Shown here one piece after another: positions 1 through 64,000 of a DNA stretch of 64,000 nucleotides (positions within the stretch are counted from its first letter, which is position 1; each line of letters begins with the position of its first letter). The notes below the pieces were generated by a model that was not told where the DNA came from, did no database searches, and worked only from the letters and a program-made list of their open reading frames with translations. Source of the DNA: an uncultured Bacillota bacterium (GTDB lineage: Bacteria > Bacillota_I > Bacilli_A > RF39 > UBA660); NCBI GenBank assembly GCA_948466255.1, contig CAOJZV010000002.1:2874-66873 (forward strand), written 5' to 3'. The position numbers and the translations under genes are program-made.

Positions 1-386
1 AAATATGGTATTTGTAAATAGGCAGCAGTTTTGTCAACTTTATAAAAACGAATAATCATTAAAATAACTAAAACAATTAATAAAATAATCCAAATAAACG
101 CAAATAAACGCCATTTAAAAATAAAGAAAATTATACTCCACAACGCATTCACACCTAATTGAATGTAATAAATAACTAGGATATCATTCTTTTTAGAAAC
201 AAAATATGCACTCACACCCATTAAAATATACAAAATAGTCCAGACAATCGGAAAAATAAATCTAGGAGGTGAAAAAGGTGGCTGATTTAAAGAATTATAA
301 TCTATAAATGGCATTGTTATAAAAGAGGCAATCCCACCAACTACTAATGGAATTAAAATAGAAATAAATAACTTTTTAACATTCAT
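1..386 (-). CDS. TspO/MBR (tryptophan-rich sensory protein) family membrane protein; the 3' end runs off the window
   Basis: Absent from the ORF track because it is truncated. Manual translation from the ATG at 386 (GGAGG at 392-396) gives MNVKKLFISILIPLVVGGIASFITMPFIDYNSLNQPPFSPPRFIFPIVWTILYILMGVSAYF...LGVNALWSIIFFIFKW...AAYLQIPY. It shows TspO hallmarks (FPxVWxxLYxxMG, NxxWSxxFF, LQIPY). Confidence 0.75.
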   Translation of the reverse strand, partial: MNVKKLFISILIPLVVGGIASFITMPFIDYNSLNQPPFSPPRFIFPIVWTILYILMGVSAYFVSKKNDILVIYYIQLGVNALWSIIFFIFKWRLFAFIWIILLIVLVILMIIRFYKVDKTAAYLQIPY

Positions 387-436
387 AAAAACCTCCTATT
401 AAATATTATTAAAAAAACACAGAAATATTATACCGT

Positions 437-465
437 TTGATTTTTAATAGCCTACATTGTATAAT
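437..465 (+). promoter_or_regulatory. Sigma-A type promoter of the two-component operon (TTGATT-17 nt-TATAAT)
   Basis: TTGATT at 437-442, a 17-nt spacer and TATAAT at 460-465, about 18 nt upstream of the ATG at 483. Confidence 0.5.
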
Positions 466-482
466 AAAACCAAGGTGATAAA

Positions 483-1148
483 ATGAAAAACATACTAATT
501 ATAGAAGATGAAACAAAAATCAGAGAAGAATTAAAAAACTTTTTAGAAAATAATGGGTACATAGTAAAATTAATCATAGACTTTGAAAACACCGAAGAAG
601 AAATATTAAAAGAAAATGCCGATTTAATACTATTAGATATAAATATCCCAAATCAAAATGGAATGTATTTATGTAAAGAAATAAGAAAACAAATAAAAAC
701 GCCAATCATAATTGTTACTAGTCGAAATACCGAAATTGATGAATTATTATGTATGAATTATGGTGCTGACGACTTCATAACAAAACCATATAATCCGCAA
801 ATTTTACTTGCTCATATAGAAGCAGTATTAAAAAGATTCACACCAACCGCAAATACATACATAACATATGAAAACATAAAAGTAATTCCGGCTAAAAGCG
901 TAATTGAAACAAAAAATGAAGAAATAGAACTTTCAAAAAATGAACTAAAAATACTCACATATCTTTTAAATAAAAGAGGCACAATAGTTTCAAGATATGA
1001 ACTAATGGATTATTTATGGAATAGTGAAGTTTTTATCGATGATAATACTTTAACCGTTAATATAACAAGATTAAGAAAAAAACTAGAAGATATTGGATTA
1101 GAAAATGTCATCGAAACTAGAAGGGGACAAGGGTATATAATACTATGA
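483..1148 (+). CDS. OmpR-family response regulator (BceR-like)
   Basis: N-terminal receiver domain (ILLDINIP, KTPIIIVTS) and a C-terminal winged-helix domain (TLTVNITRLRKKLE...RGQGY). It overlaps the kinase gene by ATGA and lies next to a BceAB-type transporter. Confidence 0.9.
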   Translation: MKNILIIEDETKIREELKNFLENNGYIVKLIIDFENTEEEILKENADLILLDINIPNQNGMYLCKEIRKQIKTPIIIVTSRNTEIDELLCMNYGADDFITKPYNPQILLAHIEAVLKRFTPTANTYITYENIKVIPAKSVIETKNEEIELSKNELKILTYLLNKRGTIVSRYELMDYLWNSEVFIDDNTLTVNITRLRKKLEDIGLENVIETRRGQGYIIL

Positions 1149-2155
1149 AATTTATAGACTATTTAAAAGATAAAATACTCCCAGTAATATTAGTCAACTT
1201 ATTAGGACTAATAATTTTCTTAATTTTATTCGCCTTAAAATGTAATGGATGGATTATTTTTGATATTATATTTTTAATATATCTTTCATTTATAATCTCA
1301 TTAATATTTGATTATCTAAAAAGAAAAACATTTTATAATAAAACTTTAGAATTACTTAAAGATATAGATAATAAAAATTTAATTCATGAAATGCTTCCAA
1401 ACACGACATTTATCGATGCCAAAATATTTAAAGAAATACTATATGAAACAGATAAATATAAAATAGAAAAAATAAACGAATATAAATATAACCAGGAAGA
1501 CTTTAAAGAATATATTGAAATGTGGGTTCATGAAATAAAAACTCCTGTTGCCTCAGCCATGTTAACTACATATAATAACAAAGGTAAATTATCAGATGAT
1601 ATAAAAATAGAACTTGATAAAATAGAAGATTATATCCAGCAGGTCCTTTTCTATACAAAAAGCGAAACCGCCAACAAAGATTATATAATCAAAAAAGTTT
1701 CCCTAGAAACACCTATAAATAAAGTAATATTAAAACACAAACAAGATTTTCTTTTAAAAAAGATAACTTTAGAATTAAAAGATTTAAATATAGAAGTAAA
1801 TACCGATACAAAATGGCTAGAATTTATTTTAGATCAAATAATAAATAATAGTATTAAATATACCGAAGAAAACCCAAAAATAGAAATTTATACTAAGCAA
1901 AATAAAAATGATATAAAACTAATTATCAAAGATAACGGCATTGGTATAATTCCAAATGACTTACCTAGGGTATTTGATAAAGGGTTTACAGGAAGTAACG
2001 GAAGAAAAAAATATAATTCAACTGGAATAGGTCTTTACTTAACAAAAAAACTATGTGACAAACTAGGTCACAAAATAAATATAACAAGCGAAAAAGGAAC
2101 CGAAGTAACACTCACATTCCCACTTAGTTCATATACAAACGATATAAAAGAATAA
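1145..2155 (+). CDS. Intramembrane-sensing histidine kinase (BceS-like)
   Basis: Two N-terminal TM helices are separated by only about 5 residues, so there is no extracellular sensor domain. It has an H-box (WVHEIKTP) and N/G boxes (NNSIKYT, DNGIGI, GIGLYL). Confidence 0.9.
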   Translation: MKFIDYLKDKILPVILVNLLGLIIFLILFALKCNGWIIFDIIFLIYLSFIISLIFDYLKRKTFYNKTLELLKDIDNKNLIHEMLPNTTFIDAKIFKEILYETDKYKIEKINEYKYNQEDFKEYIEMWVHEIKTPVASAMLTTYNNKGKLSDDIKIELDKIEDYIQQVLFYTKSETANKDYIIKKVSLETPINKVILKHKQDFLLKKITLELKDLNIEVNTDTKWLEFILDQIINNSIKYTEENPKIEIYTKQNKNDIKLIIKDNGIGIIPNDLPRVFDKGFTGSNGRKKYNSTGIGLYLTKKLCDKLGHKINITSEKGTEVTLTFPLSSYTNDIKE

Positions 2156-2157
2156 AG

Positions 2158-2175
2158 CCTTACAAAAATGTAAGG
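2158..2175. promoter_or_regulatory. Perfect palindrome CCTTACA-AAAA-TGTAAGG: kinase-gene terminator stem and candidate BceR-type operator
   Basis: It sits 3 nt after the kinase stop codon and is followed by TTTT. The core TTACA-N4-TGTAA lies about 21 nt upstream of TTGTTA (2194-2199)-17 nt-TATAAT (2217-2222), the likely transporter promoter. Confidence 0.45.
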
Positions 2176-2244
2176 TTTTGTAATGAAAATGAATTGTTAA
2201 AAAATATATGCTATATTATAATTAAAAGCGAAAGGAATGATAAT

Positions 2245-3012
2245 ATGGAAGATATTTTAAAAATAAGTAACGTAGAAAAATACTATGGTAATAAAAGTAA
2301 CTTAACCAAGGCTGTAGATAACATAAGTTTCGACGTTAAAGAAGGGGAGTTTGTTGGAATTATGGGAGCTTCTGGCTCTGGTAAAACAACACTACTTAAT
2401 TGTATTGCTACTATAGATAAAGTAACATCAGGACATATAATAATTGATGAAACTGATGTAACTGCCCTAAAAGGAAATAAATTAAACAAATTTAGAAGAG
2501 AAGATTTAGGTTTTATATTCCAAAACTTTAATCTATTAGATACTTTAACAGCTTATGAAAATATCGCTCTTGCGCTTACTATTCAAAAAGTAAACCCAAA
2601 AGAAATAGATAAAAGAGTAAAAGAAATAGCTGAAACTTTAGGAATTACCCACGTGTTAAACAAATACCCATATGAAATGAGCGGGGGAGAAAACCAAAGA
2701 ATCGCTTCAGCTAGAGCAATTATCACCAATCCAAAATTAATCTTGGCTGATGAACCAACAGGTGCTTTAGATAGTAAATCAGCTAGACAACTATTAGAAA
2801 CATTTGAATATTTAAACGAAGATTTAAAAGCCACAATCCTAATGGTAACACATGATGCCTTTACCGCAAGTTATTGTAATCGTATTTTATTCATCAAGGA
2901 TGGAAAAATCTTTAATGAACTTATAAAGGGAAATGACACAAGAAAAGAATTCTTTGATAAAATCATCGATGTCGTTACCCTATTAGGAGGAGATTTAAAC
3001 GATGCTCTTTAA
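2245..3012 (+). CDS. ABC transporter ATP-binding protein (BceA-like)
   Basis: Walker A GASGSGKTT, signature SGGENQR, Walker B LILADEPTGALD. The ATG at 2245 is preferred to the track start at 2194 because of RBS position and homology (MEDILKISNVEKYYG). Confidence 0.92.
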   Translation: MEDILKISNVEKYYGNKSNLTKAVDNISFDVKEGEFVGIMGASGSGKTTLLNCIATIDKVTSGHIIIDETDVTALKGNKLNKFRREDLGFIFQNFNLLDTLTAYENIALALTIQKVNPKEIDKRVKEIAETLGITHVLNKYPYEMSGGENQRIASARAIITNPKLILADEPTGALDSKSARQLLETFEYLNEDLKATILMVTHDAFTASYCNRILFIKDGKIFNELIKGNDTRKEFFDKIIDVVTLLGGDLNDAL

Positions 3013-4999
3013 ACTATCATTAAAAAATATTAAAAAAAGTTTCAAAGATTATGCAATATATTTTCTAACACTTATCCTAGGTGTTGCCATATTCTATGTC
3101 TTTAATGCTATGGAATCACAACAAGCAATGATGGATATGACCGAAACAAAAAAACAAATTCTAGATTTAATGAATAATTTGTTAGGAGGAGTTTCAGTCT
3201 TTGTTTCGTTTGTATTAGGTTTCCTAATTATATATGCGAATAAATTCTTAATCAAAAAACGTAAAAAAGAATTTGGTATATATATGACCCTAGGAATGGG
3301 TAAAAGCGGGATGTCAAAAATGCTACTAATAGAGACAATCTTAATCGGTTTAATTTCACTAGCTGTTGGTCTAGTAGTCGGTATATTTGCTTCACAACTA
3401 ATGAGCGTAATAGTTGCTAAAATGTTCGAGGTAGATATGACATCATATGCCTTTACTTTCTCAAATGAAGCTGTAATAAAAACAATAATTTACTTTGGGA
3501 TAATGTATTTATTAGTAATGATTTTAAATACATTTATAATCTCAAAATATAAATTAATAAATCTTATAAACGCATCAAAACAAAACGAAAAAGTAAAAGT
3601 TAAAAATCCTATTATTTCCATACTTATATTTATTGCTAGTATAGGAGTGTTAAGCTTTGCTTATTATCAAGTTACCGAAAACATCATGAATTTAGAATTT
3701 AACCAGTTTTTAGGCTGCATTGTTTTAGGTATAGTTGGAACAATAATGTTCTTCTATGGCGTATCTGGTTTTATTTTAAGATTAGTTCAAGCTAACAAAA
3801 AACTCTACCTTAAAGGACTAAATATGTTTGTCTTAAGACAAATAAATAGTAAAATAAATACAACTGTATTTTCGGTAAGTGTAATATGTGTTTTACTATT
3901 CTTAACAATAACCATTTTTTCAACCGCTATGAGTTTAAACAACATTGCTAAAAAAGATCTTAAAGAATTAACTCCGATGGATATACAAATTAAAGAATAT
4001 ACAGGTGAAAATGAAACAAGATCACTTCAAAAAGTTTTAACTGATAGTGGATTAAATATGAATAATTTAAAAGATATGGTAGAAGTAAATGAATATCTAA
4101 TTGATACAGTACTTACTAAAGATGTATTAGGTGAAAAACTCGCAAATAGAAATGAAACAGAGTTTAAATATCATTTAGAAATGCCAGAAACAATAATGAG
4201 CATTTCTGATTATAATAAAGTGGCAAAACAATATGGGAACGAAACATTTACATTAAATGAGGATGAATATTTAGTTACAGCAGATTATGAAGATATGATA
4301 AAATATCGTAATGAAGCTTTAAAAGACGGAGTAACAATTAATATAAATAATAAATTATATAAACCAAAATATGATGAAATTAAAGATGGTTTCGTTGAAA
4401 TGGGAGCAAATCATTCTAATACTGGTTTATTTATTTTTCCAGATAAAGCTTTAGAAAATATAAAACCTGCACATCGCCTTTTAATGGCAAACTATAATGC
4501 AAATAATGATGAAGAATACAAAAAAATAGAAAAAAGAATATCTGATATCAGAGTAGACAATGTAGCGATAGGATTTTATACTAAAACATCTATTTATGAT
4601 TCAGCTGTTGGGCTAGGGGCAATAGTAACCTTTATTGGACTTTATTTGGGAATAATCTTCTTAATTTCTTCAGCTGCCATCTTAGCATTAAAAGAATTAT
4701 CAGACTCATCAGATAATAAAGAAAGATATAACACATTAAGAAAAATAGGTGCTGATGAAAAAATGATAAATAAATCATTATTTAAACAAATAGGAATCTT
4801 CTTTCTAGCGCCACTTTTACTTGCAATTATCCATTCAATATTTGGAATAAAATGTGCGAATATAATGTTATCAGCCTTTGGTAAATCAGGAATGCTTACA
4901 TCGATAATTATGACAGCTATATTAATAATTGTTATTTATGGTGGATATTTCTTACTTACATATTTCTCAAGTAAATCTATAATAAAAGAATATGAATAA
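3002..4999 (+). CDS. FtsX-family ABC permease with a large extracellular domain (BceB-like)
   Basis: 665 aa with multiple TM helices flanking a soluble loop of about 220 aa. It overlaps the ATPase gene by 11 nt, which is the typical BceAB architecture. Confidence 0.9.
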   Translation: MLFKLSLKNIKKSFKDYAIYFLTLILGVAIFYVFNAMESQQAMMDMTETKKQILDLMNNLLGGVSVFVSFVLGFLIIYANKFLIKKRKKEFGIYMTLGMGKSGMSKMLLIETILIGLISLAVGLVVGIFASQLMSVIVAKMFEVDMTSYAFTFSNEAVIKTIIYFGIMYLLVMILNTFIISKYKLINLINASKQNEKVKVKNPIISILIFIASIGVLSFAYYQVTENIMNLEFNQFLGCIVLGIVGTIMFFYGVSGFILRLVQANKKLYLKGLNMFVLRQINSKINTTVFSVSVICVLLFLTITIFSTAMSLNNIAKKDLKELTPMDIQIKEYTGENETRSLQKVLTDSGLNMNNLKDMVEVNEYLIDTVLTKDVLGEKLANRNETEFKYHLEMPETIMSISDYNKVAKQYGNETFTLNEDEYLVTADYEDMIKYRNEALKDGVTININNKLYKPKYDEIKDGFVEMGANHSNTGLFIFPDKALENIKPAHRLLMANYNANNDEEYKKIEKRISDIRVDNVAIGFYTKTSIYDSAVGLGAIVTFIGLYLGIIFLISSAAILALKELSDSSDNKERYNTLRKIGADEKMINKSLFKQIGIFFLAPLLLAIIHSIFGIKCANIMLSAFGKSGMLTSIIMTAILIIVIYGGYFLLTYFSSKSIIKEYE

Positions 5000-5000
5000 T

Positions 5001-5041
5001 AAAAAAACGAACTAATTATACTAATTATATAGTTCGTTTTT
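5001..5041. terminator. Bidirectional rho-independent terminator between convergent genes
   Basis: Stem ACGAACTA / TAGTTCGT flanked by an A-run and a T-run. It overlaps the stop codon of the minus-strand gene. Confidence 0.7.
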
Positions 5042-5890
5042 AAGTGCTTCAATATTTTCATTCATTAAACTAAAATAATCTTCATTAGCATTTCTTTGTG
5101 CCTCAGTAATATTAGATAAAGTATGCCAAGACAATGTTTTTACACCAGTTTCCTTAATAATATTTTTAGTAATTTTATTTAAATCTTCATTTTCTTTAGT
5201 GAAGATATAGTTGATAGTTCCGTCATTTATTAATTTTTTAACATCTTCTATAGTTTTGCTAGTAACACTATTATTATCTAAAGAGTAAACAGTTAAACCA
5301 TATTTTTCTAAATATTTAAATAAATCATCAGAAGCCACAATTATCTTATTATCAGAATTAGAAACAGTTTGTTTTATTTTTGCATCTAAGTTAGAAGCAT
5401 CTACTTTAAGTTTTTCATAATTTTCACTAATATCATTATTCAAATAATAATTATTTGTATATTCTTTAAAACCAGTTTTAACATTTTGAGCCATCATTAA
5501 TAAATTTGATGGATCCAGCCATAGTTCTTCAGGCCCATTAATATATTCCATAGATAAAGTTGTATCTAATATTTTTAAATTTTTGTTATTTTCACGCATT
5601 TTAGTAACATAATCTTTTTCATTACTAAGCCCATTAAAAATATATAAATCACTATCACTATAATCTTTTATTTGTTTATTAGTTAACTTATAATCGTTAA
5701 TTTCTATACCATCTGGGTAAATACTATGAATAGTACTATGCTCACCATATAAACGTTTAGTAATAAATTCTATCGGATAATTAGTCGTATAAATGTCAAT
5801 ATCATCCATTGTATCCCTTCTAATATCACAACCACTTATACAAAATAAGATAGTAATTAAACCTAAAACTCCAATAATTTTTTTAATCAT
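5021..5890 (-). CDS. ZnuA/TroA-family (cluster A-I) solute-binding lipoprotein-like protein
   Basis: Lipobox LFCISGC after MIKKIIGVLGLITI. The overall pattern resembles metal-binding SBPs (LYIFNGL, ELWLDPSN, ASDDLFKYL). The ATG at 5890 (GGAGG 7 nt upstream) is preferred to the track start. Confidence 0.7.
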   Translation of the reverse strand: MIKKIIGVLGLITILFCISGCDIRRDTMDDIDIYTTNYPIEFITKRLYGEHSTIHSIYPDGIEINDYKLTNKQIKDYSDSDLYIFNGLSNEKDYVTKMRENNKNLKILDTTLSMEYINGPEELWLDPSNLLMMAQNVKTGFKEYTNNYYLNNDISENYEKLKVDASNLDAKIKQTVSNSDNKIIVASDDLFKYLEKYGLTVYSLDNNSVTSKTIEDVKKLINDGTINYIFTKENEDLNKITKNIIKETGVKTLSWHTLSNITEAQRNANEDYFSLMNENIEALKNELYN

Positions 5891-6116
5891 TTTTTTCCTC
5901 CTTAATAACAGGATCGTAACCATGAGTTCCCCATGGATTACATTTTAAAACCCTTTTTATTGCCATTTTACTTCCTTTAAAACTCCCATAAGTTTCAATT
6001 GCCTCTAAAGCATAATTAGAACAAGTAGGGGTATGCCTGCAAGCTCCATGCCAAGGACCAGGAATAGCTTGATATATTTTTATCAAACCAATTAATATTC
6101 TTTTCATACTAACCAT
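5883..6116 (-). CDS. yidD: Membrane protein insertion efficiency factor YidD
   Basis: LIKIYQ...CRHTPTCSNYALEAIETYG...KRVLKCNPW..GYDPV is the canonical YidD sequence. The stop codon overlaps the downstream start by 8 nt. Confidence 0.92.
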   Translation of the reverse strand: MVSMKRILIGLIKIYQAIPGPWHGACRHTPTCSNYALEAIETYGSFKGSKMAIKRVLKCNPWGTHGYDPVIKEEKND

Positions 6117-6202
6117 TATACTAAAAATAAAGTTAAAAGTAAATAAAATAAAATCCTTCTAAAATAAAGATAATTGTGATATAATCTATTAGGAGTGATT
6201 TG

Positions 6203-6865
6203 ATGAAATTATTAGAAGACTTAGGAATAAAACCTAATAATATTAATTTATATGAAACCGCATTATCACATACATCATATGCAAATGAACATAATACCGA
6301 AAGTTATGAAAGATTAGAATTTTTAGGTGATGCTGTTTTAGAGCTATTAATGAGTGATTATCTTTACAACACAAAACATATTAGCGAAGGAGAAATGACC
6401 AAAACAAGAGCTCATTATGTTTGTGAAACTGCTCTTTATGAATATTCAACAAAATTAGGTTTAAATGAATATTTAAAATTAGGTAAAGGCGAAGCTGAAA
6501 GTGGAGGAAAGTACCGAAAAGCAATAGTTTCCGATATTTTCGAATCATTTTTAGGCGCGATTTATCTAGACCAAGGGATTGAAACCGCAAGGAAATTCTT
6601 TAACGACAATGTAATTTCATTATTAGAAAATCACGAAATAGATTTCTTTGATGATTATAAATCTGCACTTCAAGAATACGTTCAAACAGATAAAAGAAGT
6701 TTAGAATATAAAATAATTAATGAAACAGGGCCAGCTCATAATAAAGAATTTACTGTTGAAGTAATAATCGACAATATTACGTACGGAACTGGAACTGCAC
6801 ATTCAAAGAAAGCCGCTGAGCAAGAAGCTGCCAAAGATGCTCTTGCAAAAGCACAGAAAGGATGA
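6203..6865 (+). CDS. rnc: Ribonuclease III
   Basis: ERLEFLGDAVLE signature plus a C-terminal dsRBD (KSALQEY...GPAHNKEF...GTGTAHSKKAAEQEAA). Confidence 0.95.
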   Translation: MKLLEDLGIKPNNINLYETALSHTSYANEHNTESYERLEFLGDAVLELLMSDYLYNTKHISEGEMTKTRAHYVCETALYEYSTKLGLNEYLKLGKGEAESGGKYRKAIVSDIFESFLGAIYLDQGIETARKFFNDNVISLLENHEIDFFDDYKSALQEYVQTDKRSLEYKIINETGPAHNKEFTVEVIIDNITYGTGTAHSKKAAEQEAAKDALAKAQKG

Positions 6866-6870
6866 TTTAA

Positions 6871-7587
6871 ATGGGAAGAGCTTATGAAGTAAGAAAAGCA
6901 AGTATTCAAAAAACAGGAGCTGCTAAAGCAAAATTATATTCAATGTATGCTAAAGAAATATATCAAGCAGCTAAAAACGGAGGAACTGAATTCGAAAGTA
7001 ACAGTGCCCTAAAAAGATTAGTAGATAAAGCAAAAAAAGAACAAGTACCAAGTGATATAATCAATAGAGCTATTGATAAAGTAAATAGTGGTGTTGACGA
7101 AACATATACAAGTGCAAACTATGAACTTTTTGGTCCAAATGGATCAACTGCTATAGTTGCTTGTTTAACTGATAACGTAAATAGAAGTGTTAGTGGAGTA
7201 AGAGCCGTAGTAAATAAATGCCATGTTAAAATGGGAGCTCAAGGTAGTGTTAGTTATATGTATGATCATTTATGTATCGTAAGTTTTAAAGGCCTAGATG
7301 AGGAAGAAACTTTAGAAGCTTTAATAGAAGCAGGTGTAGATGTAGAAGATATTGAAGTAGAAAACGGTGAAACAATTATCTATGGTGCTCCAAACGATTT
7401 ATTCAATATTAAAGAAGCTATTACTAAAAAATTACCAAACGTATCATTTGATATGGATGAAATAACTTATATTGCCAAAGATAAAGTACAATTAACAGGT
7501 GAAGATTTAGAAACCTTCCAAAAACTACTTACAATGTTAGATGAAGTAGAAGATGTTCAAACCGTATATCACAATGTAGAATTATAA
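6871..7587 (+). CDS. YebC/PmpR family DNA-binding transcriptional regulator
   Basis: The N-terminus MGRAYEVRKASIQKTGAAKAKLYS and the length of 238 aa are typical of the family. Confidence 0.9.
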   Translation: MGRAYEVRKASIQKTGAAKAKLYSMYAKEIYQAAKNGGTEFESNSALKRLVDKAKKEQVPSDIINRAIDKVNSGVDETYTSANYELFGPNGSTAIVACLTDNVNRSVSGVRAVVNKCHVKMGAQGSVSYMYDHLCIVSFKGLDEEETLEALIEAGVDVEDIEVENGETIIYGAPNDLFNIKEAITKKLPNVSFDMDEITYIAKDKVQLTGEDLETFQKLLTMLDEVEDVQTVYHNVEL

Positions 7588-7613
7588 AAAATGCAAAAAA
7601 AATGCATTTTTTT
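7586..7613 (+). terminator. Rho-independent terminator
   Basis: AAAATGCA-loop-TGCATTTTTTT immediately after the stop codon. Confidence 0.7.
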
Positions 7614-7704
7614 CGTTTATAAGCAGGAATTTGTATCTTCAATATCGTATATTATATTCGAAAGAATAAAAAGGAGCCAGTCATAAAGGAGGAGATGATA
7701 TTAA

Positions 7705-8615
7705 ATGACTGACCTTAAAAGCATGTATACGAGAGAAGAATTGTTAATTTTGGATAAAGAATTAAAACTTATTCCTTTAACTTATGATTTTGCATTTAAA
7801 AAAGTCTTTTGTTCTAATAAAGAATTACTAAAAGATTTCCTTATATCCGTATTAGAATTAGAAAACATAATAAACCCCAATAAATGTAAAATAGAACTTG
7901 AGCCAAATGAACTTCCGAAAGAAAACAAAAAAGAATATAAAAAGACCATTGATATAAATGTAATATTGAATAACGATATATATGTAGATATAGAAGTAAA
8001 TAGAGAAGCCTTTAAAGATATAAAATTAAGAAATATGATGTATGCCGATAAAATATATAGTATGATTTTAGATAAAGGTGAACACTATCATAAGTTAGAT
8101 GACAAAATAATGTATCAATTAAACTTAAACGCTGTAGACAAACAAATCACATGCGGTAATGATATAGTAGTTCCATACGGATTAGAAACAAAAAAGTATA
8201 TACAGATAAAAAACAAATAATAGTCAAATATCTTGAATATTACCGAATTCTATATTATAATAAAGGTACAAAAAAGAAATCAGATATATGGTTAGCTGCA
8301 TTAACTTCAGAAAATTTCACAGAATTATACGATATATTAAATCATATATTATCACCCAAAGAAAGAGATAAATTTATAAGGAATGTGATAAAAATGAGTA
8401 AAGACGGATTTAGTATACATGAATGGCACAAGGAAACATTTGATGCTTATATCGAAAATAAGAAAATGACTAGAGCAAAAAAAGAAGGAATTGAACAAGG
8501 ATCTAAACAAAAACAATTCGAAATCGCTAAAAACATGCTTAAAGAAAATTCTGATATTAACTTTATTTGTAAGGTTACAGGATTAGATAAAGAGGAAATA
8601 GAAAGTTTAAAATAA
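7705..8615 (+). pseudogene. Rpn / PD-(D/E)XK nuclease family transposase-like gene, split by a frameshift
   Basis: The N-terminal part (7705-8220) has the family pattern (LIPLTYDFAFKKVF...DINVILNNDIYVDIEVN). The reading frame continues in the +2 frame from about 8214 (IVKYLEYYRILYYNKGTKKKSDIWLAALTSENFTELYDIL...) through the 8385-8615 ORF. That ORF carries the family's typical C-terminal EGIEQG...IAKNML...I..ITGL..EEIE tail. The frame break lies in an A-rich run at about 8196-8220. Confidence 0.7.
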
Positions 8616-8927
8616 TACTTTCTATTCTTTTTGTTAGCAAATAATTAACTAATAATTTATAAGGAATGTGATAAAAATGAGTAAAGACGGATTTAGTATA
8701 CATGAATGGCACAAGGAAACATTTGATGCTTATATCGAAAATAAGAAAATGACTAGAGCAAAAAAAGAAGGAATTGAACAAGGAATTAAACAAGGGGCAA
8801 AAGAAAAACAATTAGAAATCGCTAAAAACATGCTTAATAAAAATATAGATATTAATACAATATCTGAAATTACTAGTTTAACTAAAGAAGAAATAGAAAG
8901 TTTAAAATAATACTTTCTATTCTTTTT
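8373..8927 (+). repeat. Tandem duplication (about 283/295 bp unit) of the 3' end of the Rpn-like gene, including its terminator
   Basis: 8373-8632 and 8656-8927 are near-identical at their starts (TTTATAAGGAATGTGATAAAAATGAGTAAAGACGG...). They diverge in the middle, where there is a 12-nt indel. Both end in the hairpin AATAGAAAGT-N10-ACTTTCTATT plus a T-run. Copy 2 encodes the 80-aa ORF at 8668-8910. Confidence 0.85.
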
Positions 8928-9002
8928 TCATTAAATACTTTCGAATATATGAAAATTATGTTAAAATAAATATATGCAAACTAATTAGTTAGGAGGGATA
9001 TA

Positions 9003-10286
9003 ATGACTAAAGTAGGTTTATTACCAGCCGATACATACATCGTAAAGAATTGTACAGTATTAGATAATGAAAACCGAAATATACTACTTAAATTATATCA
9101 ACCGATAATTGGTAGTGTAGCTATTAATCTTTACCTAACACTTTGGAGTGATTTAGATACATCACAAATAATTTCAACCGAATACACTCATCATAGTTTG
9201 ATGACCAATACAAGATTAAAATTAGAAGATATTTTAGAGGCAAGAGAAAAGTTAGAAGCCATTGGTTTATTAAAAACATATCTAAAAAAAGGAAGTATAA
9301 ATAATTATATTTATGAGTTATATTCTCCATTAGAACCAAAAGAATTTTTAGAAAACCCAATACTCGCCACTGCTCTTCAAAATAACGTTGGTAAAAAAGA
9401 ATATAATAAAATAATAAAATTCTTCTCAATACCTAAAATAAATATCGAAGGGTATGAAGAAATAAGTGTTTCCTTTGGAGAAACATTTGATGTCAGTACA
9501 GACGTATTTACTAGCGATAATATTAGTGGAATCAGAAAAGTAAATCAAGTAGATATTATTGTAACTGAAAAAATAGATTTAAATAGTGTTATAGGCAATA
9601 TTCCAGATGAATATTTAAATAAAAAATCAATAACCAAGGAAATAAAATCATTAATATATAAACTGGCTTTTATTTATAATTTAAACGAAATAGAGTTAAC
9701 CGAATTAATTAGAAATTCGATAGATGAAAAACATATTATTGATAAAGATATATTAAGAAAAAATTGTAGTAATTATTATACTTTTGAACACAAAGGATCT
9801 ACACCTTCATTAATTTATAAAAATCAGCCAGAATATTTAAGAACAAAGGTTAGTGATAATTCAAAACTTTCAAAAATGATTTATACATACGAAACAACTT
9901 CCCCATATGATTTTCTTACCGGAAGAAATAAAGGCATAAAACCAAGTAAAAAAGATTTAAGCTTATTAGAAATCTTATTAATAGATTATGAACTCAATCC
10001 AGGTGTAGTTAATGTTTTAATAGACTATGTTTTAAAAATAAACAACAACAAACTTACAAAAAACTTCATTTTGACAATCGCTGACCAATGGAAAAGAAGT
10101 AATATCAAAACAGTAAAACAAGCTATGGATATATGTAAAAAAGAAAACAAAGCAAAAACAGAAATAAAAAAAGTAACTAAAACTGTTAAAAAAGAAGAAA
10201 AACCAATTTGGTATGGCAAAGAAGTAGAAGAAGAAACAGCCAGTGAAGAAGAAATTGCCAAATTAGAAGCAATGCTTAGGAAGTAG
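9003..10286 (+). CDS. dnaB: Replication initiation and membrane attachment protein (Bacillus-type DnaB, DnaD-domain family)
   Basis: N-terminus LYQPIIGSVAINLYLTLW is typical of the family. It lies directly upstream of dnaI, as in Bacillus. Confidence 0.8.
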   Translation: MTKVGLLPADTYIVKNCTVLDNENRNILLKLYQPIIGSVAINLYLTLWSDLDTSQIISTEYTHHSLMTNTRLKLEDILEAREKLEAIGLLKTYLKKGSINNYIYELYSPLEPKEFLENPILATALQNNVGKKEYNKIIKFFSIPKINIEGYEEISVSFGETFDVSTDVFTSDNISGIRKVNQVDIIVTEKIDLNSVIGNIPDEYLNKKSITKEIKSLIYKLAFIYNLNEIELTELIRNSIDEKHIIDKDILRKNCSNYYTFEHKGSTPSLIYKNQPEYLRTKVSDNSKLSKMIYTYETTSPYDFLTGRNKGIKPSKKDLSLLEILLIDYELNPGVVNVLIDYVLKINNNKLTKNFILTIADQWKRSNIKTVKQAMDICKKENKAKTEIKKVTKTVKKEEKPIWYGKEVEEETASEEEIAKLEAMLRK

Positions 10287-10294
10287 GTGCTAAA

Positions 10295-11218
10295 ATGCAA
10301 AAAGTAACAAACCTTACAAACAAAAAAAAGAATCTAAATATATCATTAGAAGAAGCATATGATGAAGCTCTAAAGGACGAAACATTTAAAGAAATAGTTT
10401 GTAAATTAAAAATGAAAAGAGAAAATCTTATAAATTATACGTCTACTTTAGAACAGTGCGCTGAAGAATATAATCACTGTAAAAACTGTAAAGGACTTAT
10501 AGAATGTAAAAATAAAATACAAGGTCATGCATTTTTACCTCGTATAGTCGAGGGAAATTTAGAATTTATATATAGACCATGTAAATATAAAATAAAAGCA
10601 GATAAACAAAATAGTTTTCAAAAATATACATATGTATATAACGTTCCAAAAGAAATATCTGAAGCGTCATTTAAAAAAATATATAAGAATGATAAAAAAA
10701 GATATGACACTATAATTTGGCTAACCGAATTCATGGGAAAATATAAAGAAAATAAAGAACAAAAGGGTTTATACTTATGTGGTAATTTTGGCTGTGGTAA
10801 AACATATTTAGTTTCTGCAATGTTTAATGAGCTTGCTAAAGATAAAATAAAAAGTGCTACTATCTTTTGGCCAGAATATTTAAGAGATTTAAAAGCATCA
10901 TTTAATTCCGAATATAAAAACGAATTTAATGAAAAATTTGATAAAATAAAAAAAGTACCACTATTACTTATAGATGATTTAGGAGCCGAAACGGTTACAC
11001 CATGGAATAGGGACGAAATCCTTTGTCCAATACTTCAATATAGAATGGATGAAAAATTACCAACATTTTTCACGTCAAATTTAAATTTAGAAGCATTAGA
11101 AACCCACCTTGCAATCACCAATAAGGGTGATGAAATAATCAAAGCAGGAAGAATTGTTTCTAGAATAAAACAATTAACCGAATATCAAGAATTAATTAGT
11201 AAAAACTTAAGAAAATAA
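10295..11218 (+). CDS. dnaI: Primosomal helicase loader DnaI
   Basis: N-terminal Cys cluster (CKNCKGLIECKN), AAA+ Walker A GNFGCGKTYL and Walker B LLLIDDLG. Confidence 0.9.
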   Translation: MQKVTNLTNKKKNLNISLEEAYDEALKDETFKEIVCKLKMKRENLINYTSTLEQCAEEYNHCKNCKGLIECKNKIQGHAFLPRIVEGNLEFIYRPCKYKIKADKQNSFQKYTYVYNVPKEISEASFKKIYKNDKKRYDTIIWLTEFMGKYKENKEQKGLYLCGNFGCGKTYLVSAMFNELAKDKIKSATIFWPEYLRDLKASFNSEYKNEFNEKFDKIKKVPLLLIDDLGAETVTPWNRDEILCPILQYRMDEKLPTFFTSNLNLEALETHLAITNKGDEIIKAGRIVSRIKQLTEYQELISKNLRK

Positions 11219-11470
11219 TTGACAAAACATAAATAAATGATAAAATGAATATATAGATTAAAAAGCAAAGAAAAGGACACGGTTATTAAAAAGTGTTTCA
11301 CAGTGAGTTTAGGATAGTGAAAACTAAACAAATAACTTTAATAACTACTACCTTAGAGCTGACACTGAAAGGTGTTTCCGGCAATGCCGTTATCCAAAAT
11401 AAGAAAAAGGTAGGATGGTACCGTGCATATGCACTCCTCACATTAGTGGGGAGTTTTTCTATTTTTTAAG
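11219..11470 (+). promoter_or_regulatory. Promoter plus T-box leader (tRNA-Thr-responsive) with a terminator/antiterminator
   Basis: TTGACA (11219-11224)-16 nt-TGaTAAAAT. T-box core AGGTAGGATGGTACCGTG at 11408-11425, whose UGGU would pair with an ACCA 3' end. Terminator ACTCCTCAC-ATTA-GTGGGGAGT (11433-11454) plus a T-run. ACU/ACC triplets lie in the putative specifier region (AACTACTACC). Confidence 0.75.
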
Positions 11471-11484
11471 GGGGAATAGCAGTA

Positions 11485-11955
11485 ATGAACAAAAAAGAAT
11501 TAGAAAAACAAAATAAAATCACAATAGAAGCATTCTTAAGAAATTATCTTGAAATAGATAACGAAAATATTATTGATGTGCTTTCAAGTTTAACTCATAA
11601 AGAATTTAAAAAAGTATGCAAAGAAATCCATAATTTACGCATAACTTCTATACCATTTGAAGCAGTAGAATTAGAAGATTTATGTATGGGAAACATAATT
11701 TTAGTTTATGATACCTGTGGAAATATCGCGCCTTATAAAAACCCTAACCAAAAAGGTATAATTGAAATTCATGAGGAAATACGTGATTATCCAGCACCTA
11801 AACTCTCATATTTAGACGCTCTTGAAGAAGTAGAATTCTATGAAGCAATAATAGATACAATTGAGAATAATCTAACTGACGAAACAAGTGACATTTCTTC
11901 ATTAGGATCTTTTAAAATCCCAGTAAAAGAAAGAAAATTAATTAGAAAGAGATGA
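11485..11955 (+). CDS. Hypothetical protein (156 aa) lying between the T-box leader and thrS
   Basis: ORF with RBS AAGGGGGA. Its stop codon is 4 nt before the thrS start. I recognise no motif. Confidence 0.6.
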   Translation: MNKKELEKQNKITIEAFLRNYLEIDNENIIDVLSSLTHKEFKKVCKEIHNLRITSIPFEAVELEDLCMGNIILVYDTCGNIAPYKNPNQKGIIEIHEEIRDYPAPKLSYLDALEEVEFYEAIIDTIENNLTDETSDISSLGSFKIPVKERKLIRKR

Positions 11956-11959
11956 TTAT

Positions 11960-13711
11960 ATGATAAATATAAAAGAGGATGAAAAATTAAATACTCTTAA
12001 TCACAGTGCAGCCCATTTACTTGCTCATGCTGTAAAACATTTATATCCTAATGCTAAATTTTGGGTAGGGCCAGTAATAGAAGAAGGATTTTATTATGAT
12101 ATTGATTTAGATGATGAAGTAATTACTGAAGAAGATTTAGCTAAAATCACTAAAGAAATGAAAAAAATAGTAAAATCAGATAAATTAATAAAAAGAATTG
12201 AACTTTCAAAAGAAGAAGCCTTAGAAATATTTAAAGACGATCCATATAAAATTGATTTAATTGAAAATATGCCTGAAGGAAAAATAATAACTGCCTATAA
12301 ACAAGATGATTTTATCGATTTATGTAGAGGTCCACATGTAGATACAACAAAAAAATTAAAGCATTTTAAATTATTAAAAGTATCAGGAGCTTACTATAAA
12401 GGTGATTCTAAAAATAAAGTCCTTCAAAGAATATATGGAATATGCTTTGAAAATGAAGAAGATTTAGAAAAACATTTAGCAGATTTAGAAGATGCTAAAA
12501 ATAGAGATCATAGAAAACTAGGAAAAGAATTAGAATTATTTATGTCTCATGAATTAGTAGGCCCAGGACTTCAAATGTGGCTTCCAAAAGGAGCAACAGT
12601 AAGAACTGAACTTGAAAACTACATTAGAACTAAAGAAACAAAAGAAGGATATAACCACGTTTATACACCAAGTTTAGGTAGTGTAGATTTATATAAAACA
12701 TCAGGTCATTGGGATCATTATAAAGACGATATGTTTCCAGTAATGAAAATGGATAATGAAGAATTAGTTTTAAGACCAATGAACTGTCCACATCACATGT
12801 TAGTATATAAAAACAAACCACATTCATATAGAGATTTACCTATTAGAATAGGAGAACTTGCTCCAGATTTCAGATATGAAGCTTCAGGAGCTGTATGCGG
12901 GCTTGAAAGAGTAAGACAAATGTGTCAAAATGATGCTCATCTTTTCGTAAGACCAGATCAAATAAAAGAAGAAGTATCAAGCGTTGTAAATTTAATTCTT
13001 TCAGTTTATGAAGATTTTAATATTAAAGATTATTCATTTAGATTATCATTAAGGGATAAAGATGATAAAGAAAAATACTTTGATGATGATGAAATGTGGG
13101 ATAAAGCAGAAACTGAACTTAGAAAAGTTTTAACAGATCTTAATTTAGATTTTTATGAAGCAAAAGGAGAAGCTGCATTCTATGGACCTAAATTAGATGT
13201 TCAAATTAAATCAGCAATAGGTCATGATGTAACACTTTCAACATGTCAATTAGATTTCTTACTTCCAGAAAGATTTGATTTAACATATACAAATGAAAAA
13301 GGTGAAAAAGTAAGACCAGTAGTAATTCATAGAGCAATTTTAGGAACCTTTGATAGATTTATGGCTTTCTTAATTGAAGAAACAAAAGGAGCATTTCCAC
13401 TTTGGCTTGCACCTACGCAAGTAAATATTATTCCAGTTAATAATGAGTATCACCTAAATTATTCTAAAGAATTAGAACAATTATTAAAAGATAATGACAT
13501 AAGAGTAAATTTAGACTCTAGAGACGAAAAACTAGGGTATAAAGTGCGTGAAAGCGTTACTAAAAAAATTCCATTCACTTTAATAATAGGTGATAAAGAA
13601 AGAGATACTAAAACAATTAGTTATCGTAAATATGGAACTGAAGAAACTGTAAATGTTTCTAAGGAAGAATTTATAGATTTATTAAACGATACAATTAAAA
13701 ATAAAAATTAA
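11960..13711 (+). CDS. thrS: Threonine--tRNA ligase lacking the N-terminal TGS domain
   Basis: The editing-domain motif HSAAHLLAHAV already appears at residues 15-25. Class II motifs are present (RDHRKLG, FRYEASG, GFYGPKLD-like). It is 583 aa versus about 640 aa for typical bacterial ThrRS. Confidence 0.93.
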   Translation: MINIKEDEKLNTLNHSAAHLLAHAVKHLYPNAKFWVGPVIEEGFYYDIDLDDEVITEEDLAKITKEMKKIVKSDKLIKRIELSKEEALEIFKDDPYKIDLIENMPEGKIITAYKQDDFIDLCRGPHVDTTKKLKHFKLLKVSGAYYKGDSKNKVLQRIYGICFENEEDLEKHLADLEDAKNRDHRKLGKELELFMSHELVGPGLQMWLPKGATVRTELENYIRTKETKEGYNHVYTPSLGSVDLYKTSGHWDHYKDDMFPVMKMDNEELVLRPMNCPHHMLVYKNKPHSYRDLPIRIGELAPDFRYEASGAVCGLERVRQMCQNDAHLFVRPDQIKEEVSSVVNLILSVYEDFNIKDYSFRLSLRDKDDKEKYFDDDEMWDKAETELRKVLTDLNLDFYEAKGEAAFYGPKLDVQIKSAIGHDVTLSTCQLDFLLPERFDLTYTNEKGEKVRPVVIHRAILGTFDRFMAFLIEETKGAFPLWLAPTQVNIIPVNNEYHLNYSKELEQLLKDNDIRVNLDSRDEKLGYKVRESVTKKIPFTLIIGDKERDTKTISYRKYGTEETVNVSKEEFIDLLNDTIKNKN

Positions 13712-13737
13712 AAGGCTTTAAATTTTGCCTTTTTTTT
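13711..13737 (+). terminator. Rho-independent terminator
   Basis: AAGGC-loop-GCCTT followed by T7. Confidence 0.65.
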
Positions 13738-13778
13738 GATATAATTGATAAAGTTAAAACTTTAAGGAGGAATTATAT

Positions 13779-15263
13779 ATGAGAGAAATTACAGAACAAG
13801 AACAAGTTAGAAGAGATAAGGCAGAAAATATAAAAAAACTTGGACTAGACCCATTTGGACAAAAATTTGAAAGAACTGGATATGCTAAAGAGATAAAAGA
13901 AAAGTATCAAGATATCCCACATGATGATTTTGAAAACATAAATGATGAATATATAGTTGCAGGAAGAATTATGTTTATAAGAAAAATGGGAAAGGCATCG
14001 TTTTTTACAATTCAAGATAAAACAGGAAAAATTCAAATATATATTTCAATAAACGATATTGGTGAAGAAAGCTATACTTTATTTAAAACTGCTGATATTG
14101 GAGATATTGTTGGAATTCGCGGAAAAGTTATGAAAACAAGGACAGGAGAAGTAACTTTAAAATGCCTAGAATATACACACTTAGTAAAAGCTTTAAAACC
14201 ACTTCCAGAAAAATTCCATGGTCTTACAGATATAGAAGAAAGGTATAGAAGACGTTATGTAGACTTAATTATGAACGATGAGTCAAAAAGAGTTGCAACA
14301 CTAAGACCAAAAATTATAAGATGTATTCAAAATTATATGGATAAACAAGGTTTTGTTGAAGTTGAAACACCAATCTTATCAACACTGTTAACCGGTGCTT
14401 CAGCTAGACCTTTTATCACACATCATAATACACAAGACCTAGATATGTATTTACGTATCGCCCTAGAACTTCCATTAAAAAGATTACTAGTAGGCGGCAT
14501 GGAAGCAGTTTACGAAATAGGAAGAGTATTTAGAAATGAAGGAATGGATCCAAAACATAACCCTGAATTTACCCTAATGGAAGCATATCTTGCTTATAGT
14601 GATTTAGAAGGTATGATGAATTTAACTGAAAACATGTACCAAACTATTGCTAAAGAAGTGATTGGGAAAATGAGCTATAATTGGTACGGACATGAAATAA
14701 ACTTAGAAGGTCCATGGAAAAGAATTAGTATGACCGATGCAATCAAAGAAAAAACCGGAATAGATTTCAAACAAGAAATGACAGTTGAAGAAGCATTAAA
14801 ACTTGCAAACGAACACCACATAGAAGTACAAGAACACGAAAAAACAGTTGGACATATAATAAATCTTTTCTTCGAAAAATATGTAGAAGAAACATTAATT
14901 CAACCAACATTTCTATATGGACATCCAATTGAAATTTCACCACTTACCAAGAAAAATCCCGAAGATCCAAGATTTGTTGATAGATTTGAATTATTTATTG
15001 CCGGCAAAGAATTTGCTAATGCCTATACTGAGTTAAATGATCCAATCGACCAATTAGAAAGATTTGAAGCCCAAATCAATGAAAGAGAATTAGGAAATGA
15101 TGAAGCCAACGATATAGATATGGATTTTGTTGAGGCTTTAGAATATGGAATGCCACCAGCAGGTGGAATTGGTTACGGAATAGATAGACTATGTATGTTA
15201 TTCTTAGAACAAGAATCAATTAGAGATGTTATCTTATTTCCAACAATGAAAGAAAGAAACTAA
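13779..15263 (+). CDS. lysS: Lysine--tRNA ligase (class II)
   Basis: OB-fold N-domain and class II motifs (FRNEG, GGIGYGIDRL). 494 aa. Confidence 0.95.
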   Translation: MREITEQEQVRRDKAENIKKLGLDPFGQKFERTGYAKEIKEKYQDIPHDDFENINDEYIVAGRIMFIRKMGKASFFTIQDKTGKIQIYISINDIGEESYTLFKTADIGDIVGIRGKVMKTRTGEVTLKCLEYTHLVKALKPLPEKFHGLTDIEERYRRRYVDLIMNDESKRVATLRPKIIRCIQNYMDKQGFVEVETPILSTLLTGASARPFITHHNTQDLDMYLRIALELPLKRLLVGGMEAVYEIGRVFRNEGMDPKHNPEFTLMEAYLAYSDLEGMMNLTENMYQTIAKEVIGKMSYNWYGHEINLEGPWKRISMTDAIKEKTGIDFKQEMTVEEALKLANEHHIEVQEHEKTVGHIINLFFEKYVEETLIQPTFLYGHPIEISPLTKKNPEDPRFVDRFELFIAGKEFANAYTELNDPIDQLERFEAQINERELGNDEANDIDMDFVEALEYGMPPAGGIGYGIDRLCMLFLEQESIRDVILFPTMKERN

Positions 15264-15286
15264 ACTACGAAATTTCGTAGTTTTTT
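15262..15286 (+). terminator. Rho-independent terminator
   Basis: Palindrome CTACGAAATTTCGTAG followed by T6. Confidence 0.75.
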
Positions 15287-15332
15287 ATAAAAATATAAAA
15301 AATATGTTATAATTTATAATAGGGTGATAGAT

Positions 15333-15722
15333 ATGAAAAAAAACGGATTTACTTTACTAGAACTTTTAGCTGTAATTGTAATAATTGGTTTAATAGCTTT
15401 AATTACATATCCAATAATTGATGATGTAATAACAAATTCAGAAAAAAAGACATTTAAAGCTAGTGTAGAAGAATTAGTCAATATTGCAGAAGTTGATTAT
15501 AACGAATTTGGACGAACCGGAGTTGTTACATATACCTTTAATGATAAGAATATAAGCTGTAATGTTTGTAAAGATAAAATTAAATATAATGGTGAAATAG
15601 AAGATGGAACTGGAACAATTATATTAAACAACGGAAAATTAAGTAATATAAATATTACAAGTAAATACTATAAAGCACAGTTAAACGATGATAAAAAAAT
15701 AGAAATTACCAACAAAGAATAA
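15333..15722 (+). CDS. Prepilin-type N-terminal cleavage/methylation domain protein (type IV pilin / ComGC-like pseudopilin)
   Basis: MKKNG|FTLLELLAVIVIIGLIAL is a class III signal with Glu at +5. The ATG at 15333 is preferred to the GTG at 15324. Confidence 0.85.
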   Translation: MKKNGFTLLELLAVIVIIGLIALITYPIIDDVITNSEKKTFKASVEELVNIAEVDYNEFGRTGVVTYTFNDKNISCNVCKDKIKYNGEIEDGTGTIILNNGKLSNINITSKYYKAQLNDDKKIEITNKE

Positions 15723-15812
15723 GAAATTATTCTTTTTTTGTCGAAATTTTTTTTGTAATAAAATAAATAATAGACAATATAATTAATTAGAAAAGTACCA
15801 GGAGGGATAACA

Positions 15813-16322
15813 ATGATAAACAAAAGAGGAATGTGGTTTTTAACATTATTTAGTTTGATATTAGTATTAAGTGTATATTATATAACAATGCCTAGCGAAT
15901 TATTAATGACAGCAAATAATAGTAAAGAAGAAACAAAAGAAACCGCCAAAGTTTCTGCTACAACTGAAGAAAGTGAGAGTGCAGAATTAGTTGCCTTAAG
16001 AGTAGAATCAGAAGAGCAATTATTAGATGAAATTAACGAATTAAAAACAGTACTAACAAACGCAAAAGCATCATCAGAAGAAAAAAATAAAGCGTTTGAA
16101 AAAATGCAAGCATTAAATCAAACAAGAGGTACTGAAGAGTCATTAGAGAAAAAAATCAAAAGCCAGCACAAATTAAAAGCTTTTGTTAAAATAAATGGTA
16201 GCGATATAACTGTAGTCGTAGATAGTACGAAGCACGATAAATCACTTGCCAATAAAATAATGCGTACAGTTCAAAACGAATTTAAAGAACACGTTAGTAT
16301 ATCAGTAAAATTTCAAAAATAA
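15813..16322 (+). CDS. spoIIIAH: SpoIIIAH-like sporulation protein
   Basis: The N-terminus MWFLTLFSLILVLSVYYITMP closely matches B. subtilis SpoIIIAH (WLLTMLSLVVVLSVYYIMSP, from memory). It is followed by an acidic linker and a YscJ/FliF-like C-terminal domain ending in ...SISVKFQK. Confidence 0.75.
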   Translation: MINKRGMWFLTLFSLILVLSVYYITMPSELLMTANNSKEETKETAKVSATTEESESAELVALRVESEEQLLDEINELKTVLTNAKASSEEKNKAFEKMQALNQTRGTEESLEKKIKSQHKLKAFVKINGSDITVVVDSTKHDKSLANKIMRTVQNEFKEHVSISVKFQK

Positions 16323-16364
16323 ACTCTATTAAGAGTTTTTTTCGCAATTTAGGCTTTTTCTCTC

Positions 16365-16391
16365 ACTAGTATCCATGTGGTGCATAAAATA
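16365..16391 (+). promoter_or_regulatory. Candidate sigma-K-type promoter upstream of gerE (AC-16 nt-CATAAAATA)
   Basis: AC at 16365-16366 and CATAnnnTA at 16383-16391. In B. subtilis gerE is sigma-K dependent. Confidence 0.3.
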
Positions 16392-16436
16392 ATATGAGTA
16401 AGTATAATCCACTTAGGCATAGGAAGTGAGGGGAAT

Positions 16437-16643
16437 ATGAAAAAAGGTATTCTAACAAAAAGAGAACGTGAAGTATTTGAGTTACTTATTAAAAACAAAA
16501 CAACAGGCGAAATAGCGGAAGAATTAAAAATAAGCGAAAAAACAGTTCGTAATCACATTTCAAACGCCATGCAAAAGCTTGGGGTAAAAGGACGTGCCGG
16601 GGCAGTAGTAGAACTACTAAAACTTGGAGAACTTTCTTTGTAA
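16437..16643 (+). CDS. gerE: LuxR/FixJ-type HTH spore-coat transcription regulator GerE
   Basis: 68 aa. LTKREREVFELL...EIAEELKISEKTVRNHISNAMQKLGVKGRAGAVVELLKLGEL is almost colinear with B. subtilis GerE. Confidence 0.88.
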   Translation: MKKGILTKREREVFELLIKNKTTGEIAEELKISEKTVRNHISNAMQKLGVKGRAGAVVELLKLGELSL

Positions 16644-16695
16644 AAAGGGTTAATAAAAAACCTTTTTTTTCATATTATTTAAATAGGTGATAGCT

Positions 16696-17664
16696 ATGCT
16701 AAAAAAATTAAGTATAAGAAAAATAGGATTAACAACAGCAGCATTATTCGCACTAACACTTATATATTTATTACCAAGTAATGATAGTAAGTTAGATATT
16801 GATTCAGAATTAGAATACGTTGATAGCAATATAGAAACAAGCCCAATTTTTTTAATCGATAAAAACAGTTATGCTGCTTTAACAGAAGTAGCCGTATCGG
16901 GTACTAGTGTCGAAGATAAAGTCAGAGAATTATTAAACATATTAACAGTTGGTGGTGCCGATAGTAAGATACCAAGTGGTTTTAGTGCCATTATTCCCCC
17001 AGATACCCAAATAAATAGTATAAAATATGATAACGGTTTAATTAAAGTAGATTTTTCTAAAGATTTATTAGACATAGATAAAGAATATGAGGAAAAATTA
17101 ATAGAAACCATAGTATATACCTTAACTTCTATAGATGGTGTGGATAAAGTGATAATATATATTGATGGTGAAATATTAACAACATTACCTAAAAGTAAAA
17201 TTAATCTTCCAAGTACATTAGATAGAGCCTTTGGAATAAACAAACAATATGAATTTACTAAGGCCGAAGATATTAATGATGTAACAGTTTATTACATAAA
17301 TGAAATAAATAACAAATATTACTATGTCCCAGTAACAAAATATTTAAATGATAGTAGGGATAAAATAACAATAATTATAGATGAGTTAACATTAGGATTT
17401 AACCATAATAAAAAACTTATGAGTTTTTTAAACGAGGATGCTAGACTTGTTTCAAGTAATGTTGATAATAAAAAAATGAATTTAGAATTTAATTCATATA
17501 TATTTGATGATGTAACAACCGAAGAAGTATTGGAGGAAGTAATTTATACCATTTGCCTTTCAGCAAGGGATAATTACGATATAGAAGAAGTAGTATTGAC
17601 AGTAAATAATAAAGAAATTTATAAAACTACTATGAAAAATCTTGAAACAAAACAAAATTTATAG
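16696..17664 (+). CDS. gerM: GerM-like (GerMN domain) sporulation/germination lipoprotein-like protein
   Basis: It has an N-terminal signal/anchor. Its length and motifs are consistent with two GerMN domains (IKYDNGLIKVDFSKD..., ...LTVNNKEIY). The call is made from pattern recall only. Confidence 0.6.
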   Translation: MLKKLSIRKIGLTTAALFALTLIYLLPSNDSKLDIDSELEYVDSNIETSPIFLIDKNSYAALTEVAVSGTSVEDKVRELLNILTVGGADSKIPSGFSAIIPPDTQINSIKYDNGLIKVDFSKDLLDIDKEYEEKLIETIVYTLTSIDGVDKVIIYIDGEILTTLPKSKINLPSTLDRAFGINKQYEFTKAEDINDVTVYYINEINNKYYYVPVTKYLNDSRDKITIIIDELTLGFNHNKKLMSFLNEDARLVSSNVDNKKMNLEFNSYIFDDVTTEEVLEEVIYTICLSARDNYDIEEVVLTVNNKEIYKTTMKNLETKQNL

Positions 17665-17695
17665 TATAATTAACTTGCATGTAAAAATGTAAGTT

Positions 17696-17772
<77 letters not shown>

Positions 17773-17933
17773 TTTAGTTAATAAGCTCTTTGATTTCAAA
17801 GGGTTTTTATTTATATAGAAGATAATTTGAATAAAGTTTATAGTGTAAACAAAATGTTTTTATATATTATAAATAGTTATATTTATTTGCAAAAACAATA
17901 TTGGCATTATATAATAATTTAAGAGGTGATATA

Positions 17934-18689
17934 ATGAAAAAATTAACTTGGAAACAAAGAGAAGAACTAATTCCCGATTACGAAATCCATCAATCATATA
18001 CAAAAGAAGAAATAGGTGAATCATTTTTAGCAATAAAAGGCATTGCCATAAATCACTATAATTTAAAAAGTTTAAATGATGAAGAAATAGAGGAAGCATT
18101 GTTTAACTTATATTTAATCGAACTTGAGAGTATGAAAGAAGAATTAGAAAAAATAATATTTTTAGATTATGCTGACAATTTTTTAAGTAAAATAAAAAAT
18201 CCATTATTAACAATGCTACAAATGATTAAACCAAATACTGAATTTAGAGATAATCAAAATTTATTTAAAACAAGACACGAATTATTAAAAATTAACCAAA
18301 ACATTACAGAAGATAGTTTTAATAAATATTTTTGTTCATTAGAAAATGGCTCATTATTTAACCGCATTACAAATGAAACAAAACCACTAGAAGAAGACTT
18401 CTTAGAAGAGCTAAAAGATAAAGAGGATGATTTGTTTGAAGAAAATAGCCAAATAGATCCAAATATAAGAGCAAAACATTATTTAAACCAAAGAAATTAT
18501 GACCCAGAATATTGGAATAGTTATTTTAATTACGTAGAAAATAAACGTCAAATATTATTAGAATATTTTACAGAAAATAACAAATTAGAAGAATTAGAAG
18601 ATTTTAGAGATATTGCCAACATTTATTATTTATATGCTTCATGGTATAAAATTGTAAATAAAAGTAAGAGAAAAGGAAAAACAATATAA
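17934..18689 (+). CDS. Hypothetical protein (251 aa)
   Basis: ORF with RBS AAGAGGTGA before the ATG at 17934. It is an acidic, helical-looking protein and I recognise no motif. Confidence 0.6.
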   Translation: MKKLTWKQREELIPDYEIHQSYTKEEIGESFLAIKGIAINHYNLKSLNDEEIEEALFNLYLIELESMKEELEKIIFLDYADNFLSKIKNPLLTMLQMIKPNTEFRDNQNLFKTRHELLKINQNITEDSFNKYFCSLENGSLFNRITNETKPLEEDFLEELKDKEDDLFEENSQIDPNIRAKHYLNQRNYDPEYWNSYFNYVENKRQILLEYFTENNKLEELEDFRDIANIYYLYASWYKIVNKSKRKGKTI

Positions 18690-18701
18690 CGTTTTTCCTT
18701 T

Positions 18702-21396
<2,695 letters not shown>

Positions 21397-21538
21397 AAAA
21401 CTCACCCCGTTACAAACATTATAATATATATTATATGTCATATCAAATAAAAAATTAAATAAAGTGTAAAGCATATATTCTAAACATTTATATTTTTAAT
21501 TAAAAATGATATAATACATATAGTAAAGGAGCATATAT

Positions 21539-22786
21539 ATGAATAGTAATAAAATCATAGATGTAAAAGCAAGAGAAATACTAGATTCAAGAGGTAACCC
21601 CACAGTTGAAGCCGATGTTAAATTAGTAAGCGGAGTAGTAGGTAGAGCCAGCGTTCCTAGTGGCGCTTCAACCGGAGAAAGGGAAGCATTAGAATTAAGA
21701 GATAATGATAATAGATATATGGGAAAAGGCGTCCTAAAAGCCGTTAATAATATAAATAACATAATAAAATCAGCTATTATAGGTCTAGATGCAACTAATC
21801 AAAAATTAATAGATAAAACCATGTTAGATCTTGATGGAACCGAAACAAAATCAAAACTAGGCGCAAACGCTATACTTGCTGTTTCGATGGCAACACTTAA
21901 AGCCGCTAGTCAAAATCAAAACAAAGAATTATATGAATATATAGGAAACGGAAAAATACTCCCAAAACCAATGATGAATATATTAAATGGTGGCATGCAT
22001 GCAGATAATGGTTTAGATTTTCAAGAATTTATGATAATTCCAAATGCAAATAATATAAAAGAAAGAATAAGAATTAGTAGTGAAGTTTTTCACAATCTAA
22101 AAAAAGTATTAAAAGAAGAAGGGTACAACACTAATGTTGGTGATGAAGGCGGATTTGCTCCGAATTTTAAAACCAATATAGATGCCTTAGATGCTATTAT
22201 AAAAGCTATAAAAGAAGCAGGTTATATACCAGGTGAAGATATAAATATTGCTTTAGATGTAGCTGCTTCGGAATTCTATGAAGATGGTATATATAACTTA
22301 AAAGGTGAAAATAAAAAACTTACTACTGATGAACTTATAGAATATTATGAAGAATTAATAAATAAATATCCAATTATTTCAATTGAAGATCCAGTAGATG
22401 AAAACGATTGGGAAGGCTTTACAAAAATAACAGAAAAATTAGGAAATAAAATTCAGTTAGTAGGGGATGACTTATTTGTAACTAATAAAAAGTATCTACA
22501 AAAGGGAATTAATTTAAAAGCAGGCAATGCCATTTTATTAAAAGTAAATCAAATAGGAACTATTACTGAAACATTAGAAACAATAGAACTTGCAAAAGAA
22601 AACGGTTATAAAACAATTATTTCTCACAGAAGTGGAGAAACAGAAGATACAACAATAGCTGATTTAGCTGTTGGACTAAACTTAGGGCAAATTAAAACAG
22701 GATCACTTTCAAGAACTGATAGAGTAGCAAAATATAATAGATTAATTAGGATAGAAGAAGAAATATATGGTGATAAAAATGAATAA
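21539..22786 (+). CDS. eno: Enolase (phosphopyruvate hydratase)
   Basis: [34 protein letters not shown] and [15 protein letters not shown] motifs. Confidence 0.96.
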
Positions 22787-23177
22787 AAAAGGTTTTACTT
22801 TAATAGAATTATTGGGTGTAATAGTATTACTAGTATTAATCACTATGATTACAATACCAATTATAGGTAACGCAATAAAAAAAGGGAATGAAACAGCTGA
22901 TGAACAAACAAAAGAAAATATAGTTTTAGCAACTAAAAATTGGGCTGTTGATAATAAAGAACAATTACCCCAAAATAAAAACGATAAAATTAAAGTAAAT
23001 ATTGAAACATTACAAAACGGTGGATATATAGATAAAAATATTAAATGGCCTTCTACAGATGAAGAAATAACAAACGCTTGCGTTGAAGTTACCAACATAA
23101 CTGAAGCTGATAGTGAAGATGATGTTAAAGTTGTAAAAAAACAATATGATTATTTATATAGTGAAAATTGTTCATAG
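22779..23177 (+). CDS. Prepilin-type N-terminal cleavage/methylation domain protein
   Basis: MNKKG|[16 protein letters not shown]. Its ATG (22779) lies 8 nt inside the end of eno (stop codon at 22784-22786). Confidence 0.85.
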
Positions 23178-23188
23178 AAAAAAAGATG

Positions 23189-24874
23189 TTAACCAATCTT
23201 AACATCTTTTTTAATATCCATAATTACTGGTAAAATAATTGGCTTTCTTCCAGTATGAGTATTAACATAATTAGAAACTGAATTAATAATTTCTGCTTTT
23301 ATTTCTGAATAATTAACGCCAGTTTTTGTTACCTTATTTATTGCATCTTTACTTAAATTTTCAAGTTTCTTTAAAAGTTCAATATTATCATTAACTAAAA
23401 CAAAGCCTCTAGTTATAATACTAGGATTAGCTAATAATTTAGCGTTTTTTGTATCAATATTAGCAATAACAACTATAATACCATCATTAGCCATAATCTT
23501 ACGATCTTTCATAACAGCATTACTAATATCACCAATACGATTACCATCAACATAAACATCACCAGCTGGAACTTTTCCGCCTTGTCTAACTTTTCCATCC
23601 TTTAGAATCAAAACATCACCATTACCTAAAATAAAAGTATTTTCTTTAGGCATGCCACATTCAATAGCTAAATCAGCATGAGTTTTAAGCATTCTATATT
23701 CACCATGGAAAGGCATAAAATAGGTAGGTTTAATAAGTCTAAGCATAAGTTTAAGTTCATCTTGATTACCGTGTCCACTAGTGTGAATATCACTTAAAGA
23801 AGTATTAGTATAAACTGTAACTCCTTTTAAATATAATCTATTAATAGTTCTAGAAATACTAACCGCATTTCCTGGAATAGCCGATGATGAAAATACAACT
23901 ACATCATCATCCCTAAGCTTAATTTGTCTAAAAGTCCCTTGTGCAATTCTACTTAAAGCAGCTAAAGGTTCCCCTTGACTTCCTGTACATAATAAACAAA
24001 TCTTATCTGATGGATAGTTTTTAGCTTCTTCTGGAGTGATAAATATATCTTTATGTTTGATATATCCTCCTTCAATAGAAATTTCAATATTATTATTCAT
24101 ACTTCTACCAAAAACACAAATCTTACGACCATGTCTTTTACAAGTATCAACAATATGTTTTAATCTATATATATTAGAAGCAAATGTTGCAATAATAATA
24201 CGACTGTTGTGGCGACTAAATAATTCATCTAAAGCCTCATCGACTTTTGATTCACTTTTACTAAAACCTTCACTCATCGCATTAGTACTATCACTCATAA
24301 GTAAAGTAACACCTTCATCACCGATTTTAGCCATTTTATGAAGATTAGCCATAGGACCAATAGGTGTTAAATCAAATTTAAAGTCACCAGTCGTTACCAC
24401 ATTACCATTAGGTGTATGAATACACATTCCATGAGAATCAGGAATAGAGTGAGTAGTTTGAAAAAACTCAACAGTTAAATATTTATATTTAAACACATCT
24501 TTTTCTGTATAAACATGTAAATTATTATACTTAATTCCACGATCCTCTAACTTTCTTCTAATAAGCCCAACCGCTTGATTAGGGGCATATATATTAGGAA
24601 TATCCACTAATTGTAATAAAAATGGAATAGCTCCAATATGATCTTCGTGTCCGTGAGTAATAAATAACCCTTTAATTTTATTCTCGTTTTGTTTTAAAAA
24701 TGTAAAATCAGGAATAACATAATCAATTCCCATTAAATCCCCCTCAGGGAATATCGCACCCGCATCAGTAATAACGATTTCGTCTTTATGCATTACACAA
24801 TACATATTTTTTCCGACTTCACCAAGACCTCCTAAAGCGAAGACCGCAGTTTCATCGTCTTTTATAAAATTCAT
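23189..24874 (-). CDS. rnj: Ribonuclease J
   Basis: Metallo-beta-lactamase motif HGHEDHIGA followed by beta-CASP and a C-terminal domain. 561 aa. Confidence 0.93.
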   Translation of the reverse strand: MNFIKDDETAVFALGGLGEVGKNMYCVMHKDEIVITDAGAIFPEGDLMGIDYVIPDFTFLKQNENKIKGLFITHGHEDHIGAIPFLLQLVDIPNIYAPNQAVGLIRRKLEDRGIKYNNLHVYTEKDVFKYKYLTVEFFQTTHSIPDSHGMCIHTPNGNVVTTGDFKFDLTPIGPMANLHKMAKIGDEGVTLLMSDSTNAMSEGFSKSESKVDEALDELFSRHNSRIIIATFASNIYRLKHIVDTCKRHGRKICVFGRSMNNNIEISIEGGYIKHKDIFITPEEAKNYPSDKICLLCTGSQGEPLAALSRIAQGTFRQIKLRDDDVVVFSSSAIPGNAVSISRTINRLYLKGVTVYTNTSLSDIHTSGHGNQDELKLMLRLIKPTYFMPFHGEYRMLKTHADLAIECGMPKENTFILGNGDVLILKDGKVRQGGKVPAGDVYVDGNRIGDISNAVMKDRKIMANDGIIVVIANIDTKNAKLLANPSIITRGFVLVNDNIELLKKLENLSKDAINKVTKTGVNYSEIKAEIINSVSNYVNTHTGRKPIILPVIMDIKKDVKIG

Positions 24875-24993
24875 AATTTCTCCTTTCTTAAGATTAAAAA
24901 CTGACTTATTACATTATATACTTTTTTTGGACTTTTGGCAAGTTACAAAGACCATTTACAATAAACTAGAAAACATGTTATAATTAATTAAAC

Positions 24994-25070
24994 GTCCTAG
25001 TAGCTCAGCTGGATAGAGCAATCGCCTCCTAAGCGATAGGTCGGAAGTTCGAATCTTCTCTAGGACGCCA
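24994..25070 (+). tRNA. tRNA-Arg (anticodon CCU)
   Basis: Acceptor GTCCTAG/CTAGGAC, anticodon loop CTCCTAA, T-loop TTCGAAT, encoded CCA. TGTTATAAT lies upstream. Confidence 0.9.
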
Positions 25071-25217
25071 TCGTATAAATAAGCCCTTATTAAAGGACTT
25101 TTTTAATATAAAATCAAATTTATGTGAAATTATGTAATTCCAAGCTAAAATTTTTAAAATAAAATAAAAACGTGTTATAATAGGAAAAGTAAAATATAAT
25201 AAAATGAGGTGTTAAAT

Positions 25218-25895
25218 ATGGATATATTAATTTTTTATGGGTTAACAATATTAGCTATAGTAATTGTTTTAGCTGCCCAAATATATGTAAATAGTTCTTA
25301 TAAAAAATATTCAAAAATAAAAAACGAAAAAGGAACCACTGGAAAAGATGCTGCAAGATATATTTTAGACAAAAACGGACTAGAGAATATCAAAGTAGTA
25401 GAAACAGGAGGTTATTTAAGTGATCACTATGATCCAACAAAAAAAGTAATTAGACTTTCAAGCAATGTATATAATGGCGATTCAGTAGGAGCTGTAGCCG
25501 TAGCCAGCCATGAATGTGGCCATGCCATTCAAGATAAAAAAGGTTATATATTTATGAAAATTAGATCAGCCTTAGTGCCAATTACAACATTTTCATCATA
25601 TGCTGGTTATTTAGCTATCATCATTGGAATAATCTTTGCATCATTAAAATTAATATGGATAGGAATAATCCTAGAAGTAATTATTTTACTATTTCAATTA
25701 GTAACTTTACCAGTTGAAATAGATGCTAGTCAAAGAGCTTTAAAAGAAATAAAAACAGGCAACTTATTAACTGAAAAAGAACACAAAGGCGCTAAAACAA
25801 TGCTAACTGCTGCTGCTTTAACATATGTAGCCAGTGTCGCTGCCGCAATCCTTGAACTTGCAAGATTAGTTTTAATGTTTGGAAGAGATGACTAA
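25218..25895 (+). CDS. YugP-like membrane zinc metallopeptidase (Zn_peptidase_2 family)
   Basis: HECGHAIQD (HExxH) motif, with an N-terminal TM helix and C-terminal TM helices. Confidence 0.8.
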   Translation: MDILIFYGLTILAIVIVLAAQIYVNSSYKKYSKIKNEKGTTGKDAARYILDKNGLENIKVVETGGYLSDHYDPTKKVIRLSSNVYNGDSVGAVAVASHECGHAIQDKKGYIFMKIRSALVPITTFSSYAGYLAIIIGIIFASLKLIWIGIILEVIILLFQLVTLPVEIDASQRALKEIKTGNLLTEKEHKGAKTMLTAAALTYVASVAAAILELARLVLMFGRDD

Positions 25896-26344
25896 TGTCA
25901 AATTTTCTTAGAATGATGTATGGAAGATACGGAGTAGATAATTTATCAAAATTTCTGTTTTCTTTATATATAATAATATTTGTAATAGGCCTATTTTATA
26001 AAAATTTTATTTTAGATACGATAGGCTTATTATTACTGTTTATAGTGATATTTAGATTCTTTTCCAAAAACATTTACAAAAGAACTAAGGAAAATCAAAT
26101 ATATTTAAAAATAAAAAATAAGACATTAAAACCATTCAAAAATATTAAAAGAAACTTTAAAGAAAGAAACGAACATGTTTATAAAAAGTGTCATAAATGT
26201 AAAACAACACTTAAGCTTCCTTTACCTTATGAAAGAGGAATAAAACACGCTAAGTGTCCAACATGTAAAAATAAAATTACATTTCTTTGTCTAAGAAAAC
26301 AAAAAATTGAAATAATTAAAGATAATGAAAGGATGAAAAAATGA
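25895..26344 (+). CDS. Membrane protein with a C-terminal zinc ribbon
   Basis: Two TM helices followed by CHKC...CPTC. It is translationally coupled on both sides. Confidence 0.6.
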   Translation: MSNFLRMMYGRYGVDNLSKFLFSLYIIIFVIGLFYKNFILDTIGLLLLFIVIFRFFSKNIYKRTKENQIYLKIKNKTLKPFKNIKRNFKERNEHVYKKCHKCKTTLKLPLPYERGIKHAKCPTCKNKITFLCLRKQKIEIIKDNERMKK

Positions 26345-28101
26345 TAAAATTACTTAAAAACTTAACCGCAAGAGACTGGCTTCTAGCTTTAATAAGTTTT
26401 GTATTAATCGTAATGCAGGTATGGCTAGACTTAAAAATGCCAGATTACATGTCAGAAATAACCGTACTAGTTCAAACCGAAGGAAGTGACATGAAAGACA
26501 TTCTTCTAAATGGCGGAGGAATGCTTTTGTGCGCCTTTGGTAGTTTAGTTTCTGCTGTTATAGTTGGATATCTAATTTCAATTATAGCTGCTGACTTTTC
26601 AAAAAAAGTTAGAAAAAAATTATTTACCAAAGTTCAAAAACTAGGACTTGGAGAAGTAAAAAACTTCCAAACAAGTAGTTTAATAACAAGAACTACAAAC
26701 GATATTACTCAAGTAGAAATGTTAATTGCTATGGGATTACAATTATTAGTAAAAGCTCCAATAACTGCTGTTTGGGCTATTACAAAGATCCTAAATAAAA
26801 GCTGGGAATGGAGTGCGCTTACGGCAGTAGCCGTAATAATCCTATTAACTACAATTGGTATTATAGTAGCTATTGTAATGCCAAGATTTAAAATTGTTCA
26901 AAAATTAACCGATAAATTAAACGGTGTAACTAGAGAAAACATAACCGGTATTAGAGTCGTTAGAGCCTTTAATGCCGAAAAATACGGAGAAGAAAAATTT
27001 GATAAAGTAAATACAAAATTAACAAACACACAACTATTTAACCAAAAAACATTCGCCATATTAATTCCAATAATGTATCTAGTAATGTATTTCTTAACTC
27101 TATCAATTTATTTTGTTGGAGCTTACCTAATCAAAGACTCATTAATGGCTGATAAACTAAATTTATTTGGTGATATGATAGTATTCTCAAGTTATGCTAT
27201 GCAAGTAATTATGTCATTTTTAATGCTAGCTATGATATTCATGATACTTCCAAGAGCTCAGGTTTCTGCTAAACGTATTAACGAAGTATTAGATACCAAA
27301 GAAACAATTAAAAATGGTACTTTAACAGAAAATAAAACAGGAGAAACAGGAACTGTAGAATTTAAAAATGTATCATTCAAATATCCAGATGCCGAAGAAT
27401 ACTTATTAAAAAATATCAATTTCAAAGTAAATAAAGGTGAGACAGTTGCTTTCATCGGATCAACAGGTTCAGGTAAATCAACCTTAATAAATCTAGTTCC
27501 AAGATTTTATGATGTAACTGATGGTGAAATCTTAGTTGATGGTGTAAACATCAAAGAATATGATGAAAACTATTTGCATAATAAAATAGGTTATGTTCCA
27601 CAAAAAGCTGTATTATTTAACGGTGATATAAATTACAACGTTTCTTATGGAGATAACGGAAAAGAAATAACCGAAGAAAAAATCAAAGAAGCCGTTAAAG
27701 TCGCCCAGGGTGAAGAATTCGTCTTAAAAATGGATGATCAATACAAAACCGATATTTCATCAGGTGGAACTAATATATCAGGGGGTCAAAAACAAAGACT
27801 TGCTATTGCAAGAGCCATTGCTAGAGATCCTGAAATATATATTTTTGATGATTCATTCTCAGCCTTAGATTATAAAACCGATGCTACCTTAAGAAAAGAA
27901 TTAAAAAAACACACCAAAGATGCTACAAGTTTAATAGTTGCTCAAAGAATCGGAACAATTATGAATGCCGATAAAATTGTTGTCTTAGATAGAGGAGAGT
28001 GTGTAGGTATAGGTACCCATAAAGAACTACTTAAAAACTGCGAAGTTTATAAACAAATCGCACTTTCACAACTTTCAAAGGAGGAATTAGAAAATGCCTA
28101 A
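26341..28101 (+). CDS. ABC exporter, fused permease/ATPase (half-transporter A)
   Basis: Six-TM domain, Walker A GSTGSGKST, signature SGGQKQR, Walker B IYIFDDSFSALD. Confidence 0.92.
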   Translation: MIKLLKNLTARDWLLALISFVLIVMQVWLDLKMPDYMSEITVLVQTEGSDMKDILLNGGGMLLCAFGSLVSAVIVGYLISIIAADFSKKVRKKLFTKVQKLGLGEVKNFQTSSLITRTTNDITQVEMLIAMGLQLLVKAPITAVWAITKILNKSWEWSALTAVAVIILLTTIGIIVAIVMPRFKIVQKLTDKLNGVTRENITGIRVVRAFNAEKYGEEKFDKVNTKLTNTQLFNQKTFAILIPIMYLVMYFLTLSIYFVGAYLIKDSLMADKLNLFGDMIVFSSYAMQVIMSFLMLAMIFMILPRAQVSAKRINEVLDTKETIKNGTLTENKTGETGTVEFKNVSFKYPDAEEYLLKNINFKVNKGETVAFIGSTGSGKSTLINLVPRFYDVTDGEILVDGVNIKEYDENYLHNKIGYVPQKAVLFNGDINYNVSYGDNGKEITEEKIKEAVKVAQGEEFVLKMDDQYKTDISSGGTNISGGQKQRLAIARAIARDPEIYIFDDSFSALDYKTDATLRKELKKHTKDATSLIVAQRIGTIMNADKIVVLDRGECVGIGTHKELLKNCEVYKQIALSQLSKEELENA

Positions 28102-30424
28102 ACACGGTGGACCAAAAGCAAACGCTCCTGAGCAAGCTAAAAATTTCAAAGAAGCAATTATTAGACTATTTAAAGAATTAAAAAGTTTTAGTGTCATAAT
28201 TACTATTGCTCTAATTCTAGCCGCATTAGGCTCAGTATTATCAATTATCGCTCCAGATAAATTAGCTGATATAACTGACCAAATTTCAGATGGCTTAGTT
28301 GTTAATAAAGATAATTTAGAAACAATTTCTAAAAAGGTGACTTCTAGTTTAGACGAAAAAACATTAGAACAGAAAATGCCACAAATTCTTTCGTTAAATG
28401 TAAGCGAAGAAGCAAACTTTAGGATAGCTGCTTCAAGCACGATAACACCAGAAGAAAAACAAAAATACATGGAAGTAATGAAAGAAATAAGTACTTCGCA
28501 AGACAAAACAAAAGCTTTAGAAAAACTAACTGAACTTCCTAATAGTATATTAGAAATAATACTTCCAGAAACAACTTACGAAAACATAAAAGTAACAACC
28601 AAAGATAAAATCGAATTATTAAAATTAACTAAAGAAAAAGATAAAAAAGATATTAAATTTCCAGAAAGTATTCAAAATATTTTATTTAAAACTTTTGAAA
28701 TCGATGGAACCAAAATAACACCAAAAGATCAAGCAAAATTTATTGAAATAATGAGCACCTTAGATAAGGATGCTGAAGTAAATGACTTATACTCAAAAAT
28801 AGATGAAATGCCAAAAAGCATTCAAAAAGTAGTAGAACCATTTATGAATATGGATAAAATAAAAGCACTAGCTTTATTCCTAGTTATAATTTATTTATTA
28901 AGTGCTTTATTTACTTATATTGAAACCATAATCATGGCTACTGTATCAAATAAATTTGCTAAAAGATTAAGAGGAGATATCTCTGAGAAGATAAATACAT
29001 TGCCACTTAAATACTTCGACAAACATAAAGCTGGAGATACCTTATCAAGAGTTACCAACGACGTTGATACAATCGCTCAGTCAATGAACCAATCATTATC
29101 AACCTTAGTCGGAGCTTTAACTCTTTTCATCGGAACTATAATCATGATGTTTGTAACTAACTGGATAATGGCTTTAACCGCCATAATATCAAGTATGTTA
29201 GGATTTAGTTTAATGTTCCTAATCCTAGGCAAAAGCCAAAAATACTTTGTCGCAAGACAAGTAGAACTAGGTAATTTAAATGGACATATCGAAGAAGTAT
29301 ATTCAGGATTAAATGTTATCAAAGCCTATAATGGTGGGGCAGAAGCTAATAAAAAATTTGATGAATACAATAATAAAGTATACAATGCCAATCAAAAAAG
29401 TCAGTTCTTATCAGGTCTAATGATGCCTCTTATGAATTTTGTTGGAAACTTTGGTTATGTAGCTGTTTGTATTGTGGGAGCCTTACTAACTATGAATAAT
29501 GTAATCAGCTTTGGTGTTATCGTAGCTTTTATCGCTTATGTAAGACTATTTACATCACCACTTTCACAAATAGCCCAATCATTTACTTTGTTACAGTCAG
29601 TAGCTGCTGCATCAGAAAGAGTATTTGAATTCTTAGACGAAAAAGAAATGCCATCTGAAGAAAATGTTAAAAAATATTTAGACAAAGATAAAGTAAAAGG
29701 TGAAATAGAATTTAAAAATGTAACCTTTACATATGATGGTAACGAAAAACCAACTATTAATAATTTTAGTGCCGAAGCAAAGCCTGGACAAAAAGTAGCC
29801 ATAGTTGGACCAACCGGAGCCGGAAAAACTACTATGGTAAACTTATTAATGAAATTTTATGATATAAATGCTGGTGATATAAAAATAGATGGTATCTCAA
29901 CCAAAGATTTAACAAGAAAAAATATCCACGAACTATTTACAATGGTACTTCAAGATACATGGTTATTTGATGGAACTATCAAAGAAAATATCGTTTACAA
30001 TAGAGAAAATATTAGTGATGAAAAAATTAAAGAAGTATGTGATACCGTTGGTATTTCGCACTTCATCAAGACTTTACCACACGGATATGATTCAAAAATA
30101 GATGATAATGACAGTGTATCAGCAGGGCAAAGACAATTATTAACAATCGCAAGAGGAATGATAGAAGATACACCATTCTTAATTCTAGACGAAGCAACTT
30201 CAAATGTTGATACTAGAACTGAGGAATTAGTTCAAAACGCTATGGACGAACTTACAAAAGGAAAAACATCATTCATTATTGCCCATAGATTATCAACCAT
30301 TAAAAATGCTGATCTAATCTTAGTAATGAAAGATGGAAATATCATTGAACAAGGAAATCATGAGGAACTAATGAAACAAAATGGTTTCTATGCTGAACTT
30401 TATAATTCACAATTTGAACTATAA
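28094..30424 (+). CDS. ABC exporter, fused permease/ATPase (half-transporter B) with an insertion of about 200 aa after TM1
   Basis: GPTGAGKTT, SAGQRQL and LILDEATSNVD motifs. It is 776 aa versus about 580 aa for its partner. The extra hydrophilic segment lies between the first two TM helices. Confidence 0.9.
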   Translation: MPKHGGPKANAPEQAKNFKEAIIRLFKELKSFSVIITIALILAALGSVLSIIAPDKLADITDQISDGLVVNKDNLETISKKVTSSLDEKTLEQKMPQILSLNVSEEANFRIAASSTITPEEKQKYMEVMKEISTSQDKTKALEKLTELPNSILEIILPETTYENIKVTTKDKIELLKLTKEKDKKDIKFPESIQNILFKTFEIDGTKITPKDQAKFIEIMSTLDKDAEVNDLYSKIDEMPKSIQKVVEPFMNMDKIKALALFLVIIYLLSALFTYIETIIMATVSNKFAKRLRGDISEKINTLPLKYFDKHKAGDTLSRVTNDVDTIAQSMNQSLSTLVGALTLFIGTIIMMFVTNWIMALTAIISSMLGFSLMFLILGKSQKYFVARQVELGNLNGHIEEVYSGLNVIKAYNGGAEANKKFDEYNNKVYNANQKSQFLSGLMMPLMNFVGNFGYVAVCIVGALLTMNNVISFGVIVAFIAYVRLFTSPLSQIAQSFTLLQSVAAASERVFEFLDEKEMPSEENVKKYLDKDKVKGEIEFKNVTFTYDGNEKPTINNFSAEAKPGQKVAIVGPTGAGKTTMVNLLMKFYDINAGDIKIDGISTKDLTRKNIHELFTMVLQDTWLFDGTIKENIVYNRENISDEKIKEVCDTVGISHFIKTLPHGYDSKIDDNDSVSAGQRQLLTIARGMIEDTPFLILDEATSNVDTRTEELVQNAMDELTKGKTSFIIAHRLSTIKNADLILVMKDGNIIEQGNHEELMKQNGFYAELYNSQFEL

Positions 30425-30516
30425 AAAAGACTTTACACAAAAAGTCTTTTTATTTTTATAAATACCTTGACAGACATAGTACTATATGATACCATGTAAA
30501 CGAAAGAGGTGATAAA

Positions 30517-30837
30517 TTGTCTATAACATCAGATATAATAAGAGGCCACACCGAGACAATAATACTCGCACATCTAAATGAAAAAGATAGCTACGGTTAC
30601 GAAATAAATAAAATGATAAAAGAAAAAACCAAAGGCGAGTACGAATTAAAAGAAGCCACACTTTACTGTGCTTTTAAAAGGCTAGAAGAAAACGAACTAA
30701 TAGAATCGTATTGGGGCGATGAAAATCTAGGTGCTAGAAGAAAGTACTACCGCATCACTGTCAAAGGTAAAAAAGCATACGAAAGAGATAAAGAAGATTG
30801 GAAACAAACAAAAAAAATAATCGATAAGTTGATTTAG
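30517..30837 (+). CDS. PadR family transcriptional regulator
   Basis: Pattern IILAHLNEKDSYGYEINKMI...YYRITVKGKKAY, with a TTG start and RBS AGAGGTGA. A 10-bp palindrome ATAGTACTAT (30476-30485) sits inside the upstream TTGACA promoter and is a possible operator. Confidence 0.85.
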   Translation: MSITSDIIRGHTETIILAHLNEKDSYGYEINKMIKEKTKGEYELKEATLYCAFKRLEENELIESYWGDENLGARRKYYRITVKGKKAYERDKEDWKQTKKIIDKLI

Positions 30838-30846
30838 GAGGAAATT

Positions 30847-31461
30847 ATGGAAAAAATAAAAAAATATGTAAACGAATTATTTAAAGATGCACCAAAAACA
30901 AATAAAACAGAAGAATTAAAAGAAGAATTATTATTAGATTTAACAGAAAAATATAACGATTTAATAGAAGAAGGAAAAACAAAAACAGAAGCCTATAATG
31001 AAGTAATATCAGGTATAGGCGATACTACTGAACTTATTAATAGTTTAAATAAACCAGAGCCAAAAACAAACGAATATAGAAAGCGAACCGCACTAGTAGT
31101 ATCGGTAAGCGTATTTATTTACATTTTATCAATAGTAGCTGTAATAGTTTTAGCTGAAACAGGAGCTCCAGATTTTGCTATTGCATCAGGATTTTTAACT
31201 TTAGTAGCAATCGCAACGTGCCTACTTATTTATCACTTTATGTCATTACCTAAAAACAATGAAGTAGAAATAAAAACAGTAAAAAAAGAAAGTAATAAAG
31301 TAAAAGATGGAATAAATGCTATCATATGGATAACAGTTACAATCATTTATATTCTAGTTAGTTTCTTAACTTCTGCATGGCACATAACTTGGGTTATATT
31401 CTTAATGGGTGTAGTTGTTAAGGAAATAGTAAAACTTTGCTTAGAACTAGGAGGTAAATAA
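30847..31461 (+). CDS. PadR-associated membrane protein (DUF1700-like N-terminus)
   Basis: Helical N-terminal domain plus 4 TM helices. Its position follows the usual PadR-DUF1700-DUF4097 pattern. Confidence 0.65.
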   Translation: MEKIKKYVNELFKDAPKTNKTEELKEELLLDLTEKYNDLIEEGKTKTEAYNEVISGIGDTTELINSLNKPEPKTNEYRKRTALVVSVSVFIYILSIVAVIVLAETGAPDFAIASGFLTLVAIATCLLIYHFMSLPKNNEVEIKTVKKESNKVKDGINAIIWITVTIIYILVSFLTSAWHITWVIFLMGVVVKEIVKLCLELGGK

Positions 31462-31462
31462 A

Positions 31463-32389
31463 ATGGATAAAACAATAAAAATATTACAAATTTGTCTTTT
31501 AATAGTTTTATTAATAATACTTTTTGGAATATTAATGTGGGGTATGAATAAAGATAAATTTACCTTTAATAGTGAAACAAAACAAGTTAAAAACGAAACC
31601 ATTTCTTTAGAAAACATAGACCAAATTAATTTCAGTACAAAAAGTAACGATGTAGAAGTATATGTAAGTAATACAAACGAATTTAGGGTAGTTCAGTATA
31701 GTAGTAAAAAAACAAAAGAAAAAGATTTGTTCACTTTTGAAAAAGATAATAATACTTTAACAATAGAAGGTAATTATAATGATATATGTATTGGTTTCTG
31801 TTTTAATGTAGGTGCAAGATATGAAATATACCTTCCAAGTACTTATACAAAAAATTTAAGTATAAATGAAATATCAGGAGATATTACTATTGATGAATTA
31901 GATACAAACTTAAACAATTTATCACTAAATACCACAAGTGGTGATATTGAAATAAATAACAATATAAAAGCAAACAATATAAAAATAGATACAAAATCAG
32001 GTGAAATACAAACAAATAATCTTTCCGCAAGTAATATAAATATTGAAAGTATTTCAGGAGATTTAAATTTACAATCACTAACAAGTAAAGATATTTATCT
32101 TCACACTATTTCAGGAGAAGTAGAAGTAAATAAAGCTATAGGTAAATTAGATATAAAAACCACAAGCGGTGATATTGAAATAGAACATTTCACTATCAAA
32201 AATAATTCAAAAATAACTTCAACTTCGGGTGATGTCAACGTAAATTTAAGTCATGATTCACATTGCAACGTTATATTGAACAGTGTTAGTGGTGACAAAA
32301 ACCTTCCAAATAATTCATCATTAGTTGGTAAAGGAACATATAAATTAGAAATAAATACTACAAGTGGCGATATTGAAGTAAATGATTAA
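31463..32389 (+). CDS. DUF4097-like beta-strand repeat protein
   Basis: N-terminal TM helix followed by multiple (S/T)SGDI(E/T/N)(I/V) repeats. Confidence 0.7.
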   Translation: MDKTIKILQICLLIVLLIILFGILMWGMNKDKFTFNSETKQVKNETISLENIDQINFSTKSNDVEVYVSNTNEFRVVQYSSKKTKEKDLFTFEKDNNTLTIEGNYNDICIGFCFNVGARYEIYLPSTYTKNLSINEISGDITIDELDTNLNNLSLNTTSGDIEINNNIKANNIKIDTKSGEIQTNNLSASNINIESISGDLNLQSLTSKDIYLHTISGEVEVNKAIGKLDIKTTSGDIEIEHFTIKNNSKITSTSGDVNVNLSHDSHCNVILNSVSGDKNLPNNSSLVGKGTYKLEINTTSGDIEVND

Positions 32390-32470
32390 AAGATACTAAA
32401 AAGTATCTTTTTCTTATATATAACCAAATTCCGCTAATTACATATACTAACCTATAGAAGGGGGAAGAAT

Positions 32471-33859
32471 ATGAATAATTTACAAGTGGTAATAGATGCG
32501 GGACATGGAGGAACAGATCCAGGAGCAGTAAGCAGTTCAGGAGTAAGAGAAAAAGATTTAACCTTACAAATTGCCAAGGAAATGTATCAACAATTTCAAG
32601 ATAGAGGTATTCCAGTAACAATAGTTAGAAATACCGACGAAACACTTTCACCAACAGAAAGAGTAAATAGAATATTAAATGCTTACGGAAATAAACCAAA
32701 TGTAGTTGTAATTTCCAATCATATAAATGCGGCAGGTTCAGGAATTCAAGGAGCCGAAGGTGCCGAAGTAATATATGCACTTAGAAACAACAGTACACTT
32801 GCAGACAATATATTAACCGCTTTAGGAAATGCTGGGCAAAAAACAAGAAAAACATTCCAAAGAAGATTACCAAGTGATACTTCAAAAGATTATTATTTTA
32901 TCCATAGAAACACAGGAACAACCCAACCAGTAATAGTTGAATATGGTTTTATTGATAACCCACAAGACCTAGCAAGAATTCAAAACAATTATAAATCATA
33001 TGTAGACGCGGTAGTAAATGCAGTAATCGCAACTGCTGGCGGAACTACTATACCTACAGTTCCATCAGGAAATACATATGTTGTTAAATCAGGTGACAGT
33101 CTATGGAGCATTGCTAATAAATTTAATACAACTGTAAACGAATTAAAATCAGTTAATGCTTTAACAAGTAATAACTTGCAGGTAGGGCAAGTCCTTACAA
33201 TTCCAGGAGCAACACCAAGTACTCCAACAACCGGAAACACCTATACCGTAAAATCAGGAGATAGCCTATGGAGTATTGCCAACAAATATAATACAACTGT
33301 AAATACTTTAAAATCTTTAAACGGCCTTACTAGTAATAGCCTTCAAATAGGTCAAACATTAAAATTACCAGGTAATGAACCACAAACACCAGTAGAATCA
33401 AACACCTATACAGTTAAATCAGGAGATAGTTTATGGAGTATTGCAAATAGATATAACACAACCGTTAGTGCATTAAGAACATTAAATGGTTTAACAAGTG
33501 ACAGTTTAACAATCGGTCAAACATTATTAATTCCAACATCAACCACTTCAGCACCATCAACAAATACCTATACCGTAAAATCAGGAGATAGTTTATGGAG
33601 TATTGCTAATAGATATAACACAACTGTTAATGCATTAAGAACATTAAATGGTTTAACAAGTGACAGTTTAACAATCGGCCAAACATTATTAATTCCAACA
33701 TCAACCACTTCAGCACCAACAAATACCTATACCGTAAAATCAGGAGATAGTCTATGGAGTATTGCTAATAGATATAACACAACAGTAAATACATTAAAAT
33801 CACTAAATAATTTAACCAGTAATACACTTCAAATAGGTCAAACTTTAAGACTTCCATAA
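32471..33859 (+). CDS. N-acetylmuramoyl-L-alanine amidase (Amidase_3) with five LysM domains
   Basis: VVIDAGHGGTDPGA and ISNHINA motifs, followed by five copies of YTVKSGDSLWSIANxYNTTV..L..LN.L.S..L.IGQ.L.IP. Confidence 0.92.
   Translation: MNNLQVVIDAGHGGTDPGAVSSSGVREKDLTLQIAKEMYQQFQDRGIPVTIVRNTDETLSPTERVNRILNAYGNKPNVVVISNHINAAGSGIQGAEGAEVIYALRNNSTLADNILTALGNAGQKTRKTFQRRLPSDTSKDYYFIHRNTGTTQPVIVEYGFIDNPQDLARIQNNYKSYVDAVVNAVIATAGGTTIPTVPSGNTYVVKSGDSLWSIANKFNTTVNELKSVNALTSNNLQVGQVLTIPGATPSTPTTGNTYTVKSGDSLWSIANKYNTTVNTLKSLNGLTSNSLQIGQTLKLPGNEPQTPVESNTYTVKSGDSLWSIANRYNTTVSALRTLNGLTSDSLTIGQTLLIPTSTTSAPSTNTYTVKSGDSLWSIANRYNTTVNALRTLNGLTSDSLTIGQTLLIPTSTTSAPTNTYTVKSGDSLWSIANRYNTTVNTLKSLNNLTSNTLQIGQTLRLP
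33067..33856 (+). repeat. Coding tandem repeats (five LysM modules, about 159-162 bp period)
   Basis: Modules 3 and 4 (from about 33397 and 33559) are nearly identical at the nucleotide level by eye. Confidence 0.85.
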
Positions 33860-33861
33860 AG

Positions 33862-33889
33862 AAAACATCCAAATAAAATGGATGTTTTT
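33862..33889. terminator. Bidirectional terminator between convergent genes
   Basis: AAAACATCC-loop-GGATGTTTT. Confidence 0.7.
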
Positions 33890-34940
33890 AAATATTCTTT
33901 ACTAAATCAAATCTAAAGCCTAACTTCTTCATTTCCTTAATAAAAGTATCTAAAGCTTCGTAATTACCTTTATTTTTAGGATGCATTAAATATATAGCTC
34001 CATTGTGATAACGTTTCATAAGTTCATTTAATGCATATTCCTTAGAAACATCACCACCAAAATCCATATAATCCGCACTGTAAAAATAACTCTTATAGCC
34101 CATGTCTTTCATGATTTGTAAATCACGGTAGCTCCATTCACCGCGGGGGTCACGATACACCTTATCAAGTTCCTTGCCAGTAATATCCCGGTAACTATCC
34201 TCAATCATTTGAACTTCCGCTAAATATTTATTAAAATTTTCTCTAGTAGCGAGTGTTGGCATACTATAATGATTATCAGTATGATTCCCAACCGAATGAC
34301 CAGTATCAGCCATTTTTTTAATCAATTCCTTATTATCTAAAATATATTGGCCACATAAGAAGAAAGTTGCTTTAACATTATTACTATTTAAAACATCGAC
34401 AATTTCTTTAACATAAGTGTCATTGCCACCTTCGTCAAAAGTTAAATATAAAACTTTTTCATTAGGCCCCATAAAATAAGCATTATATTTTTTAAGTTCA
34501 TTAATATCCGCACCACCAGCAGGTCTAGTGTGGTCTTTTTTATTTCCACTCCACCAACCATGCATAGTATTGTCAATATTATCGTAACTATCTTTATAAA
34601 TAGGCGTGCCAGAAACTTTAATATATCTTTTACTTACTGCTTTAATTCCATTATAAGAAACAGTATAAACTGTTTCGTAGTTACCAGCATTCACATAATC
34701 TACATTACTGGTAACTTTCACCTTATCACTAATATCTTTTTTGCCACAACTAGCTTTAAATCCTTCCTCTTTATAACTGTTTCCTAAACTTAGCGAAACA
34801 ACTTCTTTCCCACTTAGTTCTAATTTAGGAATACATTTATTTGTCTTATTTTCTTTTTTACTATTGCATCCAAACAACACAAATCCTAAAACAAACACCA
34901 ATACAGCTACAATCAAAATATAAATATACTTTCTTTTCAT
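33888..34940 (-). CDS. Polysaccharide deacetylase (NodB/CE4) lipoprotein with an N-terminal Ig-like domain
   Basis: Lipobox VLFGC. The segment SLGNSYKEEGFKA...AGNYETVYTVSYNG is DUF5011-like. CE4 motifs are present (LTFDEGG, GNHTDNH). Confidence 0.85.
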   Translation of the reverse strand: MKRKYIYILIVAVLVFVLGFVLFGCNSKKENKTNKCIPKLELSGKEVVSLSLGNSYKEEGFKASCGKKDISDKVKVTSNVDYVNAGNYETVYTVSYNGIKAVSKRYIKVSGTPIYKDSYDNIDNTMHGWWSGNKKDHTRPAGGADINELKKYNAYFMGPNEKVLYLTFDEGGNDTYVKEIVDVLNSNNVKATFFLCGQYILDNKELIKKMADTGHSVGNHTDNHYSMPTLATRENFNKYLAEVQMIEDSYRDITGKELDKVYRDPRGEWSYRDLQIMKDMGYKSYFYSADYMDFGGDVSKEYALNELMKRYHNGAIYLMHPKNKGNYEALDTFIKEMKKLGFRFDLVKNI

Positions 34941-35052
34941 AAAACCACCTACAGTAAATAATACGCAATATTTGTCTAATTATGTAAAAACAAAACCCTA
35001 ATCATTGTTAGAAAACTTTAAATAATATATAATAAATATAGGAGATGATACA

Positions 35053-36438
35053 ATGAAACTAACAAAAGATATAAACCCTAATATATTTAGAGAATATGAT
35101 TTAAGAGGTATTGCCGAAACAGATTTAACTGAAGACATCGCATATACTTTAGGAAAAAGTTATGGAACATATATGGCTAATCAAAATATAAATAAAGTAA
35201 TTATTGGACACGACAATAGAACAACTTCACCAATGTTAAATAATGCCCTAATAAAAGGAATAATTGAAACTGGTGTAGATGTAGTAAGTTTAGGATTAGT
35301 AACTACTCCAATGTATTATTTTGCTAAAAAACATTATGATATTCCAGCAGGTATAATGATAACTGCTAGCCATAATCCAAAAGAATATAATGGATTTAAA
35401 ATTTCATTTTCAAAAATCGGAAATGCTTACGGAAAATTAATCGAAGATTTTAAAGATTTTACTTATAAACAAAATTTCATCACAAAAGAGCCTGGTAAAA
35501 CAATAAACAAAGATATAAAAGAAGCATACCTAGAAAACATTAAAAACAGTGTAGACTTAGGTGATAGAAAAATAAAAGTAGTAGTGGACTGCGGAAATGG
35601 AACAGGAAGCATAATAATCAAAGATATTTTAGATATGTTTGATATAGATTACGAATTACTTTACTGTGATAGTAATCCAGAATTTCCAAATCATACACCA
35701 GATCCAGCTGTAAGTGAATATATGATAGATTTAGGTAACAAAGTAAAAGAAGTAAATGCCGACTTTGGAATTGGAATTGATGGCGATGCTGACAGAGTAG
35801 GTGTTGTAGACGAAAACGGTAATTTCCTAACTGCCGATTTATTAATGTTAATTATTTATAGACATTTAGATAAAAACCTAAAAAATAGAAAAGGACTTTT
35901 CGACGTTAAATGTTCACGAACACTGATAGATGGTTTAAAACAAATAGATATAGAACCTGTTATGAATAGGACAGGAAATTCTTATCAAAATATAAAAATG
36001 CAAGAAGGAAATTTTGACTTTGGTGGAGAATATTCAGGACATTTCTTCTTTAGAGATAAATACCAAGGTTTTGATGATGGAATATATGCTGGTCTTAGAA
36101 TAATTGAATTACTTTCAAAAACAGATAAAAAATTCAGTAATTTATTAGATAATACAAATAAATACTATTCAACCGAAGAAACAAAAGTAAAAGTAACAGA
36201 AGATAATAAATTTGATATTGTAAACGGTATCAAAGAATATGTAAAAAAACAAAACTATGATTATGAAGACATGGATGGTGTAAGAGTAGAGTTTGATGAT
36301 AGTTGGGGACTTATTAGAGCTAGTAATACAGGACCAAATTTAACAATTAGATTCGAAGCTAAAACAAAAGAAAGATTAAAAGAAATAGAAGAAGAATTTA
36401 CAAACGAAATAAATAATCAAATAAAGATGCATTCATAA
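35053..36438 (+). CDS. Phosphoglucomutase/phosphomannomutase family protein
   Basis: Active-site TASHNPKEYNGFK, metal loop GIGIDGDADR and GEYSGH motifs. Confidence 0.9.
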   Translation: MKLTKDINPNIFREYDLRGIAETDLTEDIAYTLGKSYGTYMANQNINKVIIGHDNRTTSPMLNNALIKGIIETGVDVVSLGLVTTPMYYFAKKHYDIPAGIMITASHNPKEYNGFKISFSKIGNAYGKLIEDFKDFTYKQNFITKEPGKTINKDIKEAYLENIKNSVDLGDRKIKVVVDCGNGTGSIIIKDILDMFDIDYELLYCDSNPEFPNHTPDPAVSEYMIDLGNKVKEVNADFGIGIDGDADRVGVVDENGNFLTADLLMLIIYRHLDKNLKNRKGLFDVKCSRTLIDGLKQIDIEPVMNRTGNSYQNIKMQEGNFDFGGEYSGHFFFRDKYQGFDDGIYAGLRIIELLSKTDKKFSNLLDNTNKYYSTEETKVKVTEDNKFDIVNGIKEYVKKQNYDYEDMDGVRVEFDDSWGLIRASNTGPNLTIRFEAKTKERLKEIEEEFTNEINNQIKMHS

Positions 36439-36448
36439 AATGCATCTT

Positions 36449-37042
36449 TTATTTTCTTTTAACTAATTTTTTAGGAACAAAATCAAACTTCTTTTCTAAT
36501 TCTTCACTAGTAGTAACAACAAATTCACCAGTATGAAGTTTTACTTTTTTTTCAAATAACATACTAATAAGTAATCCATGAGCCACAACAATAACCTTAT
36601 CATAATCACAGTATCTTTCTAAAACTGATAAAATTCTTTTTCTAACACTTAACAAAGATTCAGTTTCCTTACTAAATTCGAAATTAGGATTAGCTAAATA
36701 CATTTCCCATTCTTTTTTAGCAAGTTTTATATTTTTAATAAACTCCTCATTAGAATTATAATTATTATTAGTATCCACAATCCATTCATGAAGCAAAACC
36801 TCAACATTAACCATTAAATTATACTTGTTACCAATAATACTTGCTGTCTGCATAGCTCTAGTATAAGGTGATGAAATTAAAATGTCACTATCAGAAAAAA
36901 ACTCATTTTCAGCAGTTTTCAAAACCTCATTAATTCCGTTTTCAGTTAAAGGTGAAAACGCAAGACCGTGACCTTTAAACCCTAAAGAAATAACTTCTTC
37001 ATAAGTAGGCTCGCCATGTCTAACTAATATAAATTTCGTCAT
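36449..37042 (-). CDS. Histidine phosphatase (phosphoglycerate mutase superfamily) protein
   Basis: RHGEP motif at the N-terminus (ILVRHGEPTY) and a later AHG motif. 197 aa. Confidence 0.85.
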   Translation of the reverse strand: MTKFILVRHGEPTYEEVISLGFKGHGLAFSPLTENGINEVLKTAENEFFSDSDILISSPYTRAMQTASIIGNKYNLMVNVEVLLHEWIVDTNNNYNSNEEFIKNIKLAKKEWEMYLANPNFEFSKETESLLSVRKRILSVLERYCDYDKVIVVAHGLLISMLFEKKVKLHTGEFVVTTSEELEKKFDFVPKKLVKRK

Positions 37043-37056
37043 AATACCTCCTTAAA

Positions 37057-37116
37057 TGGCAGGGGTAATATAAAATGTATCCCAGGCATACGGTTTTGGA
37101 GACCGACGTTCTCCCC
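37057..37116 (-). other. tRNA-Trp-like 60-nt element (no D-arm, degenerate T-arm) in the 5' leader of the histidine phosphatase gene
   Basis: Minus strand: GGGGAGAACGUCGGUCUCCAAAACCGUAUGCCUGGGAUACAUUUUAUAUUACCCCUGCCA. It has an intact anticodon arm CGGU-CUCCAAA-ACCG (anticodon CCA) and a tRNA-Trp-like 3' end CCCCUGCCA. A TTGAAA-17 nt-TATAAT promoter lies upstream on the minus strand (37130-37158). Confidence 0.4.
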
Positions 37117-37170
37117 ATAAATTATCTTTATTATAAATTAAATAACTTAATTTTTCAATAAATATTTTAG

Positions 37171-37199
37171 TTGACATCGCATATTATTTAACATATAAT
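37171..37199 (+). promoter_or_regulatory. Consensus sigma-A promoter TTGACA-17 nt-TATAAT driving the tRNA-Thr gene
   Basis: TTGACA at 37171-37176 and TATAAT at 37194-37199. The tRNA 5' end is 11 nt downstream. Confidence 0.7.
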
Positions 37200-37209
37200 T
37201 TAGATATAT

Positions 37210-37283
37210 GCCGCATTAGTATAAAGGTATTACGAGGCCATGGTAAGGCTTTAATCGGCGTTCAATTCTCCGATGCGGCACCA
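37210..37283 (+). tRNA. tRNA-Thr (anticodon GGU), atypical
   Basis: Acceptor GCCGCAT/ATGCGGC, A73 and encoded CCA. U8, A14, GG in the D-loop, anticodon loop ATGGTAA, T-loop TTCAATT with G53-C61. It also has an AT-rich D-arm, A32 and a C52-U62 mismatch. Confidence 0.6.
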
Positions 37284-37580
37284 TATAGATAGAAAACTCG
37301 AACTTTTTTGTTTGAGAGTAATAAATTACTAACTAGAAATAGCTAGTTTTTTGTTGCTTAAAAGAAGAAATGAGTGAGTATATATGACAATAAAAACTAA
37401 GCTAATAACAAAGCACAAAGAGAAAATCACTTTTGAAATTCTATATAAGCATAATTTTAATAAGGCATAAATCTAATCCAAAACTACATTTTTATTTTCA
37501 AAACTATCTAATAAAAATAAAAGCCTATTGCTACTTTCATCGAAACTTCATTTCAACAAAAATTGCCACAGCTTTTATTT

Positions 37581-37895
37581 TTAATGGTCTATACCGCTAG
37601 GATTTCTCGGATCTAACAAAACATCAAATTTAATTTTTTTTAAAGTTTTTTGTTTTTGTTTTTGTTTTTCATAATATGGTGTTAGTGAATTTTTATCAAT
37701 ATAATAATGTTCATTTTCCGAAGTAGAAAAAGTCATTATATTTGATTTATTATGATTAATTTTATATACATCTATTAATGTATCAATACGGTCTAATGCA
37801 ACATATAAATCATCTTTAAATTTTACAAACACCGTTGTCCCTAAAAATTCGTTGCCACACATTATATTGCCTAAAAATATTCTATTAGTATTCAT
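37581..37895 (-). CDS. Hypothetical protein (104 aa)
   Basis: ORF with AGGAGG 8 nt upstream. It is flanked by about 300 bp and 245 bp of non-coding DNA. I recognise no motif. Confidence 0.55.
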   Translation of the reverse strand: MNTNRIFLGNIMCGNEFLGTTVFVKFKDDLYVALDRIDTLIDVYKINHNKSNIMTFSTSENEHYYIDKNSLTPYYEKQKQKQKTLKKIKFDVLLDPRNPSGIDH

Positions 37896-38140
37896 AAACG
37901 ATTAAAACCTCCTTTTTCACATAATATTCTATCATAAAATTTGTAAATTTAAACATTTTTTTGATATGTTTAATAATTTTATAATATAACGATTATAGGA
38001 ATTAACTTTAACGGATAATTTCCATACATATCTAAGTATGGCCTCATTTTAAAACTAAAAGTTATAATAGCTTTTTTATGCAAACTTCTTGATATAAAAC
38101 AAAATAAAATGTTATAATTAATAAAGATAGGAGCGTAAAT

Positions 38141-38821
38141 ATGAAACTAGTATTATTAAGACATGGTCAAAGTCTTTGGAATAAAGAAAACAAATTCACA
38201 GGTTGGACAGATATCGATTTAAGCAAAAAGGGAATAGAAGAAGCTAAAGAAGCAGGAAAACTATTAAAACAAAACGATTTTATATTCGATATAGCTTTCA
38301 CCTCAGTTTTAAAAAGAGCAATCAACACTTTAAATTACGCACTAAAAGAAATGGATCAAGATATTCCTATAAAATATAGTTACAAATTAAATGAAAGACA
38401 TTACGGAACTCTTCAAGGACTAAACAAAGACGAAACTAGAAAAAAATACGGTGAAGAGCAAGTTCACATTTGGAGAAGAAGCGCTGATGTAAGACCACCC
38501 GCACTCACAATAACTGATCCGAGATTTCCTGGAAATGATGAAAAATATAAAGACATTCCAAAAGATAAACTACCAACTACTGAAAATTTATTAGATACAA
38601 TAGATAGAGTGGTAGAATATTACAATGAAGAAATAAAACCAGAATTATTAAAAAATAAAAATGTAATAATTTCTGCACACGGAAATAGTCTTCGTGCACT
38701 AATAAAATATTTAGAAAATATAAGTGATGAAGAAATAATGAATTTAGAAATACCAACAGGAAAACCATATGTATATGAATTAGATGATAATTTAAATATA
38801 TTAAAAAAATACTATTTATAA
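38141..38821 (+). CDS. gpmA: 2,3-bisphosphoglycerate-dependent phosphoglycerate mutase
   Basis: [25 protein letters not shown] and [10 protein letters not shown] motifs. Confidence 0.93.
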
Positions 38822-38865
38822 AAATAAAAAGCCTCATTAATCGAAATGAGACTTTTTATATAATT

Positions 38866-39624
38866 TTATTTATTAATAATTTCAGCTTTACATAAAGATA
38901 CAAATGCCGGATTACTATTATTGTTTCCAACTACAACTACCATTCCGAATTCACTTCTTAAAATATCACCTTGAGCAACCGTTTGGCCGCCAGCATTTAT
39001 ATCAACATTAGGTGTCCCTGCTGGTAAGTATGAACGAGCTGCAGCTTCACAATTAGCATCACACCCTGTTGGAGCAGGATCAGGAGCTGGTAAATACGTA
39101 ATAGCATCATTGTATGTGCTACTTGTAACAGTTATTGAAGCAATTCTACATATTGATAAAGCTTCCTCAGGGACTCCTTGAGTATTAACTAATTGAAATA
39201 GTCCAGAATTAGGATTATTATCAGGTGCAGGCAATAATGATCCTGGACGTCCACTAGCGTTATTACCACTTTCCATTGCAACTATTAAATTATCATTCGG
39301 ATATAATGTAATGATTTGTTGGATTATATTCCTCATTTGATCTACACAGAAGCAACTTGCAGAGTTAGCGTTACTGCCTGTAGGACCTGTAGGTCCCTGA
39401 ATACCTTGAGGTCCGGTAGCTCCAGTTGGACCTGTAGGCCCTTGAATACCTTGTGGACCAGTTGCTCCGGTTGCACCTGTAGGACCTGTAGGTCCACCAC
39501 CAGGCCCAGTAGGTCCAGTGGGACCGGTTGGTCCGATTGGCCCTTGACAACAAGTTGGTTTACAATGTTCATCACATTTTATTTTTCGTAAAGCTCTTTC
39601 ATAATTTTCATTGTTACAATTCAT
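38866..39624 (-). CDS. Collagen-like triple-helix repeat protein (BclA-like exosporium/spore-surface candidate)
   Basis: Cys-rich N-terminus ([10 protein letters not shown]), about 19 G-X-Y triplets ([12 protein letters not shown]), then a C-terminal domain of about 165 aa. It is a local GC-rich island in AT-rich DNA. Confidence 0.8.
39373..39546 (-). repeat. G-X-Y (collagen) coding repeat, including a duplicated 45-nt [15 protein letters not shown] unit
   Basis: Direct reading of the translation. There is one register break (GPG-G-GPT). Confidence 0.85.
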
Positions 39625-39737
39625 CTAATACCTCCTAATACATTGTATGTGTAAAACCAAGTATAACTCATTATAAACAACCTTATTGAATAAAAAACAC
39701 TCTTATTACCCATAACAATAATAAGGAGATGAAATTG

Positions 39738-41195
39738 ATGAAGCAAAAATCCATTTGGACAAACGAAATAAATGAAAAAACATATCCAGAATTAAATGAA
39801 AATATAAAATGTAATATACTAATTATAGGTGGAGGAATTGCTGGAATAAACGCTGCCTTAAACCTAAAAGATAATGAAGGAGTAGTATTAATAGATAAAG
39901 ATAAAATAGGTTATGGAGTTACTTCACATACAACTGGAAAACTAACATACCTTCAAGGAACTATGTATACAGATATTCAAAAAGCACATGATTTTAATGT
40001 AGCCAAAAAATATTTAGAATCACAAAAAGATGCAATTAAAATAGCCATTGAAAATATCAAAAAGTATAATATCGACTGCGATTTAGAAAAAAATGATTCA
40101 TATCTTTTTACTACTGAAGAAGATAAAGGATTAAATAGTCAAAGAGATTTTCTTTCTAAAACAAATACATATTTTGAAGATAGTAAATTGCCGGCAGATA
40201 TACCATGTAAAGATGCGATAAAAGTGAAAGATACATATGTCTTTCATCCTTTAAAATATATAATGGGTATAAAGGAAATTATTAAAGATAAAGTCAAAAT
40301 ATATGAAAATACGACTGCTATCGACATGGATTATAAAGATAATCATTATATTATAAAAACAAAAAGCGGATATACAATTACATCAAACAAAGTAATCATC
40401 ACCACACATTATCCATTCTTTATTTTCCCAGGTCTAATTCCGATAAAAATAGGTTTAAATCAGTCATATGCATTATCAGCTAAACATAAAAATGAAAATT
40501 GGAATGCAATAAATATAGATAAAGAAATACACTCAATAAGATTTTATAAAGATAATATAATAGTTGGCGGTTTTTCTCATGATTTATCAGATAACATAGA
40601 TTATAAAAAAGAAGAGGATAAACTTATAAATTTTTACAATACTTATTTTACAAACAAACCAGAAGAAGTTTGGTTAACTCATGATTTAAAATCACATGAT
40701 TATCTTCCGATTATAAGTAGATTAAATGAAAATCATCCAAATTTATTAGTTGCCACTGCATTTAATAAATGGGGTATGACAAACGGTATTTTAGCTGGAA
40801 AAATATTAGCAGATTTAGTAAATAATGTAGAAAATAGATACGAAGCCTTGTTTAAAATAGATAGATCACCATCATTAGAAAAAACTAAAAATTTTATAAC
40901 AAGTAATTTTAAAATAGGAAAAACTTTTATAGGAACAAAATTAGATAAAAATAAAGAATTTTATAATAAAACATATATAACAAATATAGATGGACATCCT
41001 TGCGGTGTTTATATAGACGAAAAAGGCGAAAAACATATAGTGAGGAATACGTGCCCCCATTTTAAATGTTCATTAATTTTTAATAATGCCGATAAAACTT
41101 GGGACTGTCCTTGTCATGGTTCAAGATTTGATATAGATGGTAACTTAATAGAAGGGCCCTCAGTATTTGACATAAAACTAAAAGAAGATAAATAA
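39738..41195 (+). CDS. FAD-dependent oxidoreductase with a C-terminal Rieske [2Fe-2S] domain
   Basis: Dinucleotide-binding motif ILIIGGGIAGINAAL and Rieske motifs CPHFKC...CPCHGSRF. The second ATG (39738) has the better RBS spacing. Confidence 0.85.
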   Translation: MKQKSIWTNEINEKTYPELNENIKCNILIIGGGIAGINAALNLKDNEGVVLIDKDKIGYGVTSHTTGKLTYLQGTMYTDIQKAHDFNVAKKYLESQKDAIKIAIENIKKYNIDCDLEKNDSYLFTTEEDKGLNSQRDFLSKTNTYFEDSKLPADIPCKDAIKVKDTYVFHPLKYIMGIKEIIKDKVKIYENTTAIDMDYKDNHYIIKTKSGYTITSNKVIITTHYPFFIFPGLIPIKIGLNQSYALSAKHKNENWNAINIDKEIHSIRFYKDNIIVGGFSHDLSDNIDYKKEEDKLINFYNTYFTNKPEEVWLTHDLKSHDYLPIISRLNENHPNLLVATAFNKWGMTNGILAGKILADLVNNVENRYEALFKIDRSPSLEKTKNFITSNFKIGKTFIGTKLDKNKEFYNKTYITNIDGHPCGVYIDEKGEKHIVRNTCPHFKCSLIFNNADKTWDCPCHGSRFDIDGNLIEGPSVFDIKLKEDK

Positions 41196-41255
41196 CAATC
41201 AAACATAAATCATTTTATTATTGAATAATTTTGTGATTTATGATATATTCTAATT

Positions 41256-41331
41256 AATGGGAAACATTGTAACATATCAATGTCTACCATATTGGGTGAG
41301 ACATTTAGCCTAAAGCTAGATGTCTTTTTTT
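41256..41331 (+). ncRNA. Candidate antisense small RNA (putative type I antitoxin)
   Basis: Promoter TTGAAT (41221-41226)-17 nt-TGaTATATT (41241-41249). Terminator AGACATTTAGC-CTAAA-GCTAGATGTCT (41299-41325) plus T6-7. No ORF. It is fully complementary to the region downstream of the minus-strand mini-ORF. Confidence 0.4.
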
Positions 41332-41336
41332 ACGAC

Positions 41337-41414
41337 CTAAACCCCCTGAGGGAACAGAATCAATAAAACTATAATTATAAGCAATACTAGGATTAAAAAA
41401 TCTTTTTTTGTCAT
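41337..41414 (-). CDS. Candidate type I toxin: 25-aa hydrophobic peptide MTKKDFLILVLLIIIVLLILFPQGV
   Basis: GGAGG at 41425-41429, 10 nt upstream of the ATG at 41414; an in-frame ATG also occurs at 41420. The peptide forms a single predicted TM helix after a KKD motif. It is too short to appear in the ORF track. Confidence 0.45.
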   Translation of the reverse strand: MTKKDFLILVLLIIIVLLILFPQGV

Positions 41415-41693
41415 AACCATAAAACCTCCAATCTAACTCATATGAATGATTAAAGGTAGACACCGATAGCGGTTACAAATGTTTCCAGGGAATTAATTTA
41501 AACTATCACACTATAATAGTCAAATGACAAATTTACCAAATTTGAGGCACTTTCCTATACAAAAATAAGAAATCTACCTTAGACAAAAATGACAAATTCG
41601 TAAACATAAACCTATCCAAAAAAGAAAGTTTGCATTTCACAAAAAATATGAATAATGCTAGTACACATTGAATATAAATTATTAGGTGATAAT

Positions 41694-42263
41694 ATGGCAA
41701 AAAAGACCAAAACAAAAGAAAAACCATCTCGTTTTTCTAGGTATTTAAGTAGGTTTTTAGTATTAGTAGTAATAACATTAGTAACACTCATTACATTAAA
41801 AAGTAATCCTGATTTAAGAAATAAAGTATATAAGACAGTATTCCAAAACAATATGAGTTTTGCCAAAATAAACGAAGTATATAAAAAATATTTTGGGTCA
41901 TCACTTCCACTTGCAGATAATGTAACCGCTGATACAGAGTTAGTGTCAGCTGAAAAATTAGAATATACAGATATCAGTAAATATAAAGAGGGGGCTAAAC
42001 TAACTGTAAAAGAAAATTATGTAGTTCCAGCCACGGATAGCGGTTTAATAATATTTGCTGGTAAAAAAGATGATTATGGAAATACAATAATAGTTCAAAG
42101 ACCAGACAACGTAGAAGTGTGGTACGCAGGTTTAAAAGAAACAAATGTAGATTTATACGATTACATTAAAAAAGGTGAAATAATAGGGGAAGTAAAAGAT
42201 AAGACACTATATATGGTCTTTACTAAAGAAGGTAAGGCGTTAGATTATCAAAAATATATTTAA
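41694..42263 (+). CDS. spoIVFA: SpoIVFA-like protein (TM anchor plus degenerate M23/LytM domain)
   Basis: Basic N-terminus, one TM helix and a C-terminal M23-like region (GLIIFAGKKDDYGNTIIVQ...GEIIG). It lies directly upstream of an M50 protease gene and rplU, as in B. subtilis. Confidence 0.65.
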   Translation: MAKKTKTKEKPSRFSRYLSRFLVLVVITLVTLITLKSNPDLRNKVYKTVFQNNMSFAKINEVYKKYFGSSLPLADNVTADTELVSAEKLEYTDISKYKEGAKLTVKENYVVPATDSGLIIFAGKKDDYGNTIIVQRPDNVEVWYAGLKETNVDLYDYIKKGEIIGEVKDKTLYMVFTKEGKALDYQKYI

Positions 42264-42300
42264 AATTCATTTATTTTATTATATAACAGCCTTTATATGC

Positions 42301-42984
42301 ATGATAACAGGTAATTTTAAAGGCTTTTTTTTATTCAGTATAATAATATTAGTTCATGAATTAGGCCACATTTTACCCGCTTTATATTATAAATGGAACA
42401 TAGAAAAAGTAGTCCTTTTACCTTTTGGCGCACTAACACTTTTCAAAGAAAAAATAAATAGGCCATTAAAAGAAGAATTTATTATATTAATTTCAGGCCC
42501 ATTAATCCAAATAATCTTTACATATATATTATTAAAAATAAATTATAACGAAGATATATTAAATTATAGTAAATTAATATTATTTTTTAATTTACTTCCA
42601 ATATATCCATTAGATGGCTCAAAACTACTAAATATTTTTTTAAATAAACTAACAAGCTTTAAAAAAAGCCATTTACTTACAATTTACATATCATTTTTAA
42701 CACTTTTATTTTTACTAATAAAAGTGAAAGTTAATTTAATTTTAATTTTAATTCTAATTTTTGTAATAATAAAAGTATTAGAAGAACTTAAAAACCACAA
42801 TAATCTTTTCAACAAATTTTTACTAGAAAGATATACCTACAATATAAATTTTAAAAAAAGAAAAAATATAACAAATATTAAACAAATGAAACGAGATTAC
42901 AAACATATAATTTATAATGAAGGCAAATACCAAACCGAAAAGGAAATATTAGGAAAAAGGTTTGACTTTAAAAAGAAAATATGA
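42301..42984 (+). CDS. spoIVFB: Site-2 (M50) intramembrane metalloprotease, SpoIVFB-like
   Basis: HELGH at residues 19-23 and NLLPIYPLDGSKLL (NxxPxxxLDG). Synteny with rplU-prp-rpmA. Confidence 0.8.
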   Translation: MITGNFKGFFLFSIIILVHELGHILPALYYKWNIEKVVLLPFGALTLFKEKINRPLKEEFIILISGPLIQIIFTYILLKINYNEDILNYSKLILFFNLLPIYPLDGSKLLNIFLNKLTSFKKSHLLTIYISFLTLLFLLIKVKVNLILILILIFVIIKVLEELKNHNNLFNKFLLERYTYNINFKKRKNITNIKQMKRDYKHIIYNEGKYQTEKEILGKRFDFKKKI

Positions 42985-43093
42985 TAAAATCATTAATTGT
43001 GTAGAGCCTCACTCTACAACCGCGCAGAAAAGGTTATAAAACGTTAGGTTACCTTAATGGCGAGTCTTAGATTCTTAAAAGGAGGTTAGAAAT
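42962..43093 (+). promoter_or_regulatory. rplU promoter (TTGACT-17 nt-TGaTAAAAT) plus a structured leader, possibly an L21-leader-type autoregulatory RNA
   Basis: -35 at 42962-42967 and -10 at 42985-42990. Hairpin TGTAGAG-CCTCA-CTCTACA at about 43000-43019. Firmicute rplU operons commonly carry an L21 leader; this was not verified against a model. Confidence 0.4.
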
Positions 43094-43393
43094 ATGAAAG
43101 CAGTTATCGAAACTGGAGGAAAACAATATTATGTTGCAGAAGGTACTGAACTTTACATTGAAAAATTAGAAGCTAATGCTGGCGACAAAATCACTTTTGA
43201 TAAAGTTTTAATGGTAGATGGTCAAAGTGGTACTCCATATGTAAAAGGAGCTAAAGTAGAAGCTAAAGTTATCAAAAATGGTAAAGCTAAAAAAATTACT
43301 ATCTTCAAATTTAAAGCAAAGAAAAAATATCGTCGTACTCAAGGACATCGTCAACCATATACTAAGGTTGAAATCACAAAGATTACAAAATAA
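43094..43393 (+). CDS. rplU: 50S ribosomal protein L21
   Basis: [12 protein letters not shown]...[11 protein letters not shown]. Confidence 0.96.
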
Positions 43394-43692
43394 TGATTAA
43401 AGTAAATATTAAAAATAATCATATTGAAATAAAAGGGCACGCAATGTACGATGATATGGGTAAAGATATCGTTTGTGCCGCAGTTAGTACGATAGTAATT
43501 ACAACAATAAATGCTATTATTAGATTTGATAAAGAAGCCATTAAATATGAAGAAAAAGATGGCCATATTAGTATCGATGTATTAAAAGATACTAACATTA
43601 CTAACACACTTATTTTGAATATGATAGAATTATTAAAAGAATTAGAAAAACAGTATAAAAAAAATATCAAAATAAATGAGGAGGTGCTATAA
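43393..43692 (+). CDS. prp: Ribosomal-processing cysteine protease Prp
   Basis: 99 aa, lying between rplU and rpmA, with GHA...DIVCAAVS motifs. Confidence 0.88.
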
Positions 43693-43985
43693 TGCCAATG
43701 TTAAAGTTAAATATCCAATTATTCGCCCATAAAAAAGGACAAGGTTCAACTAAAAACGGTCGTGATTCTGAATCAAAAAGATTAGGTGCTAAAGCAGCTG
43801 ATGGACAATTTGTAACAGGTGGATCAATTATTTACCGTCAAAGAGGAACTAGAATTTATCCAGGGAACAATGTTGGAATCGGAAAAGATGATACAATTTT
43901 CGCAAAAATAGATGGTATTGTTAAATTTGAACGTGTAGGAAGAGATAAAAAACAAGCTAGTGTTTATCCAAGAGAAGAAATGTAA
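43692..43985 (+). CDS. rpmA: 50S ribosomal protein L27 with a cleavable N-terminal extension
   Basis: [11 protein letters not shown]|[15 protein letters not shown]. This is the Firmicute-type propeptide removed by Prp. Confidence 0.96.
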
Positions 43986-44017
43986 GTTTCTTCTTTTTTA
44001 TTGCAAAATAAAAGATC

Positions 44018-44305
44018 CTATTTAGGATCAAATGTATTTCCAATTTTTAAATCATTAAAATAATCAGCAGGAAATTCATAAGTATAATAAACATTCTTTT
44101 TTGGTAAAATAATTCTATTAGGTTTTAAATTATAATAAATACCAATTATTTTATTATCTTTATCAGTTAAAACAACATCAATATTCTCAAACATAAAAAA
44201 CGTATGAATTCCATTACACCTTAATTTAACCCCATAATCAAAATTCTTTTGAAACATAAGGCCTTTAAACTTATCAAAACGTTTATTATAAGTTTTAATC
44301 TCCAT
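44018..44305 (-). CDS. DUF192 domain protein
   Basis: The pattern KGLMF...GIHTFFM..IDVV..DKDNKI is typical of DUF192/COG1430. Confidence 0.65.
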   Translation of the reverse strand: MEIKTYNKRFDKFKGLMFQKNFDYGVKLRCNGIHTFFMFENIDVVLTDKDNKIIGIYYNLKPNRIILPKKNVYYTYEFPADYFNDLKIGNTFDPK

Positions 44306-44443
44306 ATAATCACCAATCTAACCATTTCCATTATAACACAACCATAAAAACATTTTTCACCAAAATGTTACTAACATCTTGATTTTTATTAAAAAAATCC
44401 TTATAATGAACATAGAGTAGATGTATGTCATAGGAGTGATATA

Positions 44444-44638
44444 ATGAAAAGACTAAATAATAGGGGACAAGCATTAGTAGAATATCTATTAATTATAGCT
44501 GTAGTAAGCGTCATTGTTGTAAGTATTGTTAAATTATTAGGTGGATATTTACAAGATTCCATGACAAAATCATCATGTAAATTAATCGATAAAGAATATG
44601 TTGAAGGAGCTAAACCCGGTCAAGGGTCTTGTCAGTAG
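44444..44638 (+). CDS. Flp/Fap family (type IVb, Tad-type) prepilin-like protein
   Basis: 64 aa. NNRG|QALVEYLLIIAVVSVIVVSIV fits the Flp motif G-X4-EY within a hydrophobic stretch. Confidence 0.65.
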   Translation: MKRLNNRGQALVEYLLIIAVVSVIVVSIVKLLGGYLQDSMTKSSCKLIDKEYVEGAKPGQGSCQ

Positions 44639-44677
44639 AAGATAGAATATATCTTCTTTTTAAATAAGGAGGAACAT

Positions 44678-45064
44678 ATGACATTATTAAAAAGAAATTA
44701 CTGGTGGTTCTGGTTATTATTAAATATATTAACAGGATCTATTTCAAATTTATTTTTAGGAAAATTATTAAACGTATATGAAAAAGGTGCTTGGTATACA
44801 AAGTGGTATTACTGGGTTTTAGGAATTTTCTTTGGTTTTTTACCAGCTTTAATAATGTTACTGATTTTGATAATCGAAGTAACTATAAAAATATGTGTTA
44901 AATTAGAAGTTCCAGGTAGTGATTTATATGCACTTCCATACCCTTGGATAATTTGTATTATTATTCCAATAGTAGGATGGGCCCTATTTGTTATCCTACT
45001 TGTTTACACTAATTTATGGTATGCTGTAAAGCTATTTCAAGGAAAAGGAGAAAAATATATATAA
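44678..45064 (+). CDS. Hypothetical integral membrane protein (128 aa, Trp/Tyr-rich)
   Basis: ORF with RBS AAGGAGGA and 3-4 TM helices. Confidence 0.6.
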   Translation: MTLLKRNYWWFWLLLNILTGSISNLFLGKLLNVYEKGAWYTKWYYWVLGIFFGFLPALIMLLILIIEVTIKICVKLEVPGSDLYALPYPWIICIIIPIVGWALFVILLVYTNLWYAVKLFQGKGEKYI

Positions 45065-45101
45065 TTTTCTTCTTTTTTGATATAATTATTATGGTGATTA
45101 T

Positions 45102-46307
45102 ATGAGAATTTTATTAATGAACCACTTTCCATTAACAGGCTCAGGAAGTGGAGTATATACAAAAAATATAGCAGATAGTTTAATAAAAAAAGGACATGAA
45201 GTATGTATAATTTTTCCAGAAAATACTGAAGTTCCATTAATACAAGATAAAATAAAAATGCATCCAGTTTATTTTAAAGGCGGAAACAACATTAAAGGAG
45301 AAATACCATTTAATTTTCCTTGTTTTACTACGCATCCAAGAAGTACTCAAACATATTATGATTTAACAGAAGAAGAACTTAAAACATATATAAATGCCTT
45401 TAAAGATGCACTTGAAGAAGAAATAGAAACATTTAATCCAGATGTTATTCACGCAGGTCATATTTGGATTTTGCCTAGTATAGCTGCAAACTATAATATT
45501 CCACTTATTATAACCGCACATGGAACAGACTTAATAGGATATGAGGAATCAAAAAAATTTAGACCATATGCCGAAAACGCTGCAAAACATGCTGAAAGCA
45601 TTATAACAATATCAGAAGAAAATTCTGAATTAGTAAAAAAATATTTTCCTTTCGCCAAAGAAAAAACAAAATTAATCCCTAACGGATATAATTCAGATGT
45701 TTTTTATCCAGAGACTATAAATAAAGAACAATTTTTAAACCAATTTGGAATAACTAAAAATTACAAAAATATAGTTTCATTTGCTGGGAAATTCACTTAT
45801 TTTAAAGGAATAGACATATTATTAAAAGCTGCAAAAACATATGAAGACGAAGATACATTAACTCTCTTAGCTGGTGACGGTGAATTATTTGATGAAATGA
45901 ACAAACTAGCTAAAGAATTAAATTTAAAAAATGTAGTTTTTCTAAAAAATCAGCCCCATGATATTCTTAGAAAATTATATAGTATAGCAAACGTTTCACT
46001 AATCCCATCTAGAAATGAAGCATTTGGTTTAGTTGTAATAGAAGCTTTAGCTTGCGGTGCTCCAGTAATAGGAACAAATAGCGGAGGTATTCCAGATATA
46101 ATAACCAAAGAAGTTGGGATGCTAATCGAAGAAGAAAATTACGAAGAACTTGCTAGTAAAATAAAAGATATTTTAAATCAAAAAGTAAAATTCGATAGAA
46201 ATACATGCGCAAATTACGCAAAAGAAAAATATTCCCAAGATAACTTTACAAGTATATTAGTAGATATCTATGAAAACGGAATAAAAAATAACAAAATAAA
46301 AGAGTAA
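45102..46307 (+). CDS. Glycosyltransferase family 4 protein
   Basis: GT-B fold pattern, GSGSGVY at the N-terminus and the EX7E region PSRNEAFGLVVIEALACG. Confidence 0.85.
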   Translation: MRILLMNHFPLTGSGSGVYTKNIADSLIKKGHEVCIIFPENTEVPLIQDKIKMHPVYFKGGNNIKGEIPFNFPCFTTHPRSTQTYYDLTEEELKTYINAFKDALEEEIETFNPDVIHAGHIWILPSIAANYNIPLIITAHGTDLIGYEESKKFRPYAENAAKHAESIITISEENSELVKKYFPFAKEKTKLIPNGYNSDVFYPETINKEQFLNQFGITKNYKNIVSFAGKFTYFKGIDILLKAAKTYEDEDTLTLLAGDGELFDEMNKLAKELNLKNVVFLKNQPHDILRKLYSIANVSLIPSRNEAFGLVVIEALACGAPVIGTNSGGIPDIITKEVGMLIEEENYEELASKIKDILNQKVKFDRNTCANYAKEKYSQDNFTSILVDIYENGIKNNKIKE

Positions 46308-46358
46308 TACTCTTTTTTTGTTTCAAGTAATTTGATATAATAATAAAAGGTGATGACA

Positions 46359-46757
46359 ATGCAAAAAAACAGAAGTGAGCTTAGAAAATTATGTATGACA
46401 ATACTTTATCAAATAGATGTTTATAACAAAAACAATATTGAATATAACACAGATGAAGTAATTGGTGAAGTTTCAGAGGTTGATAACGAATTTATAAAAG
46501 AAATAGTTTATGGTGTAATCACATATAAAAAAGAACTAGATGAACTTGCAAACAAGTACCTAGATGGGTGGACTATCGATAGATTAGGCAACACAGATGC
46601 TGCAATATTAAGAATTGGAATTTTTGAACTATTATATACAGATACCCCAGAAATAGTTGCCATCAACGAAGCGGTTGAACTAGCCAAAGACTATAGTGAT
46701 GATAATGTTAGAAAAATGATAAATGCATGCTTAGATAAAGTTTACCATAATAAGTAG
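46359..46757 (+). CDS. nusB: Transcription antitermination factor NusB
   Basis: RSELRKLCMTILYQ... and RLGNTDAAILRIGIFELLY... motifs, upstream of xseA as in Bacillus. Confidence 0.9.
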   Translation: MQKNRSELRKLCMTILYQIDVYNKNNIEYNTDEVIGEVSEVDNEFIKEIVYGVITYKKELDELANKYLDGWTIDRLGNTDAAILRIGIFELLYTDTPEIVAINEAVELAKDYSDDNVRKMINACLDKVYHNK

Positions 46758-46764
46758 GTGTAAC

Positions 46765-48030
46765 ATGGATAATAAATATTTAACAGTAAGTGCTATAACA
46801 AGATATTTAAAAGCAAAATTTGACCTGGATGAAAACTTAAAAAACGTTTTTATAAAAGGTGAAATATCAAACTTTAAAGCACATACATCTGGACATTTAT
46901 ATTTTTCGTTAAAAGACGAAGGTAGTAAAATAAATGCCATTATGTTTAAAACAAACGCATCTAAATTAAATTTTACTCCTGCTGATGGAACAAAAGTATT
47001 AATAACTGGAAGAATAAGTGTATATGAAGGGGCAGGAAATTATCAAATTTATGTTGATGATATGATAGAAGATGGTGTTGGAAATTTATATATTGCATTT
47101 GAAAAACTAAAAAAAGAATTAGAAAAAGAAGGATTATTTAACAAAGAACACAAACTTCCAATACCAAAGTTCCCAAAAAGAATTGGTGTTATAACCGCAA
47201 GTACAGGTGCTGCTGTACGTGATATTATAACAACAATAAAAAGAAGATTTCCCATTTGTGAGATTATACTTTTCCCAACTCTAGTACAAGGAGAAAATGC
47301 TAAAGAAGACATCGTAAAAAACATAAAAAGAGCCGAAGATTATGACCTAGATGTTTTAATAATTGGAAGAGGAGGAGGATCTATTGAAGATCTTTGGGCC
47401 TTTAACGAAGAAATAGTCGCAAGAGCAATCTACAATTCAAAAATTCCAACAATAAGTGCTGTCGGACACGAAGTAGATTTTACTATAAGTGATTTCGTAT
47501 CAGATTTAAGAGCTCCAACTCCAACGGCAGCTGCCGAACTAGCTGTTCCAAATCTTATAGATCTGCAAAATTATATAAATCAATTAAATATTAGATTAAG
47601 TGAATCTATAAATAAAAAAATAAATTATCAAAAACTATATTTAGACTCAATCAAAAACTCATTCGTTATTAAAAATCCTATGATAATGTATGAAAACAAA
47701 AAACAGAGGGTAGATTTAATTGGAACCCGAATAAAAGAACTAGTACTAAGAAAATACGAAACAAATAAAGATAAATTAAATAATTTAAAAACAAATTATA
47801 TCTTTACAAAACCAGAAATACTATATCAAACTGATAAACAAAATTTAAAAAACATTATTGAAAAATTAGAACTATTAAATCCTTTAAACACATTACATAG
47901 GGGTTATAGTATTACATATAGTAATGGTAAAGTAGCAAAAGATATAAAAGACATAAAAGACGAAGTACATATAAAACTACACAATGGTTCATTTAAAGCC
48001 AAAGTAATAGAAAAAGAAGGTGAAAAATAA
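46765..48030 (+). CDS. xseA: Exodeoxyribonuclease VII large subunit
   Basis: OB-fold N-terminus (LTVSAITRYLK...GEISNFK..SGHLYFSLKD) and GRGGGSIEDLWAFNEE. Confidence 0.94.
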   Translation: MDNKYLTVSAITRYLKAKFDLDENLKNVFIKGEISNFKAHTSGHLYFSLKDEGSKINAIMFKTNASKLNFTPADGTKVLITGRISVYEGAGNYQIYVDDMIEDGVGNLYIAFEKLKKELEKEGLFNKEHKLPIPKFPKRIGVITASTGAAVRDIITTIKRRFPICEIILFPTLVQGENAKEDIVKNIKRAEDYDLDVLIIGRGGGSIEDLWAFNEEIVARAIYNSKIPTISAVGHEVDFTISDFVSDLRAPTPTAAAELAVPNLIDLQNYINQLNIRLSESINKKINYQKLYLDSIKNSFVIKNPMIMYENKKQRVDLIGTRIKELVLRKYETNKDKLNNLKTNYIFTKPEILYQTDKQNLKNIIEKLELLNPLNTLHRGYSITYSNGKVAKDIKDIKDEVHIKLHNGSFKAKVIEKEGEK

Positions 48031-48251
48031 TGGCAAAAAAATTTGAAGAAAAAGTAAAAGAACTAGAAGAAATAATAAATACATTAGAATCAGGAGAAAT
48101 CGATTTAGATGATTCAATAAACAAATATACTGAAGCTATGAAATTAGTAAAAGAATGTGATGAAGAGTTAAAAACAATAGAAGAAAAAATTAGTAAAATA
48201 GCTTTAGAAGACGGAAGTTTAGAAGACTTCGAGGTTGACACTACTAAGTAG
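48030..48251 (+). CDS. xseB: Exodeoxyribonuclease VII small subunit
   Basis: 73 aa. FEEKVKELEEII..LESGEIDLDDSI..Y. Confidence 0.9.
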   Translation: MAKKFEEKVKELEEIINTLESGEIDLDDSINKYTEAMKLVKECDEELKTIEEKISKIALEDGSLEDFEVDTTK

Positions 48252-48313
48252 TGTTTTTTCTTGATAAAACAAAACAAATGGTGTAAAATAAATATATAAT
48301 AGAGGTGAGATAA

Positions 48314-48685
48314 ATGAAAAAAGGATTTACTTTAATAGAATTACTAGGAGTTATAGTTATATTAGGAATTTTAGCCGTAATCGCAATCCCTGTTGTCGAT
48401 AATTCAATAAATAAAAACAAAGATGAATTATATAAAACGCAAATTAAACAAATTATCAAAGGTGCTGAAGATTATTATGCAACCCATCTTTCAGAATTAC
48501 CCAAAAACGATGGCGAAATTAAAAAAATAACTATTAAAGATCTCCAAGATGAAGGATATTTAGAGTTAAACATTAAAAACCCTAAAACAAATGATATTTT
48601 CCCACCAAACACAACCGTAACAATTACTAAAATAAACAAAAATTATAAATATGAAGTAAAAGAGGCGATAGAAGATGAAAAATAA
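48314..48685 (+). CDS. Prepilin-type N-terminal cleavage/methylation domain protein
   Basis: MKKG|[20 protein letters not shown]. Confidence 0.85.
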   Translation: MKKGFTLIELLGVIVILGILAVIAIPVVDNSINKNKDELYKTQIKQIIKGAEDYYATHLSELPKNDGEIKKITIKDLQDEGYLELNIKNPKTNDIFPPNTTVTITKINKNYKYEVKEAIEDEK

Positions 48686-49109
48686 AGGATTTACCCTAAT
48701 GGAATTACTAGGTGTAATTGTAATTTTAGCTATAATCGCCTTAATAACCATACCAGTAACATACAACATCATAAAAACATCAAGAGAAAAAGCATTTGTC
48801 GATACAGGTTATAGTATAATTAACGCTGCCAAACAAACTCAAACTAAAAACGCTGGCAAAAATATTACCTTAGATTTATTTATCAACTACACAACAAAAG
48901 AAAATATAGATAAAATAGAACTAAAAGGAACTTTACCTGATTCTGGCTCATTTCATATTGACGAAAACGGAAAAACCGAATTAAAACTATGGAGTAAAAA
49001 AACCAATATTTGTATAACCAAATCATTAGAAGACAAAAAAATTATCATAAATAAAGAACTTAAACAAGAAAACTGTATCTTAATTTCTAACGGAGAAAAC
49101 AATGAGTAG
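48675..49109 (+). CDS. Prepilin-type N-terminal cleavage/methylation domain protein
   Basis: MKNKG|FTLMELLGVIVILAIIALI. It overlaps the upstream pilin gene by 11 nt. Confidence 0.85.
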   Translation: MKNKGFTLMELLGVIVILAIIALITIPVTYNIIKTSREKAFVDTGYSIINAAKQTQTKNAGKNITLDLFINYTTKENIDKIELKGTLPDSGSFHIDENGKTELKLWSKKTNICITKSLEDKKIIINKELKQENCILISNGENNE

Positions 49110-49689
49110 ACTCAGTAGAGGGCAAATAGTCGCATTGGTTACTATTGCGCTAATATTTGCTATAGCTGCATTAATATTTGATAAAATAACAACCTATAAA
49201 GAAGAGGAAACAAAATATTTAATTTATGATAAACAAAAACAAGATATATTATTAAACGGAAGCTATTTAGAATATGTAAATTTAGATGAAGAATATATCG
49301 AAAAAGGGCTCAACACAAAAAAAGAATATATCACTACATATTTTCTAAACGGTAATGAAGTAGCCCAAATAGATACTTCTAATTTAGATACATATCAAGT
49401 AAGATACTATCTATCCAATAACGAAATAATAACTAGAGTAGTAATAATTGTAGATACAAAATCCCCATCAATAAGCGTCCCTGATAAACAAACAATTACA
49501 AGTGCTGAAGTAGAAAATTTTGATTTGGAAAAAGATGTCATTGCAACCGATAATTCAGGTGAAGTAAAATTAAAAATTAATAATACGCTTTCTAAAACTC
49601 CAGGTAGTTATATTATAACCTATGAAGCAATAGATAATTCAAATAATAAAACAATAAAGAAAAGATTAATAAAAGTAGTATCAGAATAA
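49102..49689 (+). CDS. Membrane-anchored protein with an Ig-like (DUF5011-like) domain
   Basis: N-terminal TM helix. The segment DTKSPSISVP...ATDNSGEVKLKIN...PGSYIITYEAIDNSNN is typical of DUF5011. It overlaps the upstream pilin gene by 8 nt. Confidence 0.65.
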   Translation: MSRLSRGQIVALVTIALIFAIAALIFDKITTYKEEETKYLIYDKQKQDILLNGSYLEYVNLDEEYIEKGLNTKKEYITTYFLNGNEVAQIDTSNLDTYQVRYYLSNNEIITRVVIIVDTKSPSISVPDKQTITSAEVENFDLEKDVIATDNSGEVKLKINNTLSKTPGSYIITYEAIDNSNNKTIKKRLIKVVSE

Positions 49690-49798
49690 CGCTAATATAA
49701 ACACTAACGTTTATAAAGAAGAACAATTCTTCTTTTTATTTCGTATTGACTAAACAAAAAAATAATGCTATTATAAAAAACAATTCAAGGAGGTATAT

Positions 49799-50260
49799 AT
49801 GAAAACACCAGAAGAATTTATAAAACAAGTTAATCAAACGCAGGCAAAATTACAAAATACATGCGCAATATTACTAATTTCAATTATACCTTTTATGGTT
49901 TTAGAAATATTAACCCATAAAGTAATATTTATTGAGTTTAGTTTAATTTTATTTTTATATACACTTTATAATATAAAACAAATATTAAATTTAGACAAAA
50001 CAAAAGAGTTAATAAAAGAAACAAAAGAAAAATTACAAAAAACAAGCATAAAAAAAGTATATCCAAAAGGTCATCATATAATATCAAATCCAAATCATAC
50101 TATTTTAGATTTAGGTGGATATACCTATATAGGCACAGATAACGGGGTAAAAATTTATCAAAACACAACAGAAATAGTTGTTTGTGGAACAATAAACCCA
50201 AATAGCGGCGAAATAATTTACGATAATTATGGAATACCTACATATCTTATAAATAATTAA
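49799..50260 (+). CDS. Hypothetical membrane protein (153 aa)
   Basis: ORF with RBS AAGGAGG and two TM helices. I recognise no motif. Confidence 0.55.
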   Translation: MKTPEEFIKQVNQTQAKLQNTCAILLISIIPFMVLEILTHKVIFIEFSLILFLYTLYNIKQILNLDKTKELIKETKEKLQKTSIKKVYPKGHHIISNPNHTILDLGGYTYIGTDNGVKIYQNTTEIVVCGTINPNSGEIIYDNYGIPTYLINN

Positions 50261-50322
50261 AAGGAGTTTTAATGCTTCTTTTTTTATTCAATTTATTGTA
50301 TAATAAATTTAGGTGAAAAAAG

Positions 50323-50994
50323 ATGTTCGATAGATTAGAAATCATTATAGGAGACAAAACAAAAACATTAAAAGAAAAAACAATTCTGCTTCTAGGACTA
50401 GGTGGAGTAGGTGGTCATGTATTCGAAGCATTAGTTAGAAGCGGAATCGGAACTATCATAGTTATCGACAACGACATAATAGATATAACTAATTTAAATA
50501 GACAACTACTTGCTACTAAAAACAACATAGGTAATCATAAAGTAGACGAAGCAGAAAACAGAAAAAACGAAATAAATAAGGATTGTAATGTAATAAAAAT
50601 AAAAAAATTTATAACTGAAGATAATTTAGACAGTATTTTTAATCAAAAAATAGACTTTGTAATAGATGCAATCGATACAATAAAAACAAAAAAAGCACTA
50701 ATAAAAAAATGCTTAGAAGAAGACATAAAAATAATTTCAGTAATGGGAACAGGTAATAAAATGCACCCAGAACTTTTAGAAATAACCGAAATAACAAAAA
50801 CAAGTTATGACCCACTTGCTAAAGAAATAAGAAAATATTTAAATAAAGAAAAAATAAAAGGCAAATTACCAGTTATATCATCAATAGAAAAGCCATTAAA
50901 AACAGAAAAAATAGGTTCAAACGCCTTTGTTCCCGCAACAGCCGGACTACTTGCCGCAAGTTACGTAATTAACGAACTAATAAAGGAGGATTAA
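50323..50994 (+). CDS. tcdA: tRNA threonylcarbamoyladenosine dehydratase (ThiF/E1-like)
   Basis: LLGLGGVGGHVFEALVRSGIGTIIVIDNDIIDITNLNRQ. Its length is typical of TcdA/CsdL. Confidence 0.8.
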   Translation: MFDRLEIIIGDKTKTLKEKTILLLGLGGVGGHVFEALVRSGIGTIIVIDNDIIDITNLNRQLLATKNNIGNHKVDEAENRKNEINKDCNVIKIKKFITEDNLDSIFNQKIDFVIDAIDTIKTKKALIKKCLEEDIKIISVMGTGNKMHPELLEITEITKTSYDPLAKEIRKYLNKEKIKGKLPVISSIEKPLKTEKIGSNAFVPATAGLLAASYVINELIKED

Positions 50995-50995
50995 A

Positions 50996-51526
50996 ATGAT
51001 AGATTATTTACAAAAACAAATAAATAATATGGAAGGATCTTTACTTGGAATAGGAATAACAAGTGATAAATTAAAAAAGGCTATAGAAAAAAACGATAAA
51101 ATTACTCTTTGTAACCTTTTAGAAGAAAATACTAAAAAAACTAAAAAAAAGAAATTCAGCGTTTTAAACAAACCAAGGACAGTAAATATAAAAAAAATAA
51201 AAAAAGTATTTAGAAAAAAAAGAGTCGATAATATAATCTGTAACTCCAAAACAATAATACCATTTCAAAAAACATTTGTTAGAGATAGTGTTTATATAAA
51301 CAAAAATAAATTATACATTTACGGAAAAAAAGAAGAATTAGAAACATTAAAAACTAAATATAATAGATATACAAAAGAAGTAGAGTTAAAAAAAGAAGGT
51401 AATGAATACATATTAATAGTCAATAATAAAAATACAAAAAACAACAAAATAAAAGATATAGGCTATTGGTGGAAAGATACTGGAAATTCATTTTTAGATT
51501 TTTTAACCTTAATTTTAACCAATTAA
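50996..51526 (+). CDS. Hypothetical protein (176 aa, Lys-rich)
   Basis: ORF coupled to tcdA. I recognise no motif. Confidence 0.5.
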   Translation: MIDYLQKQINNMEGSLLGIGITSDKLKKAIEKNDKITLCNLLEENTKKTKKKKFSVLNKPRTVNIKKIKKVFRKKRVDNIICNSKTIIPFQKTFVRDSVYINKNKLYIYGKKEELETLKTKYNRYTKEVELKKEGNEYILIVNNKNTKNNKIKDIGYWWKDTGNSFLDFLTLILTN

Positions 51527-51594
51527 AACAATCATAAAGATTGTTTTTTTATACACTTTTTGTTATAATGATAATTAGTGTAAAGGTGATGTAT

Positions 51595-54537
51595 ATGTAC
51601 TTAAAAGAAATAAAATCGCAAGGATTTAAATCATTTGCCGATAAAACTAATATTGAATTAACAGATGGAATTACTGGAATAGTTGGACCCAATGGTTCAG
51701 GAAAAAGTAATGTCGTTGATGCCGTAAGATGGGTATTAGGAGAACAATCAGTAAAATCATTACGTGGTGACGGAAATATGACCGACGTAATTTTTTCTGG
51801 TAGTAAAAGCAGAAATCCAATGAATGTCGCATCAGTTACTTTAGTATTTGATAATACCGATAAGTATTTACCTTTAGAATATGACGAGGTAGAAATAAAA
51901 AGAAGAGTCTACAAGGATGGGACAAACGAATATTTCTTAAACAACGAAAGAGTAAGACTAAAGGATATTACAAATCTACTTTTAGATAGTGGTATTGCCA
52001 AAGAAAGTTTTAATATAATCTCACAAGGTAAAATAGAATCAATTATTAGTAGTAAACCATCCGAAAGAAGAGTTATTTTCGAAGAAGCAGCAGGTGTATT
52101 AAAATACAAAAGAAGAAAAGAAGAAGCTATTAGAAAACTAGATAAAACTCATAATAATTTAAGTAGAGTTAATGATATTCTAAACGAATTAGAACCACAA
52201 ATAGAACCCTTAAAAGAAGCAAAAGAAAAAGCCTTAGAATATCTAGAAGCTAAAGAAAACTTAGAAGAAGTAGAAATCGCTTTAATTACAGAAGATATAA
52301 CAAAAATAAATAGCGAATACCAAACAAATAAAGAAAAAATTGAAACCTTAAATAATGAAATATTAAAACTAGGTGTTTCTAGTAATAAATCAGAAGTAAA
52401 AATAGAAGAATATAAAAACAAGATAAATAAAAACTATGAGCAAATAAAAGAAACACAAAATAATATATTAAAACATACTACTCAAGCCGAAAAATTAAAC
52501 AGTCGTAAAGACATCATTACCGAAAGAAAAAAATATGAAGTTGAAGATACTAAGCTTCATAACCGAATAATAGAATTAAAAGAAAAAGAATTAGGTATTA
52601 AAAACAAAATAAATAGTTTAGATACAGATGTTATTAATATTAATAAAGAAACAACAAAACTAGAAGAAGAAGCTAAAAATCTAAACAATGATATAAATAC
52701 TACTAAATCAGAAAAACAAACCTTAGAAAATCATTTAACTATAATTCTAAGGCAAAAGAATAATTTAGAAATCAAAGCTGAAAACCTAAAAGAAAGCATC
52801 GAAAATGGAGGAATGCTTCCTATAGCTGTAAAAAATGTTTTAAATAATCCAAAATTAAAAGGAATACACAACATATTAGGAAATCTTATCGAAACAGATT
52901 CAAAATACACTTTAGCAATTTCAACGGCTTTAGGTTTTAGTACCAATAATATCATCACCGATAACGAAAACACCGCCAAAGAAGCAATTAATTCAATAAA
53001 AAATATAGGAAGAGCAACATTCTTCCCACTTAATATTATTAAAGCAAAAAATATTGATGATAACACCTTAGATATAATGAATCACGAGCCTTACTTTGCA
53101 TGTATAGCTAGTGATTTAGTAAATTATGATAATAAATATAAAAATATAATTTTAAATCAATTAGGTAATATTATCATCACCGAAAATATTAATGACGCTA
53201 CTAAATTAAGTAAAAAAATAAACTATAGATATCGTATAGTTACATTAGATGGCGAAGTCATTCATGTTGGCGGTTCAATGACAGGTGGTAAACAAACTAA
53301 AAACCGTAATATCATAAGTGATAAATATGAATTAGAAAACATCTTAAAAGAAGCCGAAAAAATTGTAAACGAAATTAAAGAAGATGAAAATAAAATAAAC
53401 GAAATCGATTATAAATTAAAATCACTAGAAGATAAAAAATATCTAATAGACAAAGATATATTATTAAATACAGAAAAAATCAAACAAAAACAAAAACAAA
53501 CCAAAAATATAAAAGATAGTTTAGAAAAAGTAACTCTTGATATTGAAACAACAAATAATATCATGAAAGGGGCTCTTTCAAAAGAGGAAGAAGAAATAAT
53601 AAATCAATATTATGAAACTGTAAGACAAAAAGAAGAGGCCGAAAAAGAATTAGAAATACTAACAAAAGAGAAAAAAGACCTAGAAGAAAGTTTAGAAGAA
53701 TATGAACTATCAGTAAGAAAAGAAAATACTGAATATTCAAACAAAACCAATGAACTTAAAAATCTAGAAATCAGTGTTAATAGAATGGATGTAAAATTAG
53801 ACAACCTACTTAACACATTAAGCGAAACATATAGTATGACATACGAAAAAGCTAAAGAAAACTATAAACTAGAAATTAATTATAATGAAGCCAAAACTAA
53901 AGTAAACGGTTTACGAAGAAAATTAAAAGAATTAGGAATAGTTAATCTAGCTGCTCCAGAAGAATATGATCGTATAAGTGAAAGATATGAATTCTTATTA
54001 GGTCAGGTAACTGATTTAAATAATGCCGAAAACACATTGTTAGAAATAATTGAAGAAATGGATAAAATAATGGTTAAAGAATTTAATAATTCATTTAAAA
54101 TAATTAATCAAAACTTCGAAGAAACATTTAGACAATTATTTAAAGGCGGATCAGCCACATTAAAATTAACAGAACCAAATAACTTATTAGAAACTGGAAT
54201 AGAAATAGTTGCCAGTCCACCAGGCAAAAAATTAAGTAGTATTTCACTATTATCAGGTGGCGAAAAAACATTAACAGCTATAAGTTTATTATTCGCAATA
54301 ATAAAATCAAGGCCAGCACCTTTCTGTATTTTAGACGAAGTAGAAGCCGCATTAGATGAAGTAAATGTTGATACTTTTGGTAAATACGTTAAAGACCTTA
54401 AAAACATTTCACAATTCATAATAATAACCCATAAAAAGAAAACAATGGAATATGCCGACGTTTTATATGGTATAACAATGCAAGAATCAGGAGTATCAAA
54501 ATTAGTAAGTGTTAAACTAGAAGAAATAGAGAATTAG
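51595..54537 (+). CDS. smc: Chromosome segregation protein SMC (short, about 980 aa)
   Basis: MYLKEIKSQGFKSFADKT...GPNGSGKSNV, long coiled coils, a hinge region, and LSGGEKTLTAISLLFAI...PFCILDEVEAALD. The start at 51595 is chosen from RBS spacing. Confidence 0.93.
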   Translation: MYLKEIKSQGFKSFADKTNIELTDGITGIVGPNGSGKSNVVDAVRWVLGEQSVKSLRGDGNMTDVIFSGSKSRNPMNVASVTLVFDNTDKYLPLEYDEVEIKRRVYKDGTNEYFLNNERVRLKDITNLLLDSGIAKESFNIISQGKIESIISSKPSERRVIFEEAAGVLKYKRRKEEAIRKLDKTHNNLSRVNDILNELEPQIEPLKEAKEKALEYLEAKENLEEVEIALITEDITKINSEYQTNKEKIETLNNEILKLGVSSNKSEVKIEEYKNKINKNYEQIKETQNNILKHTTQAEKLNSRKDIITERKKYEVEDTKLHNRIIELKEKELGIKNKINSLDTDVININKETTKLEEEAKNLNNDINTTKSEKQTLENHLTIILRQKNNLEIKAENLKESIENGGMLPIAVKNVLNNPKLKGIHNILGNLIETDSKYTLAISTALGFSTNNIITDNENTAKEAINSIKNIGRATFFPLNIIKAKNIDDNTLDIMNHEPYFACIASDLVNYDNKYKNIILNQLGNIIITENINDATKLSKKINYRYRIVTLDGEVIHVGGSMTGGKQTKNRNIISDKYELENILKEAEKIVNEIKEDENKINEIDYKLKSLEDKKYLIDKDILLNTEKIKQKQKQTKNIKDSLEKVTLDIETTNNIMKGALSKEEEEIINQYYETVRQKEEAEKELEILTKEKKDLEESLEEYELSVRKENTEYSNKTNELKNLEISVNRMDVKLDNLLNTLSETYSMTYEKAKENYKLEINYNEAKTKVNGLRRKLKELGIVNLAAPEEYDRISERYEFLLGQVTDLNNAENTLLEIIEEMDKIMVKEFNNSFKIINQNFEETFRQLFKGGSATLKLTEPNNLLETGIEIVASPPGKKLSSISLLSGGEKTLTAISLLFAIIKSRPAPFCILDEVEAALDEVNVDTFGKYVKDLKNISQFIIITHKKKTMEYADVLYGITMQESGVSKLVSVKLEEIEN

Positions 54538-54606
54538 CTCTCTATTTTTTTCTTGACTTTAGATATATTTCATGTTAGAATATAAGCATTTTCAAAGGAG
54601 AAAGGT

Positions 54607-54906
54607 ATGGTAAAAAAAAACTATTTAGAAAAAAGTAAAGAGTTAGAATGTATAGAAACTAATTTAATAAGTGAAAAAACAGGAAAAAATACAATAAAAT
54701 TATGTAGAGACGCATCATATATTTTTGCTGTAGCAACAACAAGCGCTGGAATACTTAGTGATAATATTTTTATCACAGTACCTCTAGTCACTTTAGGGCT
54801 AGGATATAGTATTAGTACTGGTTTTTTCGGAACTTTCTATTCGCAATCTAAAAAAAACGTCAAAACCTTAACAAAAAAATATAATGAACACGTAAAAGAA
54901 AATTAA
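54607..54906 (+). CDS. Hypothetical small membrane protein (99 aa, 2 TM)
   Basis: ORF downstream of the TTGACT-17 nt-TGtTAGAAT promoter (54553-54581), with RBS AAGGAGAAAGG. Confidence 0.55.
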   Translation: MVKKNYLEKSKELECIETNLISEKTGKNTIKLCRDASYIFAVATTSAGILSDNIFITVPLVTLGLGYSISTGFFGTFYSQSKKNVKTLTKKYNEHVKEN

Positions 54907-54947
54907 TTTTTATAATATATTACAACAAAAAAAGAAAGGAGAATTTT

Positions 54948-55625
54948 ATGATAACAAATTCTGAAATAATAAATGATATTAAAAAATATGCCGAAAAATA
55001 TGGGTACAAAAATACAGTAATGGAGTTTGAACAAAATATATTAGATTCAGCAATCCCTTATTTAAGTTATGCATTTGCTCGTAATATAAAAGGAGCAGAT
55101 ATTAAAGCGAATGGTCAAGTAATAATAGATAGTGAAGACATATTAACTAACTTTTTATATCCTCGTGATATAGAAGGAACAGATGTTAAAGCACATGAAC
55201 AAGTAATTTTAGATAATGGATCCATCTCAGACTGGTATAGATTTGCTAAATACGTAAAAGGAGCAAACATTCAACTTTTTGAACAAAAAATATTAGATAG
55301 CGGTAATTTAGTATTTATGGTTGCATTCGCTCGTGATATAGAAGGAGCAAATGTAACTTATATTGTCAAAAAAATATCAGAATATATAGATAACCCCGAT
55401 GTCGCTACTAAACTATTAGAGTGTATTAATAGCTATACAAAAGCTGAAATACCAGTAAATAGCGACTATCCATCTGCTATTCATGATTTAGTACATTATA
55501 TAAAAGACTGCTATTTATTCAAAACAGGGAATGATTTATTGAAAAAATCAGAAGAACACAAAAATAACACAGTCATCAAAATAAAGAAAAAACAACCAAA
55601 AAGGAATCCATTACTTGGAAGATAG
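54948..55625 (+). CDS. Repeat protein, paralog 1 (four degenerate 28-aa repeats), unknown family
   Basis: N-terminus EIINDIKKYAEKYGYKNTVMEFEQ, then repeats of the type FAR(D/N)I(K/E)GA(D/N)(I/V)..H/N...(I/V)(I/L)DS. Confidence 0.7.
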   Translation: MITNSEIINDIKKYAEKYGYKNTVMEFEQNILDSAIPYLSYAFARNIKGADIKANGQVIIDSEDILTNFLYPRDIEGTDVKAHEQVILDNGSISDWYRFAKYVKGANIQLFEQKILDSGNLVFMVAFARDIEGANVTYIVKKISEYIDNPDVATKLLECINSYTKAEIPVNSDYPSAIHDLVHYIKDCYLFKTGNDLLKKSEEHKNNTVIKIKKKQPKRNPLLGR

Positions 55626-55661
55626 TAATATTAAATTCTTATTTTTAAAAGGAGAGTTCAA

Positions 55662-56330
55662 ATGGATATAATTAGTGAAATAATAAATGACATTAAAATT
55701 TTCGCAAAAAAATACGGGTATGAAAAAGCAGTGGAAGAATTTGATTTGGAAATTTTCGATTTAAATGATCCATATGCCAGCTATTTATTTGCAAGAGATA
55801 TAAAAGGTGCAAATATTCCAGCTCATGCTCAAATAGTGATAGAAAGTTTAAACCCATTATATAATCTAGTATTTGCTCGCGATATAAAAGGTGCAAACAT
55901 TGAAAAACACGGAAAAGTAGTACGATATAGTAAAAAGCCAGACTATAACTACTGGTTTGCTCGTGATGTAAATGGTGCAGATATTGAAGCTCATGCTAAA
56001 GTAGTGCTTGATAGTAATGATCCCTTAATTAATTATCGCTTTGCCTGTGATGTAAATGGTGCAGATGTTGATGCCCACGCTAAAGTAGTGCTTAACAGTA
56101 ATGGCCCTTTAATTAATTATCACTTTGCTCGCGATGTAAATGGTGCGGATGTATTCACTCATGGAGAAGTAATAAGAAAAAGCACAGACCCTAAATACCA
56201 ATATTTAAAAGAAAGAATGAAGGTGTTAGAAGTCCTTTCACTATATAATTTACCAATGAATTATATGGAAAAACCTTTGGTCAAAATAACTAGTAAAATA
56301 AAGAAAAAAAACATCAGAAAACAAATATAA
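55662..56330 (+). CDS. Repeat protein, paralog 2 (five 28-aa repeats), unknown family
   Basis: N-terminus EIINDIKIFAKKYGYEKAVEEFD, then five copies of FARD(I/V)xGA(N/D)(I/V)xxHxxVVxxSxxPxxNYx. Confidence 0.7.
   Translation: MDIISEIINDIKIFAKKYGYEKAVEEFDLEIFDLNDPYASYLFARDIKGANIPAHAQIVIESLNPLYNLVFARDIKGANIEKHGKVVRYSKKPDYNYWFARDVNGADIEAHAKVVLDSNDPLINYRFACDVNGADVDAHAKVVLNSNGPLINYHFARDVNGADVFTHGEVIRKSTDPKYQYLKERMKVLEVLSLYNLPMNYMEKPLVKITSKIKKKNIRKQI
55788..56207 (+). repeat. Five tandem 84-bp coding repeats
   Basis: The period was verified at both protein level (28 aa) and DNA level. Units 3 and 4 are the most similar. Confidence 0.85.
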
Positions 56331-56454
56331 TAATATTCAAAGAATAATTTAATCAAAATTATTCTTTTTATTTTATAAAAAACTTATATTTAACTTGAAT
56401 TTTATAGATTTAAGTATTATAATAATAAACAATTTAAAAAAAGGAGCATTTTTT

Positions 56455-57060
56455 ATGAAAAATAATATTGAAATCACAATTACAGATATCGAAAAAGAAA
56501 TAATTAATAAAATAAAATATTTTTCTGAAAAATATGGACACGAAAGGACAGTAATAGAATTTGAACAAGATGTTCTTTCGTATAAAAACGCATATCTTAG
56601 TAACCTCTTCGCTTTAAACGTAGAAGGTGCAAACCTTCACGCTCACGAAAAAGTAGTATTAAAAAGTAATGATCCACTAAGAAATTATGAATTTGCTTAT
56701 AAAGTAAAAGGCGCAGATATTAAAGCTCACGAAAAGATAATATTAGATAGCGAAGACCCATACTATTGTTTATTATTTGCAAGAGACATTAAAGGGGCTG
56801 ATATAAAAGCTCTTGCAGACATAGTATTAAAAAGTAAAAATCCATCTTATAATTTATGGTTTGCACACGATGTAGAAGGTGCAGATGTTGAGGCGCATTT
56901 AGAAATTACAAGAAAAGAAGGCGGATCAATATTTGAAGAAGTAATTGACTCATTATTAACAGATGAACCAATAGATACCAATACATATAATTCAGATGTT
57001 GATAAAATTAAAAAATTATTTAAAGAATTAGAGCCGCATAAAGTACCTTGGTATCAATAA
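56455..57060 (+). CDS. Repeat protein, paralog 3 (four 28-aa repeats), unknown family
   Basis: It has its own TTGAAT-17 nt-TATAAT promoter (56395-56423) and RBS AAAGGAG. N-terminus EIINKIKYFSEKYGHERTVIEFEQ, followed by the repeats. Confidence 0.7.
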   Translation: MKNNIEITITDIEKEIINKIKYFSEKYGHERTVIEFEQDVLSYKNAYLSNLFALNVEGANLHAHEKVVLKSNDPLRNYEFAYKVKGADIKAHEKIILDSEDPYYCLLFARDIKGADIKALADIVLKSKNPSYNLWFAHDVEGADVEAHLEITRKEGGSIFEEVIDSLLTDEPIDTNTYNSDVDKIKKLFKELEPHKVPWYQ

Positions 57061-57124
57061 AAGAATAACAAAATTATTCTTTTTTCTTTTGTAAAAATAT
57101 GTTATAATCGAAAAAGGTGATAAA

Positions 57125-58717
57125 ATGTTACAAGCAAAAGATGTAACCTTACGATTTGGAAGTAGGGTATTATTTGAAGATGTAAATCTAGAATTTAAAG
57201 GAAATAATTGTTACGGAATAATTGGAGCTAACGGTGCAGGAAAAAGTACATTTTTAAAAATATTAACTGGCGCTATCGAAACCACAAAAGGTGAAATAAT
57301 CAAAGATAAACACGAAAGAATATCAGTTTTAAAACAAAACCATAATGCTTATGATGAATATACAATATTAGAAACTGTAATTATGGGAAATGAAACTTTA
57401 TATAATATCATGAAAGAAAAAGAAGCCTTGTATATGAAACCTGACTTTACTGATGAAGACGGCATTAAAGTAGGTAAATTAGAAGCCGAATTTGAAGCCC
57501 TAAATGGCTGGGAAGCCGAAAGTGAGGCCGCAATACTACTTTCAGGATTAGGTATCAAAAACGAAGTGTTTGATGATAAGATGAACACCTTAAAAGAAAA
57601 AGATAAAGTAAAAGTATTATTAGCTTCCGCATTATTTGGTAATCCAGACATCTTATTATTAGATGAACCTACAAATGGTTTAGATATAAAAAGTAAAATG
57701 TGGTTAGAAGAGTTCTTAATTAACTTTAAAGGAACTGTTATTTTAGTGTCTCATGATAGACATTTTCTAAACACAGTATGTACGCATATGGTAGATATCG
57801 ATAGAGAAAGAATTAAATTAAGTATTGGTAACTACGATTTTTGGTATCAATCAAATGAACTAATGCAAAGACAAATAAATGATAGTAATAAAAAGAAAGA
57901 AGAAAAAATAAAAGAATTACAAAATTTCATCGCAAGATTTTCAGCCAACGCTTCAAAATCAAAACAAGCAACATCAAGAAAAAAACTATTAGAAAAAATA
58001 GAATTAGAAACCTTAAAACCATCGACAAGAAAATATCCCTACATTAACTTTGAATATGAAAGAAGATTAGGAAAAGAAATAATTCATCTTTCAAAAATAA
58101 ACGTTACTATAGATGGTAAACAAGTATTAAATAATTTCAATTTAACCGTTAGACCCGGAGATAAAATCGCCCTAATAGGCGAAAATGAAATAGCTAAAAC
58201 AACCCTTTTTAAAGTGTTAATAGGTGAAATAACACCTGATAGTGGTGAGATAAAAATAGGAAGCACAGTTATATTTTCATATTTTCCAAAAAATCACGAC
58301 AAATATTTTAAAGGAAATGAAATATTAGTAGACTTTTTAAGAAAATATTCAGAAAATAAGGAAGATAGTTATTTAAGAGGTTTTTTAGGAAGAATGCTAT
58401 TCTCCGGTGAAGAATCACTTAAACAAGTGAATGTATTATCAGGTGGTGAAAAAGTAAGATTGATGTTTTCAAAAATGATGATGACCAAAGGAAATGTTTT
58501 ACTATTAGATGAACCAACAAATCATTTAGATATCGAATCTATCCAAAGTTTAAATAAAGCCATGGATAAATTTGATGGGCCAATCGTATTTTCAAGCTAC
58601 GATACAGAATTAATAGAAAAAGTTTCGAATAGATTAATATATTTTGATAAAGATGGGTCATATTTAGATAAACAAATGGAATATGAAGATTTTATTCAAA
58701 AATATAATAAAATATAA
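57125..58717 (+). CDS. ABC-F family ATPase (two ABC domains, no TM domain)
   Basis: Two Walker A/signature sets separated by a charged linker (KKKEEKIKELQNFIARFSANASKSKQATSRKK). Confidence 0.9.
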   Translation: MLQAKDVTLRFGSRVLFEDVNLEFKGNNCYGIIGANGAGKSTFLKILTGAIETTKGEIIKDKHERISVLKQNHNAYDEYTILETVIMGNETLYNIMKEKEALYMKPDFTDEDGIKVGKLEAEFEALNGWEAESEAAILLSGLGIKNEVFDDKMNTLKEKDKVKVLLASALFGNPDILLLDEPTNGLDIKSKMWLEEFLINFKGTVILVSHDRHFLNTVCTHMVDIDRERIKLSIGNYDFWYQSNELMQRQINDSNKKKEEKIKELQNFIARFSANASKSKQATSRKKLLEKIELETLKPSTRKYPYINFEYERRLGKEIIHLSKINVTIDGKQVLNNFNLTVRPGDKIALIGENEIAKTTLFKVLIGEITPDSGEIKIGSTVIFSYFPKNHDKYFKGNEILVDFLRKYSENKEDSYLRGFLGRMLFSGEESLKQVNVLSGGEKVRLMFSKMMMTKGNVLLLDEPTNHLDIESIQSLNKAMDKFDGPIVFSSYDTELIEKVSNRLIYFDKDGSYLDKQMEYEDFIQKYNKI

Positions 58718-58826
58718 TTAATAACTTATACAAAGTATTTTATTAAAATACTTTGTTTTTTTGTCTATCAAATGTAAAAACCACCAATTATACCAATTTT
58801 GCCCATAAAACTACTTGCCAAAACCA

Positions 58827-58833
58827 GGGGGGG
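58827..58833 (+). repeat. Homopolymeric G7 tract abutting the -10 box of the downstream gene
   Basis: TTGCCA (58815-58820) - AAACCA - GGGGGGG - TATAAT (58834-58839). Confidence 0.9.
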
Positions 58834-58867
58834 TATAATGTACATAGAATAATCAAAGGTGAAAAAT

Positions 58868-59866
58868 ATGAGAAGAAGAAAAAGAAGAAAACAAAGAAAA
58901 ATAATAATAATATCAAGTCTAACATTATTATTTATAATGACAGTAGGATACGCAGCTTTTCAAACCAATATAAATATAACTGCAAAAGGAAATATCCTAG
59001 AAAAACCAATAGTAATAAACGAACTAAAGAAAAAAGTAGTGACATCTGGCGAAGGATTATATACAGATACTTATGAATCAGGAAGATATGTATATAAAGG
59101 TGGGAATCCCGATAACTATATAACCTTTAATAATAAATTATTTAGAATAATATCAATAGAAACAGATGGAACAATAAAGATAATGCAACATGGTTTTGAT
59201 GAAACAATGGCATTTGATAATAAACAAAGAACAAGTGAAACAGGTTTTTGTGGACAAGGAAATGCGCCAACAGCTGGATGTAATGCATGGGCAGCAACAT
59301 CATCACACACAACCGGATTAGGAAATTATACTGGAGTTGTTTATGCAGATTCTCCAATAAAAACATATTTAAATGGAGAATATTATAATACTAAAATAAC
59401 ATCCAACAAAAATGCTATTCAGACCCATAAATTTTATTATGGTGCTATAAGATGGAGAAACAATGATTTGTCATTCCAAATATCACAAGAAAAAACCGAG
59501 AGTGCAGAAAGCAATGTAGGTTTAATTCAGCCAAGTGATTTTCTAAGAGCCAATAGCAATATTGAACAATGTATAACTTTTGATAGTAGTTATAGCAATT
59601 TATTAACTTGTAGAGAAACTAATTATATGTTAATAATGCTTCCTTCGGGTTGTCAAAGTTATTGGACATTATCAGGTGATGGTAGTAGTACAGGATATGC
59701 GATGCACGTGTATGGTAGTGGCTGCTCCAAAGAAAATGGTGGAAGGCTGAATAACAATGAGAGTTATAGGGCATATGGGCTTATCCCTGTTCTCTATCTA
59801 AAATCTGATATCAAACTTTCCGGAAAAGGTACAAAAGAAAACCCATATAAAATTATCTATAATTAA
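58868..59866 (+). CDS. Secreted/surface protein of unknown function
   Basis: Highly basic N-terminus (RRRKRRKQRK), a hydrophobic helix, then GYAAFQTNINITAKGNI. The mature part is Cys-containing and ends in ...GLIPVLYLKSDIKLSGKGTKENPYKI. Confidence 0.7.
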   Translation: MRRRKRRKQRKIIIISSLTLLFIMTVGYAAFQTNINITAKGNILEKPIVINELKKKVVTSGEGLYTDTYESGRYVYKGGNPDNYITFNNKLFRIISIETDGTIKIMQHGFDETMAFDNKQRTSETGFCGQGNAPTAGCNAWAATSSHTTGLGNYTGVVYADSPIKTYLNGEYYNTKITSNKNAIQTHKFYYGAIRWRNNDLSFQISQEKTESAESNVGLIQPSDFLRANSNIEQCITFDSSYSNLLTCRETNYMLIMLPSGCQSYWTLSGDGSSTGYAMHVYGSGCSKENGGRLNNNESYRAYGLIPVLYLKSDIKLSGKGTKENPYKIIYN

Positions 59867-59900
59867 AATAAAAAAAAGAATTGAAATCACAATTCTTTTT

Positions 59901-61640
59901 TTAATAAAACCAAACATACTTATTAAGTTTATAAGTAGTTCCATTTACTTTCAAATAAATATAATATTTACCACTTAAACCTTCCTCATTAATATAAGTA
60001 GTAACATCTATTTTTTTATCTTTAGAATCACCTTCAATATAAGGGCTCTCAGAAATATTAACATCATAAGTCTTTTTATCAAGAACATTATCTAAAACAA
60101 TTTTAACATCGTCATTTTTCTTAAATTTACCACTTAACACAAGTCTATTAGCATCCTTGTGTAAAGATAAATTATATTTACTAAATACAGATTCATCATT
60201 TTTCCAAAATAGAATATTTTCATTTTTAATAGTTTTTGTAATACCGATATTTCCAAGTCTTTGACCTTTACCAACTATATAAACATCACCAGCATATATA
60301 TTCATATATTTAGTACTAGATATGTTATAATCAGTATCAAACACAGAAGAAACATCATTATTAGACACTTTTTTAATTTCATTATCCATATTAACAATAA
60401 ACATTCTATCACTATAATCTAAATTAGCATCTTTAGCCTTTGTTCCTAATAAAATATTTTCAGTACTTTTAATTGTTTTGCTAACTGTATCAATTTCATA
60501 AATAGTAATATAACTATTATCTCCCTCAGTATTTATAAAAGCAAGTTTACCATCATCAGTTAAAACTAAACTAGCAGGATTCATAGGATAAACAATTTCT
60601 TCATCAGATTTTAATAAATATTTTTTATATTTTTTATCTATTTTATTTGCAATAATCCAGTTAATTTCACCACTTGTGTAATCGATATTAACAAGCATAT
60701 CTTTAGCTGTTCCACTAACAGTAATAGAATTAGTTTTAGCATCGTACACTAAAGAATTTAATTTAAACCAATTAGTATCTTTACCACTAGGTAGTAACTT
60801 ATATAAATCAATAGTTTTAACAATCGTTCCAGTATTTCTATCAATTTCAATCACATAATCCTCAATAGTTCCACCTTCAAAATCATTAGAACCTACAAGA
60901 AGATTACCATTACTAAGTTCATAAACATCATGATGATAACCACCAGGAAGATTATATTCAAAATAAATTTTGCCAAGCATATCCATTTCAACAAGGCCCA
61001 TAGAATAATAAGGTTCACTAATTAAATTATCATTTCCAAGTAAAATATGCCCATTACTTAATCTATTAAATTCCCATTTATAATTTTTAGTTAAATACCA
61101 TCTAACACATCCATTTTTATCATAACCAATAGGTTTCCCATTCAAAGAAGTAGTAAAATAAAATTCAGAACCAGTATTTTCACTATTTACAGCACTAGCA
61201 TTTTTAATATCTTCAGGCAAAGCACCTGTTTTAATTTTTAATTCTTTTACTTCATCACTAGAACTTACAATCACAGTATTTTCATATTCTGGATAAAGGC
61301 CATAAATAGGTAAAATATGTAATTTACTAGGCAAGAATGTATTAACAATATCTTCATCACCATCTTTACCTTTAACAGTTACAGTAGCAGTAGATAAATC
61401 ACTAGTTTGAAAAATAACCATAGCAGTTAACGGTGAAACTCCATAAGGATCTAAAATAACATTTGGATTTTCAATCGAATAATTTGTATTCGCTAAAATT
61501 TCATTTTCCTTAATATTTTGTATATTCAAAATATCATCAGATGTATCTACTGGTTTTGAAGCCTCAATATAATTATAAATAAGTACCAAAGCTAAAACAG
61601 TTATCGCAATTAAAATTAAATATTTATACTTACTTTTCAT
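59901..61640 (-). CDS. Aryl-sulfate sulfotransferase (ASST) family protein, membrane-anchored
   Basis: N-terminal anchor, then LDPYGVSPLTAMVIFQT (Arylsulfotran_N-like) and a beta-propeller-like region with GGYHHDVYELSNGNLLVG. The call is made from pattern recall. Confidence 0.65.
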   Translation of the reverse strand: MKSKYKYLILIAITVLALVLIYNYIEASKPVDTSDDILNIQNIKENEILANTNYSIENPNVILDPYGVSPLTAMVIFQTSDLSTATVTVKGKDGDEDIVNTFLPSKLHILPIYGLYPEYENTVIVSSSDEVKELKIKTGALPEDIKNASAVNSENTGSEFYFTTSLNGKPIGYDKNGCVRWYLTKNYKWEFNRLSNGHILLGNDNLISEPYYSMGLVEMDMLGKIYFEYNLPGGYHHDVYELSNGNLLVGSNDFEGGTIEDYVIEIDRNTGTIVKTIDLYKLLPSGKDTNWFKLNSLVYDAKTNSITVSGTAKDMLVNIDYTSGEINWIIANKIDKKYKKYLLKSDEEIVYPMNPASLVLTDDGKLAFINTEGDNSYITIYEIDTVSKTIKSTENILLGTKAKDANLDYSDRMFIVNMDNEIKKVSNNDVSSVFDTDYNISSTKYMNIYAGDVYIVGKGQRLGNIGITKTIKNENILFWKNDESVFSKYNLSLHKDANRLVLSGKFKKNDDVKIVLDNVLDKKTYDVNISESPYIEGDSKDKKIDVTTYINEEGLSGKYYIYLKVNGTTYKLNKYVWFY

Positions 61641-61648
61641 AAATCCTC

Positions 61649-62197
61649 CTAAATTAATCTTATCTCATTTTCTGAATAAAATGGTTTTTTCTTATTAATT
61701 TTGTCAAAGAATAAAATTCCATTCAAATGATCAACTTCGTGTTGAAAAGCAACCGCAAGTTCCTCTCGTAATCTTAAAGAAAGCTTATTACCATCCATAT
61801 CATAACCAGTCAAAGTAATTCTTGCATATCGTGGTACATGCCCATCCACCTCACGGTTAACACTTAAACATCCTTCACCAGTTTCCAAAGCCACCATTTC
61901 TTCTGAATGACTAATGATTTTTGGATTAACAACCACGTAATTTTCAAATTTTCCTTCTTCATATTCATAAACAATAACAATAATCCTTTTTAAAATGCCA
62001 AGTTGAGGAAAGGCAAGACCCATACCAGGTCTTAAATCATATTTTTCAGATAGTTCTTCAATTTGGCTATAGGTTAACTGTTTAATTATTTTATCAATAG
62101 TTTCTTTTTCTTTATTAGATAAAGGTAAAGTAACTTCCTTACTAATTTGACGAAGTCTTTTGTCCCTTTCATCTAAAATTTTAAGTTGCTTAAACAT
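61649..62197 (-). CDS. def: Peptide deformylase
   Basis: GLAFPQLG, EGCLS and HEVDHLNG motifs. The start at 62197 (RBS GGAAGTGA) is preferred to the track start. Confidence 0.93.
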   Translation of the reverse strand: MFKQLKILDERDKRLRQISKEVTLPLSNKEKETIDKIIKQLTYSQIEELSEKYDLRPGMGLAFPQLGILKRIIVIVYEYEEGKFENYVVVNPKIISHSEEMVALETGEGCLSVNREVDGHVPRYARITLTGYDMDGNKLSLRLREELAVAFQHEVDHLNGILFFDKINKKKPFYSENEIRLI

Positions 62198-62393
62198 TAT
62201 ATCACTTCCATATACTATAATTTTATCATATTTTGTATAAATATTTAACAAAATCCCACAAATAAAAAGACGGGTTAACATTTTTTTACTTATGGTATTA
62301 TATATTAACGTAGCTGTTAAGTCAAACTAATATATAAAATTTATAATGAATATCTATAACAAAAACAAACCATATTAAAATATAGGTGATAAT

Positions 62394-63338
62394 ATGCAAA
62401 TAAGACTAGGTTATGTATCCATTTCTTTAACATTAAATATAACAGCCTCAAGAACAATCACATACACAAATTATCAAAAACTAACTAAAGAAGAAAAAGA
62501 CGAAAAATTAAATAAAATAATAAACCAAAATTTTGAATCCTTAAAAGAAATATTAAAGTATAATTATAAAAACAACATCCATTTTTATAGATTGAGTCAT
62601 AATATGATTCCTCTAGCCACCCATCAAGAAGTAAAATATGATTACATAAATAAATATAAAGACAAATGGCAAGAAATAGGGGATTTAATTACGAAATACA
62701 ATATAAGAGTAGACATTCATCCAGACCAATTTTGTGTTTTAAATAGTAACAACAAAAAAGTACTAGAAAACACACACGAAATATTAAATTATAACTACAA
62801 TATTTTTAAAGCAATGAATTTAGAAGGAAAAATAATTCTTCACATAGGTGGGGCCTACGATAATAAAAAAGCAGCAATAAAAAGATTCAAAAATAATTTT
62901 AAAAAACTAAAACCTGAAATTCAAAAAATGATAATTATAGAAAATGATGACAAAATATATACAGTAAAAGATACAATAGAAATATGCGAAGAACTAAATA
63001 TACCAATGTGTTTAGATTATCACCATTATATTTGTAATAACAATGGAGAAGATATAAAAGAATATTTACCAAGAATATTAAACACATGGGAAGACGAAAA
63101 ACTTCCACCTAAAATGCATTTTTCCTCATCCAAAAACAAAAAAGAAAAACGTAGTCATAGTGATTATATAAATGCCCTAGACTTTATAAATTTCTTAGAT
63201 ATATTAAAAAAATACCAAAAAGATATAGATATAATGCTAGAATGCAAAGCAAAAGATGATGCACTTTTCAAACTAATAAGACTATTAAAATACCACACAA
63301 ACATAAAATTTATTAATGCTACAACCATAATTTTATAA
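62394..63338 (+). CDS. uvsE: UV damage endonuclease UvdE/UvsE
   Basis: The N-terminus MQIRLGYVSISL, the TIM-barrel pattern (FYRLSHNMIPLA, RVDIHPDQF, ILHIGG) and the length of 314 aa fit the family. Confidence 0.8.
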   Translation: MQIRLGYVSISLTLNITASRTITYTNYQKLTKEEKDEKLNKIINQNFESLKEILKYNYKNNIHFYRLSHNMIPLATHQEVKYDYINKYKDKWQEIGDLITKYNIRVDIHPDQFCVLNSNNKKVLENTHEILNYNYNIFKAMNLEGKIILHIGGAYDNKKAAIKRFKNNFKKLKPEIQKMIIIENDDKIYTVKDTIEICEELNIPMCLDYHHYICNNNGEDIKEYLPRILNTWEDEKLPPKMHFSSSKNKKEKRSHSDYINALDFINFLDILKKYQKDIDIMLECKAKDDALFKLIRLLKYHTNIKFINATTIIL

Positions 63339-63430
63339 ATAAAACTAATATTCTAAAAATAGATATTAGTTTTTTCTTGATAAAACAAATTAAATAGTGT
63401 AAAATGTATATAGATAAAATAGGTGATAGT

Positions 63431-64000
63431 ATGGGAATGTTTGATAAATTCAAAAACATCTTTAAAAAGGAAGAAAAGGAAGAAGTTGAAATTTATGACA
63501 AAGGTTTAGAAAAAACCCGAAATAATTTCTTAAATTCCTTAATAACTTTAAATAAAAGACACAACAAAATAGACGATGAATACTTTGAAGAATTAGAAGA
63601 AATATTAATTATGGCTGATATTGGTGTAAATACTGTAATGGATATAACCGAAAAACTAAAAGCCCGAGTAAAAAAAGAAAATATAGAATCAGCTGACGAA
63701 TTAAAAGAAATAATTGTTGACGAAATGTTCATCATATATGTAAATAATGATATTATCGTTAACAAAATTAATTACAATCAAACAGGACCAACCGTAATTC
63801 TATTTGTCGGAGTCAATGGTGCAGGGAAAACAACTACAATCGGTAAAATCGCTTATAAATTAAAAAACGAAGGCAAAAAAGTATTAATGGTTGCCGGAGA
63901 TACTTTTAGAGCTGGAGCTGTCGAACAATTAGTCGAATGGGGAAACAATGTTGATGTTGAAACAATATACAAAGAAAACGCTGATCCAGTAAGTGTTATG
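63431..64000 (+). CDS. ftsY: Signal recognition particle receptor FtsY (5' part; continues beyond the window)
   Basis: Absent from the ORF track because it is truncated. Translation gives MGMFDKFKNIFKK...GLEKTRNNF...VILFVGVNGAGKTTTIGKIA...VLMVAGDTFRAGAVEQL. Confidence 0.9.
   Translation, partial: MGMFDKFKNIFKKEEKEEVEIYDKGLEKTRNNFLNSLITLNKRHNKIDDEYFEELEEILIMADIGVNTVMDITEKLKARVKKENIESADELKEIIVDEMFIIYVNNDIIVNKINYNQTGPTVILFVGVNGAGKTTTIGKIAYKLKNEGKKVLMVAGDTFRAGAVEQLVEWGNNVDVETIYKENADPVSVM

Follow-up and report, generated by a model that had tools for sequence, protein, structure and literature searches.

A candidate type I toxin-antitoxin-like module with a closing helix and a 3' antisense RNA in uncultured gut Bacilli

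Almost all known type I toxin-antitoxin (TA) families come from cultured model organisms, and loci of this kind are missed by ordinary annotation. Type I toxin mRNAs are marked by pairing between the Shine-Dalgarno (SD) sequence and an anti-SD segment and by long-distance interactions between the 5' and 3' ends, and 13 families of type I antitoxin RNAs are represented in Rfam (PMC8594479). The reported Gram-positive type I toxins are 28-60 aa long and have a charged C-terminal tail (PMC6563280). In the bsrG/SR4 system of Bacillus subtilis, nucleotides 1-35 of bsrG mRNA pair with nucleotides 232-262 to form helix P1, the first stem-loop above P1 contains the SD sequence and P1 is followed by the terminator; the antisense RNA SR4 binds the 3' part of bsrG, extends the helix that holds the SD sequence from 4 to 8 bp and triggers decay by RNase III (PMC3834814). 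The antisense RNAs of the BsrE-G-H family, to which bsrG/SR4 belongs, overlap the toxin ORF (PMC8594479). In txpA/RatA (B. subtilis and E. faecalis), a convergent antisense RNA runs over the 3' end of the toxin mRNA, where the two RNAs interact (PMC8594479, PMC6563280); TxpA has 59 aa, and RatA has about 220 nt and overlaps the ORF. Fst/RNAII (par) and SprA1/SprA1as combine a 3'-side antisense RNA clear of the ORF with an SD sequence in a 5' stem-loop and a small toxin of 29-33 aa with an N-terminal K-D (PMC8594479, PMC8309996), and their functional pairing takes place outside the overlap, at the 5' translation-initiation region. The helix of the Fst/Ldr superfamily carries an APxxxG / PxxxGC motif (PMC8309996). 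In hok/sok and AapA/IsoA of Gram-negative bacteria, a 5'-3' fold-back holds the full-length toxin mRNA inert (PMC8594479), and the antisense RNA, which lies fully inside the 5' part of the mRNA, hits the 5' region only after 3' processing.

A locus that probably represents a type I TA-like module on the bsrG/SR4 plan was found in the spacer between a Rieske/FAD oxidoreductase gene and spoIVFA, a SpoIVFA-like M23 peptidase gene, at positions 41199-41635 of the window (the whole 64-kb stretch of DNA that was analysed, with a G+C content of 27.7% and with relatives among uncultured gut 'Bacilli/Tenericutes' MAGs, not Clostridium). A first-pass annotation of this DNA had proposed a candidate type I TA structure here, made up of a hydrophobic peptide, a fold-back and a convergent antisense RNA, and each of these structural claims is backed by the comparison of alleles. 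The type I reading is supported at the level of architecture, and the peptide is a putative toxin. The extent first given to the locus (41221-41495) proved to be one part of it, which is too small: the unit that is present or absent as a whole, taken without regard to strand, is about 437 bp long (41199-41635) and adds the toxin promoter and a block of about 110 nt. These bounds come from the similarity to the copies L023 and L034, which have unrelated flanks and match from about 41199 to about 41635, and the empty sites described below agree with them.

Copies were collected by using the downstream SpoIVFA-like M23 peptidase gene as an anchor, by a pattern scan of metagenomes (14 matches, with L023 as the sole genuine one), by nhmmer profile search and, for L033 and L034, by searching spurious wrong-frame ORFs that gene callers had deposited across the locus. 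Eight distinct alleles, seven of them beyond the window, were obtained, all from related uncultured gut Bacilli: the window, L002 (= L049), L004, L044, L023, L034, L033 (= L045-L048) and L035-L038, among which L044 is incomplete and ends at a contig end. Another locus, L001, had been considered as a diverged copy and was discarded upon alignment. An nhmmer profile of the toxin mRNA core matched these copies only, and blastn, tblastn and nhmmer revealed no paralogous copy inside the 64-kb window. Plasmids gave no DNA or peptide match to the module, the sole match in phage was a 38-nt chance one, and three pattern scans of viral contigs returned nothing or chance matches. In Rfam, cmscan of 40500-42300 gave 0 matches at E<=1, by which a known structured RNA (6S, SRP, riboswitch) was ruled out; across the whole window, tRNAs and the L21 leader alone passed the gathering threshold.

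The putative toxin gene is a minus-strand mini-ORF at 41337-41414, with its ATG at 41414 and its stop codon at 41339-41337, which encodes a peptide of 25 aa (MTKKDFLILVLLIIIVLLILFPQGV) exactly as first annotated; the GGAGG noted 10 nt upstream is likewise present, at 41429-41425. With a start at the alternative in-frame ATG at 41420, the peptide would have 27 aa; this ATG is not shared by the relatives, and the 25-aa reading is therefore the right one. The ORF is open at 25-27 aa in six alleles, whose peptides are MTKKDFLILVLLIIIVLLILFPQGV, MTKKDFLILVLLIVIILLVALLWKGLN, MSKKDFLIFMLLIIIILLISLLWKFI, MGKKDFLIFMLLIIIILLISLLWKFI, MSKKDFLIVLLIIIIILLILFPRGL and MSKKDFLIILLIIIIILLILFPQGV. Across the 14 core codons (6-19) of these six alleles, eight columns vary at the first codon position, none at the second and seven at the third (Fisher p = 4.6e-4), and the second position is T in 14/14 core codons of every allele. 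ORF lengths are 78, 81 and 84 nt, so that differences are always multiples of 3, whereas the UTRs have indels of 1, 2 and 30 nt, and both the ATG and the GGAGG are invariant. A coding ORF under selection to stay hydrophobic is the reading that these alleles support.

The peptides have GRAVY values of 1.9-2.1 and an uninterrupted hydrophobic core of 15-16 residues; no allele has a proline or glycine inside this core, P and G being confined to the last four residues in some alleles. The product would share with type I toxins a length below 60 aa, its hydrophobicity, a predicted transmembrane helix and an origin from a short mRNA, although it is shorter than the reported Gram-positive examples and does not carry their charged C-terminal tail (PMC6563280). 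For the peptide, Pfam and NCBIfam contained no significant family even at E<=10 (the presence of BsrG/E/H models in these libraries is unconfirmed), Fst_toxin was not among the Pfam matches, and a literature search for the peptide motif returned no paper.

The minus-strand mRNA has a predicted promoter at 41495-41523, recovered by pattern scan (-35 TTGACT, 17 nt, -10 TAAATT), from which transcription would start at about 41487-41488, 1-2 nt ahead of the 5' arm of the fold-back. The position and hexamers of this promoter are kept in L002 (TTGACC/TATATT), L004 (TTGATT/TATATT), L023 (TTGACA/TAGAAT) and also L035. The mRNA core, from 5' arm to 3' arm, has 227 nt (41260-41486, minus strand), its true 3' end being further downstream, and folds at -71 to -87 kcal/mol in the individual alleles with the same three-part architecture throughout. 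A fold and a covariation check of the minus-strand RNA, as the first-pass annotation had proposed, gave -73 kcal/mol for the 248-nt RNA of the window (z = -5.9 vs shuffles), with a weaker fold of -62 kcal/mol for the plus strand of the same region, and covariation of the closing helix among six sequences. The inverted arms first described at 41455-41490 and 41259-41288 were recovered by repeat search at 41455-41486 (5' arm) and 41260-41288 (3' arm), both on the minus strand, where they form a 27-bp helix, P1, between nucleotides 1-32 and 199-227 of the core, i.e., between the 5' end of the mRNA and its 3' UTR. The 3' arm, which doubles as the complement of the 5' hairpin of the antisense RNA, is the most conserved stretch of the module, near-identical in all alleles and non-coding.

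In the alignment of six sequences, all 162 of the 162 cells of the 27 pairs of P1 are standard pairs and three pairs are altered on both sides, a score that was reached by only 3/500 shuffles, with 32-50% of cells paired in slid controls; since there are eight distinct alleles, all from one narrow lineage, these covariation statistics rest on few independent events. In addition, two to four pairs of P1 in every allele are G·U when read on the minus strand, where the plus strand would have C·A mismatches, and L034 differs from L023 by a single core change, from A-U to G·U in P1, which is intermediate towards the G-C of other alleles. The pair 41457/41262 occurs naturally as A-U, G·U and G-C. 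Covariation and the placement of G·U pairs support a fold-back that is real and belongs to the minus-strand RNA.

Directly above P1, an SD-sequestering stem-loop was predicted at 41424-41457 (minus strand), formed by the anti-SD segment CCUUUAAUC together with GAUUGGAGG and enclosing a further, small hairpin. When every allele was folded alone, the GGAGG (41425-41429, minus strand, 8-10 nt before the conserved ATG) paired with a CCU-rich anti-SD segment, and the nested hairpin varies in sequence with its pairing kept (AUUC/GAGU, UUUCAGG/CCUGGAA, UUCAGG/CCUGAA and AUUC/GAAU). The modelled mRNA would thus share with type I toxin mRNAs both a paired SD in every allele and a 5'-3' long-distance interaction, P1. 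Past P1, an AU-rich hairpin at 41205-41242 (minus strand), whose loop holds the -35 box of the antisense promoter and which is followed by a U-rich tail, may terminate the toxin mRNA; the window, L002 and L033 show this hairpin clearly, as a stem of 9-15 bp with a U-rich tract, whereas it is unclear in L004 and L023.

On the plus strand, the extended -10 promoter that had been proposed at 41221-41249 was recovered by pattern scan (TTGAAT, 17 nt, TG-extended -10 TGATATATT) and is kept in L002, L004, L023 and L035, as TTGAAT or TTGAAC, 17 nt, and TGATATACT, TGATATAAA, TGTTATAGT or TGATATATT. It would drive a putative antitoxin RNA of about 76 nt (41256-41331), in which a single-stranded linker joins a 5' hairpin to an intrinsic terminator and which folds at -25 kcal/mol (z = -4.7 vs shuffles); the two-hairpin design is found in all alleles, with RNA lengths of 76-100 nt. 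The terminator hairpin and its U-run, first placed at 41299-41331 with 11 bp, are present, and the terminator scan gave a slightly larger unit at 41298-41331, with a 12-bp stem and U7. Two terminator-like sites were found by pattern scan, against 0.3 expected. The terminator stem has a different sequence in each allele and always pairs, with the U-run always on the plus strand; it is by this U-run alone that the terminator is assigned to the plus strand, as hairpin energies showed no consistent strand preference (3/5 alleles favour the plus strand).

The RNA is fully complementary to the toxin 3' UTR and ends at about 41331, some 6 nt short of the stop codon at 41337-41339, in line with the earlier proposal of an RNA of about 75 nt that is antisense to the 3' UTR only. 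Duplexes between the antisense RNA and the SD/AUG region at the 5' side were no better than those of shuffled controls (z = -0.4 to -2.3), and any antisense interaction would therefore proceed via the 3' overlap. As in type I systems, all alleles thus appear to hold a complementary antisense RNA gene with its own predicted promoter and terminator.

Taken as a type I module, the locus would work as follows. A sigma-A-type promoter (41523-41495) would drive the minus-strand mRNA, the first 32 nt of which would pair with its own 3' UTR as the 27-bp P1, while the first stem-loop above P1 would bury the SD sequence and the AUG would be paired too; because of this, the 25-aa single-helix membrane peptide would rarely be made, if at all. 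The stronger, convergent extended -10 promoter would yield the 76-nt antisense RNA, a perfect complement of the 3' UTR, the 3' strand of P1 included. As the 5' half of this RNA essentially duplicates the 5' arm of the mRNA, both would be rivals for one and the same 3' arm. Once bound, the antisense RNA would push the 5' arm aside and create a long duplex for RNase III, and two C's at the base of P1 would be released for a longer anti-SD stem, the expected outcome being mRNA decay plus tighter translational repression. Modelling with the antisense target masked lowered SD accessibility in 5/5 alleles (0.05 to 0.00, 0.13 to 0.00, 0.56 to 0.05, 0.25 to 0.20 and 0.35 to 0.20), because the anti-SD stem can then be completed by the two C's released from the base of P1. 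SD-tightening by antisense binding and the resulting switch are predictions of these models, and transcription of both RNAs, cleavage by RNase III and toxicity of the peptide are presumed in this scheme. No activation route is evident, since the models bury the SD and the AUG whether or not the antisense RNA is bound.

Among the described systems, the layout of bsrG/SR4, one of the analogues suggested at first, is the closest. In both, a P1 helix closes the mRNA (nucleotides 1-32 with 199-227 here), the SD stem lies directly above it, and the 3' part of the mRNA is the target of a convergent antisense RNA, which in the module spans the 3' strand of P1, with a predicted tightening of the SD stem here. 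Differences also exist: the peptide has 25-27 aa and no charged tail, compared with 38 aa in BsrG; the antisense RNA has 76-100 nt rather than about 180 nt and does not overlap the ORF; and the host belongs to a lineage of uncultured gut Bacilli, with no sign of a prophage around the module. To our knowledge, the BsrG, BsrE and BsrH toxins have no sequence similarity to the peptide of the module. Because the antisense RNA misses the ORF and no toxin homology was found, the module was not filed in the BsrE-G-H family.

The earlier comparison with txpA/RatA stands for the convergent 3' overlap and fails for the ORF, which RatA overlaps and the antisense RNA of the module does not; similarity to this system in Rfam or Pfam is also missing. 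The module resembles Fst/RNAII and SprA1/SprA1as in the 3'-side antisense RNA clear of the ORF, the SD sequence in a 5' stem-loop and the small peptide with N-terminal K-D, whereas it has no complementarity of the kind used by them at the translation-initiation region, and the Fst/Ldr helix motif is missing from its peptides. Similarly, the fold-back is shared with hok/sok and AapA/IsoA, but this analogy, drawn at first, is less close than that with bsrG/SR4: the antisense RNA there targets the 5' region, whereas that of the module targets the 3' arm of the fold-back, and the peptides are unrelated. With no match in Rfam, Pfam or NCBIfam, the module is a well-supported candidate for a new family of the type I TA kind.

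The distribution of the module was examined in the related genomes. Most copies adjoin a SpoIVFA-like M23 gene and a SpoIVFB-like M50 gene. The same Rieske-spoIVFA gene pair is found without the module at two empty syntenic sites, L003 and L013, where the spacers are 65 and 38 nt, respectively, and lead from the stop codon of the Rieske gene to the promoter of spoIVFA; in further relatives, DcuC or MreD lies upstream and the module is absent. A second context, with a GntR/ABC-transporter operon on one side and a P-type ATPase gene on the other, was found in L023 and L034, from two independent assemblies. The same anchor protein (P0009, identical in sequence) accompanies two alleles that have common arms and flanks and differ in SD stem, ORF and terminator; judged by these alleles, the module is mosaic within one species. 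In addition, a single sequence recovered from four samples (L035-L038) has a 1-nt deletion in the ORF (A7 to A6), which truncates the peptide to MTKKIF* and leaves both promoters, P1 and the terminator undamaged. Since the samples that gave the frameshifted contigs also contain an intact A7 allele, and since the frameshift allele differs from the window at just three sites across 41251-41402, the frameshift is recent and not a sequencing artefact. The first-pass annotation would have been contradicted by an interrupted ORF together with unconserved arms; instead, the arms are intact in the frameshifted lineage and six alleles keep the ORF.

The main rival reading is that the peptide is a non-toxic small membrane protein tuned by cis-antisense RNA and mRNA structure, for example in the modulation of a transporter or protease or at the spore/mother-cell membrane. 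We consider this unlikely; in its favour, the peptide has almost no polar tail and falls below the size of known Gram-positive toxins (PMC6563280), most copies sit beside the spoIVFA- and spoIVFB-like genes, no multicopy behaviour is seen in the 64-kb window, and many small hydrophobic proteins of Gram-positive bacteria are not toxins (PMC10730256). However, the module also occurs away from spoIVFA, in the GntR/ABC-transporter to P-type ATPase context, the same site is empty in close relatives, the module is mosaic in a species and an inactivating frameshift exists, and these four behaviours fit selfish or dispensable TA loci better than they fit a housekeeping factor. Moreover, double sequestration of SD and AUG combined with a strong antisense promoter, both predicted here, is the pattern of toxin mRNAs (PMC8594479, PMC3834814).

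It is improbable that the two RNAs alone are functional, e.g., as a structured sRNA and its antisense sponge, with an incidental or vestigial mini-ORF. The frameshifted alleles, which keep every RNA element, are what such a reading would expect of a dispensable peptide, and the most conserved stretch of the module, the 3' arm/antisense 5' hairpin, is non-coding. Against this, second codon positions of the core are invariant in six alleles where first and third positions vary freely, ORF indels preserve the frame, and the invariant GGAGG and ATG are properly spaced; past the frameshift, the ORF of L035 is identical to that of the window, which speaks for a lesion of very recent date rather than for prolonged drift as non-coding sequence. 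Finally, that the plus-strand hairpin is merely the terminator of the Rieske/FAD oxidoreductase gene, about 105 nt past its stop codon in the same orientation, and that the repeats and mini-ORF are chance features of an AT-rich spacer, where promoter-like matches are many (10 found by pattern scan vs 5.6 expected), can hardly be upheld, as close relatives with the same gene pair have a spacer of 38-65 nt from which the whole block is missing, the intact block recurs in L023 and L034 beside a neighbouring gene that is divergent from the antisense unit, so that the hairpin cannot be the terminator of an upstream gene, and chance cannot account for the covariation, the strand-specific G·U pairs or the codon pattern.

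For the preferred type I TA-like reading, the empty sites, second context, mosaicism and frameshift together represent a population behaviour more typical of TA loci. A bolder extension of it, which we rate as doubtful, would make the 437-bp unit an autonomous, recombinase-free mobile RNA-peptide element with its own regulatory block (41524-41635). Such an element might be moved or exchanged between intergenic sites by homologous or illegitimate recombination, with its toxin/SD/terminator cassette swapped between fixed arms, and its antitoxin would mimic the 5' end of the mRNA and displace it from the 3' arm, switching the mRNA from a stable, closed and inert form to a degradable one. A search for target-site duplications or terminal inverted repeats at the ends of the module gave nothing convincing; the candidate repeats are AT-rich at 75% and not conserved.

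If confirmed as a new family, the module would extend the bsrG/SR4 design (closing helix, SD stem-loop and 3' antisense RNA) to unrelated sequences in uncultured gut Bacilli, and its peptide would rank among the shortest candidate Gram-positive toxins. Another type I family in Firmicutes would be no surprise to specialists; the comparative support is unusually complete, and the empty sites, the frameshifted lineage and the mosaic alleles, in which changes in the helix compensate each other, offer natural controls. Owing to its size of 437 bp, the module should be well suited to work on the coupling of mRNA decay and translation through the displacement of a 5'-3' helix by an antisense RNA, and it could serve as a portable RNA regulatory device.

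The remaining part of the unit is the upstream conserved block of about 110 nt (41524-41635, considered without regard to strand), which has tandem AAATTTGKYA repeats at 41525-41543 and is kept in L023 and L034 too, despite their unrelated context. A role of AAATTTGKYA as a genome-wide operator was rejected, the motif being confined to the module within the 64-kb window. Likewise, the window sequence of the block folds well (z = -3.6), and a structured RNA was rejected here upon a weak consensus over six alleles. As for annotation, the peptide is too short for gene callers, and public databases carry spurious wrong-frame 'proteins' over the locus.

The two alleles of the module designated L002 type and L033 type are linked to one identical SpoIVFA-like anchor protein (L045-L049, with the module at about 2106-2338), and have the arms and flanks in common, whereas their SD stems, ORFs and terminators differ. 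This combination of shared and divergent segments points to cassette-like recombination within the module. A 110-nt conserved block (window 41524-41635), located 5' of the toxin promoter, co-travels with the module, including into unrelated genomic context. This block carries tandem AAATTTGKYA repeats, a motif absent elsewhere in the window; neither an ORF nor a supported consensus RNA structure was found within 41524-41635.

In four JGI samples (L035-L038, about 2071-2295) the mini-ORF carries a natural deletion that removes one nucleotide from its A7 run, equivalent to window position 41403; the frameshifted reading frame encodes only MTKKIF*, and none of the RNA elements is damaged. This homopolymer, which spans the KK codons, may act as an on/off switch or as a hotspot for slippage. 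In L023, an ectopic allele, two insertions were observed (3430-3460 and 3545-3567), the first of 30 nt directly 3' of the stop codon and the second a 19-nt palindrome, GAGAGATCTCTC, which gives the antisense RNA one additional 5' hairpin. The genuine 25-aa mini-ORF has never been called; instead, public collections hold spurious wrong-frame ORFs over the module as predicted proteins (P0001 and P0002), a 52-aa ORF at window 41305-41463 on the minus strand and a 133-aa ORF on the contig of the ectopic copy L034.

The M23 peptidase (SpoIVFA-like) gene is followed by the gene for an M50 protease (SpoIVFB-like), the L21 leader (window 43008-43077; Rfam RF00559, 51.5 bits), rplU, a Prp protease gene and rpmA (window 41694-43985), an order also seen in Bacillus. 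The gene 5' of the M23 gene differs between relatives, being a Rieske/FAD oxidoreductase, DcuC or MreD. Elsewhere in the window, a 252-aa protein (38866-39624, minus strand) combines long collagen-like GPT triplet repeats with a globular C-terminal part, and is reminiscent of BclA-type exosporium proteins. Type IV pilin-like N-termini are present at several plus-strand ORF starts (about 15333, 22779, 48317 and 48675), which appeared as weak tblastn matches to the hydrophobic mini-ORF peptide.
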